From an uncultured Bacillota bacterium (GTDB taxonomy: Bacteria; Bacillota_I; Bacilli_A; RF39; UBA660): a DNA stretch of 57,575 bases. The first letter of the stretch is position 1. The number at the start of each line of letters is the position of its first letter. The translations under genes and the position numbers were made by a program. The notes under the pieces are model-generated. The model saw only the letters and a list, made by a program, of their open reading frames with translations. It ran no database searches and was not told the origin of the DNA. The stretch covers positions 1-57,575 of the forward strand of contig CAMOKF010000003.1 in assembly GCA_946617625.1 (NCBI GenBank), written 5' to 3'. Positions 1 to 57,575 of this stretch are shown here, in pieces.

Positions 1-22
1 AACAAATATCATAGAATTACTA

Positions 23-45
23 AGCGGTATATATTACCGCTTTTT
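23..45 (+). terminator. Rho-independent terminator of a gene lying upstream of the window
   Basis: AGCGGTA-TATAT-TACCGCT stem-loop followed by TTTTT. Confidence 0.6.
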
Positions 46-60
46 AGATAAGGAGAATAT

Positions 61-339
61 ATGGAATATAAAAAATATCTTCCTTTAGGTAGTGTTGTTT
101 TACTTAAAGGTGGCAAAAAAAGACTTATGATTACAGGTTTTTGTATTATCACAGGTAATGATAAAGATGGAATGTTTGATTACTGTGGTTGTTTATATCC
201 TGAGGGTAGTGTTTCTTCTGAAAAAATGGCTTTGTTTAATCATGATCAGATTAAAAAGATATATGCAATTGGTTTTTCTGATGATGAAGAAAAAGAATTT
301 AAGAAAAAATTAGACGAAATGGTCAAAAAGGAAATATAG
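61..339 (+). CDS. DUF4176-like small protein (family found next to T7SSb/LXG toxins, chaperone-like)
   Basis: 92 aa; N-terminal YLPLGSVVLLKGG..RLMITG motif recalled as typical of DUF4176; SD AAGGAG upstream; abuts the next ORF (TAG-ATG). Confidence 0.6.
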   Translation: MEYKKYLPLGSVVLLKGGKKRLMITGFCIITGNDKDGMFDYCGCLYPEGSVSSEKMALFNHDQIKKIYAIGFSDDEEKEFKKKLDEMVKKEI

Positions 340-723
340 ATGGAATCATCTAGTTATTATAAAAATCAAATTGACAAAGTATCTGATGAGATTCATGATT
401 TAAAAAAGAATGTTATATCATGCACTAGTTATATTGATTTGTTATCTTCACTATATAATCTTCTTCATTCAACTTATGATGGAAATGATAGGGCTTATAA
501 TGCATTTTTGAATGGAGGATATTTAAGTGATGGCATTACCCTTGATAATGGTATATTAGTGAAAGATAATAAAATATTGGAGAATGATCTTAGAAGAATT
601 GAGTCTTTAACTAAGTCTATCTCCTCAAAAATTAGTGATATGGAAGAAAAAATATCTGTTTTAAATACAAAGCTTGTACAATTAAATAACAATTATAAAG
701 AGGCTTTAAACGCAGAAAGATAG
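340..723 (+). CDS. Small all-helical protein, possible effector-targeting partner (Lap/WXG-like role); function not established
   Basis: 127 aa, heptad-like charged/hydrophobic pattern, no TM or signal peptide; lies between the DUF4176 gene and the large toxin-like gene. Confidence 0.4.
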   Translation: MESSSYYKNQIDKVSDEIHDLKKNVISCTSYIDLLSSLYNLLHSTYDGNDRAYNAFLNGGYLSDGITLDNGILVKDNKILENDLRRIESLTKSISSKISDMEEKISVLNTKLVQLNNNYKEALNAER

Positions 724-730
724 GTGACTT

Positions 731-3109
731 ATGTTTGAGTTAAATATTGAATTATTTAATATAGCGTATAATGAATTAAAAAATAATATGGATTTATTAT
801 TAGATTATCGTAGCCTATTTAAAGATTTAAAGTCTAATATTCCAGATTGTATAAAAAATAAACAAGATGAAATTTCAGAAATAATATCTGATTATTTTTC
901 TTGTGAAAAAAATGACCTTGAAATAGCTAAACAAATGTTAACTATTAAGCAACATCTTGAAGAAGCTTCATATCAAGAACAAGCTAATTCAAAGAAAAAA
1001 GATGATGGTGGTTTTTTTAATAGTGCGTTCAATGCAATTAAGGATACTTGTGCTGCTTGGGGAAATGGTGTATCCGGTGTTTTTAGGGGAGAAGGTTTTG
1101 GTGGTGTAGGAAATGCTATGGCACAAACTGGAGCAACAATCTATGTAGCTAGTAATAGTTTAGCTAGTGGAGTTGCAAAAGTTGGAGAAACATTAGGTGA
1201 TGGTGTTGCTTGGGTTGGAGGAATGTCTGCTAGTGGATGGGTGTCTTTATTTAATAAAGATGCTTCTAATAATATTAAAAATTCAACTATGAATTATATT
1301 AGAAGAGATTTAGTTGGAGAAGATAATCAAAAGTTTTTTGAAAATGAAGCTATAGGTAAATGGATTAATTCTAAGTCTAATTTAAAATATGATAGTTCTG
1401 CTGCTTCAGGATTTCAAACTGGTACAGAATTTGCTTCTAAGATTGCTCTAGCTACTGCTGCTACTGTTTTTACAGGTGGAGCAGCTGCTCCTGTAGTTAT
1501 TGGTGCTGCGTATGGCATTGGTAATGAAGAGGAAAAATATGCTCAATCTGTAAATATAGAATTAGGTGAAGCTTATGACTATAAGAAAGTTTTCGGTAGA
1601 GCAGCAATTGGTGGAGTTAGTGGTGCTGCTGAATTTTATGGTTATGGTCAATTAGGTTCAGGTATTGTTAATGGTATTAAGGGATTGAAATCTGGTGCTT
1701 CTTCACTAAGTGCAGAAACAGGTGTTGGAAATATTACTACTTCTTTTAGAAAGAATTTTGCTAAAAACTTCTTTGTTACTGATACTTTACTAGATACAGG
1801 TGCTGTAATAACTAAACATGGTATTGGTTATGCAATAGGTGATGAAAGTAGAGAACAATTATTTAAAGAAGGTGGACTTGAATTAGCTTTTTCTTTAGGC
1901 TTAGCTGCAATTGGTAGTGGTTTGAGTGCTCATAACAATATTAAGGGAAATAAAAAAATATTAAAGACTTATAATACAGTTAATGATTTTTTCGATAAAA
2001 AACTATCATATTCTTCCTTAGATGACTTAATTGCTAGTGAAAATTTGGATATGAGTTTATTAAAGTATATGACCCCAGATGAAGCTACTGCATTAGTTAA
2101 TAAAATAAGTAAGAATTCAAATTATTTTAATGTATATCATTCAAACAATAATCTCGTAAATATCTTTACCATTAATCAATTGGATGATGTTATTAAAAAT
2201 AATAAGATAGATTCCAGTGAGTTGAAGCGTATTATAAGTGATTTGGATACTGATTTAATAGGGAATCAGTATATAAAATTATCGAAAGATAGTAAAAAAA
2301 TTATACATAATAATTGTGCAGATGATTTTTTAATTAAGATATTTTCTAGTAATGATATTGATGATTTGAATTATAGGGCAGTGGCACAAGATATGAATGA
2401 TAAAGTTTTTAGAAAATATTTGCTCGATAAGAAGATAATTGATACTTCTAGATTATCAAATAAATCAAAGTATTATAACGATTGGGCAAGTACTGAGATG
2501 ATAGATAAGTTTAACAATAGTAATTTTTCAGATGTTATTTCTTCTGATAAATTAAAATTAGCTTCTAATAATATTTATTATTTAGACGACTCATTCTTTT
2601 CAAAATTGGATAGTACTCCAGGAACTGCTGGTTTAAATGTTAGAGATAGTGGTGATTCTATTGTAAATATTGGATTACTAAGCGATGATGTTATTAAACA
2701 CAATTCTATTCATGAAACCATTCATGCATTATCTAGGGGTGATGAATACATTGGAGGATTTAGTATTGATGATAATTATGTAGGACTGAATGAAGCTATG
2801 ACGGAGTTGCTAGCTCGTAATATTTCTGGTGATAAATGGGATATTTGTAAATATAATAATGCTACTGATTGTTTAAATGATATAATTGATTTGGGAATAG
2901 ATAATTTAAATTTTCAAAATGTTGGTGAAGCATATTTTAAAAATGATTTAAATTTTTTCTATAATAATATATCTAAGGTTTATGGAGACAGAAGTTTAAC
3001 TGATTCATTACTTTTTGCGTTTGATGAAGTCTCCAAAAATCCTTCAAGCGTATCAAAATTAGAAATGTTTGTTGATGATTTAGCATTAGCTTCAAAGAAG
3101 AATAGGTGA
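731..3109 (+). CDS. Polymorphic-toxin-like protein: N-terminal helical region, long Gly/Ala/Ser-rich zipper region, C-terminal gluzincin-type metallopeptidase domain
   Basis: 792 aa; SD AGGTGA; aa ~95-400 rich in GxxxG/A motifs (GGVGNAMAQTGA, TGGAAAPVVIGAAYGIG); C-terminal HETIH (HExxH) followed by GLNEAMTE (thermolysin-like NEAxS/TD third-ligand motif); no Sec signal. Confidence 0.55.
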   Translation: MFELNIELFNIAYNELKNNMDLLLDYRSLFKDLKSNIPDCIKNKQDEISEIISDYFSCEKNDLEIAKQMLTIKQHLEEASYQEQANSKKKDDGGFFNSAFNAIKDTCAAWGNGVSGVFRGEGFGGVGNAMAQTGATIYVASNSLASGVAKVGETLGDGVAWVGGMSASGWVSLFNKDASNNIKNSTMNYIRRDLVGEDNQKFFENEAIGKWINSKSNLKYDSSAASGFQTGTEFASKIALATAATVFTGGAAAPVVIGAAYGIGNEEEKYAQSVNIELGEAYDYKKVFGRAAIGGVSGAAEFYGYGQLGSGIVNGIKGLKSGASSLSAETGVGNITTSFRKNFAKNFFVTDTLLDTGAVITKHGIGYAIGDESREQLFKEGGLELAFSLGLAAIGSGLSAHNNIKGNKKILKTYNTVNDFFDKKLSYSSLDDLIASENLDMSLLKYMTPDEATALVNKISKNSNYFNVYHSNNNLVNIFTINQLDDVIKNNKIDSSELKRIISDLDTDLIGNQYIKLSKDSKKIIHNNCADDFLIKIFSSNDIDDLNYRAVAQDMNDKVFRKYLLDKKIIDTSRLSNKSKYYNDWASTEMIDKFNNSNFSDVISSDKLKLASNNIYYLDDSFFSKLDSTPGTAGLNVRDSGDSIVNIGLLSDDVIKHNSIHETIHALSRGDEYIGGFSIDDNYVGLNEAMTELLARNISGDKWDICKYNNATDCLNDIIDLGIDNLNFQNVGEAYFKNDLNFFYNNISKVYGDRSLTDSLLFAFDEVSKNPSSVSKLEMFVDDLALASKKNR

Positions 3110-3113
3110 TAAT

Positions 3114-3653
3114 ATGAGTGAATTGAGTAATAAAATATATAATGATACATATAATAATTTGATAAATGGTGTTGAAGAAAAATTTATTAAAGAAATATCT
3201 AATGGATACCATGAATATTTAGATAGTAGATATAAAGATTATTCTGCAGAAGATGCAGATGTTTTTATTGAACTTATGAATAAAAAGCTCTTAAGAAATA
3301 ATCCAAATAATAGATTATCTATGTTTGTTAAAGATTCTGAATATGAAAAAATTGCTTATATATCTCAAGAAGGCTTTAATAAGGCATGTCTATATGCTGA
3401 AAATATTATATCTAAAAATGGTAGTAGTCCAGTAGTTAATAAAGATGAATTAGAAAAAGTTAATGTAAGTTTAAGAATTAGTTTATCTAAAGTTAAAGAA
3501 TTTAATAGGGAATCTGCTAAACAGCTTATATCTGATGGCGTCTTGGATTATGAATTTGCTTCTGGTAATATTGATTTTATGAGTTTTAGACTTAGCCATC
3601 GATATGGAGATTTATTGAGAAATTCTGAAAATGTTAAAAATAGAAATAAGTAA
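3114..3653 (+). CDS. Candidate cognate immunity protein for the upstream toxin-like protein
   Basis: 179 aa cytoplasmic ORF starting 4 nt after the toxin stop; SD AGGTGA; followed by a terminator; assignment is positional only. Confidence 0.35.
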   Translation: MSELSNKIYNDTYNNLINGVEEKFIKEISNGYHEYLDSRYKDYSAEDADVFIELMNKKLLRNNPNNRLSMFVKDSEYEKIAYISQEGFNKACLYAENIISKNGSSPVVNKDELEKVNVSLRISLSKVKEFNRESAKQLISDGVLDYEFASGNIDFMSFRLSHRYGDLLRNSENVKNRNK

Positions 3654-3675
3654 ACATTAGATGTTTACTTTTTTT
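3651..3675 (+). terminator. Rho-independent terminator
   Basis: TAAACAT-TAG-ATGTTTA hairpin overlapping the stop codon, then C + T7. Confidence 0.6.
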
Positions 3676-3765
3676 GTTTTTATATGTTATGATGAATAAG
3701 CTTGATAAGATATTCTTAAATGCTTATAAAATAAGGAAATTAACGTAAAATAATGTAGAGTTAAG

Positions 3766-3794
3766 TTGAAAAAAGATTTTTCTTTAGATATAAT
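3766..3794 (+). promoter_or_regulatory. Sigma-A-type promoter for parE
   Basis: TTGAAA - 17 nt - TATAAT. Confidence 0.5.
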
Positions 3795-3826
3795 AAATAT
3801 GGTTGATTATTAGGAGTGATAACAAT

Positions 3827-5731
3827 ATGTCAGAAAAGAATTATGATGCTAAATCAATAAAGATACTTGAAGGATTAGAGGCAGTTAGAAAACGTCCTGG
3901 TATGTATATTGGTTCTACAGATAAGAGAGGACTACATCATCTTATTTGGGAAATTGTTGATAACTCTGTTGATGAAGCTATAAATGGTTATGGAGATTAT
4001 ATTAAAATAACACTTCATTCTGATAAGTCTTGTAGTGTAGAAGACCATGGCCGTGGTGTTCCTGTAGATATGCATGAATCTGGTAGAAGTGCTACTGAAG
4101 TTATATATACAGTACTACATGCTGGTGGTAAGTTTGAAAGTGATGGATATAAAGTTTCTGGAGGATTACATGGTGTTGGTTCTTCAGTAGTTAATGCTTT
4201 ATCTAAATGGATGGAAGTAACTGTAAAAAGAGATAAGAAAGAATATTATATTAGATTTGAAAATGGTGGACACACAGTTGCACCTTTAAAAGAAGTTGGA
4301 GCAGCAAGAGGAACTGGTACTACTGTTAGATTTATGCCTGATCCAGAAATATTTAATAATATTAATTTTTCTTTTACAACTGTATGTGAAAGAATGCAAG
4401 AGAGTGCTTTCTTACTAAAAGGAATTACTATAGAAGTAGTAGATGAAGAAGATGAAAGAAGTGCTAAATTCCACTATGAAAGAGGAATTGAAGAATTTGT
4501 TGAAGATTTAAACAAAGGTAAAAATACTCTTCATAATGTATTATCATTTAGTGGTACTAAAGATAATATTGAAGTAGATATATCTATGCAATATACTGAT
4601 ACTTATAATGAAAATATTGTAAGTTTTGTTAATAATGTTAAAACTATAGATGGTGGATCTCATGAAGTTGGATTTAAAACAGCTTTAACAAAAGTCTTTA
4701 ATGATTATGCTAAAAGTAATGGCTTCATTAAAGGTGGAAGTTTTGATGGTAGTGATGTAAGAGAAGGATTAACTGCTATAGTTAGTTTAAAAATACCTGA
4801 AGGAATACTTCAATTTGAAGGACAGACTAAAGGTAAATTAGGAACTCCTCAAGCTAAAAATGCTGTAGAGAGTGTAGTTACTGATAACTTAAGAATTTAT
4901 TTAGAAGAGAATAGAGCTATTGCTACTGAAATAATTAATAAGAGTATGAAAAGTAAAGTAGCTAGAGAAGCTGCTCGTAAAGCTCGTGAAGAAGCTCGTA
5001 ATGGTAAAAATAAAAAGAATAATAAAGAAAGAAGTTTATCAGGTAAGTTAGCTCCTGCACAAAGTAAAGATAAAACACGTAAAGAATTATTCTTAGTCGA
5101 GGGTGATTCTGCAGGTGGTTCTGCTAAACAAGGAAGAGATAGAGCATATCAAGCAATTCTTCCTCTTCGTGGTAAAGTTCTTAATACTGAGAAAACTCGT
5201 GAAGATGATATTTTAAAAAATGAAGAAATAAATACAATGATATATACTATTGGAGCTGGATATGGATCTAACTTTGATATTAAAGATTGTGAATATAGTA
5301 AAGTAATAATAATGTCCGATGCTGATGAAGATGGTGGACATATTCAATGTTTATTACTTACATTCTTTTATAGATATATGAAACCATTAATAGAAGATGG
5401 AAGATTATTTGTTGCTTTACCTCCTTTATTTAAAATACAAAGTGGTAAAGATATACAATATGCTTATACAGTAGAAGAAATGAAAGAAAAATCTAAAGGT
5501 AAAAAATGTGATATTCAAAGATATAAAGGTCTTGGTGAAATGAATGCAGATCAGTTATGTGAAACAACTATGAAACCAGGAAGTAGAACTTTAATTAGAG
5601 TTAATATTGAAGATGCCCAATTAGCTGAAAAAAGAGTATCTATTCTTATGGGTGATGATGTACCACCTAGAAAAGAATGGATAGAAGAGAATGTAGAATT
5701 CTCACTTGAAGATGATTATGAAATAAGTTAA
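3827..5731 (+). CDS. parE: DNA topoisomerase IV subunit B
   Basis: N-terminus LEGLEAVRKRPGMYIGSTDKRGLHHLIWEIVDNSVDEA, TOPRIM EGDSAGG; paired with a ParC-type A subunit; start moved to ATG 3827 behind SD AGGAGTGA (the ORF track starts at 3803). Confidence 0.9.
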   Translation: MSEKNYDAKSIKILEGLEAVRKRPGMYIGSTDKRGLHHLIWEIVDNSVDEAINGYGDYIKITLHSDKSCSVEDHGRGVPVDMHESGRSATEVIYTVLHAGGKFESDGYKVSGGLHGVGSSVVNALSKWMEVTVKRDKKEYYIRFENGGHTVAPLKEVGAARGTGTTVRFMPDPEIFNNINFSFTTVCERMQESAFLLKGITIEVVDEEDERSAKFHYERGIEEFVEDLNKGKNTLHNVLSFSGTKDNIEVDISMQYTDTYNENIVSFVNNVKTIDGGSHEVGFKTALTKVFNDYAKSNGFIKGGSFDGSDVREGLTAIVSLKIPEGILQFEGQTKGKLGTPQAKNAVESVVTDNLRIYLEENRAIATEIINKSMKSKVAREAARKAREEARNGKNKKNNKERSLSGKLAPAQSKDKTRKELFLVEGDSAGGSAKQGRDRAYQAILPLRGKVLNTEKTREDDILKNEEINTMIYTIGAGYGSNFDIKDCEYSKVIIMSDADEDGGHIQCLLLTFFYRYMKPLIEDGRLFVALPPLFKIQSGKDIQYAYTVEEMKEKSKGKKCDIQRYKGLGEMNADQLCETTMKPGSRTLIRVNIEDAQLAEKRVSILMGDDVPPRKEWIEENVEFSLEDDYEIS

Positions 5732-5807
5732 AACCAATCTATTGACATTCGAATATATGTATGATAATTTCAGGATAGAAATTAATTATATGTATAGGGG
5801 GAATGTT

Positions 5808-6635
5808 ATGAAAAATAAAATAGAATTAATTTCAAATCTTTTTGAAGGGGTAGAGATAAGAAGTGTCTGGGACCCTGAAAAAGAAGAATACTTTTTTAGT
5901 GTAGTTGATGTTATTTTTGCATTGACTGATAGTCATAATCCAAGAAGATATTGGACAGATTTAAAAAATAGAACTATTTCTGAAGGTAGTGAGTTGTACG
6001 CAAAAATCGTACAACTGAAAATGAAGTCTTCTAAAGATGGAAAAATGTACTTAACTGATACATTAGATACAGAAGGGATACTTAGACTTATTGAATCAAT
6101 TCCTTCACCTAAAGCAGAACCATTTAAAATGTGGTTAGCCTCTTTAGGAAAAGAAAGAGTTGATGAAGCTTTTGATCCTTCTATTGGAATAGATAAAATG
6201 ATTGACTTTTATCTTAACAAAGGTTATTCATTAGATTGGATTAAAGATAGAATAATTGCTATTGTTGATAGAAAAAAGCTTACTAATACATGGAGAAAAC
6301 ATGGAATTAGTGAAAGTAATGAATATGCTATTTTAACTAATGAAATATATAAAAGTTGGTCTGGTATGACTTCTTCAGAATATAAAAATTTAAAAGGTAT
6401 TCGAAAAGAAAATTTAAGAGATAATATGAGTGATTTAGAAATACTTTTAACTAATATAGGTGAAGTTGCTACTAGAGAGTTAACTAATGAGCATCATCCT
6501 ATTGGTTTAGAACAAAACAAATTAATTTCTGAAGTTGGTGGAAGTATTGCTAAAAACACTAAAGATGATTTAGAAAATAAATTAGGTAGAAAGATAATAA
6601 ATAGTAATAATAAATTAATAGATAAATATAAATAG
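5808..6635 (+). CDS. Bro-N domain / DNA-damage-inducible protein D (DinD)-like protein
   Basis: N-terminal Bro-N-like FEGVEIRSVWDPEKEEYFFSVVDVIFAL; C-terminal part resembles DinD (..YAILTNEIYKSWSGMTSSEYKNLKGIRKENLRDNMSDLEIL..); start set at ATG 5808 behind SD AGGGGG. Confidence 0.65.
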   Translation: MKNKIELISNLFEGVEIRSVWDPEKEEYFFSVVDVIFALTDSHNPRRYWTDLKNRTISEGSELYAKIVQLKMKSSKDGKMYLTDTLDTEGILRLIESIPSPKAEPFKMWLASLGKERVDEAFDPSIGIDKMIDFYLNKGYSLDWIKDRIIAIVDRKKLTNTWRKHGISESNEYAILTNEIYKSWSGMTSSEYKNLKGIRKENLRDNMSDLEILLTNIGEVATRELTNEHHPIGLEQNKLISEVGGSIAKNTKDDLENKLGRKIINSNNKLIDKYK

Positions 6636-6641
6636 AAAGTA

Positions 6642-9209
6642 GTGATTCTCGTGGCAAGAAAGAAAAATGAAACAGAAGAAGTATTAGAGAAGATATTTGA
6701 CTATACTCTTGAAGATATAATGGGAGAGAGATTTGGGTCTTACTCTAAATATATTATTCAAGATAGAGCTATACCTGATGCAAGAGATGGTTTAAAACCT
6801 GTTCAAAGACGTATTCTTTATTCAATGCATAAAGAGAAGAATACTTATGATAGAGGTTATCGTAAGTCTGCTAAGACTGTTGGAGATGTTATAGGTAATT
6901 ACCATCCACATGGTGATACATCAATATATGATGCAATGGTTCGTATGAGTCAACCTTGGAAGACAAGACTTCCATATATTGATATGCATGGTAATAATGG
7001 ATCTATAGATGGAGATTCTCCTGCTGCTTATCGTTATACTGAAGCTAGATTATCTAAAATAGCTAATGAGATGTTAAGAGATATTGATAAAGATACTGTA
7101 GAATTTGCTCCTAACTTTGATGATACTACTGTTGAACCTACAGTATTACCTGCTAGATTTCCAGCATTACTTGTATATGGTGCTCAAGGTATTTCTGCTG
7201 GTTATGCTACAAATATTCCTACCCATAACTTAAATGAAGTTGTAGATGCAACTATATATAGAATTGATCATCCTGATTGTTCATTAGAAGAATTAATGCA
7301 ATTTGTAAAAGGGCCTGATTTCCCTACAGGTGGTACTATAGAAGGTATTGAAGGCATTAAAGAAGCTTATAAAACAGGACGTGGAAGAATTGTTATCAAG
7401 AGTAAATATAATTGGGAAGAAACAAAAAATGGTACTTCATTAATTATTACAGAAATTCCATTTGAATCTAATAAAGCTCAAACAGTTAAGAAAATAGATG
7501 ATATTAGAATAGATAAAAAAATAGATGGAATATTAGAAGTAAGAGATGAATCAGCTGCTGATGTTAGAGTTGTTATTGATATTAAGAAAAATGCAAATAA
7601 AGAATTAATATTAAATTATCTATTAAAGAATACTGATATGCAAATTAGTTATAACTTTAATATGGTAGCTATAGTAAATAGAAGACCTAAATTACTTGGA
7701 CTTTCACAAAGCTTAGATGCATTTATTGTTCATCAAAAAGAAGTTGTAAGAAGAAGAACTGAATTTGATTTAAATCATGCTAAAGCAAGATTTCATATAG
7801 TAGAAGGATTAATTAAATGTATTTCAATATTAGATGAAGTTATTAAAGTAATTAGAGCTTCTAAGAATAAAGCTGAATCTAAAGAAAACTTAATGAAAGA
7901 GTTTGAGTTTAGTGAACCTCAAGCTGAAGCAATTGTTACTTTACAATTATACAGATTATCTAATACTGATGTAGTTGCATTAGAAAATGAATTAGAAAAT
8001 TTAAAGAAAGTAATAGAAGGTTTAACTGCTATACTTTCTTCTGAAAAAGTATTAATGAATGTTATTAAGAGAGATTTAAAAGAAGTAAATAAAGAGTATC
8101 CTACTCCTAGACTTACTGATATTAAAGAAGAAATTACTGATATAAAGATAGATGCTGATGCTATGATTCCTAAAGAGGATGTTGTAGTAGTAGTAACTAA
8201 AGATGGATATTTAAAACGTACATCATTTAGATCTTATCAAGCTTCACAAAGTGAAGACTTAACATTAAAAGAAAATGATTATGTTATCGGTTTATATGAA
8301 ATGAATACTACAGATGTATTATTAGTATTTACTAGTGGAGGTAATTATTTACATATACCTGTTCATATGATACCTGATTTAAAATGGAAAGATATGCCTA
8401 AACATGTAAGTAATGTAATAGAAGTACCGGCTGGAGAATCAATTATTTCTTGTATTCCTGCATATCAATTTGAATCTAATAAGAATATAATTACAGTTAC
8501 AAGAAATGGTATTGTTAAACGTTCTCCTCTTAAAGATTTCAAATTACAAAGGTATTCTAAAGCTTCTAGTTGTATGAAATTAAAAGGTGATGATACACTA
8601 TTAGATGCTTTTGTAGAAGAATATGACAATATTATGATGGTTACTGATGCTGGATATTTATTAACATTTAAAACAGAAGAAATACCTTTAATGGGAGTTA
8701 AAGCTAGTGGAGTTAAAGGTATGATGTTAAAACAAGATAAGGTTGTCTCAGCTACTACATTTAATAATACAGTACATGAATTTATTAGTTTAGTAACAGA
8801 TAAAGGAACTGGTAAGAGAGTTAGACTTTCTGAGTTTGAGTTATCATCTCGTACACGTAGAGGAGTTTTGGCTATACGTGAAGTAAAATCTAATCCATAT
8901 AAAGTATTAAAAGCATTTGTAACTGATAATAAGAATTATTTTGGATTAAAGAATGGTTCAATTACTTTAGTTAAAGCTACTGAGCTACCTATCGCAGATC
9001 GTTATTCTACAGGTTCTCAAATAATTAAACATAATTTAACTGATGCTTTTATAGTAGCATCTCTATCAAGTGCTAATGAAAGTCAAGATGAGTTAAATAT
9101 AGAAGTGGAAGAAACTAAAGAAGAAGAAAAAGTAATTCCAAAAAAAGATAAAATATCTTTATCTGAAATAGATGATAGATTAATGACTATAGATGATTTT
9201 CTAAAATAA
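6642..9209 (+). CDS. parC: DNA topoisomerase IV subunit A
   Basis: YSKYIIQDRAIPDARDGLKPVQRRILYSM, HPHGD, HGNNGSIDGDSPAAYRYTEARLS (ParC/GrlA-type HGNNGS rather than GyrA HGNFGS); no GyrA box; GTG start uncertain. Confidence 0.88.
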   Translation: MILVARKKNETEEVLEKIFDYTLEDIMGERFGSYSKYIIQDRAIPDARDGLKPVQRRILYSMHKEKNTYDRGYRKSAKTVGDVIGNYHPHGDTSIYDAMVRMSQPWKTRLPYIDMHGNNGSIDGDSPAAYRYTEARLSKIANEMLRDIDKDTVEFAPNFDDTTVEPTVLPARFPALLVYGAQGISAGYATNIPTHNLNEVVDATIYRIDHPDCSLEELMQFVKGPDFPTGGTIEGIEGIKEAYKTGRGRIVIKSKYNWEETKNGTSLIITEIPFESNKAQTVKKIDDIRIDKKIDGILEVRDESAADVRVVIDIKKNANKELILNYLLKNTDMQISYNFNMVAIVNRRPKLLGLSQSLDAFIVHQKEVVRRRTEFDLNHAKARFHIVEGLIKCISILDEVIKVIRASKNKAESKENLMKEFEFSEPQAEAIVTLQLYRLSNTDVVALENELENLKKVIEGLTAILSSEKVLMNVIKRDLKEVNKEYPTPRLTDIKEEITDIKIDADAMIPKEDVVVVVTKDGYLKRTSFRSYQASQSEDLTLKENDYVIGLYEMNTTDVLLVFTSGGNYLHIPVHMIPDLKWKDMPKHVSNVIEVPAGESIISCIPAYQFESNKNIITVTRNGIVKRSPLKDFKLQRYSKASSCMKLKGDDTLLDAFVEEYDNIMMVTDAGYLLTFKTEEIPLMGVKASGVKGMMLKQDKVVSATTFNNTVHEFISLVTDKGTGKRVRLSEFELSSRTRRGVLAIREVKSNPYKVLKAFVTDNKNYFGLKNGSITLVKATELPIADRYSTGSQIIKHNLTDAFIVASLSSANESQDELNIEVEETKEEEKVIPKKDKISLSEIDDRLMTIDDFLK

Positions 9210-9232
9210 AGAAGTAGTAATACTTCTTTTTT
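9210..9232 (+). terminator. Rho-independent terminator after parC
   Basis: AGAAGTA-GTAA-TACTTCT followed by a T-run. Confidence 0.65.
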
Positions 9233-9265
9233 CTTTTATATTTCATAAAATATAGTGGTGATGTA

Positions 9266-9610
9266 ATGTCTAAAGAAAGTTTTAAATTATTTGCTAGAAA
9301 TCATCCTGAATTAATATCTTCTGTTATGAGTGGAGAATCCTCATGGCAAAAACTATATGAATTATACGATATATATGGTGATGATAATGATGTATGGAGT
9401 AAGTATATAAATAATAAATTAACTAAAGAATATAGTTTTAGAGATGTATTTAATAGTATTAAGAATATAGATATGGATTCATTTCAAAAAGGAGTACAAA
9501 ACTTACAAAAGACTATTGGTTTACTACAAGGATTATCTCTAGGAGAAGGAGCTAACTTAGTAAATAAAACTTATACTCCTAAAGAGGTATATCATCATAT
9601 GGAGGATTAA
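9266..9610 (+). CDS. YlbD-like protein
   Basis: NHPELISSVMSGESSWQKLYELYDIYGDDNDVWSKY matches the YlbD pattern (hP..i..v..g..tWQ..YE.w.l.Ge.d..W..Y); synteny with ylbE/ylbF/rsmD. Confidence 0.6.
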   Translation: MSKESFKLFARNHPELISSVMSGESSWQKLYELYDIYGDDNDVWSKYINNKLTKEYSFRDVFNSIKNIDMDSFQKGVQNLQKTIGLLQGLSLGEGANLVNKTYTPKEVYHHMED

Positions 9611-9831
9611 TGAATTTATATACAATTAACTATATTAAAAATAATGAATTAATATATAGATATTTAAGAGATAATTCTAGTTGGTATAAGTATTTAAATA
9701 GAGATGAAAAGTATTTAAAAGAAATAGAAGAAGAAGCAAAGAAGTTTTATGAAGTAAGAATTGAGGATAGAATAAAAAGATTTAAGGATAGTTTGGATAT
9801 GGTCTCTAACTTTTTAGATGTATTAAAGTAA
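9610..9831 (+). CDS. YlbE-like protein
   Basis: 73 aa; ..YLRDNSSWYKYLNRD.. matches the YlbE-like signature; ATGA overlap with the previous gene. Confidence 0.55.
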   Translation: MNLYTINYIKNNELIYRYLRDNSSWYKYLNRDEKYLKEIEEEAKKFYEVRIEDRIKRFKDSLDMVSNFLDVLK

Positions 9832-9851
9832 TAGACTATATCTTTTTTTGT

Positions 9852-9860
9852 TGTTATAAT
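9852..9860 (+). promoter_or_regulatory. Extended -10 element (TGtTATAAT) ending 6 nt before the ATG of the next gene
   Basis: TG at 9852-9853, TATAAT at 9855-9860; ATG at 9867 has no SD. Confidence 0.35.
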
Positions 9861-9866
9861 TGGAAT

Positions 9867-10151
9867 ATGAATGAATTGATGGAAAAAGTAGATGTATTAT
9901 TAAGTGAATTAGATAAACAAGAATGTGTTGTAGAAATAAAAAAACTTAATAATAAGTTATTAATGAATAAAGAATTATTAGATTTAATAAAAGAATATAG
10001 AGTTACTGGAAATGAGGAGATTAAAGATAAAATAATAAGTGATGAACTATATTCTAAGTATAAACATTATGAGAATGAAGTTAATTTTCTTATTTTAAAT
10101 ATAAGAAGTAAATTAAAAGTTATTAATGATAAGAAGGGCTGTATTAAATGA
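9867..10151 (+). CDS. YlbF/YmcA (UPF0342)-like regulator protein
   Basis: 94 aa helical protein with a C-terminal Cys; sits where ylbF does in Bacillus (ylbD-ylbE-ylbF-..-rsmD). Confidence 0.45.
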   Translation: MNELMEKVDVLLSELDKQECVVEIKKLNNKLLMNKELLDLIKEYRVTGNEEIKDKIISDELYSKYKHYENEVNFLILNIRSKLKVINDKKGCIK

Positions 10152-10693
10152 AAATAATTAGTGGTATATATAAAGGTAGAAATTTAGATGGATTTAATTT
10201 AGATGGTACAAGACCTACTATGGATAGAGTAAAAGAGTCTTTGTTTGCTATGATACAAGATTATATAAAGGATAGTGTAGTATTAGATTTATTCTCTGGT
10301 AGTGGTAATCTTGGAATAGAATCTTTATCTAATGGAGCAAAACAAGCTTATTTAGTAGATAAAAATTATAAAGCATGTAATATTATTAAGAAAAATATAA
10401 GTACTATTGGAGTTAAAAATGTAGAAGTATTAAATATGGATTATTTAAATGCCTTAAAGTATTTTCATGATAATAATATTAAGTTTGATTTAATATTTTT
10501 AGATCCTCCTTATAATAGTAATTATATTGAAAAGAGTATTGAGAAGATTGATGAATATGATTTATTAAGTGAAAATGGCTTAATTATAGCTGAAAATGAT
10601 AGTGTTGATAGAATAGTTTATTCTGATAATTTTAGTTCTATTAAAGATAAAAAATATGGAGATAAATGGGTAGTTATTTTAAAGAAATTATGA
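10148..10693 (+). CDS. rsmD: 16S rRNA (guanine966-N2)-methyltransferase
   Basis: RPTMDRVKESLFAMI, SAM motif LDLFSGSGNLGIES, catalytic DPPY. Confidence 0.85.
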   Translation: MKIISGIYKGRNLDGFNLDGTRPTMDRVKESLFAMIQDYIKDSVVLDLFSGSGNLGIESLSNGAKQAYLVDKNYKACNIIKKNISTIGVKNVEVLNMDYLNALKYFHDNNIKFDLIFLDPPYNSNYIEKSIEKIDEYDLLSENGLIIAENDSVDRIVYSDNFSSIKDKKYGDKWVVILKKL

Positions 10694-10724
10694 TAGAATT
10701 AGATTTAGAATAGATGGTGATTGG

Positions 10725-12563
10725 ATGTTTAAATTGAATAATAAGGGTTTTGCATTTTCTACTATTTTATATGGACTTATGATTATGGGTATTATGATTA
10801 TACTTGTTATTATAAGTACTATGCAGACTAATAGAGTTACTAATAAAAACTTTGTTAAAACAATTGAAGATGAATTAAATAGATTTAGTATGACTGAAGC
10901 ACAATTTAGTGCTAATAATAGTTCACAGCAGTATATTGTTCCAATGGGTCATAGTGGATGGTATAAAATTGAGATGTTTGGTTCTCAAGGAGCTTCTAAT
11001 TATGGTGGAAAAGGAGCATATACTTCTGGATTAGTATGGTTACAAGAAAATGCTCATTTATATTTTTATGTCGGTAATAATGGAGCAGCTTCTTTAGTAA
11101 CTTTAGATGAAAGTTATAATCTAGATGCAGATATTACTTCTTCAGCTATTATGGTAGCTGCCGGTGGAGGAGATTCTAATGGTTCTTCTGCAACTGGAGG
11201 TGCTGGAGGTTCAATTCTAGGACTTAATTCAAGTGAAGGTGCTTTAGGTGCTAAACAAAAAGAAGAAGATCCTACTCATCGTCCTGCTACAGGTTTAAAA
11301 GGTGGTCATGGATATTATAATGGAACAGCTGGTACTAATACTGGTGGAGGAGGTTCCTCATATATAGCTGGTTATGCTGGTGTTTGGACTAAAGGTGCTT
11401 CTGAGGGCTCTGGTATGACTAAGTCGAATGCTAGTTATACCCTTGAGATTCAAAAAGAAGATGGTACATATGATGAAGCAAAATATACTCCTCAATTTAT
11501 AAATGGATTTATGTTAGAAGGAGTTCATAGTGGAGCAGGTTATGCAAAAATAAAGAAAGTTTCATCTGGTGGGATAGATAATCCTCCTGCTAAAACTAAT
11601 TCTGCTTTGAGTGGAACTATAACTTCTATAACTGATTGTATTAGTGGTATGTCTGATGGCTCTTCAAATAAAAATAATTATTGGAAAGAAATTCAAGTTA
11701 TCAGTAGTGATGGAGACAGTGCTGGAAAAAATATTGCATATGGTAAAAATTCAACTGATTATCCTCCTGTTACAGATGGTAAAATAACAGTTGGCAATTC
11801 TTCTACTGATATTTATGATGGTGGTACTGGTAATGTTTGTTTAACTTTATCTGGTTTTAATACTCCTGTTAATGAAGTTGCAGTATGGCATAATATTGGA
11901 TTATCTGGAATTCAACATACACTTAAAGTAAAGGTAAATAGTGGTGTTGAAGTTGAAGTTACAAAGCCTTCTATAACTAACGCTTTAGATACAATAGAGA
12001 CATCTAATGGATTACATTATTCTGCTTGGAGTATAAATTCTGACTATAATAATATTCCAAATGGTACATATTATATTCAATCGGCTGCTGATAGTAGATT
12101 GTTTGTTACAAATAATGATAAATTAAGTGAAGATAATAAACTATATGCTTCATCTTTAAACTATTTTGATGGATCAAACAAACAAAAGTGGACTTTAACT
12201 AATGTTAATGGTAAATATATAATAACTTCCGGTTTAAATGGTAAAGTTTTTCAAACATTTGAAGATGGAAAAATATCTAATTTAATAAATGATTTAAATT
12301 CTGTATCAGGTATTGGTGATGGAAAAGTTGGTACAGATAAAAGCCATGGAGAAGCAGATAAAGAAAAATGGAGTATAGTAAATGCTACTGGTGATTCATA
12401 TTATTTTAAAGTAACTTTACAAGGTGCAGAGGTTTCTTTAGGACCAGCTAGCAATTCTATTTCTCATGGTACTATATTGTATCAAAGAGATAATGCTAAT
12501 GATTCTACAAATAAAAAAATAGAAAGAGCAATGAGATTTAGACTTATTCCAGTAGATTATTAA
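10725..12563 (+). CDS. Large surface protein: prepilin-like N-terminus, glycine-rich domain, discoidin-like module, C-terminal ricin-B-like lectin
   Basis: 612 aa; MFKLNNKG|FAFSTILYGLMIMGIMIILVII; Gly-rich motifs (YKIEMFGSQGASNYGGKGAY..VAAGGGDSNG..GGAGGS..GGGGSSYIAGYAG) resembling the bacterial/ALK-type glycine-rich family; YWKEIQVISSDG..VAVWH; C-terminal QKW and EKW repeats (QxW-type beta-trefoil). Confidence 0.5.
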   Translation: MFKLNNKGFAFSTILYGLMIMGIMIILVIISTMQTNRVTNKNFVKTIEDELNRFSMTEAQFSANNSSQQYIVPMGHSGWYKIEMFGSQGASNYGGKGAYTSGLVWLQENAHLYFYVGNNGAASLVTLDESYNLDADITSSAIMVAAGGGDSNGSSATGGAGGSILGLNSSEGALGAKQKEEDPTHRPATGLKGGHGYYNGTAGTNTGGGGSSYIAGYAGVWTKGASEGSGMTKSNASYTLEIQKEDGTYDEAKYTPQFINGFMLEGVHSGAGYAKIKKVSSGGIDNPPAKTNSALSGTITSITDCISGMSDGSSNKNNYWKEIQVISSDGDSAGKNIAYGKNSTDYPPVTDGKITVGNSSTDIYDGGTGNVCLTLSGFNTPVNEVAVWHNIGLSGIQHTLKVKVNSGVEVEVTKPSITNALDTIETSNGLHYSAWSINSDYNNIPNGTYYIQSAADSRLFVTNNDKLSEDNKLYASSLNYFDGSNKQKWTLTNVNGKYIITSGLNGKVFQTFEDGKISNLINDLNSVSGIGDGKVGTDKSHGEADKEKWSIVNATGDSYYFKVTLQGAEVSLGPASNSISHGTILYQRDNANDSTNKKIERAMRFRLIPVDY

Positions 12564-12564
12564 G

Positions 12565-12590
12565 AGTGATTTTTTAATCACTTTTTTTTA
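12565..12590 (+). terminator. Rho-independent terminator
   Basis: AGTGATT-TTTT-AATCACT followed by T7. Confidence 0.7.
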
Positions 12591-12601
12591 TTTGAAAAAA
12601 A

Positions 12602-12628
12602 TTAGCACTTTTTATTGACAAGTGCTAA
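12602..12628 (+). promoter_or_regulatory. CIRCE operator 1 (HrcA binding site), perfect inverted repeat
   Basis: TTAGCACTT-N9-AAGTGCTAA; the N9 spacer plus the first base of the right arm contain the -35 TTGACA. Confidence 0.9.
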
Positions 12629-12643
12629 AGATAATACTAAAAT
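12615..12643 (+). promoter_or_regulatory. Sigma-A promoter of the hrcA operon
   Basis: TTGACA - 17 nt - TAAAAT, embedded between the two CIRCE elements. Confidence 0.6.
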
Positions 12644-12647
12644 ATAA

Positions 12648-12674
12648 TTAGCACTTGTGAAAATATAGTGCTAG
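12648..12674 (+). promoter_or_regulatory. CIRCE operator 2 (two mismatches in the right arm)
   Basis: TTAGCACTT-N9-TAGTGCTAG, directly followed by SD GGAGG of hrcA. Confidence 0.75.
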
Positions 12675-12686
12675 GAGGTCAGTAGT

Positions 12687-13676
12687 ATGTTGACTGAAAG
12701 ACAAAATAAAATTCTTAAATTGATAGTAGAAAGATACATTAAAGAACCTATACCGGTTGGTTCTAAAGTACTTTCGAAAATCCTAAAATGCTCTAGTGCG
12801 ACAGTGCGTAATGAAATGGCGTCTCTAGAAGATATGGGATTGCTTGAGAAGACTCATACTTCTTCAGGTAGAGTTCCTAGTGAAGCTGGATATAGATACT
12901 ATGTCGATAACTTAATGGAACTTAAGAAAATGAATGCTGAAGATATGTTTAAGTTACAAATTGTTTTTAAAAATCAGCAACTTGCTTTATCTGATACAAT
13001 TAATCAAAGTTTACAGATAATATCAGATATGACTAATTATACAACTGTCGTTCTTGGTGGTAGTTCTCATGAGAACCTTCTTAAACAAATAGAAGTAGTT
13101 CCGATTGATGAAGAGAGTATGGTAGTTTTAATAGTTACTGACAAAGGACATGTAGAACATAAAAGTATTAAATTAAAAGATGTTTCTACTGATGAGATTA
13201 AAAAGACTGTTAGTCTTATAAATAATCTTATTGCTGGAACACCAATTGATGAAGTTAGTTCTAAATTGGAGTTTGAAATTAAACCTATTATAGGAAACTA
13301 TGTAAAACAACATGAACAACTATATAATGCTTTCTATCATGTATTTAATGATTATTCTTCACATGATGTTAATATTGTTGGTCGTACTAAGATGCTTGAA
13401 CAACCTGAGTTTTCTAATAATGTAGAAAAAATTAAGAATGTTTTTAACAAATTAGAGAATAAAGAGTTACTTAATAGCATAGAACAAGATGATGACAATA
13501 ATATTAAAGTATATATTGGAGAAGAAAGTAAAATTGATGATGATGTTACTGTTATTAAAACTAAGTTTAAAAATGGTAATGAAGAAGGTACAATTGCTAT
13601 TATAGGTCCTAAGAGAATGGAATATGATAGAGTTGTTGGTATGTTAGAGTACATGAAAGAAAATATTGAAAGGTAG
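12687..13676 (+). CDS. hrcA: Heat-inducible transcription repressor HrcA
   Basis: LTERQNKILKLIVERYIKEPIPVGSKVL.. winged-helix N-terminus; operon position before grpE-dnaK-dnaJ. Confidence 0.9.
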   Translation: MLTERQNKILKLIVERYIKEPIPVGSKVLSKILKCSSATVRNEMASLEDMGLLEKTHTSSGRVPSEAGYRYYVDNLMELKKMNAEDMFKLQIVFKNQQLALSDTINQSLQIISDMTNYTTVVLGGSSHENLLKQIEVVPIDEESMVVLIVTDKGHVEHKSIKLKDVSTDEIKKTVSLINNLIAGTPIDEVSSKLEFEIKPIIGNYVKQHEQLYNAFYHVFNDYSSHDVNIVGRTKMLEQPEFSNNVEKIKNVFNKLENKELLNSIEQDDDNNIKVYIGEESKIDDDVTVIKTKFKNGNEEGTIAIIGPKRMEYDRVVGMLEYMKENIER

Positions 13677-13682
13677 GTAATT

Positions 13683-14261
13683 ATGAAAAAACAAAAAGTT
13701 GAAGAACTACAAGAAGAAAAAGAAAAAGAACAAGAAAAAGAAAAAGTAGTTGAACAGGAAACTCCTGTTGAAGATAAAAAAAATGAAGCTATGAATGCTT
13801 TAGAAACACAAATTCGTACTTTAGAAGAAGAAAATAATAAATTAGTTGATCAAGTTAAAAGAGCTCAAGCTGAATTAATTAATTATCGTACACGTAAGGA
13901 TAAAGAAGTAACAGATACTTTAAAATATTGTAATCAAAGTTTAATTACTGATTTAATACCTATAGTTGATAATTTTGAAAGAGCTATTAAATTAGATGAT
14001 AATAATTTAGATGATGAACTATCTAAGTTCTTAGTAGGATTTAAAATGATATATTCTTCATTATTCGGTGTTTTAAAAAACTATGGTGTTGAAGAAATTA
14101 GTAGACAAGGTGAAATATTTGATCCTTCTCAAGAACAAGCACTTCTTACTGATAAAGTAGATGAATTAGAAAATGAAGCAGTTATTGAAGTATTGCAAAA
14201 AGGATATAAATTAAAAGATAGAGTAATTAGAGCTGCTTCAGTTAAAATAAATCAAAAATAA
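13683..14261 (+). CDS. grpE: Nucleotide exchange factor GrpE
   Basis: Coiled-coil N-terminus, RTRKD.., C-terminal FDPSQEQAL.. pattern; operon context. Confidence 0.88.
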   Translation: MKKQKVEELQEEKEKEQEKEKVVEQETPVEDKKNEAMNALETQIRTLEEENNKLVDQVKRAQAELINYRTRKDKEVTDTLKYCNQSLITDLIPIVDNFERAIKLDDNNLDDELSKFLVGFKMIYSSLFGVLKNYGVEEISRQGEIFDPSQEQALLTDKVDELENEAVIEVLQKGYKLKDRVIRAASVKINQK

Positions 14262-14272
14262 AGGAGAGATAA

Positions 14273-16099
<1,827 letters not shown>

Positions 16100-16104
16100 A
16101 ATAA

Positions 16105-16136
16105 TTAAGTAGTCCTTAATTGGACTACTTAATTTT
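16105..16136 (+). terminator. Strong hairpin with a short T-run between dnaK and dnaJ (partial terminator or mRNA processing/stability element)
   Basis: TTAAGTAGTCC-TTAATT-GGACTACTTAA (11 bp) followed by TTTT. Confidence 0.5.
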
Positions 16137-16161
16137 AGATTATTAATAAGGGAGTGATTAA

Positions 16162-17316
16162 ATGGCTTCAAAACGAGATTATTATGAAGTTTTAGGCGTT
16201 GATAAAAATGCAAGTGATGCTGAAATTAAAAGCGCTTTTAGAAAAAAAGCTAAAGAGTACCATCCCGATTTAAATAAAGATAATCCAGATGCTGCTGAAA
16301 AATTTAAAGAAGCTCAAGAGGCATATTCAGTATTATCTGATGAAAATAAAAGAAAGATGTATGATCAATATGGTCACGCTGGTGTAGGTGCTGGTGGAGC
16401 AGGCTCTTCAGGTTTTGGTGGAGGATATTCTGCTGGTTTTGATGCTAGTGATTTTGATTTTGGTGATATCTTTGATTCTATTTTCGGTGGAGGATTTGGA
16501 GGAAGTAGTTCTTTCTCTGGATTTGGAGGAAATAGTAGACGTACATCTTCCCGTGGTAGTGACGTTTTAATGCGTATGGATATTACTTTTGATGAAGCAA
16601 TTAATGGATGTGAAAAGAAGTTTACTATAGAAGTAGTAGAAGACTGTGATGAATGTGGTGGAGAAGGAGGATTTGATTCTAAGACTTGTTCAACATGTCA
16701 TGGAGCAGGTACTGTTACTTCTCAACAACAAACAATATTAGGTTCATTCCTATCTAAAACTACATGTCCTGATTGTGGTGGTAAAGGTAAAACATTTAAG
16801 AAAACATGTCACGAATGTAATGGAAAAGGAAAAGTTAAAAAGAATAAACGTTTAACTATTAATATTCCTGCTGGTATTAATACTGGTGATAGACAACGTA
16901 TAAGTGGCAAAGGTTCTCCTGGAGCAAATGGTGGAGAAAACGGAGACTTATATATTGAATTTGTAGTTGAAGAACATAAATATTTCATGAGAGATAATGA
17001 TGATATTTATCTAGAAGTTCCATTAACTATTACTGAAGCTATTTGTGGTGGAAAGAAGAAAATTCCTACCTTATATGGTAATGTTTCAGTTAATATTCCT
17101 GCTGGTACTGATAGTGGAGATAAACAACGTATTAAAGGTAGAGGAGTAGATAATAAATATGCTCATCATAAAGGTGATATGTATTTAGTATTTAAAGTAC
17201 TTACTCCTAAGAAACTTAGCAGAGATCAGAAAAAATTATTAGATCTACTTGCCGATACTGATTTAAGTACTACAGAAATAAATAACTTTGAGAAGTTTGT
17301 AAAACAAAGAGATTAG
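16162..17316 (+). CDS. dnaJ: Co-chaperone DnaJ
   Basis: J domain with HPD, G/F-rich linker, four CxxCxGxG zinc motifs ([32 protein letters not shown]). Confidence 0.95.
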
Positions 17317-17345
17317 AAATTACTTATTGTAATTTCTTTTTTTTA
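17315..17345 (+). terminator. Rho-independent terminator after dnaJ
   Basis: AGAAATTAC-TTATT-GTAATTTCT followed by T7; then extended -10 TGaTATAAT (17346-17354). Confidence 0.75.
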
Positions 17346-17382
17346 TGATATAATACACATACATTTTAAAACGAGGGGTTTT

Positions 17383-18459
17383 ATGAATAAAGAGAAGGAA
17401 GAAATTAGTAAATATAAAATTTTTTTTAAAAACGTTATTTCTAATAATCAATGTACTTACTTTATCTCTAAAAAGAGTAAAACTGGTTATTATTTTCCTA
17501 CTTTTTTTGAGACAAAATTTAGTGAATGTGATATTAATGATTATTTAAAGTTTAATGATTCGGTTAATAGAATAATTATAAAGTTTCAAGAATGTTTGAA
17601 AAATAATTTTCCAAAAGAATACTTATCTAATTTTAATAATAATCTTAATACTTTGGGATTTTATGACGACAGATCAAATTTTCTTAAAAGAATAAAAGAC
17701 ATAGTTAAATCCGGTGGAGCAATAGCTTCTTATGATATGTTAAATAATGATTTGCATATTTTTGATAATGTTTGTAGTGATAAGGAGTTTGAACATATTT
17801 TAATGCATGAATTGTTACATATGTCATCTACTAGTAATAAGACAATTTGTGGTTTAAATACTATTGTTATGAATTCTAAAAATAAAATCATATCATTTGG
17901 AGATGGCTTGAATGAAGGGTATACTGAATATCTTTTATCAAAATATTTTAATGTTCCTATAAATAGTATTTATTATAAAGAACAAGTACAAATGGCTAAA
18001 ATGGTTGAAAAAATAGTTGGTAAAGATTTGATGGAAAAAAGCTATTTTAAGTCAGGTATAGTTCCTATTATTAATAAATTAAGTTATTTATCAACTTGTG
18101 ATTTAGCTATTGATACATTATGTAGTATAGACAAAACAACTTATCGTTCTAGTGAATATGGTAATAGACGTCTCTTTAGAGATGCACGTAACAATATATC
18201 AAAGATTTTTTTATCTAAATTAAATTATGAGTTAAGAAATAATATTATAGATTCTGATACTTATCATACTTCTAAATATATTAATTGTGATGTATATCGT
18301 TTCTTTAACTATAGTTTTACTAAAGATAATACTACTTTAGATATTGATGATGATAGAGTATATATATTAGATAAAGGTTTTAAAAGTATTACTTGTAGTC
18401 CAACTAAAGAATATTCTAATTATGTAAAAAGTAAAAATATTACTAAGTATAATTATTAA
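17383..18459 (+). CDS. Free-standing gluzincin-like metallopeptidase-domain protein, paralogous to the C-terminal domain of the 731-3109 toxin-like protein
   Basis: 358 aa, no signal peptide; HELLH (HExxH) then GDGLNEGYTEY; shared downstream ..SYFKSG.. vs ..AYFKND.. block with the toxin C-terminus. Confidence 0.5.
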   Translation: MNKEKEEISKYKIFFKNVISNNQCTYFISKKSKTGYYFPTFFETKFSECDINDYLKFNDSVNRIIIKFQECLKNNFPKEYLSNFNNNLNTLGFYDDRSNFLKRIKDIVKSGGAIASYDMLNNDLHIFDNVCSDKEFEHILMHELLHMSSTSNKTICGLNTIVMNSKNKIISFGDGLNEGYTEYLLSKYFNVPINSIYYKEQVQMAKMVEKIVGKDLMEKSYFKSGIVPIINKLSYLSTCDLAIDTLCSIDKTTYRSSEYGNRRLFRDARNNISKIFLSKLNYELRNNIIDSDTYHTSKYINCDVYRFFNYSFTKDNTTLDIDDDRVYILDKGFKSITCSPTKEYSNYVKSKNITKYNY

Positions 18460-18509
18460 TACTTTTATTTTATTTTTTCTTATTGTATAATTATACTAGA
18501 GGTGATTGT

Positions 18510-18713
18510 ATGAAGGCTTCAAAGAAAAATAACTTAATTATGCAACAAAATAAAAGTTTAATAATGATTGCTGTTGTTATTATTATCGTTATTGGTGTTG
18601 TTGGATTTGTTGTATTGTTCCAAGATAATGGATCTACTTCTAATTCAAATTCTACTTCATCTGTATCAGAAGATGGTGTAGTTAATGATATGTATATGAC
18701 AAGACCTAATTAA
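18510..18713 (+). CDS. Small single-pass membrane protein
   Basis: 67 aa from ATG 18510 (SD AGGTGA); one TM (LIMIAVVIIIVIGVVGFVVLF) and a Ser/Asn-rich tail. Confidence 0.45.
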   Translation: MKASKKNNLIMQQNKSLIMIAVVIIIVIGVVGFVVLFQDNGSTSNSNSTSSVSEDGVVNDMYMTRPN

Positions 18714-18807
18714 TACGTTATTTAACGTATTTTTTTTTGATTTGTTTGCTTTAGCAATAAAAACTATGTTAAGATGATTTTGGTATATTTTAGAAGGAGG
18801 TATTCAA

Positions 18808-19734
18808 ATGGCTGTTGGAACAAAAGGAGATCAATATACTAAAGAAATAATTAAGAGAATATTAGAAGAAGGTTGTTTAGATAAAGATCCAAGACCTAAA
18901 TATAGTGATGGAACTCCTGCGCATACTTTATCTGTTAATCATGGTATGTGTACTTATGATTTAAGTAAAGGAGAGTCACCTTTAATTACTTTAAGACCTA
19001 TAGCAACTAAGGCTGCTATAAGTGAAATATTATGGATATATCAACAAGAGAGTAATGATTTGGTAACATTTGATGAATTATTAGGTAAAAATACATGGGA
19101 TAAAGATCATAAGATTAACAACTGGTGGGAAGAATGGGCTATTCGAGATAAAGATGGTAACTATGAATTAAATGATAAAGGACATCCTACTATTGGAGCT
19201 TGTTATGGAGAAACAATTAGAAGACATGACTTAGTTAAAGAACTATTAAAAGGTTTAAAAGAAAATCCAGATGGAAGAAGACATATAATAAGCATGTGGC
19301 AAGTGGAAGATTTTAAAGATCCTCATGGATTAAAGCCTTGTGCATTTCAAACTGTTTGGAATGTAAGACATGGTAATGATAATAAAGATTATTTAGATAT
19401 GTGTTTATTTCAAAGAAGTAGTGATTTCTTAACTGCTGGTTGTATTAATCAAGTACAATATGTAATATTACAACATTTAATTGCTAGACATATTGGTATG
19501 ACTCCAGGTAGATTTACATGGTTTTATGATAATATTCAAATATATGATAGACATATGGAACAAGCTAAAGAAATGCTTAATCGTGAATGTATAGATTGTA
19601 ATCCAAAAATAGAAATAAATCCTGAGAAGTTAGATTTCTACGATATTAAACCAGAAGATATTAAGATTGTTGATTATCCTAGAGAAAAGGTAAAAACAAA
19701 AAATCCACAGCTAAAATTTGATTTAGGTATATAA
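18808..19734 (+). CDS. thyA: Thymidylate synthase (B. subtilis ThyA/phage-type lineage)
   Basis: GTPAHTLSV, AISEILWIYQ, RRHIISMWQ, catalytic LKPCAFQTVWNV, QRSSD; followed by DHFR. Confidence 0.8.
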   Translation: MAVGTKGDQYTKEIIKRILEEGCLDKDPRPKYSDGTPAHTLSVNHGMCTYDLSKGESPLITLRPIATKAAISEILWIYQQESNDLVTFDELLGKNTWDKDHKINNWWEEWAIRDKDGNYELNDKGHPTIGACYGETIRRHDLVKELLKGLKENPDGRRHIISMWQVEDFKDPHGLKPCAFQTVWNVRHGNDNKDYLDMCLFQRSSDFLTAGCINQVQYVILQHLIARHIGMTPGRFTWFYDNIQIYDRHMEQAKEMLNRECIDCNPKIEINPEKLDFYDIKPEDIKIVDYPREKVKTKNPQLKFDLGI

Positions 19735-19736
19735 AT

Positions 19737-20228
19737 ATGAAGAATGTAACTATTATTGCAGCGGTTGGTAAAAACCGTGAATTGGGAAAAAATAATGATT
19801 TGATATGGCATTTACCAGATGATTTAAAATTTTTTAAAGAGAATACTATTGGTAAACCTATAGTTATGGGTTTAAATACTTTAAAGTCTCTTCCTAGAAA
19901 ATTAAAGGATAGACAATATGTAGTTTTAACTAATCAAGATGTTGAACTAGATAAAGATGTTATAATAGTTAAATCATTGGATGAATTGTTAGATTATATA
20001 GGAAGTAGAGAAGATGAGTTTATGATTATTGGTGGAGCATCTATTTATGCTCAAATGATTAATCATGCTGATAAAATGTTACTTACAGAAATTGATGCAA
20101 CTGATAAAGATGCAGATTGTTTCTTTCCAGAATTTAATAAGAATGATTGGGATAGTAATGTATTATCTTCACATACTACACCTGAAAATATTTCATATAA
20201 ACATTTAGTTTACAAAAGAAAAAGATAA
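19737..20228 (+). CDS. folA: Dihydrofolate reductase
   Basis: IIAAVGKNRELGKNNDLIWHLPDDLKFFKENT..PIVMG, IIGGASIY. Confidence 0.88.
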   Translation: MKNVTIIAAVGKNRELGKNNDLIWHLPDDLKFFKENTIGKPIVMGLNTLKSLPRKLKDRQYVVLTNQDVELDKDVIIVKSLDELLDYIGSREDEFMIIGGASIYAQMINHADKMLLTEIDATDKDADCFFPEFNKNDWDSNVLSSHTTPENISYKHLVYKRKR

Positions 20229-20281
20229 TTATTTATCTTTTTTATTTTCTTTGATAAAATTGTCTTAAGGTAGGTGTTTTT

Positions 20282-20977
20282 ATGGGAGATTATGATGCTT
20301 TAGGTGCTGTTATTGTATTTTTTTTAATTATTGGCTTAGTTATTTTTGCTATTAGTTTAGCAATCTATATTGCAGTTGGTATTTTCTTAAATAAATTTAA
20401 TAAGCTATTGTATGGGCAAGGTACTGCTTTAGCTTTTGTTCCTGTTGGTAATTTATATTTAATGGGAAAATTAGCATTTAATAAAGCAGTTGGATACATA
20501 TTAATTGGCTTGGAAATAGGTATTCCAATATCTAACTCTATTATTTCATATAGTGGTAGAGGAGAGGCCATTGAAGTATTATTATCATTTTTATCTAGTG
20601 TAGGAGGTATATTTAATTTAGTTTGTTTAATAGTAGCTATTATTAAATATAATAATATTAAAAAAGGACTTTTATCTGCTAGTGAGGTAGCTTATCAATC
20701 TGACCAAACTAATATACAAGAAGCATTTAATAATATTAGTCCAAATAGAAATAATATGTATAATAATCAAACTAACTATAATCAACAATATAATAATATG
20801 CCAAATAATATGCAATATAATAATGTACCTAATCAAAACATGAATAATTATAATAATCAGCAAATGCCTGATAATCAAGTTACTAATAATAATCCTAATG
20901 TATGTCCTAATTGTGGATCAACTATTACTGAAACTACTAAGTTTTGTACTCATTGTGGAACTAAAATTAGAGATTAA
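20282..20977 (+). CDS. Multi-pass membrane protein with an N/Q-rich linker and a C-terminal zinc ribbon
   Basis: 231 aa; several hydrophobic helices, NNMYNNQTNYNQQYNNMPNN.. low-complexity tract, CPNCGS..x9..CTHCGTKI. Confidence 0.5.
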   Translation: MGDYDALGAVIVFFLIIGLVIFAISLAIYIAVGIFLNKFNKLLYGQGTALAFVPVGNLYLMGKLAFNKAVGYILIGLEIGIPISNSIISYSGRGEAIEVLLSFLSSVGGIFNLVCLIVAIIKYNNIKKGLLSASEVAYQSDQTNIQEAFNNISPNRNNMYNNQTNYNQQYNNMPNNMQYNNVPNQNMNNYNNQQMPDNQVTNNNPNVCPNCGSTITETTKFCTHCGTKIRD

Positions 20978-21005
20978 AAAAAAGAGTTTTAAAACTCTTT
21001 TTTTA
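20976..21005. terminator. Bidirectional terminator between convergent genes
   Basis: A-run, palindrome AAAGAGTTTT/AAAACTCTTT, then T-run. Confidence 0.7.
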
Positions 21006-21914
21006 ATATACCATTGTATGAAGTATTCTATCTGTATTTTTAAAATTAACTTTAGCTATATCATTTAGTTTTTCTTTACCATATTTTTCTACTACTTCTT
21101 CACCGATAGTATCTACATCTTTACCGGCTCCTTTAGGTAGTGGAATATGTATTTCATCACAAATCTTATCAAATTCTTTTATAAATAAATATCTACTTAT
21201 TATTGATCCACAAGCTACTGCTAGATTTTTTTCTTCTGCTTTTGTCATGAATGTTATACCTCTTTGAATATTGGGTATTCCATTTAAATATTCATAGTAT
21301 CTTTGCTCTCTAGCAAACTCATCTATAATTATGTAATCGTACTTAGGTTTTTCTTCCTGTATTAACTGATATAATGCTTTATTATGCATAATAGATTTTA
21401 TTTTATTCATATTTATATCTTTAGTATATCTTTTGTTATATTCTTTATTATTAAGTATTACTGAACGATACTTTATTTTTTTTGCTATTTCAGGAGCTAT
21501 TTTTAATATTTTTGAATCATCTATTTTCTTAGAATCAGTTACTCCTAGACTTTCAAGAAAAGGAATATCTTCTTTTGTTACGTATGCAGCAGTTACTATT
21601 ATAGGTCCAAAGTAATCACCTGTTCCAACTTCGTCACTACCTACTGAGTTACAATTATAATATTTAGCATCTTTCTTTTTGTTTTCTTCTTGTTTCTCTT
21701 TAGTATTTTCAAGTGCTACTCCCCACATTGCTGCATCTACATCGGCACTAGTTCCTTGAAACATACATTTACCTGATTCATAAAGTGTTATTACGGTATC
21801 TTCTTCTTGAGCTTGAAATACTACATATGGAATTACTTTATCTCTTTTTTTATCTTTATAGTATTCAATCATTTTTTCTTTTATTTCATCATTTACTTTT
21901 ATTACAACGTTCAC
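21003..21914 (-). CDS. rnhC: Ribonuclease HIII
   Basis: N-terminal DUF3378-like domain; GSDEVGTGDYFGPIIVTAAYV catalytic motif; start preferred at GTG 21914 (SD GAGGTGG 5 nt upstream), alternative GTG 21923. Confidence 0.85.
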   Translation of the reverse strand: MNVVIKVNDEIKEKMIEYYKDKKRDKVIPYVVFQAQEEDTVITLYESGKCMFQGTSADVDAAMWGVALENTKEKQEENKKKDAKYYNCNSVGSDEVGTGDYFGPIIVTAAYVTKEDIPFLESLGVTDSKKIDDSKILKIAPEIAKKIKYRSVILNNKEYNKRYTKDINMNKIKSIMHNKALYQLIQEEKPKYDYIIIDEFAREQRYYEYLNGIPNIQRGITFMTKAEEKNLAVACGSIISRYLFIKEFDKICDEIHIPLPKGAGKDVDTIGEEVVEKYGKEKLNDIAKVNFKNTDRILHTMVY

Positions 21915-21983
21915 ACTTTCCACCTCAAGAATATTATAGCATAAAATTAATAAATAGTTTATAATTAACTTAGAGGTGTTAGT

Positions 21984-22700
21984 ATGTTTAATATTTTAGA
22001 TATTATAATTGTTTTATTTATTTTAATGTTTGGAATAATAGGTTCTAAAAGAGGAATTATTAAAGAGGGTGTATCTTTAGTTGGTATGGTGCTAATATTC
22101 GTAATTAGTTCTATATTTTCTAATAATTTAGGGAACTTCTTATGTAAGTACATGCCATATTTTAGTTTTACTGGAAATATTAAAGGATTAGTAGTATTAA
22201 ATGTTCTTATATATAAGATAATAGCATTCTTTATAGTATTCTTTGTCTTATTAGGAATATATCATTTAGTTATGTTTTTTACTAAGTTACTTCAAAAGAT
22301 TGTTGATTCTACTATTATTTTATCTATTCCTTCTTCTATATGTGGATTTATCATTGGTATGGTTAGAGGATTTATTATTATATTATTAATACTTATAGCT
22401 TTGATGGTACCTTTTAAAGATGATGATGTTTATAATGGTAGTAAGTTGAAGAACTTTATTTTATATAAAACTCCTTTAGTTTCAATTAATATTGGTACTT
22501 ATACTTCTGGTATTAGTGATGCATTTGAATTAGGAGAAAAAATTGCTAGTAAAAAGATAAGTACAAATGAAGCTAATTTAGAGTTAGCTACTAATTTAAT
22601 TAAATTAAAAGTAATTGATAAACATACTATGGATCAATTAATAGTGCTTGATAAATTTAAATCTGTAAAGGGTATTGAAAAGATAGTAGGTAATTATTAA
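21984..22700 (+). CDS. CvpA-family membrane protein
   Basis: MFNILDIIIVLFILMFGIIGSKRGIIKEG.. typical CvpA N-terminus, 4-5 TM; rnhC-neighbour synteny as in Bacillus. Confidence 0.6.
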   Translation: MFNILDIIIVLFILMFGIIGSKRGIIKEGVSLVGMVLIFVISSIFSNNLGNFLCKYMPYFSFTGNIKGLVVLNVLIYKIIAFFIVFFVLLGIYHLVMFFTKLLQKIVDSTIILSIPSSICGFIIGMVRGFIIILLILIALMVPFKDDDVYNGSKLKNFILYKTPLVSINIGTYTSGISDAFELGEKIASKKISTNEANLELATNLIKLKVIDKHTMDQLIVLDKFKSVKGIEKIVGNY

Positions 22701-22727
22701 AAGACTAATTTTTTAGTCTTTTTTTTA
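22701..22727 (+). terminator. Rho-independent terminator
   Basis: AAGACTAA-TTTT-TTAGTCTT followed by T7. Confidence 0.75.
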
Positions 22728-22778
22728 TTTATATTTATTGCTATAATTGTAATAGATTAGAATAAGGAGGCACTATAT

Positions 22779-25412
22779 ATGAAATATGTTTATTTGTTCA
22801 GTGAAGGTAATAAAGATATGCGTGAACTACTAGGAGGTAAAGGAGCTAATTTAGCTGAAATGACTTCATTAGGTTTACCTGTTCCTAGAGGATTTACTAT
22901 TACTACTGAAGCATGTAATAAATACTATGCTGATAATAAACAATTGAGTGATGATATTAAAAAACAAATAATAGATAAAATAAAAGAGTTGGAAGGTATT
23001 ACTGGTAAAGTATTTGGAGATGTTAATAATCCTTTATTAGTTTCTGTTAGAAGTGGAGCTAGAGCTTCTATGCCTGGAATGATGGATACTATCTTAAACT
23101 TAGGTATGAATGATAGTGTAGCTTTAAGTTTTTCTAATATTACTAATAATAAAAGATTTGTTTATGATTCTTATAGAAGATTTATTCAAATGTTTGCTGA
23201 TGTAGTTATGGAATTACCTAAAGAAAAGTTTGAGGGATTATTTGATAAGATTAAAGAAGAGAAGAATGTAAAATTAGATACTGAACTTAGTGCTGAAGAT
23301 TTAGTTGAAGTTGTTAATAAATATAAGACTGAGTATAAAGAATTAACTGGAAGTGAATTTCCACAAGATCCTAGGGAACAATTAATAGAAGCAGTTAAAG
23401 CTGTTTTTAGAAGTTGGAATAATGATAGAGCTATTACTTATAGAAGACTTAATGATATTCCTAGTGAATGGGGTACTGCAGTTAATGTACAAGAAATGGT
23501 TTATGGTAATAAAGGGGATACTTCTGGAACAGGTGTTGCTTTTACAAGAAATCCTGCTACTGGTGAGAATGCTTTATTTGGAGAGTATTTAATGAATGCT
23601 CAAGGAGAAGATGTTGTTGCTGGTATACGTACTCCTCAAAGTATAGATACATTAAAAGATGTAATGCCTGAATGTTATCAAGAATTTAAAAGAATTTGTA
23701 ATATATTAGAAAATCATTATCATGATATGCAAGATATGGAATTTACAATAGAAGATGGTAAATTATTTATGTTGCAAACTAGAAATGGTAAGAGAACTTG
23801 TAAAGCTGCAATAAAAATTGCTGTTGATATGGTAAATAGTGGAATGATATCTATTGATGAAGCTTTAATGAGAGTTGAACCATTGCAATTAGATCAATTA
23901 TTACATCCTAACTTTGATGAAGAAAAGTTAAAGAATGGTAAAGTAATTGCTAAAGGATTAGCTGCTTCACCTGGGGCTGCTACTGGTAAACTATGTTTTA
24001 CAGCACAAGCTGCTTTAGACTTTGCTGAAGCTGGCGAGAAAGATTTAATATTGGCTAGAGCTGAAACATCTCCTGAAGATATAGAAGGTATGAATGTTGC
24101 TCATGGAGTATTAACTGTTCGTGGTGGTATGACTTCTCATGCTGCAGTTGTAGCTAGAGGAATGGGTACTTGTTGTGTATCTGGTTGTGGTGAAATAGTT
24201 GTAGATGAAGATAATAAGACTTTAACTACTAAAGATAATACTGTTTATCATGAAGGTGATTGGATTAGTTTAGATGGTTCTACTGGATTAGTATATGGAG
24301 AAAAAATAGATACTGTACCTCCTACTATATCAGGGGACTTTGAGACATTAATGAAGTGGGCTGATGATAAAGCACATTTGGAAGTTAGAACTAATGCAGA
24401 TACTCCTAAAGATGCTAAACAAGCAAGATTATTTGGAGCTAAAGGAATAGGACTTTGTCGTACAGAGCATATGTTCTTTGATGAAAAGCGTATATTTAAC
24501 TTTAGAAGAATGATTACAGCTGATACTCTTGAGAAAAGAGAAGAAGCTTTAAGTAAGATTTTACCTTATCAAAGAGAAGATTTTGAAGGTTTATTTAGAG
24601 AAATGGCTGGATATGTAGTTACTATAAGATTTTTAGATCCACCATTACATGAATTTTTACCTCATACAGATGATGAGATAAAAGAATTAGCTAATTCATT
24701 AGATATGAGCTTTGAAGATTTAAAAACACGAGTAGATTCATTAAAAGAGTTTAATCCAATGATGGGACATAGAGGTTGTAGATTAGCTATTACTTATCCA
24801 GAGATTGCTAGAATGCAAACAAGAGCTGTTATAGAAGCAGCAATAAATGTAAAAAATGAAGGTTTAGTAGTTAAACCAGAAATAATGATTCCATTAGTTG
24901 GAACATTAAAAGAATTTACTTATATTAAAGAGATAGTAGTAGATGAAGCTAAGAAAGTAATGGCTGAGAAAAATACTGAAGTTGAGTATAAAATTGGTAC
25001 AATGATAGAGATACCTAGAGCTACTTTAATTTCTGATAAAATAGCAAAAGAAGCTGAATTCTTTAGTTATGGAACTAATGATTTAACACAAATGACTTAT
25101 GGATTCTCAAGAGATGATGCTTCTAAGTTCTTAAAAGATTATTATGATAAAGGTATTTTAGAGAGTGATCCTTTTGCTTCTATAGATCAAGAAGGTGTAG
25201 GAAGACTTGTTGATATGTCTGTAAGACGTGCTATAAGTGTTAGAAAAGATATAGAGTTAGGTATCTGTGGTGAACATGGAGGAGATCCAAAGAGTATTGA
25301 ATTCTGTCATAGAGTAGGGCTTACTTATGTATCTTGTTCTCCATTTAGAGTTCCAGTTGCTAGACTTGCTGCTGCAAGAGCTGCAATATTAGAAGAAAAA
25401 GATATTATTTAG
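22779..25412 (+). CDS. ppdK: Pyruvate, phosphate dikinase
   Basis: 877 aa; LGGKGANLAEM, phosphohistidine motif GGMTSHAAVVARG, C-terminal PEP-utilising TIM-barrel motifs (FFSYGTNDLTQ, CGEHGGDP). Confidence 0.95.
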   Translation: MKYVYLFSEGNKDMRELLGGKGANLAEMTSLGLPVPRGFTITTEACNKYYADNKQLSDDIKKQIIDKIKELEGITGKVFGDVNNPLLVSVRSGARASMPGMMDTILNLGMNDSVALSFSNITNNKRFVYDSYRRFIQMFADVVMELPKEKFEGLFDKIKEEKNVKLDTELSAEDLVEVVNKYKTEYKELTGSEFPQDPREQLIEAVKAVFRSWNNDRAITYRRLNDIPSEWGTAVNVQEMVYGNKGDTSGTGVAFTRNPATGENALFGEYLMNAQGEDVVAGIRTPQSIDTLKDVMPECYQEFKRICNILENHYHDMQDMEFTIEDGKLFMLQTRNGKRTCKAAIKIAVDMVNSGMISIDEALMRVEPLQLDQLLHPNFDEEKLKNGKVIAKGLAASPGAATGKLCFTAQAALDFAEAGEKDLILARAETSPEDIEGMNVAHGVLTVRGGMTSHAAVVARGMGTCCVSGCGEIVVDEDNKTLTTKDNTVYHEGDWISLDGSTGLVYGEKIDTVPPTISGDFETLMKWADDKAHLEVRTNADTPKDAKQARLFGAKGIGLCRTEHMFFDEKRIFNFRRMITADTLEKREEALSKILPYQREDFEGLFREMAGYVVTIRFLDPPLHEFLPHTDDEIKELANSLDMSFEDLKTRVDSLKEFNPMMGHRGCRLAITYPEIARMQTRAVIEAAINVKNEGLVVKPEIMIPLVGTLKEFTYIKEIVVDEAKKVMAEKNTEVEYKIGTMIEIPRATLISDKIAKEAEFFSYGTNDLTQMTYGFSRDDASKFLKDYYDKGILESDPFASIDQEGVGRLVDMSVRRAISVRKDIELGICGEHGGDPKSIEFCHRVGLTYVSCSPFRVPVARLAAARAAILEEKDII

Positions 25413-25553
25413 ATGATGATATAGAAAATGAGACTTATCTGATGAAATAATTAAGAAGTGGATTATTCCACTTTTTTATTTGTTTTTTTGTTGTTTTGTG
25501 TTAGTATATAAAACTAATGAAGAGTATTATGCTTTTTATAGGAGGATATAATT

Positions 25554-26159
25554 ATGGATTTAAAATATTTTATGGATGAATTAGATAAAAAGCCTGTTAC
25601 ACATAATAACTATTTAATGGAAGTTGATTACTATGATAGGATTTCTGATGATAAAAAAGAATTATTAAAATCTGTTTTTTCTTATTTATCAGAAGATTCA
25701 TTCATAAACTTATTACACATTTATAATGATTTTAAGATTCCTGTTAAAGATACAGGATACATACAATGTGTTTCTGAAGATGGTAATAATAGATTATTAG
25801 TACCTATTAAAGTCTCATTTTTTGATGATTTAGATTATAATAAACCAACTGAAGTTTTACCAGAAGAAGCTTTTGATAAGAAATATAATAAATATAGAAA
25901 AGTTGGTTCTCAAGACTATACAGAAATATCTATTGAAAGAAAAATGAATAGTGAAGAGTCAGGAAAAATAAGTATTATTTATACTGCTGATGGTGGAGTA
26001 TTTTTAAATGATGATGCTGCAGTTGCTATTGCTTGGAAGAGTGTTGATGAGTTGGGAAAACAACTTGCTATTGTATGCAAATATAGGGATCAAGCTTTAG
26101 AAAGAGATAATGAACATTATCAAAAAATAATGATTAAAAATTATAGACACTGTAAATAG
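25554..26159 (+). CDS. Hypothetical cytoplasmic protein
   Basis: 201 aa, SD AGGAGG, own terminator; no recognisable motif. Confidence 0.4.
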   Translation: MDLKYFMDELDKKPVTHNNYLMEVDYYDRISDDKKELLKSVFSYLSEDSFINLLHIYNDFKIPVKDTGYIQCVSEDGNNRLLVPIKVSFFDDLDYNKPTEVLPEEAFDKKYNKYRKVGSQDYTEISIERKMNSEESGKISIIYTADGGVFLNDDAAVAIAWKSVDELGKQLAIVCKYRDQALERDNEHYQKIMIKNYRHCK

Positions 26160-26169
26160 TGTCTTTTTT
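26145..26169 (+). terminator. Rho-independent terminator
   Basis: AGACACT-GTAAAT-AGTGTCT followed by a T-run. Confidence 0.7.
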
Positions 26170-26245
26170 AATTTTATATAGTAAAATTTGTAGAAATGTT
26201 TTCTTTTTTTGATATAATAATAGTATTGATAGAGAGGGTGAACTT

Positions 26246-27145
26246 ATGAAAGTTGTTTGTGTTGGTCATTCTACTTATGATACTACTTTACCAATGGATG
26301 AATATCCTACTGAAAATATTAAATATCGATTAGAAGGTCATATTGAGTGTGGTGGTGGTCCTGCTGCTAATGGTGCTTATTTATTAGCTAAGTGGGGTAT
26401 GGATACAGCAATTGCTTCTGTTATTGGTAATGATTTTTATGGAGATCAAATTATTAAAGAATATGAGAAAGTTGGATGTGATACTTCTTTATTAGAAAAA
26501 CATGAAGATCATTATACAACTAGTAGTTATATTATTGCTAATAGAAGCAATGGATCTCGTACTATTTTATCTTCTAAAGATAAACCAATTAGAAAATTAA
26601 ATAGAGAGTTAAATATAGATTGTGATGTTATTTTAATAGATGGAGAACATCCTGATTCAGCTGAAGAATTATTAAGACATAATGGAAAAGATAAGATTAG
26701 TGTTTTAGATGCTGGTAGACTTAATACTGATACTAGACATTTAGGTAAAATGGTTAAATATTTAATATGTTCTAAAGATTTTGCTGAAGAATTTTCTAAT
26801 ACTAAATTGCATGCTAATGATTTAGATGGTTTAATTAAATGTCATAAAGAATTATCTGCTTATTTTAATAATCAAGTTATTATTACTTTAGAAGATAAAG
26901 GTAGTTTTACATTTATTGATGGAGGTTATGAAGTAATTCCTAGTATTAAAGTTAAAGCACTTGATTCTACTGGTGCAGGAGATATATTTCATGGAGCATT
27001 TACTTATTTTATAAGTAATGGTTATACTCTTAGAGAAACAATTCGTTATGCATCTATTACAGCTGCTATTTCAGTTACTAGAGTTGGTGCTAGATATTCA
27101 ATTCCAGAGTTAAAAGAAGTATTGGAATATGATGAAATTATATAG
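26246..27145 (+). CDS. PfkB-family carbohydrate/nucleoside kinase (ribokinase-like)
   Basis: GGGPAANGA and DSTGAGDIFHGAF (pfkB signature 2). Confidence 0.75.
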   Translation: MKVVCVGHSTYDTTLPMDEYPTENIKYRLEGHIECGGGPAANGAYLLAKWGMDTAIASVIGNDFYGDQIIKEYEKVGCDTSLLEKHEDHYTTSSYIIANRSNGSRTILSSKDKPIRKLNRELNIDCDVILIDGEHPDSAEELLRHNGKDKISVLDAGRLNTDTRHLGKMVKYLICSKDFAEEFSNTKLHANDLDGLIKCHKELSAYFNNQVIITLEDKGSFTFIDGGYEVIPSIKVKALDSTGAGDIFHGAFTYFISNGYTLRETIRYASITAAISVTRVGARYSIPELKEVLEYDEII

Positions 27146-27389
27146 TAATTGTCCTACTTTAGATTTGCATGGTGAAACTAGTGATTTTGCTAGAGTTGAA
27201 ATAAATGACTTTGTAAGAGATAATTATAATTTAAAAAATGATACTGTAATAATTATTCATGGAATTGGAACTGGTGTTTTAAAAAAAACAACTCAGCAAG
27301 TATTGAGTAAAAATAAATACGTTGAAACATATAAAATTGATAATTTTAATGATGGAGAGACGATTGTCAAGCTTAAGAAAAGAATTTGA
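27129..27389 (+). CDS. Stand-alone Smr-domain protein
   Basis: 86 aa; LDLHGET..., IIHGIGTGVLKK. Confidence 0.65.
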   Translation: MMKLYSNCPTLDLHGETSDFARVEINDFVRDNYNLKNDTVIIIHGIGTGVLKKTTQQVLSKNKYVETYKIDNFNDGETIVKLKKRI

Positions 27390-27446
27390 CTTTCGTCTTT
27401 TAATATGTTAAAATAGGAAACATATATGTGTCGGAGGGGGTATATT

Positions 27447-29099
27447 ATGTACACAGAAGAATATGAACATAAGGGATTTCCATTCAAAGATTTCTTATTA
27501 AAATTAATTTTAATAATTATTTTTGTGTTTCTATTAATTTGGTTATTACCTAAGTTTATTACACCTACAACAATAGTAAAAGAAAATAATAAATCTGGTA
27601 GTAATGGAAATAACAATTCAACTCAAATTTCAGTTTCTAGTACAAGAATCTTCCAAGAAAATCTTGAAAGAATGAAAGAGGCTGCAATTTCATACTTTAC
27701 TGATGATAGATTACCATCAGAAGTAGGAGAGTCTAAAACTATGACTCTTAGTGCAATGATAGGGGAGAAAATCATTACACCACTTATTGACGGAAAGAAT
27801 AAAGCTTGTGACGTTGATAAGAGTTATGTAAAAATAACTAAAGCAGATGATGAATATATCTTAAAAGTTAACTTAAAAGATAGTGAAAATGAAGATTATA
27901 TTTTAGTTCATTTAGGATGCTATACATATTGTAAAAGCACTATCTGTGAAAAAGATTATTCAAATATTGCAATTAAAGGAAGTAAGTCTACTTCAAATGC
28001 TAATAACTATTCTCCAGTTATTACTATAAGACCTGCTAAACAAGATGATTATTCAACTAATAATTCATCTTCAAAATCATCTAAGTCAAGTTCTAGTTCA
28101 TCTAGTTCTAAATCAAGCAGTTCTAGTTCAAGTTCTAGCTCATCAAGCAGTTCTAGTTCATCTAGTTCAAGTTCTAGTTCATCAAGTAGTTCTAGTTCAA
28201 GCTCTAGCTCTAGTTCAAGTTCTAGTTCAAGCTCTAGTTCATCAAGCTCAAATGGTAAAATTGCTTATATTTATGAGTATGAAAAAATTACTGGTACAAG
28301 ATTATCAAAATGGTCAGATTGGTCAGATTGGTCTAAAACTAGTTGTGATACTAAAGAAGTTAATTGTAGTGATGATGACTTTACTTGTCTTAGAAAAGTA
28401 CAATTATATAATAGAAAAGAAAATATAGGTACTTATACTAATAAGTATACTAGATCAAGAGAAGTTACAAGACAAACTGGATCTTATGAAGTTAAAGCTT
28501 GTTCAAGTTATAATTATGTAATAGTTAATAATACAACTTATGCAACTACAACTACTACAAACTATACTACTATTAATAATGTTAGTTACCAAACACAATC
28601 TAATGTATGTGGTTCTACATGTAGTTGGACTTATGCTGGTAGAGCAAGTTATTCTAATCCACCTAGAGATACAGCAACTACACATTATGTATTTGCTGGT
28701 GCTGATTATAGTTATTGTGAAGAAACTTGTACAACTTTACCAAAATATTATTATGATAAATATACATTCAATGGTGGTATGAATTCATCAGTTGTTAAAG
28801 TTGTTACTCCTGGAGAAACAACTTCAAACTCAACTACTAGAGTTACTTCAAGTAGTACAATTGATGTTACAGCTTCATGTGCATCATATACTACTAAGAC
28901 AGTACCAATTTATAGTACTATTACTGTTAATGAAATTGCTACTCGTGAAGAACCATTATATGGTACAGTTTGCTATAAGAGTACAAAATCTAGAAAAGTA
29001 ATAGAATCTGGTTCTAGAAAAACTAAATGGTCAAAATATAATGATACTTCATTATTAAATGCTGGATGGTCATATACAGGAAGAAAAGAAGCTGCGTAA
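27447..29099 (+). CDS. Membrane-anchored surface protein with a prepilin-like KGF leader, poly-Ser tract and Cys/Thr/Tyr-rich C-terminal domain
   Basis: Start set to ATG 27447 (SD GGAGGGGG); MYTEEYEHKG|FPFKDFLLKLILIIIFVFLLIWLL; ~60-residue Ser tract; C-terminal half rich in C, T, Y, W (WSDWSDWSK). Confidence 0.5.
   Translation: MYTEEYEHKGFPFKDFLLKLILIIIFVFLLIWLLPKFITPTTIVKENNKSGSNGNNNSTQISVSSTRIFQENLERMKEAAISYFTDDRLPSEVGESKTMTLSAMIGEKIITPLIDGKNKACDVDKSYVKITKADDEYILKVNLKDSENEDYILVHLGCYTYCKSTICEKDYSNIAIKGSKSTSNANNYSPVITIRPAKQDDYSTNNSSSKSSKSSSSSSSSKSSSSSSSSSSSSSSSSSSSSSSSSSSSSSSSSSSSSSSSSSSSSSSNGKIAYIYEYEKITGTRLSKWSDWSDWSKTSCDTKEVNCSDDDFTCLRKVQLYNRKENIGTYTNKYTRSREVTRQTGSYEVKACSSYNYVIVNNTTYATTTTTNYTTINNVSYQTQSNVCGSTCSWTYAGRASYSNPPRDTATTHYVFAGADYSYCEETCTTLPKYYYDKYTFNGGMNSSVVKVVTPGETTSNSTTRVTSSSTIDVTASCASYTTKTVPIYSTITVNEIATREEPLYGTVCYKSTKSRKVIESGSRKTKWSKYNDTSLLNAGWSYTGRKEAA
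28065..28250 (+). repeat. Poly-serine coding low-complexity repeat (AGT/TCA/AGC/TCT mixture)
   Basis: In-frame Ser codons with occasional Lys; imperfect 9-12 nt periodicity. Confidence 0.9.
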
Positions 29100-29115
29100 T
29101 AAGGGGGTAAAATAA

Positions 29116-31617
29116 ATGAATCAAGTAAGAAATTTAATATTTTATAGAACTTTAGAAAATGGTGTTTTAGTTGATAAGACTCATGCATTTTATAATGATG
29201 GTTCTGAAAAAGAATTATCTAATAAACAAGAAATTGATAGTGCAATAAGCTCTATCTTAGCTGAAGAAAAAATGTCTAATAACTCTAATTTATCTTTGGA
29301 AGAAAGAATTAATAATAGAATTAAAGCTGTTTCTGCTAGTGATTTTGTTAAAAATTATAATACATATAGATATGTTGATTCTAGAGATACTAAAGTTATA
29401 TTAGATAATATTAATAATAATTTAGATAAAATTAATAATAATCTTGATAATAAAAATGATGTTAATGAATATGTAGAAACTACTTATCCTAATTCAAAAG
29501 TTTCTTATCAAGAAGAATTTGATGAAAAGAAAGATAATAGATTTGTAACTGGTATTAAAAATGCTACTAAGAAAGTTAGAAAAAGCAAATTAGCTAGAAA
29601 TTTATTAATTACTGGTACTGCATTTGTTGTATCTTTTGGAATATTCTCATGTTTAGCTAAGAATACTAAGAAAGGTCAAATGACAGATAGTAACATTGAT
29701 TATTCAATAACTTCTCAAAAAGATGCATCTGCTTATAAAGACTTTTCAGAAATAAAAGATTTTAATACTTTATTATCAAGTACAAAGAGTACTGCTCAAC
29801 ATAAAGCAATGAAGATGATGAGTGACAACTTAGATTATTTCAATATTACGTTTGCAAATCATTTTATTGAACAAGGTAAAGATGTAAAAGCTGCGTTATC
29901 ATGGGATGAAATGATGGCTTTACAACTTGCTTATAATGATTATACAAGAGATGAAATTAAAGCTATTTTTAATGGATATGAATTAGATTCATCTAAATTT
30001 GATGGTTATTATAAAAATGCAACTTTACAATTAATGGGTGCTTATGTATTAGAAACTCGTGATATGCAAGTTGACTCTTATAAATATCTTGTTTCAGAAG
30101 AAGGACAAGCATTTGTTAAAAAATATAATGAAATGTTCTTAGCTGCTAAAGAAGCAACTGGTTCTGAAAAAATCAATTTAGTTAATAAATTTTATAGTGA
30201 ATTACATAAAGATTTCCCAATTTCTGATGAAATTAGAGAAGTTGGTATTTCACATGCTGATGCTAGAAGTGAGATAACTCGTTATAAATTAGCTGTTACT
30301 CCTATAGTAGCTGCTTCTGAAATATTATTCCAAAACTTAGATATAGATCATACTTTATCTGATAAAGCTATTGATTACTTTAATGATTTAGGTTTATGTA
30401 ATTTAGCAGTTGAACAATTTGAAAGAGCAGAAACTATTCTTTTAATGAGTGATAGTAATGAAGAATTACCTTTATATAGTCAATATAGAGATTTAAAAAT
30501 TGCTGAATTAACTGCTAAAAATAGCTATGTTATTGATGATGCTCATAGAGATTTATCTCAATTAGATGCATTTAAAAATATGGTTAATAAACAAGTAGAA
30601 TGTTTTGATAATATCACTAAAGAATCTACTGGTAAATCAAGCAGTTCATCAAGTAGTAATTCTAAGAGTGGTAAGTCTTATACTAAATCTTGGAGTGAAT
30701 CTAAGACTACTTATAAAACTGAAACTACTAAAGAAACTACTAATGATAGAAATGAAGCTGTAAGAAAATCTAGCGAAGAAAAAGTTAGAGCAGCTGAAGA
30801 AAAAGTAAATAAACAAATTGAAAAAGAAAATCAAGCTAATAAGGAAAAAGCTCTAAAAGAAGCTGAAGAAAATAGAAAGAAGATTCAAGCTGAAGAAGAT
30901 AAGAAAGCTGAAGCTAATCAAAAAGAAGTTGAAAAATCAAATAAAGAATTACAAGAAAACATTAATAAAGCTAATGAAAAAATTAACAATGGACAAACTG
31001 TTAATGAAAAAGATTTAGGAGATAATGTTAACTTTGATAATAATCATTCTGATTCTAATGGTAATTTAGATAACTCAGTTAAAGATATTACTACTGATGG
31101 ATCAAATGCTAATAAAGATTTACCTGATCCTAATAAGACTGGTGCTGAATTTGATAAGAAGGCTAAATCTACATCAGGTAGTTCTAACCAATCAAGTCAA
31201 TCAAGTAATAGTTCAAGTAATCAATCAAGTCAATCTAATAATAGTTCAAGTTCATCATCTAATAAACCATCAAGTTCATCTAGCTCAAGTTCAAGTAGTT
31301 CAAGTTCATCAAGCAGTTCTAGTTCATCTAGTTCAAGCTCAAGTTCTTCAAGTAGTTCATCTTCAACAAGTTTCTATACTGAAGAAGTAAAAACTACTAC
31401 AAAATCAAGTAATAGTAATTCTGGAAGTTCTAATAACTCTAGTAGTTCTGCTGCTAAAACAGAAACTAAGGTAGAGACTAAGACAACAGAAACTCCAAAA
31501 CAACACATAATAGAATATGAAGAACCTGTAAAATCAAATGAACAAATAGTTGATGAATATATTAATAGTTTAGAAAAATCTGATTCTTCAGATAGTGCTA
31601 AGACTTTAACTAAATAA
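29116..31617 (+). CDS. Large membrane-anchored protein: cytoplasmic N-terminus, one TM, helical domain, K/E-rich coiled coil, poly-Ser tract
   Basis: 833 aa; SD AAGGGGG; TM LLITGTAFVVSFGIFSCLA near aa 165-185; KEKALKEAEENRKKIQAEEDKKAEANQKE; Ser tract near the C-terminus. Confidence 0.5.
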   Translation: MNQVRNLIFYRTLENGVLVDKTHAFYNDGSEKELSNKQEIDSAISSILAEEKMSNNSNLSLEERINNRIKAVSASDFVKNYNTYRYVDSRDTKVILDNINNNLDKINNNLDNKNDVNEYVETTYPNSKVSYQEEFDEKKDNRFVTGIKNATKKVRKSKLARNLLITGTAFVVSFGIFSCLAKNTKKGQMTDSNIDYSITSQKDASAYKDFSEIKDFNTLLSSTKSTAQHKAMKMMSDNLDYFNITFANHFIEQGKDVKAALSWDEMMALQLAYNDYTRDEIKAIFNGYELDSSKFDGYYKNATLQLMGAYVLETRDMQVDSYKYLVSEEGQAFVKKYNEMFLAAKEATGSEKINLVNKFYSELHKDFPISDEIREVGISHADARSEITRYKLAVTPIVAASEILFQNLDIDHTLSDKAIDYFNDLGLCNLAVEQFERAETILLMSDSNEELPLYSQYRDLKIAELTAKNSYVIDDAHRDLSQLDAFKNMVNKQVECFDNITKESTGKSSSSSSSNSKSGKSYTKSWSESKTTYKTETTKETTNDRNEAVRKSSEEKVRAAEEKVNKQIEKENQANKEKALKEAEENRKKIQAEEDKKAEANQKEVEKSNKELQENINKANEKINNGQTVNEKDLGDNVNFDNNHSDSNGNLDNSVKDITTDGSNANKDLPDPNKTGAEFDKKAKSTSGSSNQSSQSSNSSSNQSSQSNNSSSSSSNKPSSSSSSSSSSSSSSSSSSSSSSSSSSSSSSSSTSFYTEEVKTTTKSSNSNSGSSNNSSSSAAKTETKVETKTTETPKQHIIEYEEPVKSNEQIVDEYINSLEKSDSSDSAKTLTK
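31168..31371 (+). repeat. Ser/Asn/Gln-rich then poly-Ser coding repeat
   Basis: In-frame; shares an identical 31-nt stretch (31307-31337) with 28141-28171. Confidence 0.9.
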
Positions 31618-31638
31618 AAAGACCAATAGGTCTTTTTT
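31618..31638 (+). terminator. Rho-independent terminator
   Basis: AAAGACC-AATA-GGTCTTT followed by a T-run. Confidence 0.7.
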
Positions 31639-31648
31639 CTTTTAAATG

Positions 31649-31677
31649 TTGACATTTCAATGGTTTTATGTTATAAT
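31649..31677 (+). promoter_or_regulatory. Consensus sigma-A promoter with extended -10
   Basis: TTGACA - 17 nt - TATAAT with TG at -15/-14. Confidence 0.75.
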
Positions 31678-31744
31678 ATGAGTACTTTGAAGGTACAATA
31701 GGGGATGTATCTCAATAGGGGTTAATTTAGAGGGGTTGAATATA

Positions 31745-32176
31745 ATGACAAATAATATGATGAATACCTTTATATTTGAATATTTAGATGAAAACGACTT
31801 TCGTAAAAAAGAAAGATCAGTTAGAAAGTATAATATGTTAGCTTATAAGAAATTAACATTTAATTATTATCCAGAATTAAGAAAAGGTAATTTTTTAGGT
31901 GTCGTTGCTAATAAAAATGAAAAAGATAAAACTATTAGTTATGAATTAAAATTACCTACAGATGAATTATTTGCTAAAGTTCATGGTGAAATTACTCTTC
32001 ATTATACTGTTTATACTGAAAAGAATATTATTCTTTTAACTAATATTACTCCAGAAGGTATATTAGATGAAGGTCATAGAGCTGAGTTATCAACTTATAA
32101 GGGTGTAATGATTTCTAAAACAAATCCTGAAAAGGATATGTTTAAGATTAATTTATTAAATAGATTAGGAAAATAG
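31745..32176 (+). CDS. Hypothetical protein, weak RelE/ParE/Gp49-like pattern in the C-terminal half
   Basis: 143 aa from ATG 31745 (SD AGAGGGG, 9-nt spacer); ..ISYELKL..x12..ITLHYTVYTEKNIILLTNI.. resembles the lyELRi...yRiiY....ivlL core of RelE-fold toxins; no adjacent antitoxin. Confidence 0.3.
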   Translation: MTNNMMNTFIFEYLDENDFRKKERSVRKYNMLAYKKLTFNYYPELRKGNFLGVVANKNEKDKTISYELKLPTDELFAKVHGEITLHYTVYTEKNIILLTNITPEGILDEGHRAELSTYKGVMISKTNPEKDMFKINLLNRLGK

Positions 32177-32197
32177 AGATTTATCTCTATTTTTTTT
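32173..32197 (+). terminator. Rho-independent terminator
   Basis: ATAGAGAT-TT-ATCTCTAT followed by T7. Confidence 0.7.
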
Positions 32198-32270
32198 ATA
32201 TTTCTCTTTACTTTTTAAGGTATTCTATGTTATTATTAAAGAGCAATGTGATTTGATTACATTGATATGT

Positions 32271-32347
32271 GGACCCTTAGCTCAGTTGGTTAGAGCACGC
32301 GGCTCATAACCGTGCGGTCATAGGTTCGAGTCCTATAGGGTCCACCA
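32271..32347 (+). tRNA. tRNA with CAT anticodon; body resembles tRNA-Ile, so probably lysidine-modified tRNA-Ile2 (elongator Met not excluded)
   Basis: Acceptor GGACCCT/AGGGTCC, D-arm AGCTCAGTTGGTTAGAGC, anticodon loop CT-CAT-AA, T-arm GGTTCGAGTCC, encoded CCA. Confidence 0.85.
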
Positions 32348-32354
32348 TTTTTTT

Positions 32355-32439
32355 GCGGGTATGGCGGAATTGGCAGACGCGCTAGACTTAGGATCTAGTG
32401 CCGCAAGGCTTGCAGGTTCAACTCCTGTTACCCGCACCA
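32355..32439 (+). tRNA. tRNA-Leu (TAG anticodon), class II with a long variable arm
   Basis: Acceptor GCGGGTA/TACCCGC, anticodon stem CTAGA/TCTAG with loop CT-TAG-GA, variable arm GTGCCGCAAGGCTTGC, T-arm GGTTCAACTCC, encoded CCA. Confidence 0.9.
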
Positions 32440-32451
32440 TTATGAATTATG

Positions 32452-32472
32452 AGACTTGTAAAAGTCTTTTTT
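32452..32472 (+). terminator. Rho-independent terminator after the tRNA pair
   Basis: AGACTT-GTAA-AAGTCT followed by a T-run. Confidence 0.6.
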
Positions 32473-32499
32473 CATGCAAAAAAAAAGCATTAATGCTTT

Positions 32500-32742
32500 T
32501 TAGTTTTTTTCTGTACAAATTAATATAAAACCAAATATGAAACATAAGAATACTACAAATATAATTGGTATAGCTACTATAATTAAATCCACTGTTTTAG
32601 CTTTTTCAACCATTAATCCAGCATCTATTAATGTATCAATTCCAAAATAAGTAGTTAATATTGCAAATACCAAACTTAGTAGGACTCCAATTGAGTATGC
32701 TTTCTTTTCTGGCATTTTAATCATTCTTTCTTTTTTTCTCAT
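32500..32742 (-). CDS. Small two-TM membrane protein
   Basis: 80 aa; SD AAGGAGGAG; two hydrophobic helices; palindromic terminator AAAGCAT-TA-ATGCTTT just 3' of the stop. Confidence 0.45.
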   Translation of the reverse strand: MRKKERMIKMPEKKAYSIGVLLSLVFAILTTYFGIDTLIDAGLMVEKAKTVDLIIVAIPIIFVVFLCFIFGFILICTEKN

Positions 32743-32848
32743 ATTTACTCCTCCTTATTATATTGTCATTATAACATATTAATTGATTTTTTTGCATATT
32801 TATGGTATAATATGTGTGGTTTTATAAGAAGAGGGGATTGGTGGTTGT

Positions 32849-33232
32849 ATGAAGAAAAATCCATATAAATTATTAGTTAATTATACTAAAGGATTAATTG
32901 ATGTTAATGAATTAACTGATAAAGAGAAGAAAGATTTAACAGCTGATATATTTGCTTTAAATTTATTAGTTCCTAAAGAAATGTTAATTAGTGAATGTAA
33001 AAAATTTTTTGTAGATATTGATGATGTTCAATATAATAATCCTTATATAGATTATTTAGCATCTAAGTTTCAAGTTGATTCTATTTTAATTAGATGTCAA
33101 ATTGATTCAATTCTTTATGGAGATATTAGAGAAAAACAAAAAGAAAAACAAAAAGAAAAAAATAAGAAAAAAGTTTTAAGACGAGAAAATAATGTTTTAT
33201 ATGTAGATTTTAATAAAAAGAATTCTAAGTAA
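32849..33232 (+). CDS. ImmA/IrrE-like C-terminal fragment lacking the HExxH catalytic motif
   Basis: ADIFALNLLVPKEML and IDYLASKFQVDSILIRCQI match the (E)AN.FA..LLMP / la..f.VS...v..Rl blocks of ImmA/IrrE (DUF955) proteins, but no HExxH is present. Confidence 0.35.
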   Translation: MKKNPYKLLVNYTKGLIDVNELTDKEKKDLTADIFALNLLVPKEMLISECKKFFVDIDDVQYNNPYIDYLASKFQVDSILIRCQIDSILYGDIREKQKEKQKEKNKKKVLRRENNVLYVDFNKKNSK

Positions 33233-33818
33233 TAGAATTCTTTTTTTTGTTTAAATCATTATTATATATGAATTTATTTGTTCCGTAATAGCTTAGTTCA
33301 ATTACTGATCTAGCAACTTCTTCTATATTCTTATCAAAATTATTTTGTATCCAATAATTGACTATTCCTAATGTTCCATTAAATATAAATACTGTAGCAT
33401 ATTCTTCATCTTCTTCTTTAATATTATTTATGTCTTTTTCCCATTTAGCTTTACATCTTTCATAAGCATCTTCTAATATGTCATCTAGAAAATAGCTACT
33501 TTGTTTTGTACTAAAAAGGATTTTTACTAGTTTTTTATTATTTGAACATACTTGTAGAAGGGCTAGAACATAGTCATATAATGTTTTTTGATCTGATGAA
33601 AAGTCTTTATAAGAATCTTGTATTTCCTTTACAAATTCTACTTTTATTTTTTCTAATAAGTCAAATATATCAATATAGTATCTATAAAAAGTTGCTCTAT
33701 TAATATCGGCAATTTCACATAATTCTGATACTGTAACTTTTGTTATATCTTTTTCTTCTAATAATTCTAAAAATGAATCTTTAATTACTTTTTTTGTATA
33801 CTTTGTTCTTCTATCCAT
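33225..33818 (-). CDS. TetR/AcrR-family transcriptional regulator
   Basis: N-terminal HTH TVSELCEIADINRATFYRYY; divergent from the acyl-CoA synthetase gene. Confidence 0.8.
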   Translation of the reverse strand: MDRRTKYTKKVIKDSFLELLEEKDITKVTVSELCEIADINRATFYRYYIDIFDLLEKIKVEFVKEIQDSYKDFSSDQKTLYDYVLALLQVCSNNKKLVKILFSTKQSSYFLDDILEDAYERCKAKWEKDINNIKEEDEEYATVFIFNGTLGIVNYWIQNNFDKNIEEVARSVIELSYYGTNKFIYNNDLNKKKNSIT

Positions 33819-33831
33819 ATATAACTCCTAA

Positions 33832-33858
33832 TTAAACAAATTATTGTTATGTGTTTAA
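33832..33858. promoter_or_regulatory. Candidate TetR operator in the divergent intergenic region
   Basis: TTAAACA - 13 nt - TGTTTAA perfect 7-bp inverted repeat. Confidence 0.3.
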
Positions 33859-33960
33859 TAACTATCAATTCTAAATATAATTGATGATTGATTGCTAACT
33901 TGTTTCAATTATATAATACATTTGATGATTATTCAACAAGTGTATAAAAAAGGAGATTAT

Positions 33961-35685
33961 ATGAAAATATTTGATAGTATTAAGAATAAATTTATAAAAG
34001 AGAAACATTTATGGGATAAGTTTTATCCTAAAGATAAGAAAATAGTTGTACCTAATATGTCTTTATATGAATATATTTATAGTTGCAATAAAGATAGACA
34101 AGATAATATTGCTTTAAATTATTTTAATAGAAAGATTACTTATTATGAGCTATTTCATGATATTGATTTATGTGCTAGAGCTATGAGAAGTCAAGGAATT
34201 AGAGAAGGGGATGTTGTTAGTGTATGTATGGCTAATACTCCTGAAGCTGTTATTGCTTTTTATGCTATTAGTAAGATAGGTGCCATTGCTAATATGATTC
34301 ATCCTTTATCTGCAGAAGAGGAGATTAAAGCTTCTTTAATATCTACTGATAGTGTTATGTTAATAGCTATTAATTTAACATATAAAAAGATTAATAATAT
34401 TATAGAAGATACTAAAGTCTATAAAACAGTTATTGTATCAGCTAGAGATTCTATGCCTACACTTATGGGAATTGGCTATTATTTATTAGAAGATCATAAA
34501 GTTAAAACTCCTAAAAGTAATGAGAAATATATTAGGTGGAAAGATTTTATTATTAAAGGAAATAAATATAATTCAAAAGTTCTTGTTAAAACTACTAAGG
34601 ATCAACCTGCTGTAATATTACATAGTGGTGGAACTACTGGTACTCCAAAAAACATATTATTATCTAATGGTAATATTAATGTTGTTCCTTCACAAGCATG
34701 TATTTCTTTACCTGAATTGGATGAAACTGATAGGATGTTAACTATTCTACCTTTATTTCATTGTTTTGGATTAGTAGAGTGTCTTCATTTTCCTTTAGTT
34801 ACTGGTGGTACTGCTATTTTAGTTCCTAAATTTGATGCATCTAGATTTGATAAATTACTTAGTAAATATAAACCTACAGTTATTCCTGGTGTTCCTACTT
34901 TATTTGAAGCAATGATAAAGAATAAACATATGCAAAACATAGATTTATCTAACGTTAAATATGTTGTTTCTGGAGGAGATACTTTACCCGAAGAGAAGAA
35001 TTTAGCTGTTAATAAGTTTTTAAAAGAACATAATTGTCGTCATAATATTGTACAAGGCTATGGACTTAGTGAAACTAGTGGAGGGTGTGTTTTTGCAACT
35101 AGTGGTACTGATTTATTAGGTAGTTCAGGTATACCTTTATATGGTAATGATTTAAAAATTATTAGTATTGATACTAGAGAAGAATTGGGTCCAAACAATA
35201 TTGGTGAAATAATGATAAGTGGACCTTCAGTTATGCTTGGATATCTTAATAATCAAGAAGAAACAAACGAAGTATTAGAAAAAGATTCTAGAGGTAAAAT
35301 ATGGGTTCATACTGGTGACATGGGATATATTAATGATGATGGAATATTATTCTTTGTACAAAGATTAAAACGTTTAATTATAGTTTCTGGATATAATGTT
35401 TTTCCATCTCATATAGAAGATATAATTGATAAGCATGAAGCGGTACTTAGTTGCTGTGTAGTTGGTATTCCACATCCATATAAAGTACAAGTACCTAAAG
35501 CATATATAGTTTTAAAAGACGAGTATAAAGTAAGTGCTAAAGTAAAAAGAGATATAAAAGAATACTGTGAAAAGAACTTAGCTAAATATATGATTCCAAA
35601 GGAATTTGAATTTAGGGAGTCTTTACCTAAAACCATGATAGGAAAAGTTGATTATAGAACTTTAGAAAAAGAAAGTACTAGATAA
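33961..35685 (+). CDS. AMP-dependent acyl-CoA synthetase/ligase (long-chain fatty acid-CoA ligase-like)
   Basis: Start at ATG 33961 (SD AAGGAG); AMP-binding motif LHSGGTTGTPKN, GYGLSETSG, C-terminal ..GKVDYR. Confidence 0.8.
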   Translation: MKIFDSIKNKFIKEKHLWDKFYPKDKKIVVPNMSLYEYIYSCNKDRQDNIALNYFNRKITYYELFHDIDLCARAMRSQGIREGDVVSVCMANTPEAVIAFYAISKIGAIANMIHPLSAEEEIKASLISTDSVMLIAINLTYKKINNIIEDTKVYKTVIVSARDSMPTLMGIGYYLLEDHKVKTPKSNEKYIRWKDFIIKGNKYNSKVLVKTTKDQPAVILHSGGTTGTPKNILLSNGNINVVPSQACISLPELDETDRMLTILPLFHCFGLVECLHFPLVTGGTAILVPKFDASRFDKLLSKYKPTVIPGVPTLFEAMIKNKHMQNIDLSNVKYVVSGGDTLPEEKNLAVNKFLKEHNCRHNIVQGYGLSETSGGCVFATSGTDLLGSSGIPLYGNDLKIISIDTREELGPNNIGEIMISGPSVMLGYLNNQEETNEVLEKDSRGKIWVHTGDMGYINDDGILFFVQRLKRLIIVSGYNVFPSHIEDIIDKHEAVLSCCVVGIPHPYKVQVPKAYIVLKDEYKVSAKVKRDIKEYCEKNLAKYMIPKEFEFRESLPKTMIGKVDYRTLEKESTR

Positions 35686-35730
35686 TAGTACTTTTTATGT
35701 TATAATTGTTTTAGTATTGGAGAGAGTTGT

Positions 35731-36360
35731 ATGTTTAAGAAAAAGAATATTGCAATACTATTAAATTTATTAATAGTTGTTTTTGAAATAATTGCTATAT
35801 TTCAAATTATTGATATTAAAGGTAGTATGAATTTTAGTTTTTATACTGATGATAGTAATTTGTTAGCATTATTTACCTCTTTAGCTTTTGTTTTTTATTC
35901 TATTAGAAATAAAAAAATACCTGATTGGTTGAAATTACTAAAGCTAACATCTACTATTTGTTTAACTCTTACTTTTTTAGTTGTTTTATTAGTTTTAGCT
36001 CCAATGAATAATTTCAATTATGGTTTTTTATTGTTCTACAGTGCTTTATTATTTCAACACTTTTTATGTCCTATAATAAGTGTTATAACATTTATATTAT
36101 TTGATGATATTAATATTTCTAAATGGAAATATGATTTGTTAGCAACTGGGTTTACTGTTATTTATGGAATAATCATTATTACATTAAATGTTATTAAGTA
36201 TTTAGTTGGACCTTATCCATTTTTAGAGATCTATAATCAACCTCTTTGGCAAACAATTCTATGGATTATTGGGTTATTTTCATTAACTTATGCAATTGGA
36301 CTTATACTTAGAAAATCAGCTATTAAACTTAATACTATTACAAATAAATATTTAAAATAA
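35731..36360 (+). CDS. Integral membrane protein (about 6 TM), function unknown
   Basis: 209 aa, six hydrophobic segments. Confidence 0.45.
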   Translation: MFKKKNIAILLNLLIVVFEIIAIFQIIDIKGSMNFSFYTDDSNLLALFTSLAFVFYSIRNKKIPDWLKLLKLTSTICLTLTFLVVLLVLAPMNNFNYGFLLFYSALLFQHFLCPIISVITFILFDDINISKWKYDLLATGFTVIYGIIIITLNVIKYLVGPYPFLEIYNQPLWQTILWIIGLFSLTYAIGLILRKSAIKLNTITNKYLK

Positions 36361-36385
36361 TAATATAATTATATAAGGAGGATTT

Positions 36386-37213
36386 ATGATAGAAATTATA
36401 AAAGCTATTTTATTTGGTATTGTTGAAGGTATAACTGAATGGTTACCTATATCTAGTACAGGACATATGATATTATTAGATGATTTTGTTAATTTGAATG
36501 TTAGTGATGCTTTTTATGAAATGTTCGAAGTAGTTATACAGTTAGGAGCAATTTTGGCTGTTGTTGTTATTTACTTTAAAACTATTTTTCCATGGGGTTT
36601 TGGTAAAACAAAAACTGATACTAAGAACACTCTTAATTTATGGGGTAAAATATTAGTTGCTTGTTTACCTGCAGCTGTTATTGGAATTCTATTTGATGAT
36701 TGGTTAGATGAACATTTATATAATAGTATAGTTGTATCAATTGCTTTAATAGTATATGGTATTATATTTATTATTATTGAGAATAAAAATATTGGTTCTA
36801 AAGATACTAAAGAAGTAAATAAAATTACTTATAAGCAAGCATTAGAAATAGGAGCTTTTCAATTACTTGCATTAATACCTGGAACATCTAGAAGTGGATC
36901 TACTATTATTGGAGGATTACTAATTGGATTAGAGAGAAGTGTTGCTGCTGAATTTACTTTCTTTTTAGCAATACCAGTAATGGCTGGAGCATCACTTTTA
37001 AAACTAGTTAAATACTTTTTAAAAGTTGGATTTGTATTTAGTGGATTGGAACTTGCTATTTTGTGTGTAGGTTCTATAGTTGCTTTTATAGTAAGTATGT
37101 TTGTTATTAAATTCTTAATGAATTATATAAGGAAACATGATTTTAAAGTATTTGGTTACTATAGAATAGTATTAGGTATACTTGTACTTTTATATTTTTT
37201 ATTATTAAAATAG
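36386..37213 (+). CDS. uppP: Undecaprenyl-diphosphate phosphatase (BacA/UppP)
   Basis: GIVEGITEWLPISSTGHMILL, PGTSRSGSTIIGG. Confidence 0.92.
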   Translation: MIEIIKAILFGIVEGITEWLPISSTGHMILLDDFVNLNVSDAFYEMFEVVIQLGAILAVVVIYFKTIFPWGFGKTKTDTKNTLNLWGKILVACLPAAVIGILFDDWLDEHLYNSIVVSIALIVYGIIFIIIENKNIGSKDTKEVNKITYKQALEIGAFQLLALIPGTSRSGSTIIGGLLIGLERSVAAEFTFFLAIPVMAGASLLKLVKYFLKVGFVFSGLELAILCVGSIVAFIVSMFVIKFLMNYIRKHDFKVFGYYRIVLGILVLLYFLLLK

Positions 37214-37234
37214 AGTCTTTTGACTCTTTTTTTA
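37212..37234 (+). terminator. Short terminator after uppP
   Basis: AGAGTC-TTTT-GACTCT followed by T7; overlaps the -35 of the next promoter. Confidence 0.5.
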
Positions 37235-37248
37235 TTCCATGATATAAT
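37220..37248 (+). promoter_or_regulatory. Near-consensus sigma-A promoter with extended -10
   Basis: TTGACT - 17 nt - TATAAT with TG at 37240-37241. Confidence 0.7.
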
Positions 37249-37274
37249 ACGTAGTTAGAAAGGAAGGATTATAG

Positions 37275-37334
37275 ATGAGTTTATTTATTAGACAACATCA
37301 TCATAATAATCTGCACTTGTTAATACGACATTAA
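37275..37334 (+). CDS. Putative His-rich leader peptide (19 aa, MSLFIRQHHHNNLHLLIRH)
   Basis: SD AGGAAGG 7 nt upstream of the ATG; 5 of 19 codons are His including CAT CAT CAT at 37296-37304; ORF overlaps the first arm of alternative RNA helices. Confidence 0.45.
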   Translation: MSLFIRQHHHNNLHLLIRH

Positions 37335-37397
37335 ACTTTGTTGTAGGCGCAAGTGCTATTTGTGGTGCTTGTTGCCTGTATTAAATAGCTATACAGG
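37313..37397 (+). promoter_or_regulatory. Set of mutually exclusive RNA helices (attenuator-like)
   Basis: GCACTTG (37313-19)/CAAGTGC (37350-56); AGGCGCAAGTGC (37345-56)/GTGCTTGTTGCCT (37365-77); CCTGTAT (37375-81)/ATACAGG (37391-97), which competes with the terminator stem. Confidence 0.5.
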
Positions 37398-37416
37398 TTT
37401 CTGTATAGCTTTTTTT
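37387..37416 (+). terminator. Intrinsic terminator inside the 5' leader, upstream of the PRTase-like gene
   Basis: AGCTATACAG-GTTT-CTGTATAGCT (10 bp) followed by TTTTTT; lies 45 nt upstream of ATG 37462. Confidence 0.75.
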
Positions 37417-37461
37417 ATTCAACAAGCACTAAATATAATTATTATGAAGGAGATTTGTTGA

Positions 37462-38422
37462 ATGGAAAGAATAGAAGAAGGAATAGTATTTAGTAATGAT
37501 ATATATAGAATACTATGTGGGTATAATGCATTAGATTTTAATTATAATGATAAAAATATTATTATACCCAATAAGAAATTTATTAATTTATTAAGAAAAG
37601 ACTTTAGAAAAGATGTAGAAAGAATATTTCCTAAAGTTACTATTATAAGTGAAGGAGATATGTTGCTATATATAAATCAAAGTATATCAGATGTTTATAG
37701 GAGGTATCCCCATCGTATCACTGGATAAAGTATACTTAGAACCAGAATCTACATATATTGAATTTTTAGATTGTACGAGATTAGATGGTTCAAAAGAACT
37801 GGTGTCTAGAAAAGATCCAAATAACTTTGAAAGTGTTGATAATGATATTGAAAAAATAAGTAATAAACTAAAAAATAAAAATTATAATGGGATAGTTTTA
37901 GCAGATGATGTAGTGTTTTCTGGAAATGTACTTAAAAGTATTATTGATAAGTTTAATTCTAATGGTATTTCAGTTTTAGGCATTAGAAGTTGTATTAGTA
38001 TGAGAGAATCATATGAATATTTTAATGATGAATTACCTTTAGGTTTAAAGTGTGGCTGTGTCATGGAAGATAATGTAATAGATCAGATTTGTGAGAGAGA
38101 TTTTTATTTTGGAATACCTCAATCAGGTATTAGCATCAATACTAGTGATGGAGTTGTTAAAGCTCCTTACTTTAGACCTTTTGGGGACCCTGTTGCTAGA
38201 GCATCTATTCCAAATGTTTTTGAAGATTATTTTTCTAAAGGATGCTTAATTAGATCTTTAGCTTTATGGGATAGAATTAATACTTTAAGTAGTAGAGAGG
38301 TTCTAGTTAGAGACTTACCTGAGACAATTGTTAATACAAATTCTAATGATAGTGTTGTTAAAACTTTAAAAAAAGAAATAAATATAAATAGAGATACTAG
38401 AAATATTGGTTTTTCTAGATAG
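37462..38422 (+). CDS. Phosphoribosyltransferase (PRTase)-like protein encoded in two frames (37462-37728 and the +1 frame through 38422); needs a +1 shift at CCC_C 37708-37711, or is a frameshifted pseudogene
   Basis: PRPP-loop-like motif GIVLADDVVFSGNVLKSII in the second frame; the second frame has no SD before its only ATG (37691); the first frame has SD GAAGGAG; fused product would be about 319 aa. Confidence 0.5.
37699..37713 (+). promoter_or_regulatory. Candidate programmed +1 ribosomal frameshift signal
   Basis: AGGAGG TAT CCC CAT: internal SD 3 nt upstream of slippery CCC_C, same layout as E. coli prfB AGGGGG TAT CTT TGA; the 0-frame A-site codon is His (CAT); 0 frame stops at TAA 37726-37728. 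Confidence 0.45.
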
Positions 38423-38430
38423 GAGGAAAT

Positions 38431-38967
38431 ATGAATAAAATACAAATTGGTGTAATGGGTTCTGCGGCTGATTTAAATTATGGAGAAGATGTAATGAAGT
38501 TTGCTAAAGAATTAGGAAAATTAATTGGAAATAGTGGTAATATTTTAGTTTATGGTGCTGAAAAAGAGTATTCTTCTTTATCTACTTTAGCAGCAATTGA
38601 AGCTTCTAAAGTAGGAGGTATTACAGTTGGTATTACTGGAGGTAAAGGAAAAGACATATATGGTGATTTTAGACCTACAGTATTAATTCCTTGTGGATTG
38701 GAAATAGGTGGAGGAAGAGAATTTAGTTTAGTACTAGGATGTGATGTTATAATTGCAATTAGCGGAGGTTCTGGTACTTTAACTGAAATGGCTATAGCTT
38801 ATCAAGCTGGTATTCCTATAGTTACAATTAATTCTTTTGGAGGATGGTCTTCTAAATTATCAGATACTTATATTGATGATCGTAATAGATTAAAGTGTAT
38901 TAGTGCATCTACTCCTAAGGATGCTCTTAAGAAAGCAATTAAACTAGTAAAGTCTAACAATAGTTAG
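38431..38967 (+). CDS. LOG/SLOG-superfamily Rossmann protein (TIGR00725-like)
   Basis: 178 aa; IGVMGSA N-terminal glycine loop and ISGGSGTLTEMA (LOG-type GGxGTxxE motif); SD AGGAGG. Confidence 0.6.
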   Translation: MNKIQIGVMGSAADLNYGEDVMKFAKELGKLIGNSGNILVYGAEKEYSSLSTLAAIEASKVGGITVGITGGKGKDIYGDFRPTVLIPCGLEIGGGREFSLVLGCDVIIAISGGSGTLTEMAIAYQAGIPIVTINSFGGWSSKLSDTYIDDRNRLKCISASTPKDALKKAIKLVKSNNS

Positions 38968-39025
38968 ACTTTTTCATTGTAGTAATTTTTTAAATTTGTT
39001 ATTATTAATAATAGGAGAGTGCTTT

Positions 39026-39763
39026 ATGATGTTATTGTTTTATATTATTTTTGCTTTTAGTATTTTAGTTATAGTTGGCGTATTTGTTTTTATATCTTTA
39101 CATAAAACTACTAAATATAATTCTTCAGGAATAAAAATTGTTTATGATCCTGAAGATTTGAATCAAGAATCATTTCAAAATTATGCTAAATTTTATGGTA
39201 ATTTTGTTCCTACAGATGATTCATATGATATTAAATTAAATACTATTTATGATTTAATTACTAAGGATAACATCTTAGATATTAGAGAAATAGCTAGTAG
39301 GAGTAATTGCACTGAACTTGAATGTGTTTTGAAGATTAAGTATTTAAAGAATAAAAGGATGTTAGGAGATTATTATATAGATACTACTAATTATTTATTG
39401 GTACCTTGTAGTGTTTCTGATCAATTATTATTAGATAAGTATAAACCTTTTATTTATCATAGTCACTTGCAAGTAGATGAGATTGCAACTTTAATTCCTA
39501 ATCCTAATCATTTAAGTCTCATTGACTTAAGAAATCAAGTGTTTCATGAATTAAACTATTTAGATAATAAATCATTATTAAACGGAATATTAATTGATGA
39601 TGTAGATCGTACAATAACTTATTATACTATTGAGAAAAGAAAAGAAGTTAGAGGTCTTATTACTTCTCATTGTCCTAATTGTGGAGCTTTAAATGATGTG
39701 CAAATAGGTGGTAAGACTCGTTGTGGTTATTGTGGAACAATCATTGTAGGTAAAGAGGAATAA
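39026..39763 (+). CDS. N-terminally anchored membrane protein with two wHTH-like repeats and a C-terminal zinc ribbon
   Basis: Start at ATG 39026 (SD AGGAGAG); TM FYIIFAFSILVIVGVFVFISL; CPNCGA..x13..CGYCGTII. Confidence 0.4.
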   Translation: MMLLFYIIFAFSILVIVGVFVFISLHKTTKYNSSGIKIVYDPEDLNQESFQNYAKFYGNFVPTDDSYDIKLNTIYDLITKDNILDIREIASRSNCTELECVLKIKYLKNKRMLGDYYIDTTNYLLVPCSVSDQLLLDKYKPFIYHSHLQVDEIATLIPNPNHLSLIDLRNQVFHELNYLDNKSLLNGILIDDVDRTITYYTIEKRKEVRGLITSHCPNCGALNDVQIGGKTRCGYCGTIIVGKEE

Positions 39764-39766
39764 AAA

Positions 39767-40330
39767 ATGAAATGTAAAAAGTGTGGCAGCGTTTTAGATG
39801 GTAATGATTCTTTTTGTAGAATGTGTGGTAGTAAGATAAAAAGACTTGATAAGGGCTTAATTCTTATTATTATATTTGGAGTATTAGCATTCGCTTCTAT
39901 AGGTGGTTTAATATACTTTAGTTTAACAACTACTAGTACTAATAAAGTTAGGAATATTGATAATAGTTATTCTGCTATTACTGGAGATTGGGTAGATTCA
40001 TCTTTAAATAATATGTTTAGAATAACTAATACTAAGAGTTACGTTTGGTATCAAAACTACTCAATGGATAAAAATTCTTATATTACAGGTAACTTAAAAG
40101 TATTATCAGGAGATGATGCTTTACTAAAATTAAATATAGATTTAGATACAGTAAAGTCTCTTATTAATGTTGAAGATATTGTAGCTGATGATGTTTACTA
40201 TTTGCAGTTATTTACTTCTAATAAAAATATTAGGTATTCTTATTATAAGTTTTTAGTTGCTATAAGAGATGAAGATTTAATAATTTATAATTATAATGAT
40301 AAAGAGTTTTACTATTGTAGTAAGAGATAA
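39767..40330 (+). CDS. Zinc-ribbon / single-TM / extracytoplasmic-domain protein
   Basis: MKCKKCGS..x9..CRMCGSKI then TM LILIIIFGVLAFASIGGLIYF. Confidence 0.4.
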   Translation: MKCKKCGSVLDGNDSFCRMCGSKIKRLDKGLILIIIFGVLAFASIGGLIYFSLTTTSTNKVRNIDNSYSAITGDWVDSSLNNMFRITNTKSYVWYQNYSMDKNSYITGNLKVLSGDDALLKLNIDLDTVKSLINVEDIVADDVYYLQLFTSNKNIRYSYYKFLVAIRDEDLIIYNYNDKEFYYCSKR

Positions 40331-40381
40331 AACTAGTTTTTTCTAGACTTATGTGTTATAATATGCCCAGTGGTGATACTT

Positions 40382-41191
40382 ATGGGTGATGTAATAGATT
40401 TTAATTCTAATAATATTATTTATAATATGGCTCTAAAAGCTTTTACTAATAATAAATCTGTTATGCAAAAAAAGATTCTTAATTATACAAATAAAAAAGA
40501 ATTTGGAATTGATTTTATTTATAATTTGGCTGATACTGATGAATTTTTATATGAATTAGAAACTTTGATTTGTAATAAAGAATTTCTTAAGAATATAAGC
40601 TTTTATTATATGGCTTTAACTAATTATGGTAATTATTCTGTAAAGAATAATGGTATTTGTGGTAGTATTGATCAAGATTTTTTTATTAATATAAATGTTG
40701 ATAAGGGAAGTATTAAATATAGTTGTAGAAATTTTGATAACTATGAAAAGGGTTATCTGAAATTTTTTGATAATAAGTATTTTATTAATTATAGAAATGG
40801 TAATTGTAATAAGATGATTAATTTGAAAGATATTAAGTCACTTCATAATGATTCTAATAATTCAATGTCTTTCTTTTTTAATTATGATAATGAAAAAATA
40901 TCTAAGAAGAGTATTGAAAAAGAAAGTAATTATTATTATAAAAATAATAAAAAAGAATATATATCATCTAGTAATGATACTAATGTTTTAGATATAAAAA
41001 GATTTAATAAAGTTAAAAATCTTGTTTTATATAATCATATTAAAAAATATTTAAATAGTGATTCTTTAGATTTAGTAAATAAAAATAATTATTATTATGG
41101 ATATGATTTTGATGATAATTTTGATGTTTCTAAGATTCGTTTTATTGAAACTGATAACATTTTTTATAAAACTTTAATTAAGAGAAAGTAG
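40382..41191 (+). CDS. Hypothetical N/Y/K-rich cytoplasmic protein
   Basis: About 269 aa from ATG 40382; preceded by extended -10 TGtTATAAT; no recognisable motif. Confidence 0.35.
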   Translation: MGDVIDFNSNNIIYNMALKAFTNNKSVMQKKILNYTNKKEFGIDFIYNLADTDEFLYELETLICNKEFLKNISFYYMALTNYGNYSVKNNGICGSIDQDFFININVDKGSIKYSCRNFDNYEKGYLKFFDNKYFINYRNGNCNKMINLKDIKSLHNDSNNSMSFFFNYDNEKISKKSIEKESNYYYKNNKKEYISSSNDTNVLDIKRFNKVKNLVLYNHIKKYLNSDSLDLVNKNNYYYGYDFDDNFDVSKIRFIETDNIFYKTLIKRK

Positions 41192-41198
41192 TGATAAT

Positions 41199-42302
41199 AT
41201 GAAAAAAGTTGTAGTTGGAATGAGTGGTGGAGTAGACAGTAGTGTTGCTGCTTTACTATTACAACAACAAGGATATGAAGTAATTGGTTTATTTATGCGT
41301 AATTGGGATTCTCTTGCTGATGGAGAATTTAATGGACCTACTACTTCTTCTGGTATTTGCCCACAAGAAGAAGATTATAATGATGCAAAAGCTGTATGTG
41401 ATAAATTAGGAATTACTCTTCATAGAAAAGATTTTGTTAAAGAATATTGGGATTATGTTTTTACTTATTTTTTAGATGAATTAAAAAAAGGTAGAACTCC
41501 TAATCCTGATATTATGTGTAATAAGTATATTAAGTTTGATATGTTTGCTAAGGAAGCATTAAAATTAGGAGCTGATTATATAGCAACTGGTCATTACGCT
41601 AAAGTAGAAAATGGACATCTTTATAGAGCACTTGACTCTAACAAGGATCAAACTTATTTCTTATCACAAGTTAGTCGTGAACAATTATCTAATGTTTTAT
41701 TTCCTCTTGCTGATTATTTAAAACCTGATATTAGGAAAATAGCAGAGGAAGCAGGTCTTAATACTGCTAAGAAAAAGGATTCTACTGGTATTTGTTTTAT
41801 TGGAGAGAGAAACTTTACTAATTTCTTAAAGAATTATTTACCTAATACTCCGGGTGATGTTATTAATATAGAAACTAATGAAGTTATTGGTAGACATATA
41901 GGATTAATGAATTATACTATTGGTCAAAGAAGAGGACTTAATATTGGCGGTACTGAAGATAAGATGTTTGTTGTAGGAAAAGACTTATCTAAGAATGTTT
42001 TATATATATGTTTAGGTGAAGATAATGATTATTTAATTAGTGATTCTTGTATTGTTGATACTGTTAACTGGTTAGGTGATGAAAAGATTACAGAATGTAC
42101 TGCTAAGTTTAGATATAGACAACAAGATATTCCAGTATCTTTAGAATGGTTAGATAATGGTGAAATACTTGTTAAGTATCCACAAGGTGTAAAATCTGTT
42201 ACTCCTGGACAATCATGTGTATTTTATTCTGGCAATGAGTGCGTAGGAGGTAGTATAATTAAAGAGGTACGTAAGAATAATGAAAAATTATGGTATCTTT
42301 AA
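41199..42302 (+). CDS. mnmA: tRNA 2-thiouridine(34) synthase MnmA
   Basis: VVVGMSGGVDSSVAA PP-loop, NPDIMCN, TGHYA. Confidence 0.93.
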   Translation: MKKVVVGMSGGVDSSVAALLLQQQGYEVIGLFMRNWDSLADGEFNGPTTSSGICPQEEDYNDAKAVCDKLGITLHRKDFVKEYWDYVFTYFLDELKKGRTPNPDIMCNKYIKFDMFAKEALKLGADYIATGHYAKVENGHLYRALDSNKDQTYFLSQVSREQLSNVLFPLADYLKPDIRKIAEEAGLNTAKKKDSTGICFIGERNFTNFLKNYLPNTPGDVINIETNEVIGRHIGLMNYTIGQRRGLNIGGTEDKMFVVGKDLSKNVLYICLGEDNDYLISDSCIVDTVNWLGDEKITECTAKFRYRQQDIPVSLEWLDNGEILVKYPQGVKSVTPGQSCVFYSGNECVGGSIIKEVRKNNEKLWYL

Positions 42303-42315
42303 TTAGAGGTGTTTT

Positions 42316-43032
42316 ATGAATAAGAAGAGATTAATATTTATTGTTATTATAGTTGCAATTATTATTGGATTATTATTTATAAATTCTAAATTCAATAATA
42401 AGAGTACAATCAGTGATGCTATGAAATTTAAAGAAGAGTACGAATCATTAAATAATACTAAGAATGATAATGGTAAAGAATATAGAAATATTTCTATTCC
42501 ATCTGATAATCCATTTCTTTATTTAACTGCTGATGATATTGTAAAAAAGATGGATAACAAAGAAAGCTTTGCTGTATACTTTGGATTTAGTAAATGCCCA
42601 TGGTGTCGTAGTGTTTTACCTACACTTATTGATGTAGCAAGTGATTTAGGAATTGATAGTATTTATTATGTTGATGTTTTAGATATTAGGAATACTTTAG
42701 AAGTTAAAGATGGTGAAGTAGTAGAAACAAAGAAAGGTACTTCAGCATATTACAAATTACTTGATAAGTTTGATTCTGTATTGGATGATTATTCACTTTA
42801 TGATGAAGATGGTAATGAGGTATCTTCTAATCAAAAGAGAATATATGCTCCTAACGTAGTTACTGTATTAGCTGGTAAACCTGAGAGTTTAACTACTGGT
42901 ATAGCTGATAGTCAAAATGATGCTTATATGGAATTAAGTGAAGATATGGTAAATGATACTTATAATAAATTTAAATGTACATTAGAATGCTTAAGTACAA
43001 AAGATACTGTATGTACTAAAAATGCTTGTTAG
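42316..43032 (+). CDS. Membrane-anchored thioredoxin-fold protein
   Basis: N-terminal TM; CPWC (CxxC) motif in FGFSKCPWCRSVLP. Confidence 0.6.
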   Translation: MNKKRLIFIVIIVAIIIGLLFINSKFNNKSTISDAMKFKEEYESLNNTKNDNGKEYRNISIPSDNPFLYLTADDIVKKMDNKESFAVYFGFSKCPWCRSVLPTLIDVASDLGIDSIYYVDVLDIRNTLEVKDGEVVETKKGTSAYYKLLDKFDSVLDDYSLYDEDGNEVSSNQKRIYAPNVVTVLAGKPESLTTGIADSQNDAYMELSEDMVNDTYNKFKCTLECLSTKDTVCTKNAC

Positions 43033-43096
43033 ATAAATTCTTGTTACGAATTTATCTTTTTTTGTGCTAAAATTTATATGGAAGGTAGTGATTGTT

Positions 43097-43900
43097 TTGA
43101 GAACAGTTGTTATTACTGGTAGTGCAAGAGGTTTTGGCTTTGAAATGATTAAGTTATTTAGAAAAAATAATTTTAATGTAGTCTTATGTGATGTATCTGA
43201 AGATAATTTAAATAGTGCTAAGATGAGTTTAGAAAATATGAAATACGATGGTAAAGTTTTATCTTTTAAGACTGATATAACTAATGAGGAGGATGTTAAG
43301 TATTTAATTAATAATACTTTAGCTGAAGTAGATAGTATTGATATTTGGATTAATAATGCTGGAGTTAACCAACCTAATAAACCTATTTGGGAGTTAGAGA
43401 CTAAAGATATTAATAGATTAATAGATATTGATTTAAAAGGTACTATTCTTTGTTCTAAAGAAATAATGAAAGTTATGACTAAGCAAGGTTTTGGTGGTAT
43501 TTATAATGTTGAAGGACACGGAAGCAATGATGCTACTATTTTAGGTTTAAGTATTTATGGTACTAGTAAGAGAGCTGTTACATATTTTACTGAGGCTTTA
43601 GCTAAAGAGTCAGAAGTTATGAATACTGGTGTAGTTGTAGGTAAGATTACTCCTGGTATTATGATTACTAATTTTATTTCTACTTCTCTAGGAGATGGAG
43701 AATCTATAGACTTGGATGATAAAACTAAAAAAATATATAATATTTTAGGTGATAGACCTGAAACTATAGCACAATTTATGGTTCCTAAGATTATTTCTAA
43801 TACTAAAAATAATGTTAAGTTTACATGGTTGACTACTTTACGTGCTTCTTATAGATTTATGACATCTTGGAGAAAAAAGAATAATTTTTTTGAGAATTAA
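43097..43900 (+). CDS. Short-chain dehydrogenase/reductase (SDR)
   Basis: VVITGSARGFG (TGxxxGxG), NNAG, YGTSK (YxxxK); start uncertain (TTG 43097, GTG 43088 or GTG 43064). Confidence 0.7.
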   Translation: MRTVVITGSARGFGFEMIKLFRKNNFNVVLCDVSEDNLNSAKMSLENMKYDGKVLSFKTDITNEEDVKYLINNTLAEVDSIDIWINNAGVNQPNKPIWELETKDINRLIDIDLKGTILCSKEIMKVMTKQGFGGIYNVEGHGSNDATILGLSIYGTSKRAVTYFTEALAKESEVMNTGVVVGKITPGIMITNFISTSLGDGESIDLDDKTKKIYNILGDRPETIAQFMVPKIISNTKNNVKFTWLTTLRASYRFMTSWRKKNNFFEN

Positions 43901-43961
43901 TTTATTTATTTCTTTTTAATTAATATTAGTTATTGTATAATGTTTTTGGGAGTGTTTTTTT

Positions 43962-44483
43962 ATGGGAAGTACATTAGAAGATATAAAAAATAGAAGAAGT
44001 TGTAAGAGTTTTGATAGTAAGATGGTAGAACACTCTATTATTGAGAAAATAGTGGAGGCTGGTATGCATGCTCCTAGTGGAATGAATAAGCAATCTCCTA
44101 TCATATTAGCTATTACTAATAAAGAAATAAGAGATAAACTATCTAGTGTAAATGCATCTATTTTAGGTAGAGAGAATATTGATCCATTTTATGGTGCTCC
44201 TGTTGTTTTAGTTGTATTAGCAGACAAATCAGTTCCTACATATTTATATGATGGCAGTGTTGTAATGGAAAATATGTTATTAGCTGCAGAGTCATTAGGT
44301 TTAGGAGCTTGTTGGATTCATAGAGCAAAAGAAGAATTTCAAAGTGATTTTGGAATAGAGTTACTTAAGTCTTTGGGAATTAGTGGAGATTATGAAGGTA
44401 TTGGCAATTGTGTTTTGGGTTATAAATTAAATGAAGGAAGAGTTCATACAATAAAAGATAATTATGTCTTTTATGTAGACTAA
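43962..44483 (+). CDS. Nitroreductase-family protein
   Basis: IKNRRSCKSF, HAPSGMNKQSPIIL. Confidence 0.75.
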   Translation: MGSTLEDIKNRRSCKSFDSKMVEHSIIEKIVEAGMHAPSGMNKQSPIILAITNKEIRDKLSSVNASILGRENIDPFYGAPVVLVVLADKSVPTYLYDGSVVMENMLLAAESLGLGACWIHRAKEEFQSDFGIELLKSLGISGDYEGIGNCVLGYKLNEGRVHTIKDNYVFYVD

Positions 44484-44485
44484 TA

Positions 44486-45073
44486 ATGAATCGTTTAAAA
44501 GATAAATATAACAAAATTAAATCGCCTGAAGAACTTCTAGATTTTATGCACACTAATATAAAATATGGTATGTATGGTATAAATAAAAGATTATATGATA
44601 CATCTGATCTTGATGCTTTTGAACTTGCTAGTGATATTTATTGGAATTTATCAGCTCCTGCTACTACATTAAAAATTGGTTATGGTCAAATTTTTGATCA
44701 AGTTGAATTGGAAAGAGATTGGTTTACTAAAAATGGGTATGAATGTAAGACTTTATATATTACATTTTTGGTTGATTCAGTTAACTCTTATCCAACTCAT
44801 GCTTATTTAGTATATAAAAAAGATGGAAAATGGTATTGGTTTGAAAATTGTGATAAATCTAACTATGGAATTCATTCTTATGATTCTTTAGCTGACTTAA
44901 TTACTGATCAAATGTCTAAACATGTTAAGCTAGCTAGTAGATTTAATCCGATAGATCAAGACACTTTAGATTTGTTACATATATATGAATATGATAAGCC
45001 TAAATATGGAATGAATACTAATGACTTTAAAAAATATATTTTAAATAGTGAGGAAGTACCTATAGTTGAATAG
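44486..45073 (+). CDS. Transglutaminase/papain-like fold protein lacking the nucleophile Cys (paralogue of the C-terminal half of 56145-57182)
   Basis: SPEELLDFMHTNIKYGM / TPEDILEYMKCNIRYGW, GYGQIFDQVEL vs LGCCIEQVYL, THAYLVY vs MHCFALY, YWFEN vs YQIEH. Confidence 0.45.
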   Translation: MNRLKDKYNKIKSPEELLDFMHTNIKYGMYGINKRLYDTSDLDAFELASDIYWNLSAPATTLKIGYGQIFDQVELERDWFTKNGYECKTLYITFLVDSVNSYPTHAYLVYKKDGKWYWFENCDKSNYGIHSYDSLADLITDQMSKHVKLASRFNPIDQDTLDLLHIYEYDKPKYGMNTNDFKKYILNSEEVPIVE

Positions 45074-45098
45074 ATACTTTTTTATTTTTATGTACACA

Positions 45099-45112
45099 AG
45101 AACAAATGTTCG
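45099..45112 (+). promoter_or_regulatory. LexA (Cheo/SOS) box
   Basis: AGAACAAATGTTCG = GAAC-N4-GTTC core, placed in the spacer between a weak -35 (TACACA) and the extended -10. Confidence 0.75.
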
Positions 45113-45121
45113 TGTTATAAT
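45113..45121 (+). promoter_or_regulatory. Extended -10 element (TGtTATAAT) of the polymerase operon
   Basis: TG 45113-45114, TATAAT 45116-45121. Confidence 0.6.
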
Positions 45122-45137
45122 CTAATTAGGTGATCTT

Positions 45138-46376
45138 ATGAGTACTTATATTTGTATAGATTTAAAAAGTTTTTATGCATCTGTTGAGTGTGTTGAGAGA
45201 GGACTTGATTCGATGGAGAGTAATTTAGTAGTTGCTGATCCTACTCGTGGAGGTGGTGCTATATGTTTAGCTGTCTCTCCCCATTTAAAAGCTTTAGGAG
45301 TACGTAATAGGTGTCGTATTTTTGAAATACCAAAAGATATTGATTATATTACTGCTGTACCGAGAATGAAGAAATATATTGAATACTCAGCTAATATCTA
45401 TGAGATTTATTTAAAATATATATCAAAAGATGATATACATGTATATTCTATTGATGAAGCTTTTTTAGATGTTACTAATTATTTGAAATTATATAGGAAA
45501 AGTCCGAAGGATTTAGCTTTAACTATTATGAATGATATATATGATAAGTATGGTATCAGAGCTACTGCTGGTATTGGAACTAATTTATATTTATGTAAGA
45601 TAGCTTTAGATATTATTGCAAAACATGCTCCTGATTTTATTGGAATATTAGATGAAGACAGTTATAAGGAGCAATTATGGTTCTATGAGCCATTATCTGA
45701 TTTTTGGCAGATAGGTACTGGTATTTCCAACAGACTTCATAGACTAAATATTCATAATATGTATGAATTATCTATTCATGATGAGCGAGAACTATTTAAA
45801 GAATTCGGAATAAATGCTCGATTACTTATTGATCATTCTAAAGGAATAGAACCTACTACTATAAAAGAAATAAAAGAATATAAGCCTAAACATAAATCTA
45901 TTTCTAATAGTCAAATATTATTTAAAGATTATAATAAGGAAGATGCATTAAAAGTACTTATTGAAATGTTAGATATTGCATATTTAGAACTTATTAGGAT
46001 TAATAAGTATACTTCATGTATTTCTTTTTATGTTGGATATTCAAAAGATGTTATTAGTCCTTTATCCTTATCCAGAAAGATAGATTCTACTGATAGTTTT
46101 CAAGTATTACTTAAATGTTTAATAGACAACTATAATAGATATGTATCTAATACATATAAAATAAGACGTTTAGGAATAACTTTATCTTGCCTTTGCTCTA
46201 GTAGTGTGCAACTTAATTTATTTAGTAAAAATGACTGTGAAGAAGAAATAGGTCATGCTATTAACGAAGTAAAAGATAAGTATGGAAAAAACTATCTTTT
46301 TAGGGGAGTGAGTTTAGAAGAAAATGCTACTGCTTTAAAAAGAAATAGATTAATAGGAGGACATAATGCAGAATGA
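45138..46376 (+). CDS. Y-family (translesion) DNA polymerase, UvrX/YqjW/ImpB type
   Basis: YICIDLKSFYASVE, SIDEAFLDVT catalytic motifs; SOS box upstream; YolD-like partner. Confidence 0.85.
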   Translation: MSTYICIDLKSFYASVECVERGLDSMESNLVVADPTRGGGAICLAVSPHLKALGVRNRCRIFEIPKDIDYITAVPRMKKYIEYSANIYEIYLKYISKDDIHVYSIDEAFLDVTNYLKLYRKSPKDLALTIMNDIYDKYGIRATAGIGTNLYLCKIALDIIAKHAPDFIGILDEDSYKEQLWFYEPLSDFWQIGTGISNRLHRLNIHNMYELSIHDERELFKEFGINARLLIDHSKGIEPTTIKEIKEYKPKHKSISNSQILFKDYNKEDALKVLIEMLDIAYLELIRINKYTSCISFYVGYSKDVISPLSLSRKIDSTDSFQVLLKCLIDNYNRYVSNTYKIRRLGITLSCLCSSSVQLNLFSKNDCEEEIGHAINEVKDKYGKNYLFRGVSLEENATALKRNRLIGGHNAE

Positions 46377-46686
46377 TGATAGATTAGATAGAGCAAAACA
46401 ATTTATGCCATTTGATGCTTTAAAAGGTTTTAGAGAAGCATTATTAGAAAAAGAAAAGATAATGGATTCAAAAGTTTTACTTAGTGAAGAACAATTTAAT
46501 TATTTGAATGATGTTATATTATCAATAGATATTGGTTCAACTATACTAGTTACTTTTTATAGTAATAATAAATACATAGATAAAATTTTTACAATAAAAA
46601 AACTATCTATTGATAAGAATAAGATAGTTTTAAATGATTATAAAATACTTCTTTCAGATATTAAGAATATAAAAATAATTAATTAA
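46366..46686 (+). CDS. YolD-like protein
   Basis: 106 aa; RAKQFMPFDALKGFREAL motif; overlaps the polymerase gene by 11 nt. Confidence 0.7.
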   Translation: MQNDDRLDRAKQFMPFDALKGFREALLEKEKIMDSKVLLSEEQFNYLNDVILSIDIGSTILVTFYSNNKYIDKIFTIKKLSIDKNKIVLNDYKILLSDIKNIKIIN

Positions 46687-46691
46687 TATTC

Positions 46692-47483
46692 TTAAGAATC
46701 TAAGCTTTCATTTTCTTCAATTTTTTCATTTAAGAATACTCTTAAATATTCTTTAGGATCACTGTAGAAAAGAATATATTCTTCTATATTGTTATTAGTG
46801 TCTTTATATAATCCTAGAGAATTATTTTGATAAACAGTAATTGTAATACCGTTATTTAAGTCAAGATAATATTCAGTAGAATTATCTTCTTCAATTGTTC
46901 TTTCTACTTTGACAAATCTTAATGTATTTAATATATCTTTAACTTTTGTTTCATCTTCTATAGTAGCTTCTCCAATTGAATCATTAGATATATATAATTT
47001 ATTACTTTGTAATTTTTTAAATCTTTTTTCTGTTTCATTAAATACAATATCAGATATATAGTCGAATACTTCTTCGTTTATATTAATCTTATAAAATGTT
47101 TTATTATCTTTAGTATATAGTGCTTCTTCTTGATCTAAATATAGTATCTGTTTTCCAATAATTACTTGATATATTCCTGATATACCAGTACTATCAATAT
47201 CATTATCTAATTCAAAAAGATTATTGCTTAATATTTTATTAAATTCTTTTACTTGTTTTTTACTTAATTTAATTTCTAATATATCAAGAAATTTTTCTTC
47301 ACTATTAAGTGATTCTACTGTTTGAACTCCTAATGAATAGGCGTATTTTATAGTTATATTATCACTTTTTTCAAATCTTTCTTTATTACTATTTTTATTA
47401 ATATTAATTACTAATAATATTACAATTGTTACTAATGCTATTATTATTAAACTAATTAATATAGTGCTTTTTTTATTTTTCAT
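46692..47483 (-). CDS. Membrane-anchored extracytoplasmic protein, unknown function
   Basis: Start at ATG 47483 (SD AGGAG, 8-nt spacer); N-terminal TM STILISLIIIALVTIVILLVI. Confidence 0.45.
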   Translation of the reverse strand: MKNKKSTILISLIIIALVTIVILLVININKNSNKERFEKSDNITIKYAYSLGVQTVESLNSEEKFLDILEIKLSKKQVKEFNKILSNNLFELDNDIDSTGISGIYQVIIGKQILYLDQEEALYTKDNKTFYKININEEVFDYISDIVFNETEKRFKKLQSNKLYISNDSIGEATIEDETKVKDILNTLRFVKVERTIEEDNSTEYYLDLNNGITITVYQNNSLGLYKDTNNNIEEYILFYSDPKEYLRVFLNEKIEENESLDS

Positions 47484-47536
47484 ATGACACACTCCTATAT
47501 TTTTAAGTATAACATATTAAATAGTAAATTTTAAGT

Positions 47537-47565
47537 TTGTTTTATAAATTAATATAGGTTATAAT
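47537..47565 (+). promoter_or_regulatory. Sigma-A promoter for folD
   Basis: TTGTTT - 17 nt - TATAAT. Confidence 0.5.
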
Positions 47566-47587
47566 GAACTAGATAAGGAGAATAGTA

Positions 47588-48442
47588 ATGGAATTATTAG
47601 ATGGTAAAGTTGTTAAAAAGAAAATATTAGAAGAATTAAAGGAAGAGGTTTTAAAACTTAAAAGAAAACCTGGACTTGTTGTTATACAGGTTGGTGATGA
47701 TCCTGCTAGTAAAGTGTATGTTGGACAAAAAGAAAAAATGGCTAATAGTGTGGGGTATAATTTTCAACATATTAAATTTGATGAAAATATTGAAGAAGAT
47801 ATAATAGAGAAGAAAATAATAGAATTAAATAATGATGATAATGTTGATGGAATATTAGTACAAATGCCATTACCTAAGCAATTAAATAGTAAAAAGATAC
47901 AAAACTTAATTGATCAATATAAAGATGTTGATGGACTTAGTGATATAAATTCTGGAATGTTAACTCACAATGTTGATACTTTAGTTCCTTGTACTCCTAA
48001 AGGTATTATGGATATATTAGAATATTATAATATTTCAGTTAGTGGTAAAAATGTAGTTATAGTTGGAAGAAGTGATTTAGTTGGAAAGCCTTTAGCTTCT
48101 CTTATGTTAAATGCCAATGCAACTGTTACTATTTGTCATTCTAAAACAGTTAATTTAGGAGAATTTACTAAAAACGCAGATATATTAGTAGCAGCAGTTG
48201 GCAAAGCATCATTAATAACTAAAGATATGGTAAAAGAAAATAGTGTTGTAATTGATGTAGGAATAAATAGAGTAAATGATAAACTTTGTGGTGATGTGGA
48301 CTTTGATGGTGTTATAGATAAAGTAAGTTATATTACTCCTGTTCCAGGAGGAGTAGGTCAAATGACAGTTGCTGAATTAGGCAAAAATGTATTAAAGGCT
48401 TATAAAAATAGAGAAAAACAAAAGATATTAGAAAAACAGTAA
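47588..48442 (+). CDS. folD: Bifunctional methylenetetrahydrofolate dehydrogenase/cyclohydrolase
   Basis: LDGK..., PGLVVIQVGDDPAS.VYV..K, VVGRS..VGKP, PVPGGVG. Confidence 0.93.
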   Translation: MELLDGKVVKKKILEELKEEVLKLKRKPGLVVIQVGDDPASKVYVGQKEKMANSVGYNFQHIKFDENIEEDIIEKKIIELNNDDNVDGILVQMPLPKQLNSKKIQNLIDQYKDVDGLSDINSGMLTHNVDTLVPCTPKGIMDILEYYNISVSGKNVVIVGRSDLVGKPLASLMLNANATVTICHSKTVNLGEFTKNADILVAAVGKASLITKDMVKENSVVIDVGINRVNDKLCGDVDFDGVIDKVSYITPVPGGVGQMTVAELGKNVLKAYKNREKQKILEKQ

Positions 48443-48544
48443 TTTTACACTTTTATTGTATTTAACACTTTATTTTACTTTTCTTATTGATTTAATTTTT
48501 AATTCAATATAAAATGATAATAGAATGATAGGAGAATTGGTTAT

Positions 48545-49129
48545 ATGAAAAGAAAAAACAAAAAACATAAAGAGTTATATTTTATATTATTTTTAATTTT
48601 ATTCATCAGTGTAGGATTTGCTTATTTATCAGCTCAACTTGATATTATTGGTAATGCAACTGTTAGAACACAAAGTTGGGATGTTCATTTTGAAACTATA
48701 ACAGAGTCTACTGCTACAGTATCTAGTGGAGTTTCTAGTGATATGGGTGCTGCTTCAATTACAGCTGGTGATACTACTGAAGTTACATTTACTTCTGCTT
48801 TACCATTACCTGGTGACTTTTATGAATTTACAGTTAATGTTGTAAATGGTGGTACTATTAATGCAATGCTTAGTGAAGCTACTAATACTGCATTAACTGC
48901 AGATCAACAAAAATATTTGAACTATACTGTAACTTATGCAGATGGTAGTGCAATAGCAACTAATGATGCAATTCATGCAGGAAAAAGTGTAACTCTTAAA
49001 ATACGTGTAGAATATAAGAAAGATATTTCATCTACTGATTTACCATCAAGTGATGTAACATTTAACTCTACATATGGTATGACTTTTGTTCAAGCTGATA
49101 GTAATGCTAACTATAAAACAACAGCTTAA
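48545..49129 (+). CDS. Secreted/anchored beta-rich protein, possibly with a TasA/camelysin-like (SipW-type) signal
   Basis: Basic N-terminus + hydrophobic helix then FAYLSAQLDIIGN, reminiscent of the (F/Y)A(F/Y)FSD..GTLDL start of TasA/CalY-type proteins; weak. Confidence 0.3.
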   Translation: MKRKNKKHKELYFILFLILFISVGFAYLSAQLDIIGNATVRTQSWDVHFETITESTATVSSGVSSDMGAASITAGDTTEVTFTSALPLPGDFYEFTVNVVNGGTINAMLSEATNTALTADQQKYLNYTVTYADGSAIATNDAIHAGKSVTLKIRVEYKKDISSTDLPSSDVTFNSTYGMTFVQADSNANYKTTA

Positions 49130-49145
49130 TTTATTAGTATAAATA

Positions 49146-49169
49146 AAGACGTAAAAACGTCTTTTTTTT
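49146..49169 (+). terminator. Rho-independent terminator
   Basis: AAGACGT-AAAA-ACGTCTT followed by a T-run. Confidence 0.75.
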
Positions 49170-49235
49170 ATTTATTTAAATATAATATAATGATATAATA
49201 TGTAAAGTAATTAATAATTAGAAATGAGGTTTAAT

Positions 49236-49919
49236 ATGGATTTTTATTTAATAAGTTATGGATTAACATTTTTAGCATTTATTATTACATTAAGTGCTCA
49301 ATTATATATTAGTAGTTCTTATAGGAAATTTAAAAAAGTTACTATCAATAAAAATATTAATGGGAAGGCTGCTGCTAGAAAGGTATTAGATAAAAATGGT
49401 TTATCTAATGTTGAAATATTAAAAGTATCTGGAAGTTTAACAGATCATTATGATCCTAGTAGAAAAACTGTTAGTTTATCTACTGATATTTATGAAGATA
49501 ATAGTATTGCTTCTATTGCAGTGGCATGTCATGAATGTGGTCATGCAATTCAAGATAAAGAAGGTTACTTAATGCTTAGAATTAGACATGCTTTGATTCC
49601 TTTAGTTAATATTTCTTCTTATGCAGGATATATAGCTATAATGATTGGAGTTTTCTTTAGTTTTATTAAATTAGTTTGGTTAGGTATTATTTTTGAAGTA
49701 GTCATTTTATTATTTCAATTAGTTACTTTACCTGTTGAATTTAATGCATCTAGTAGAGCATTAAAACAAATTAAAGAGTTAGGTTTATTAAGTAAAGATG
49801 AATTGAAAGGCGCTAGAACTATGTTAGTTGCTGCTGCACTAACTTATGTTGCCTCTGTTGCAGCTACTGTACTAGAAATATTAAGACTTGTTTTAATATT
49901 TGGTAGAAGGGATGATTAA
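49236..49919 (+). CDS. YugP-like membrane zinc metallopeptidase (Zn_peptidase_2 family)
   Basis: Start at ATG 49236 (SD GAGGT); ..LTDHYDP..K.V.LS, HECGHAIQD (HExxH), C-terminal TM helices. Confidence 0.75.
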   Translation: MDFYLISYGLTFLAFIITLSAQLYISSSYRKFKKVTINKNINGKAAARKVLDKNGLSNVEILKVSGSLTDHYDPSRKTVSLSTDIYEDNSIASIAVACHECGHAIQDKEGYLMLRIRHALIPLVNISSYAGYIAIMIGVFFSFIKLVWLGIIFEVVILLFQLVTLPVEFNASSRALKQIKELGLLSKDELKGARTMLVAAALTYVASVAATVLEILRLVLIFGRRDD

Positions 49920-50370
49920 TATTAAAGATGAATTAAAGTCACAAATGGCTTCTAGAATTGATTCTTTACTTAGAGATAAAGGATTAGATGATTTAAATAG
50001 ATTTTTATTATTATTAATTGTTGTTTTTCTATTAATAGATTTATTTTTTAAAATATTTATTATTGGTATTTTAGAAATAATTTTTGTTTTTATATTTATA
50101 TTTAGAATATTTTCTAAGAATAAATATAAAAGAGTTAAAGAAAATAGAATTTATTTAGAAGTATTATTAAAAATAAAAGAGTTTTTTAGGATAGGTAAGA
50201 AGAAAGCTAAGAGTTTTAAAAAGAATAAGAATAATATTTATAAAAAGTGTCCCTCTTGTGGCACTATTTTAAAATTACCATTACCTAAAAAAATAGGTAT
50301 TAAGCATACTACTTGTCCAACTTGCAATAAAAGATTTGGTTTTCTTTGCTTAAGAAAGAAGAGGATATAA
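49912..50370 (+). CDS. Membrane protein with a C-terminal zinc ribbon
   Basis: TM LLLLIVVFLLIDLFFKIFIIGILEIIFVFIFIF; CPSCG..x18..CPTCNKRF; start uncertain (TTG 49900 / ATG 49912). Confidence 0.4.
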   Translation: MINIKDELKSQMASRIDSLLRDKGLDDLNRFLLLLIVVFLLIDLFFKIFIIGILEIIFVFIFIFRIFSKNKYKRVKENRIYLEVLLKIKEFFRIGKKKAKSFKKNKNNIYKKCPSCGTILKLPLPKKIGIKHTTCPTCNKRFGFLCLRKKRI

Positions 50371-50371
50371 T

Positions 50372-52132
50372 ATGATTAAATTATTTAAGAATTTTACAAA
50401 AAGAGATAAAATTATTGTTTTATGTGTTGTATTCTTAGTTGTTTTTTCTGTTTTTTTGGATTTGCGAATGCCAGAGTATATGAGTAAAATAACTAAGCTC
50501 GTACAAACTGAAGATAGTACTATGAGGAATATTTTAACAGCTGGTTTTAGTATGCTAGTTTGTGCTGTTAGTAGTTTAATTTGTACTATTTTTATTGGCT
50601 ATTTAACATCACTTTTATCAGCTAATTTTTCTAAGAATGTTCGTAGAAAGATATTTGCTAAGGTTGAAGATTTTGGTATTGCAGAAATAAAGAAATTTTC
50701 TACTAGCAGTTTAATTACTAGAACTACTAATGATGTAACTCAAATTGAAATGCTATTAAGTATGGGGTTACAAATGATGATTAAGTCTCCTGTTATGGCT
50801 GTTTGGGCTTTATTAAAGATATTAGGTAAGAGTGGAGAACTTAGTTTAATTACTGCTACTGGAGTTATTATTATCGTATGTACTAATTTATTCATTATTA
50901 AAACTGTTACTCCTAGATTTGAAAAAATGCAAAAGTTAACTGATAAGATTAATGGTGTAACTAGAGAAAATCTTACTGGAATTAGAGTTATACGTGCCTT
51001 TAACGCTGAAGAGTTTCAGATGAATAGATTCGAAGATGTTAATGATGAATTAACTGATACTCAATTAGCTAATCAAAAAACATTTGCGATTATGTCACCA
51101 ATTATGAATTTTGTAATGCATTTTCAACATTTAGGAATTTATTTTGTTGGTGCTTATATAATAGTTCGAAGTGGCATGATTGATAAGATAAATATGTTTA
51201 GTAATATGGTTGTATTTAGTTCTTATGGTATGCAAGTAATAATGTCTTTTTTAATGCTTACTATGATTTTTATGATTTTACCTAGAGCTCAAGTTTCTGC
51301 TAGAAGACTTAATGAAGTTTTAGAAGAAGATATAAGTGTTAAATCAGGAGACTTTGATGGTACTACTAAGAAAACTGGATTAGTAGAGTTTAAAGATGTT
51401 AGTTTTAAATATCCTGATGCAGATGAGTATTTATTAAAAAATATTTCATTTAAAGTTAATAAAGGGGAAACTATTGCTTTTATAGGTTCTACTGGATCTG
51501 GGAAATCAACTTTAATTAATTTAGTTCCTCGATTATACGATGCTACTGATGGAGAAGTATTAGTTGATGGTGTTAATGTTAAAGAATATAAGCTTTCTGC
51601 TTTAAACAATAAAATTGGTTATATTTCTCAAAAAGCTGTAATGTTTACAGGAAGTGTTATGGATAATGTTACTTATGGTGATAATGGCCGTGATAAACCA
51701 GATTTAAAAATAGTAAAAAAAGCTTTGGATGTTGCTCAAGCATCTGACTTTGTTAATAAGATGGATAAGGGAGTAGACTCTCATATTGCTAGAGGAGGTA
51801 CAAATGTATCTGGTGGGCAAAAACAAAGACTGTCTATAGCTAGAGCAATTGCTAGGGATCCAGAAATATATATATTTGATGATTCTTTTTCTGCGCTTGA
51901 TTACAAAACAGATTCTACACTTCGTAAGGAGTTAAAGAAGTATACAAAAGATGCTACTATTATGATAGTTGCTCAAAGAATTGGTACAATTATGAATGCT
52001 GATAAAATAGTTGTTTTAGATAAAGGAGAATGTGTTGGAATTGGTACTCATAAGGAATTATTGAAGAAATGTACTGTTTATAAAGAGATAGCATTATCTC
52101 AATTAAGTGAGGAGGAGTTAAACAATGCCTAG
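50372..52132 (+). CDS. ABC exporter subunit (TMD-NBD) with a degenerate catalytic site
   Basis: Walker A GSTGSGKST, signature VSGGQKQR, Walker B IYIFDD followed by S (catalytic Glu replaced: FDDS vs LDEA), as in the LmrC/BmrC/TM287 class. Confidence 0.85.
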   Translation: MIKLFKNFTKRDKIIVLCVVFLVVFSVFLDLRMPEYMSKITKLVQTEDSTMRNILTAGFSMLVCAVSSLICTIFIGYLTSLLSANFSKNVRRKIFAKVEDFGIAEIKKFSTSSLITRTTNDVTQIEMLLSMGLQMMIKSPVMAVWALLKILGKSGELSLITATGVIIIVCTNLFIIKTVTPRFEKMQKLTDKINGVTRENLTGIRVIRAFNAEEFQMNRFEDVNDELTDTQLANQKTFAIMSPIMNFVMHFQHLGIYFVGAYIIVRSGMIDKINMFSNMVVFSSYGMQVIMSFLMLTMIFMILPRAQVSARRLNEVLEEDISVKSGDFDGTTKKTGLVEFKDVSFKYPDADEYLLKNISFKVNKGETIAFIGSTGSGKSTLINLVPRLYDATDGEVLVDGVNVKEYKLSALNNKIGYISQKAVMFTGSVMDNVTYGDNGRDKPDLKIVKKALDVAQASDFVNKMDKGVDSHIARGGTNVSGGQKQRLSIARAIARDPEIYIFDDSFSALDYKTDSTLRKELKKYTKDATIMIVAQRIGTIMNADKIVVLDKGECVGIGTHKELLKKCTVYKEIALSQLSEEELNNA

Positions 52133-54245
52133 ACCTGTTAGAATGGGAGTTGCAGATAAGTCTAAAGACTTTAAAGGCTCTATAAAAAGATTATTTAATA
52201 ACTTAGATAGATGGCGTAAATTACTTATTTTATCAATGCTTCTTGCTTTAATTAGTGCTGTTCTTTCTACTATTGCTCCAAACAAATTATCAGATGTTAC
52301 TAATGTAATTAGTGATGGTATTAAACCTAATACAGAAAACTTGCAATTAATTTCTAAAGAGATATATAGTAATGCAATTAAGAAGTATTCACAAATGAAA
52401 ATATCTGTATTTAGTGATGGAGATATTGATTTATCCAATTCTAATTTTGATTTAGAAGAGGTTTTAAAAGAGTTTAATCTAATGAATGACTCTGAAAAGA
52501 AAATGTTTTTAGAAGATATTGTTATTGATGATGTTACTATTACAACAGATGATCAGATTAAGTTTATAAATATCTTTAGTACTGTAAATAAAGATATGGT
52601 TACTGAAGATTTACTTGCTAAGCTTGATGAATTACCTGATTCTATTAAGAGTTTAGTTGAACCTAAGCTTGATATGCAAGAATTACAATATAGATCACTT
52701 ATTTTAGCTATTATTTATATAGTTAGTTCTTTATTTAGTTTTATTCAAGGTATTTTAATGGCTTATATTTCTAATGGATATTCTAAAAGACTTAGGACAG
52801 ACATTAGTACTAAGATAAATAAATTACCACTTAAGTATTTTGATAATCATGAAACTGGTGATATTTTATCTAGAGTAACAAATGATGTTGATTCTATAGG
52901 TATGAATATGAATCAAAGTTTAACTACTTTAGTATCTAGTATGACTTTATTTTTAGGATCTATAGTTATGATGTTTGTTACTAATTGGATTATGGCTTTA
53001 ACTGCTATAGCAGCAAGTATTTTTGGTTTCTTTTTCTCTTTCTTACTATTAAAGAAGAGTCAAAAGTACTTTACTCAAAGACAAAAGGAATTAGGAGATT
53101 TAAATGCTCATATAGAAGAGATTTATTCTGGACATAATGTTGTTAAAACATATAATGGTGAAGCTAGTGCTTTAGAGGAATTTGATAAAATCAATAATAG
53201 ACTTTATACTTGTAATAGAAAGAGTCAATTCTTATCAGGTATTATGCAACCTATTATGGGTTTTATTGGTAATTTCGGATATGTTTCAGTATGTGTAGTT
53301 GGTGCTTTACTTGTGATGAACAATAAGATTAACTTTGGAGTTATTGTTGCATTTATGATTTATGTTAGATTGTTTACTAATCCTTTATCTCAGATTGCTC
53401 AAGCAATGACTAGTTTACAATCTACAGTAGCTGCTGCTGAGCGAGTATTTGAATTTATAGATGAAAAAGAATTAAGTGATGAATCTAATATTACTGGTCA
53501 TTTAGATAAAACAAAAGCTAGAGGTAATATTGAATTTAAAAATGTAAAATTTGGTTATGATGATAAAAAAACTATAATAAAAGATTTTAGTGCTAAGATT
53601 AAATCTGGTCAAAAAGTAGCTATTGTTGGACCTACAGGAGCTGGTAAGACTACTATGGTTAATCTTTTAATGAAGTTTTATGAAATAAAATCAGGTGATA
53701 TTGTTATTGATGGTACTTCAATTAAAGATTTGACTCGTGAAAATATCCATGATTTGTTTGTAATGGTTTTACAAGATACATGGTTATTTGATGGAACTAT
53801 TAAAGAAAATATAAGGTATAACAAAGAAAATATATCAGATGATGTTATTTGGAATGCATGTAAAACGGTTGGAATAGATCATTTCGTAAAAACTCTCCCT
53901 GGTGGATTAGATTCTTCTGTTGGAGATAATGAAGCTATTAGTTCAGGTCAAAAGCAATTACTTACGATTGCTAGAGGTATGATAGAAGATGCTCCTTTCT
54001 TAATACTTGATGAAGCTACATCTAATGTTGATACCAGAACAGAAGAGTTAGTTCAAAAAGCTATGGATAAATTAACAGAAGGAAGAACATCATTCATAAT
54101 AGCTCATAGGTTATCAACAATAAAAAACGCTGATTTGATTTTAGTAATGAAAGATGGTAATATTGTTGAACAGGGGGATCATGAGAAGTTAATGAAGAAA
54201 AATGGTTTTTATGCCGATCTTTATAATTCTCAGTTTGAATTGTAA
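52125..54245 (+). CDS. ABC exporter subunit (TMD-NBD), consensus site, with a ~135-aa insertion between TM1 and TM2
   Basis: GPTGAGKTT, ISSGQKQ, FLILDEATS; hydrophilic segment aa ~55-190 between TM1 (LLILSMLLALISAVLSTIA) and TM2 (LILAIIYIVSSLFSFIQGIL); 8-nt overlap with the partner gene. Confidence 0.85.
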   Translation: MPRPVRMGVADKSKDFKGSIKRLFNNLDRWRKLLILSMLLALISAVLSTIAPNKLSDVTNVISDGIKPNTENLQLISKEIYSNAIKKYSQMKISVFSDGDIDLSNSNFDLEEVLKEFNLMNDSEKKMFLEDIVIDDVTITTDDQIKFINIFSTVNKDMVTEDLLAKLDELPDSIKSLVEPKLDMQELQYRSLILAIIYIVSSLFSFIQGILMAYISNGYSKRLRTDISTKINKLPLKYFDNHETGDILSRVTNDVDSIGMNMNQSLTTLVSSMTLFLGSIVMMFVTNWIMALTAIAASIFGFFFSFLLLKKSQKYFTQRQKELGDLNAHIEEIYSGHNVVKTYNGEASALEEFDKINNRLYTCNRKSQFLSGIMQPIMGFIGNFGYVSVCVVGALLVMNNKINFGVIVAFMIYVRLFTNPLSQIAQAMTSLQSTVAAAERVFEFIDEKELSDESNITGHLDKTKARGNIEFKNVKFGYDDKKTIIKDFSAKIKSGQKVAIVGPTGAGKTTMVNLLMKFYEIKSGDIVIDGTSIKDLTRENIHDLFVMVLQDTWLFDGTIKENIRYNKENISDDVIWNACKTVGIDHFVKTLPGGLDSSVGDNEAISSGQKQLLTIARGMIEDAPFLILDEATSNVDTRTEELVQKAMDKLTEGRTSFIIAHRLSTIKNADLILVMKDGNIVEQGDHEKLMKKNGFYADLYNSQFEL

Positions 54246-54247
54246 TT

Positions 54248-55171
54248 ATGAGTAAAAAAATATTATTAGTACTTAATCCAAATAGTGGAGTTGGAGTTCC
54301 AGCTAAAATTATCGAACAGTTTTATAATATATTAGATAATAATGGTTACGATGTAGATTTATCTTTTACTAAAAGAGCAAAGCATGCTACTGAGATTGTT
54401 GAAAATTCTGAATATTATGATTTAGTTTTTTCTATTGGTGGAGATGGTACTTTAAATGAAGTAGTTAATGGTAATTTTAAAAGAAAAGATAAAATGACTA
54501 TTTGTCCACTTCCTACTGGTAGTTGTAATGATGTTGCTTCTATGTTAGGTTATGAAAAAGATTTATTATATAATTTAGATTTAGCTTTAGATGGTGAAGT
54601 TAAGACAATAGATATTGGAACTATTAATAATTATGCTTTTACGTATGTAGTTGGTATGGGAAAATTTATGGATATTCCTTATAGCACTTCTAGAGATAAG
54701 AAGAGTAGAATTGGTTATTTAGCATACATAAAAGATGGTATAAATGAATTCTTCAATGAAACAAAAATGTATAAAGCTAATATTATAGCCGATGGAGTAG
54801 AATTCGATGGAGACTATTCTCTAATCATTGTTTCTAACTCTAATCATATTGCTGGTGTACCTGGATTTCATAAAGACGTAAAACTGGATGATCAAAAATT
54901 TGAAGTATTATTATGTACAGCTAATAATAAAACAAAATTAGTTAATAGCTTTATTGAATATTATTTAGGAATGAAACCTAAAAATATGATTTCTTTTAAA
55001 GCAAATGATTTAAAAATAAAATTATCAGAAATACCTGAAAAGAATTGGTGTGTAGATGGTGAAAAGTTAGAAGAGAATACTTCTTATTATCATATTAATG
55101 CTAATAATAAGATGGATTTCTTAGTTCCTAAAAATAAAACAAAAAAATTATTCTTAAATAATGACGTATAG
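54248..55171 (+). CDS. Diacylglycerol-kinase-family lipid kinase (YegS/BmrU type)
   Basis: LLVLNPNSG, GGDGTLNEVVNG. Confidence 0.8.
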   Translation: MSKKILLVLNPNSGVGVPAKIIEQFYNILDNNGYDVDLSFTKRAKHATEIVENSEYYDLVFSIGGDGTLNEVVNGNFKRKDKMTICPLPTGSCNDVASMLGYEKDLLYNLDLALDGEVKTIDIGTINNYAFTYVVGMGKFMDIPYSTSRDKKSRIGYLAYIKDGINEFFNETKMYKANIIADGVEFDGDYSLIIVSNSNHIAGVPGFHKDVKLDDQKFEVLLCTANNKTKLVNSFIEYYLGMKPKNMISFKANDLKIKLSEIPEKNWCVDGEKLEENTSYYHINANNKMDFLVPKNKTKKLFLNNDV

Positions 55172-55188
55172 TTTTATACGTCTTTTTT
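55163..55188 (+). terminator. Rho-independent terminator
   Basis: GACGTATA-GTTT-TATACGTC followed by T6; then extended -10 TGaTATAAT (55190-55198). Confidence 0.75.
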
Positions 55189-55213
55189 ATGATATAATTA
55201 AAATGGTGATAGT

Positions 55214-55753
55214 ATGAAAAAGATATATATTATACTTACTTTTACTGGTACAGCTTTATCTAGGATTATTAAATTAAGTACAAGAGATGAATTTGCTCAT
55301 GTCTCTATAGCTTTAGATCCTGAGTTAAAAGAAATGTACTCTTTTGGAAGACTTAATCCTTATAATCCTTTTTTTGGAGGATTTGTACATGAGGGAATAG
55401 ATCATGGTACATTTAAGAGATTTTCTAAAACTACAATTGGTAATGTATATTCATTAGATGTTACTGATTACCAATATAAAAAATTAAAAAAGCAAATTAA
55501 ATTTGTAAGTAAATTTAAGAGTAATTATAGATTTAATATTTTAGGTCTTATATTTGCTAAGTTTAGAAAGAAATTAAATAGAGAAGATTGTTATTATTGT
55601 GCTGAATTTGTAAAAAAAGTAATGGATGATGCTTCTATAGAAACTAATCTTCCTGAATGTATTAAACCTGAAGACTTTAAGTATTTAGAAAATACTACTT
55701 TACTATATAGTGGAATGCTTAGAGATTATAATATTGGTGAGGTTAATGAATAA
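55214..55753 (+). CDS. YiiX/YaeF-like permuted papain-fold (NlpC/P60-related) protein
   Basis: TGTALSRIIKLSTRDEFAHVSIAL (His block) preceding CYYCAEFV (Cys block), the permuted order typical of this family. Confidence 0.5.
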   Translation: MKKIYIILTFTGTALSRIIKLSTRDEFAHVSIALDPELKEMYSFGRLNPYNPFFGGFVHEGIDHGTFKRFSKTTIGNVYSLDVTDYQYKKLKKQIKFVSKFKSNYRFNILGLIFAKFRKKLNREDCYYCAEFVKKVMDDASIETNLPECIKPEDFKYLENTTLLYSGMLRDYNIGEVNE

Positions 55754-56120
55754 AGAGAATATTATTAATGCTAAACTTAATTCATTATCTAAATCTAAGT
55801 TTAGATCTAGCTTTCATCTAAATAAAAAGATGATATTATATTGTAAAGAAAAAGGTTATAAAAAAATAGTTGATGATGCTTATAGTATTATTAATAATAG
55901 ATTAAGGCCTAAAGTGATAAGTAATGATGGTAAACAAACTCCTATGAGACAAGTACATCCTGTATTTATTGCACAACATGCTACTGGGTGTTGTTGTAGA
56001 GGATGTTTAGAAAAATGGCATCATATTCCAAAGAATAAAGAGTTAAGTGATAATGAGGTTAATTATATTGTTACTTTAATTATGGAATGGATTAAAAATG
56101 ATTATAATAATAAGTTATAA
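55746..56120 (+). CDS. DUF4186-domain protein
   Basis: HPVFIAQHATGCCCRGCLEKWHHIP; start at ATG 55746, 8-nt overlap with the previous gene. Confidence 0.6.
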   Translation: MNKENIINAKLNSLSKSKFRSSFHLNKKMILYCKEKGYKKIVDDAYSIINNRLRPKVISNDGKQTPMRQVHPVFIAQHATGCCCRGCLEKWHHIPKNKELSDNEVNYIVTLIMEWIKNDYNNKL

Positions 56121-56144
56121 TTATTTTATTTTGGAGGTAATTTT

Positions 56145-57182
56145 ATGAATTATGAGATAAGATTAGCTAGAGAAGATGAGGCTTTAGAATTAGCTAAGTT
56201 AAAATTAGAGTTATGGAAACAGACTTATATTAATATTTATCCGGCTGATAAGATTAATAATTATGATATTGATAAGAATATAAAAAAGTTTAGAGATATT
56301 ATAAATGATCCTGATATTAAATTATACGTTGTTGTTTCTAATGGCAAACTAGTTGGTTATATGTCTTATGGTAAGCCAATAAGGCCTTATAAAAATTTTT
56401 TACAAGAAATAGGCTTATTATATTTAGATAAATCAATGCAGAAGTTAGGTATTGGAAAAGAATTATTTAATATAGCTTATGATTCTATTAAAAATAGTGG
56501 ATATGAAGAATTCTTTATTTCATGTAATAAGTATAATGATAATGCTAGAAAGTTTTATGAAAAGATGGGTGGCTTATTAATTGATGTTGATTCCGATAAT
56601 GATGATAAATCTATTCCTCAAGTAAAATATTTATATCGTTTTAATAAGATTAATATTGATGAAGTGAAAACTCCAGAAGATATCTTAGAATACATGAAAT
56701 GTAATATTAGATATGGATGGTTAGATAGAGATGATAATGAACACATTTTTACAATGAAGAATTTTAGAAAAGATTATAGAACTTCTAGTTTAGAAGAAGT
56801 TTTAGAACATAAGTTAGGTTGTTGTATTGAACAAGTGTATTTAATGAAATATTTATTAGATAAAATAAATATACCTAGTAAAATGTTTTGTACTAGAATT
56901 TATGAAAATGATGATTATGATAATGTAGAAGAAAGTGAACATATGCATTGCTTTGCTTTATATTATTTAAATGGTAAAGTATATCAAATTGAACATCCTA
57001 ATTGGGAAAAGATTGGAATATATGAATATACTAATGAAGAAACTGCTATTAAGTCTATTAATGAATATTATGTGAATTTATCTTCTGGTATATCTAGGCC
57101 AGTTACTGAATTTTTTGAAGTTAAACCAAATTTATCTTTTAAAGAATTTAATAACTATATTAATAGTTTAGATAATAAGTAA
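56145..57182 (+). CDS. GNAT acetyltransferase fused to a transglutaminase/papain-like Cys-His domain
   Basis: GNAT motif A QKLGIGKELF; C-terminal LGCCIEQV (Cys), HMHCFALYY (His), YQIEH. Confidence 0.6.
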   Translation: MNYEIRLAREDEALELAKLKLELWKQTYINIYPADKINNYDIDKNIKKFRDIINDPDIKLYVVVSNGKLVGYMSYGKPIRPYKNFLQEIGLLYLDKSMQKLGIGKELFNIAYDSIKNSGYEEFFISCNKYNDNARKFYEKMGGLLIDVDSDNDDKSIPQVKYLYRFNKINIDEVKTPEDILEYMKCNIRYGWLDRDDNEHIFTMKNFRKDYRTSSLEEVLEHKLGCCIEQVYLMKYLLDKINIPSKMFCTRIYENDDYDNVEESEHMHCFALYYLNGKVYQIEHPNWEKIGIYEYTNEETAIKSINEYYVNLSSGISRPVTEFFEVKPNLSFKEFNNYINSLDNK

Positions 57183-57235
57183 TTGTATTAGTCTATTCTT
57201 TATGATATTATTTAATAGTAAGAGGAGTGTAGTTT

Positions 57236-57575
57236 ATGGATAATAATCAAATGAATGATAATCAAAATAATGGACAAATGAATAATAATATGGGTCAATA
57301 TCAAAATACAAATATGAATGGTCAATATCAAAATACAAATATGAATGGACAATATCAAAACCCAAACATGAATGGTCAATATCAAAACCCAAACATGAAT
57401 GGACAATATCAAAACCCAAACATGAATGGTCAATATCAAAACCCAAACATGAATGGTCCTAGAGGATTAGTAGTTGAAACTAATATAATACTTGCTGTTA
57501 TACTTACTATTGTAACTTGTGGTATTTATGGAATTTATTGGTTTGTTAAAATGACTGATGAATCTAATAATATAT
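57236..57575 (+). CDS. DUF4234-like membrane protein with N-terminal N/Q-rich tandem repeats (partial, runs off the window)
   Basis: SD AGAGGAG; MDNNQMNDNQ..(GQYQNxNMN)x6..; TM ILAVILTIVTCGIYGIYWF typical of DUF4234; absent from the ORF track because there is no stop in the window. Confidence 0.6.
   Translation, partial: MDNNQMNDNQNNGQMNNNMGQYQNTNMNGQYQNTNMNGQYQNPNMNGQYQNPNMNGQYQNPNMNGQYQNPNMNGPRGLVVETNIILAVILTIVTCGIYGIYWFVKMTDESNNI
57293..57454 (+). repeat. Six tandem 27-bp in-frame repeats
   Basis: GG(T/A)CAATATCAAAA(TACAAAT/CCCAAAC)ATGAAT; two copies of the first variant, four of the second. Confidence 0.95.

Follow-up and report, generated by a model that had tools for sequence, protein, structure and literature searches.

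The window (the whole 57,575-nt stretch of DNA analysed here) carries a PRTase-like gene whose coding sequence is divided between two reading frames. As listed in Table 1, the gene lies between a His-codon leader and a SLOG gene. The start codon of the 0 frame, ATG 37462, has GAAGGAG upstream (37446-37452). This frame ends with ...GAT GTT TAT AGG AGG TAT CCC CAT CGT ATC ACT GGA TAA (stop 37726-37728) and encodes 88 aa. Past a TAA at 37673-37675, the +1 frame is open from 37676; it contains a single ATG, at 37691, without a Shine-Dalgarno (SD) sequence. Gene callers give two proteins here, of 88 aa and 243 aa. The original prediction had described the same two-frame layout, with the frames crossing at AGG AGG TAT CCC CAT, an internal SD 3 nt 5' of CCC_C, and no SD for the only ATG of the second frame; the coordinates and both features were confirmed. 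The predicted junction, ..DVYRRYP-IVSLDK.., agrees in alignment with uninterrupted homologues, such as ..DVYRQYPIVSLDS.. in P0005.

Table 1. Features of the leader, the split PRTase-like gene and the adjacent SLOG gene (positions in the window)
Feature	Position	Strand	Observation
Promoter-like TTGACT-17 nt-TATAAT (TG-extended) of the leader-PRTase-SLOG operon	37220..37248	+	11/12 consensus matches; just past uppP terminator 37212-37227
Leader small ORF, MSLFIRQHHHNNLHLLIRH and stop, with three consecutive CAT codons at 37296-37304	37275..37334	+	Conserved His run
Predicted attenuator RNA: mutually exclusive helices 1:2, 2:3 and 3:4, and intrinsic terminator (stem 37387-37410 and T-run)	37308..37416	+	Pairing conservation
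0-frame ORF: N-terminal 83 codons of the PRTase-like protein, 5-codon tail (HRITG) and TAA	37462..37728	+	Aligns to residues 1-83 of uninterrupted homologues
Internal SD-like AGGAGG(T)	37699..37705 (AGGAGG 37699-37704)	+	3 nt 5' of the shift codon
E-site codon TAT	37705..37707	+	Position -1 is T in 38/40 and C in 2/40; codon is TAT in 31/40
Slippery CCC_C: P-site Pro codon and putatively skipped C	37708..37711 (CCC 37708-37710, extra C 37711)	+	Invariant in 40/40 split genes
Competing A-site codons: 0-frame CAT (His) 37711-37713 and +1-frame ATC (Ile) 37712-37714	37711..37714	+	C-A-T in 40/40 at site 1 and 10/10 at site 2
+1-frame continuation, residues 84-319, including the PRPP loop IVLADDVVFSG	37712..38422	+	Stop TAG 38420-38422
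SLOG cluster-4 / TIGR00725-like gene, own AGGAGG	38431..38967	+	Terminator 38949-38972

The fused 319-aa sequence was predicted by AF2 as one confident globular protein, with a pLDDT of 94.3 overall and 95 across the junction. The Pfam matches to PRTase-CE (18.9 bits) and Pribosyltran (16.5 bits) were both under the cut-offs. The Foldseek matches of the model to HGPRT and OPRT were weak (TM 0.24-0.44). The SLOG gene is found immediately 3' of the PRTase-like gene in 54 of the 55 related loci, with 59-79% identity. PADLOC gave no meaningful match to a defence system. The tRNA genes within the window are tRNA-Met and tRNA-Leu only.

The His-codon leader and its attenuator

In about 41 of the 49 loci, a small ORF with consecutive His codons, usually HHH but HH in a few, is located about 190 nt 5' of the gene. 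The outgroup L049 has it too, as does a distant clade that is split at a second site (site 2, described below). The His-rich leader proposed originally is thus real and conserved. The N-terminal part of the leader peptide is variable, yet always in frame, and the stop codon may be TAA, TAG or TGA across species. At 14 loci, hisS is directly downstream in the operon.

Analysis of the attenuator RNA showed that its three helices and the terminator are 89-99% paired across species, with compensatory changes. Paired cells amount to 99% (outer) and 89% (inner) for helix 1:2; to 89% for helix 2:3, with 4 compensatory pairs; and to 97% for the terminator, with 5 compensatory pairs. The fold has a z-score of -7.8, and in the main clade it consists of five interacting segments. 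Masked folding was also simulated for two ribosome positions, the first His codon and the stop codon. Sequestration of the terminator 5' arm was higher with the former at 25 loci, lower at 8 and equal at 8. The simpler leader architecture of L052, a site-2 genome, gave the same direction. An Rfam scan of 36000-40500 (E <= 1) found no known leader or riboswitch family, His_leader included; a match of the terminator hairpin to mir-9424, a microRNA family, was dismissed as spurious. By these comparisons, the upstream His-rich element is a predicted leader-peptide attenuator of the conserved HHH type.

Conservation of the frameshift site

Among the 55 species-representative genomes of the comparison set, 39 have the gene split at this site (site 1), all with CCC C AT. 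The two-frame layout and the CCCC are retained in all 40 split genes, whose proteins are down to 42% identical to one another. The relative L067, which is >50% diverged, has the same split with CCC C AT. Five independent metagenome assemblies of close relatives also share the split; a 33-nt block at the site is invariant among them, and the flanks vary. The offset at the junction is always exactly +1, without indels, and the permitted shift window narrows to ~25 nt in some of the split genes. In 11 of the 40, the +1 frame near the junction contains no ATG, GTG or TTG. A two-frame layout with an invariant CCCC is far more than chance would give. The dN/dS values are 0.2-0.6 for the 0-frame half and 0.11-0.33 for the +1-frame half, each calculated in its own frame. 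Purifying selection acts on both halves.

The Pro codon at the site is different in the in-frame orthologues. Twelve of these genes have Pro there, encoded by CCA (9 genes) or CCT (3 genes) and never by CCC, which accounts for ~2-6% of the Pro codons in these genomes. In-frame orthologues with CCC, the pattern which was to speak against a programmed shift, were not found. In-frame CCC-C occurs at the expected rate, with a C after 15 of 143 CCC codons in these genomes, and CCC-C by itself is therefore not highly shifty. The DinB-like gene of the window, for example, has an in-frame TCT CCC CAT at 45279 without an SD-like element (-0.9 kcal/mol), and is read in the usual way. General quadruplet decoding and a genome-wide avoidance of CCC-C are ruled out by this site together with the observed rate. 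Two other CCCC runs of the window, at 2073 and 21721, are not in-frame CCC-C on the coding strand. A stimulatory RNA structure 3' of the site was searched with RNAalifold in 35 split genes, and zero pairs were predicted; the 100 nt 3' of the site in the window fold no better than shuffled sequences (z = -0.15).

The SD-like element is less strictly conserved. In the window, AGGAGG(T) pairs with the 16S 3' end at -11.6 kcal/mol, where the background of the gene is about -3. Over the 16 nt upstream, split genes have a mean anti-SD pairing of -9.5 kcal/mol; in-frame genes, like the gene background, have -3.0. This pairing is within the top 5% of the own gene in 31/40 split versus 0/9 in-frame genes (Mann-Whitney p = 4e-5), where the loci compared are phylogenetically non-independent. 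The exact arrangement GGAGG-N3-CCC is found in 9 of the 40 split genes; that of the window is AGGAGG-TAT-CCC. The orthologue alignment suggested with the original prediction thus upheld CCC-C and the two frames throughout, and the SD-like pairing only in part. Its absence from 9 of the 40 split genes means that the element is not obligatory in the family. In two in-frame genes nested in the split clade, L001 (bootstrap 100%) and L005 (74%), CCC-C was lost together with the SD-like element.

In a distant clade (L052-55 and L061-66), the gene is in frame at site 1 and is split ~60 codons further 3', at NNY CCC C AT(T/C/A) in 10 of 10 sequences. The predicted junction peptide in L052 is ...NPIEISLIDDVVFSGSMITK. 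This NNY CCC-C AUH site is an independent origin of the same cassette. P0209 (L068) was considered as a further site-2 case and rejected: it is a GTG-initiated truncated gene, without an N-terminal ORF upstream. The frame breaks of L045 and L051, at AAG-C and at an A5 run, were also not accepted as frameshift cases. They are singletons without CCC, and probably reflect assembly errors or pseudogenes.

Proposed mechanism and alternative explanations

Comparative sequence analyses make it very probable that the gene is expressed by a prfB-like programmed +1 frameshift, in which, under SD-like stimulation, the P-site tRNA slips on CCC-C while the A site presents a sense codon for His. Ribosomes would initiate at ATG 37462 and translate 83 codons. 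The peptidyl-tRNA-Pro on CCC 37708-37710 in the P site would then re-pair one base 3', on CC-C. C37711 would be skipped, and decoding would resume with ATC GTA ... and continue to TAG 38422. The shifted product would be a 319-aa enzyme with the junction ..RRYP-IVSLDK... Unshifted ribosomes would read CAT CGT ATC ACT GGA TAA and release the 88-aa fragment. In the window and most relatives, the SD-like sequence 3 nt 5' of the shift codon might pair with the 16S rRNA 3' end and stimulate the shift as in prfB, and the shift would proceed without a 3' stimulator RNA. In the A site, the sense codon CAU (His) would compete with the +1-frame AUY (Ile). The mechanism is presumably ribosomal rather than at the RNA level.

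Several other explanations were weighed against the programmed frameshift. The two metagenome-assembled genomes L045 and L051 do have singleton breaks at sequences other than CCC, as would be expected if the split came from an error of sequencing or assembly in the C run or from a pseudogene copy. However, ~50 sequences, taken from dozens of short-read assemblies made independently, show the identical arrangement, and both halves are under purifying selection. An artefactual extra C would also mean that the true codon is CCC everywhere, which is contradicted by the in-frame relatives. The chance of such an error is minimal, and the comparative data already refute this reading. The original preference for a programmed shift over an error or pseudogene is strongly supported by the invariance of CCC-C, by purifying selection in each half, by the 11 loci where the second frame has no start of its own, by SD-like pairing that is enriched in split genes alone, and by the second site. 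Gene fission would yield two polypeptides, with the SD-like element serving as a ribosome-binding site for an AUU/AUC Ile codon or for ATG 37691. The AGGAGG is 7 nt 5' of ATC 37712, a good spacing for initiation, and the annotation by gene callers as two proteins is in line with it. But fission would put no constraint on the last base of the Pro codon or on the one after it, and both are C in 40/40 genes at site 1 and 10/10 at site 2, in genomes of ~10% C. Nor would it account for the constant +1 offset without junction indels, for the 9 split genes without an SD-like element and the 11 without ATG/GTG/TTG, for the missing SD of ATG 37691, or for the prediction of the fused chain as a single protein. 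Fission is therefore considered very unlikely. A similarly low probability is given to repair at the RNA level, by RNA polymerase slippage on C4 or by an editing that removes a C, followed by standard translation. The conserved element is indeed a homopolymeric run, and there is a precedent in a Roseiflexus IS element, where one C is lost from a T5C5 motif in a context-dependent manner (PMC5009743). Yet C4 is far shorter than the known slippage runs, no GC-rich nascent-RNA hairpin is adjacent, and no near-identical in-frame proteins are present among the assemblies, the closest in-frame relative being 59-62% identical. Moreover, it is the complementarity to 16S rRNA that varies together with the split, and this implicates the ribosome.

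The remaining alternative accepts a real ribosomal shift but gives it no regulatory role. A C insertion would have been tolerated, the slippery site kept and the SD-like element later added, and the His codon would be incidental. This is a serious possibility, although it is held to be less probable than not. In-frame orthologues are nested within the split clade, so the enzyme functions without the shift, and the His leader precedes in-frame genes as well. The CAT is dictated by the slippery C and the conserved Ile codon, and thus provides no independent evidence for histidine sensing. A comparable spontaneous case is on record for E. coli rpoB, in which slippage at CCC-AGG rescues a +1 insertion with ~5% efficiency (PMC7022156). 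On the other side, the cassette arose twice, at different positions of one family, and was found in no other gene of the 57-kb window. The split also persists down to the lowest identities, though a single-base deletion would mend the frame. Finally, the A-site codon is CAU at the two origins alike, in an operon with a His-codon leader and often with hisS.

These last observations bear on a possible role of histidine in the programmed frameshift. When His-tRNA is scarce, the ribosome might pause at CAU, and the tRNA-Pro might slip on CCC-C; limitation of His-tRNA, by slow decoding of CAU, would thus raise the shift. CAU is a common His codon in AT-rich genomes and is not obviously slow; since it is not rare here, slow decoding would need starvation. 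Histidine control of the frameshift, as proposed originally, is a plausible hypothesis. A more far-reaching proposal is that the operon senses charged His-tRNA twice, in transcription through the HHH leader attenuator and in translation through the +1 frameshift with CAU in the A site, as a switch that was selected twice. This proposal is tentative, and the balance is somewhat against it. If true, control by amino-acid supply would be described here for the first time for a natural +1 frameshift in bacteria. In operons with hisS, the frameshift may then affect the downstream expression of hisS through translation-dependent polarity.

Comparison with known systems

Among programmed +1 frameshifts in bacterial chromosomal genes, essentially none but that of prfB is known to be widely conserved. 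The TAT spacer, or E-site codon, of the window is that of E. coli prfB, whose site reads AGG GGG UAU CUU UGA C. Both are 0/+1 two-frame genes with an internal SD-like sequence exactly 3 nt 5' of the shift codon, and in both the P-site tRNA would re-pair, within a stretch of pyrimidines, with the same codon or nearly the same one. In either family (PMC12421855 for prfB), an orthologue that has no frameshift has neither the slippery run nor the SD-like element. However, the P-site codon is CUU (Leu) in prfB and CCC (Pro) here. The A site is occupied in prfB by UGA, read by RF2, whereas it is a sense CAU here, with the 0-frame stop 5 codons further 3'; no release-factor autoregulation is therefore involved. 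The SD-like element is missing in ~1/4 of the lineages here, and the product is a PRTase-like enzyme instead of a translation factor. The gene is prfB-like in its proposed mechanism and lies outside the prfB system proper.

The description of CCC-C as +1-prone in the original prediction agrees with known shifting at P-site CCC (PMC5009743, and the pertinent part of PMC7022156). In the sections of PMC5009743 on the Listeria phages PSA, A118 and A500, +1 frameshifts are placed at CCC (tsh CCC_UGA; PSA cps ACA_CCC_UCC). The likeness, as presented there, is in the +1 slippage of peptidyl-tRNA-Pro on a rare CCC in a low-GC Firmicute. The phage sites differ in belonging to structural genes with two products and in having U as the fourth base, which is C here, and those sections describe no SD-like 5' stimulator for them. 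In the present family, no 3' structure is conserved.

The +1 shift at CUU_AGG_C in yeast Ty1 depends on a P-site tRNA that slips at a slow A site. [quoted passage not shown] This class, with E. coli rpoB CCC_AGG as the example, would make the shift sensitive to His-tRNA. A difference is that CAU is not a rare codon here.

The leader resembles those of E. coli hisL and pheM-pheST attenuation in its short ORF with a run of His codons, its alternative helices, its intrinsic terminator and, at the 14 loci, its link to hisS. It differs from the hisL type in having no Rfam family match, His_leader included, in the five interacting segments of the main clade, in its apparent control of a PRTase-like/SLOG pair, and in its occurrence in uncultured gut MAGs, whose records are labelled Bacilli or Clostridia. 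In Firmicutes, hisS and the his genes are usually under T-box control.

Literature searches turned up neither this frameshift of the PRTase-like gene nor the PRTase-SLOG operon. Since gene callers divide these genes into two hypothetical proteins, the annotations of the family are systematically wrong. The family would be a second conserved case of programmed +1 frameshifting, in a large group of uncultured gut bacteria. New relative to prfB are the slippery codon CCC-C, the sense instead of a stop codon in the A site, a prfB-like SD stimulator that is optional, and two independent origins within one gene family. It might serve as a natural system for studying how tRNA-Pro slippage in the P site, the tension between SD and anti-SD and the supply of A-site tRNA act together, and the His-codon leader and the link to hisS offer a chance to test frameshifting as an amino-acid sensor.

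Two-frame layout and its conservation

The PRTase-like gene of the window is divided between frames 0 and +1, which meet at site 1, AGG AGG TAT CCC CAT. The 0 frame ends as ...GAT GTT TAT AGG AGG TAT CCC CAT CGT ATC ACT GGA TAA; the sole ATG of the +1 frame (37691) has no ribosome-binding site. Fused after CCC, the two frames encode a 319-aa protein whose junction (..DVYRRYP-IVSLDK..) is collinear with uninterrupted homologues, such as the protein P0005 (..DVYRQYPIVSLDS..). Re-reading of the window sequence bore out the original description of this layout and of an ATG lacking a Shine-Dalgarno (SD) sequence.

Features of the PRTase-like operon and related loci (window positions unless a locus, L, is named)
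Feature	Position	Strand	Details
0-frame ORF	ATG 37462 to stop 37726-37728	+	88 aa; GAAGGAG before ATG
+1-frame ORF	open 37676 to TAG 38420-38422	+	
SLOG cluster-4 / TIGR00725-like gene	38431-38967		after PRTase-like gene
Leader small ORF	37275-37334		MSLFIRQHHHNNLHLLIRH, then stop; His run
Leader attenuator	37275-37416; terminator 37387-37416		five interacting RNA segments, before PRTase-SLOG operon
hisS after SLOG gene	L013:4475-5764; also L016, L019, L023, L027, L029, L030, L032, L035, L036, L040, L044, L047, L048		
Adjacent HisRS-like gene	L005:162-1430; L045:440-1705; L046:574-1818		33% identity
Site 2	L052:1612; L053-L055:3406; also L061-L066		

A one-nucleotide error or a pseudogene had been named as the trivial alternative, with orthologue alignment as a check. 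Homologues from the protein search formed two length classes, full length (~305-325 aa) and short (~229-245 aa); the short class begins M..GG(I/F)PIVSLD, at the junction. The junction was read in each of 55 species-representative loci, which are not phylogenetically independent comparisons: the split at site 1 was found in 39 loci and the window, nine were in frame throughout (L001-L006, L014, L046, L049), and L045 and L052-L055 were in frame at site 1 with a frame break elsewhere. Every split gene contains NNY CCC C AT(T/C) at site 1. The 0-frame Pro codon ends in C, and C is also the base skipped, in 40 of 40 genes; the synonymous positions beside the site vary freely. In-frame genes that have a Pro at site 1 encode it with CCA (9) or CCT (3) and never with CCC, a codon that accounts for 2% of the Pro codons of the window and 5.6% of those across the loci.

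Five independent assemblies of close relatives keep the 88-aa plus 242/243-aa arrangement, with an invariant 33-nt block around site 1 and differing flanks. The split proteins share identity down to 42% (median 53%), and L067, more than 50% diverged, has TGT CCC C ATT. With each half analyzed in its own frame, dN/dS ranged over 0.2-0.6 in the N-terminal half and 0.11-0.33 in the C-terminal one, indicating purifying selection on both. The conserved split, the CCC-C run and dN/dS below 1 all but rule out an error or a pseudogene.

Singleton frame breaks occur in the same gene at L045:2125-2140 (AAG-C GGA) and L051:2030-2045 (GAAAAAT). Both are unconserved and lack CCC, and they most likely reflect misassembly or gene decay.

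Decoding of the junction

In eleven split genes, the stretch of the second frame from its upstream stop to 30 nt past the junction contains no ATG, GTG or TTG. The region of frame exchange narrows to about 25 nt (e.g. L015), and CCC-C is the only place there for +1 re-pairing of a P-site tRNA. Gene fission or internal initiation, by which the two ORFs yield two polypeptides, is very unlikely, since it would leave the two invariant C positions unconstrained. RNA-level slippage on the C4 run appears equally improbable: the run is too short, the required context is missing, and the split co-varies with complementarity to 16S rRNA. These comparisons point to one frameshifted protein rather than two. 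The P-site tRNA on CCC would re-pair +1 at CCC-C, and the ribosome would then read the +1 frame.

The 16 nt before CCC paired with the 3' end of 16S rRNA at -9.5 kcal/mol on average in split genes; the average was -3.0 both in in-frame orthologues and over the rest of the same genes. This pairing ranked in the top 5% of its own gene in 31/40 split versus 0/9 in-frame genes. Two flavours were found: (A/G)GGAGG-N3-CCC, as in the window and with exactly the prfB spacing, and GGTGGTGA-ATAT-CCC. The internal SD proposed 3 nt before CCC_C thus holds for the window and is enriched among its relatives, but nine of the 40 split genes have no SD-like element; the element may therefore enhance the shift without defining the site. 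No conserved 3' structure was found downstream of the shift site in split genes. In-frame genes nested in the split clade (bootstrap 100% for L001 and 74% for L005) no longer carry CCC-C or the SD-like sequence. Such joint loss in frameshift-free genes is likewise reported for prfB (PMC12421855).

The only other in-frame CCC-CAT in the window (45279-45284, TCT CCC CAT) has no upstream SD-like pairing and is read normally; a +1 slip there would meet a stop after one codon. It lies in ORF 45138-46376, which we take from its N-terminal sequence to be a Y-family (DinB-like) DNA polymerase. No depletion of in-frame CCC-C was detected in these genomes. Together with this internal control, general quadruplet decoding is ruled out and the shift appears to be context dependent. 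A cassette-like GAAGAGG TAT CCC CAT C also stands in frame at L014:6580-6606, within an ORF for a YgjV-like membrane protein (6085-6837). The 0 frame runs on for 70 codons past it, and the resemblance is probably chance.

A second site and the encoded product

The distant loci L052-L055 (40-42% identity) have CCA or CCT in frame at site 1; their split lies ~60 codons further on, immediately ahead of the PRPP loop (site 2). The site-2 cassette is NNY CCC C AT(T/C/A) in 10/10 DNA sequences (AAT/TGT/TAT/CGT/CGC/TTT CCC C ATH GAR RTT TCG CTT...), and eight more 90%-identity protein clusters begin at this junction. P0123, the nearest in-frame relative, has no Pro there. Site 2 is thus a second, independent origin of the cassette: this gene family fixed the signal, with CAU as the 0-frame A-site codon, on two occasions.

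The fused product is predicted to be a divergent type-I phosphoribosyltransferase-like enzyme. It contains a PRPP loop (IVLADDVVFSG); Pfam PRTase-CE and Pribosyltran matches were below threshold, and its model matched HGPRT and OPRT weakly in Foldseek. AlphaFold2 modelled the fused chain with high confidence along its whole length (pLDDT 94.3, 95 across the junction; pTM 0.89).

The window operon ends at a terminator after the SLOG gene, with no hisS there. In the in-frame outgroup locus L014, two more ORFs follow the SLOG gene (4448-5847), presumably, from sequence alone, a PfkB-type kinase and a HAD-type nucleotidase. If so, they hint at an operon role in nucleoside or nucleotide metabolism.

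The window also has strong strand asymmetry (+ strand G 17.3%, C 9.8%, at 27% GC), and 51/58 ORFs of at least 100 aa lie on the + strand. A 27-nt tandem repeat (57293-57458; 6.1 copies, 94% matching, consensus GGTCAATATCAAAACCCAAACATGAAT) would, if translated, encode a 9-aa repeat.

Histidine context and comparison with known systems

The His-rich leader noticed originally is real. A His-run small ORF lies ~190 nt upstream in ~41/49 loci, preceding split and in-frame genes alike; the site-2 clade and outgroup L049 keep the run too, though the RNA downstream differs. The leader is older than the frameshift. The peptide ends …QHHHNNLHLLIRH (stop). Beyond the small ORF come helices that exclude one another and then an intrinsic terminator, each of them backed by compensatory changes; the arrangement is that of a conserved His-codon leader-peptide attenuator and recurs in almost every clade. 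No Rfam match to the leader region was found. In L002-L004 the small ORF ends four codons earlier and the RNA is kept, which suggests that LHLLIRH is conserved at the RNA level. The architecture and masked folding suggest that a ribosome stalled at the His codons might allow terminator read-through. Across the terminator hairpin, GGTGCTTGTTG (37363-37373) pairs with CAACAAGCAC (37421-37430); the pairing covaries in L007, L009, L010 and L025 (GATGC with GCATC), in one leader subgroup only.

The neighbour survey turned up 14 loci in which a histidyl-tRNA synthetase gene follows the SLOG gene at a distance of 8-10 nt. These and the HisRS-like neighbours suggest that the PRTase-like/SLOG pair is functionally tied to His-tRNA, and so a slip favoured by slow decoding at CAU, as originally proposed, becomes plausible. 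CAU at the A site is itself forced by the slippery C and the conserved Ile codon.

No published description of this frameshift turned up in the literature searched. It resembles prfB in the two-frame layout and SD spacing, and also in the TAT E-site codon of E. coli prfB. However, the defining A-site UGA of prfB, read by its own gene product, is missing. The CCC P-site codon is common to the Listeria phage PSA/A118 frameshifts (PMC5009743), and likewise to spontaneous CCC-based frameshift suppression. The window case is best classed as a previously undescribed variant of programmed +1 frameshifting.
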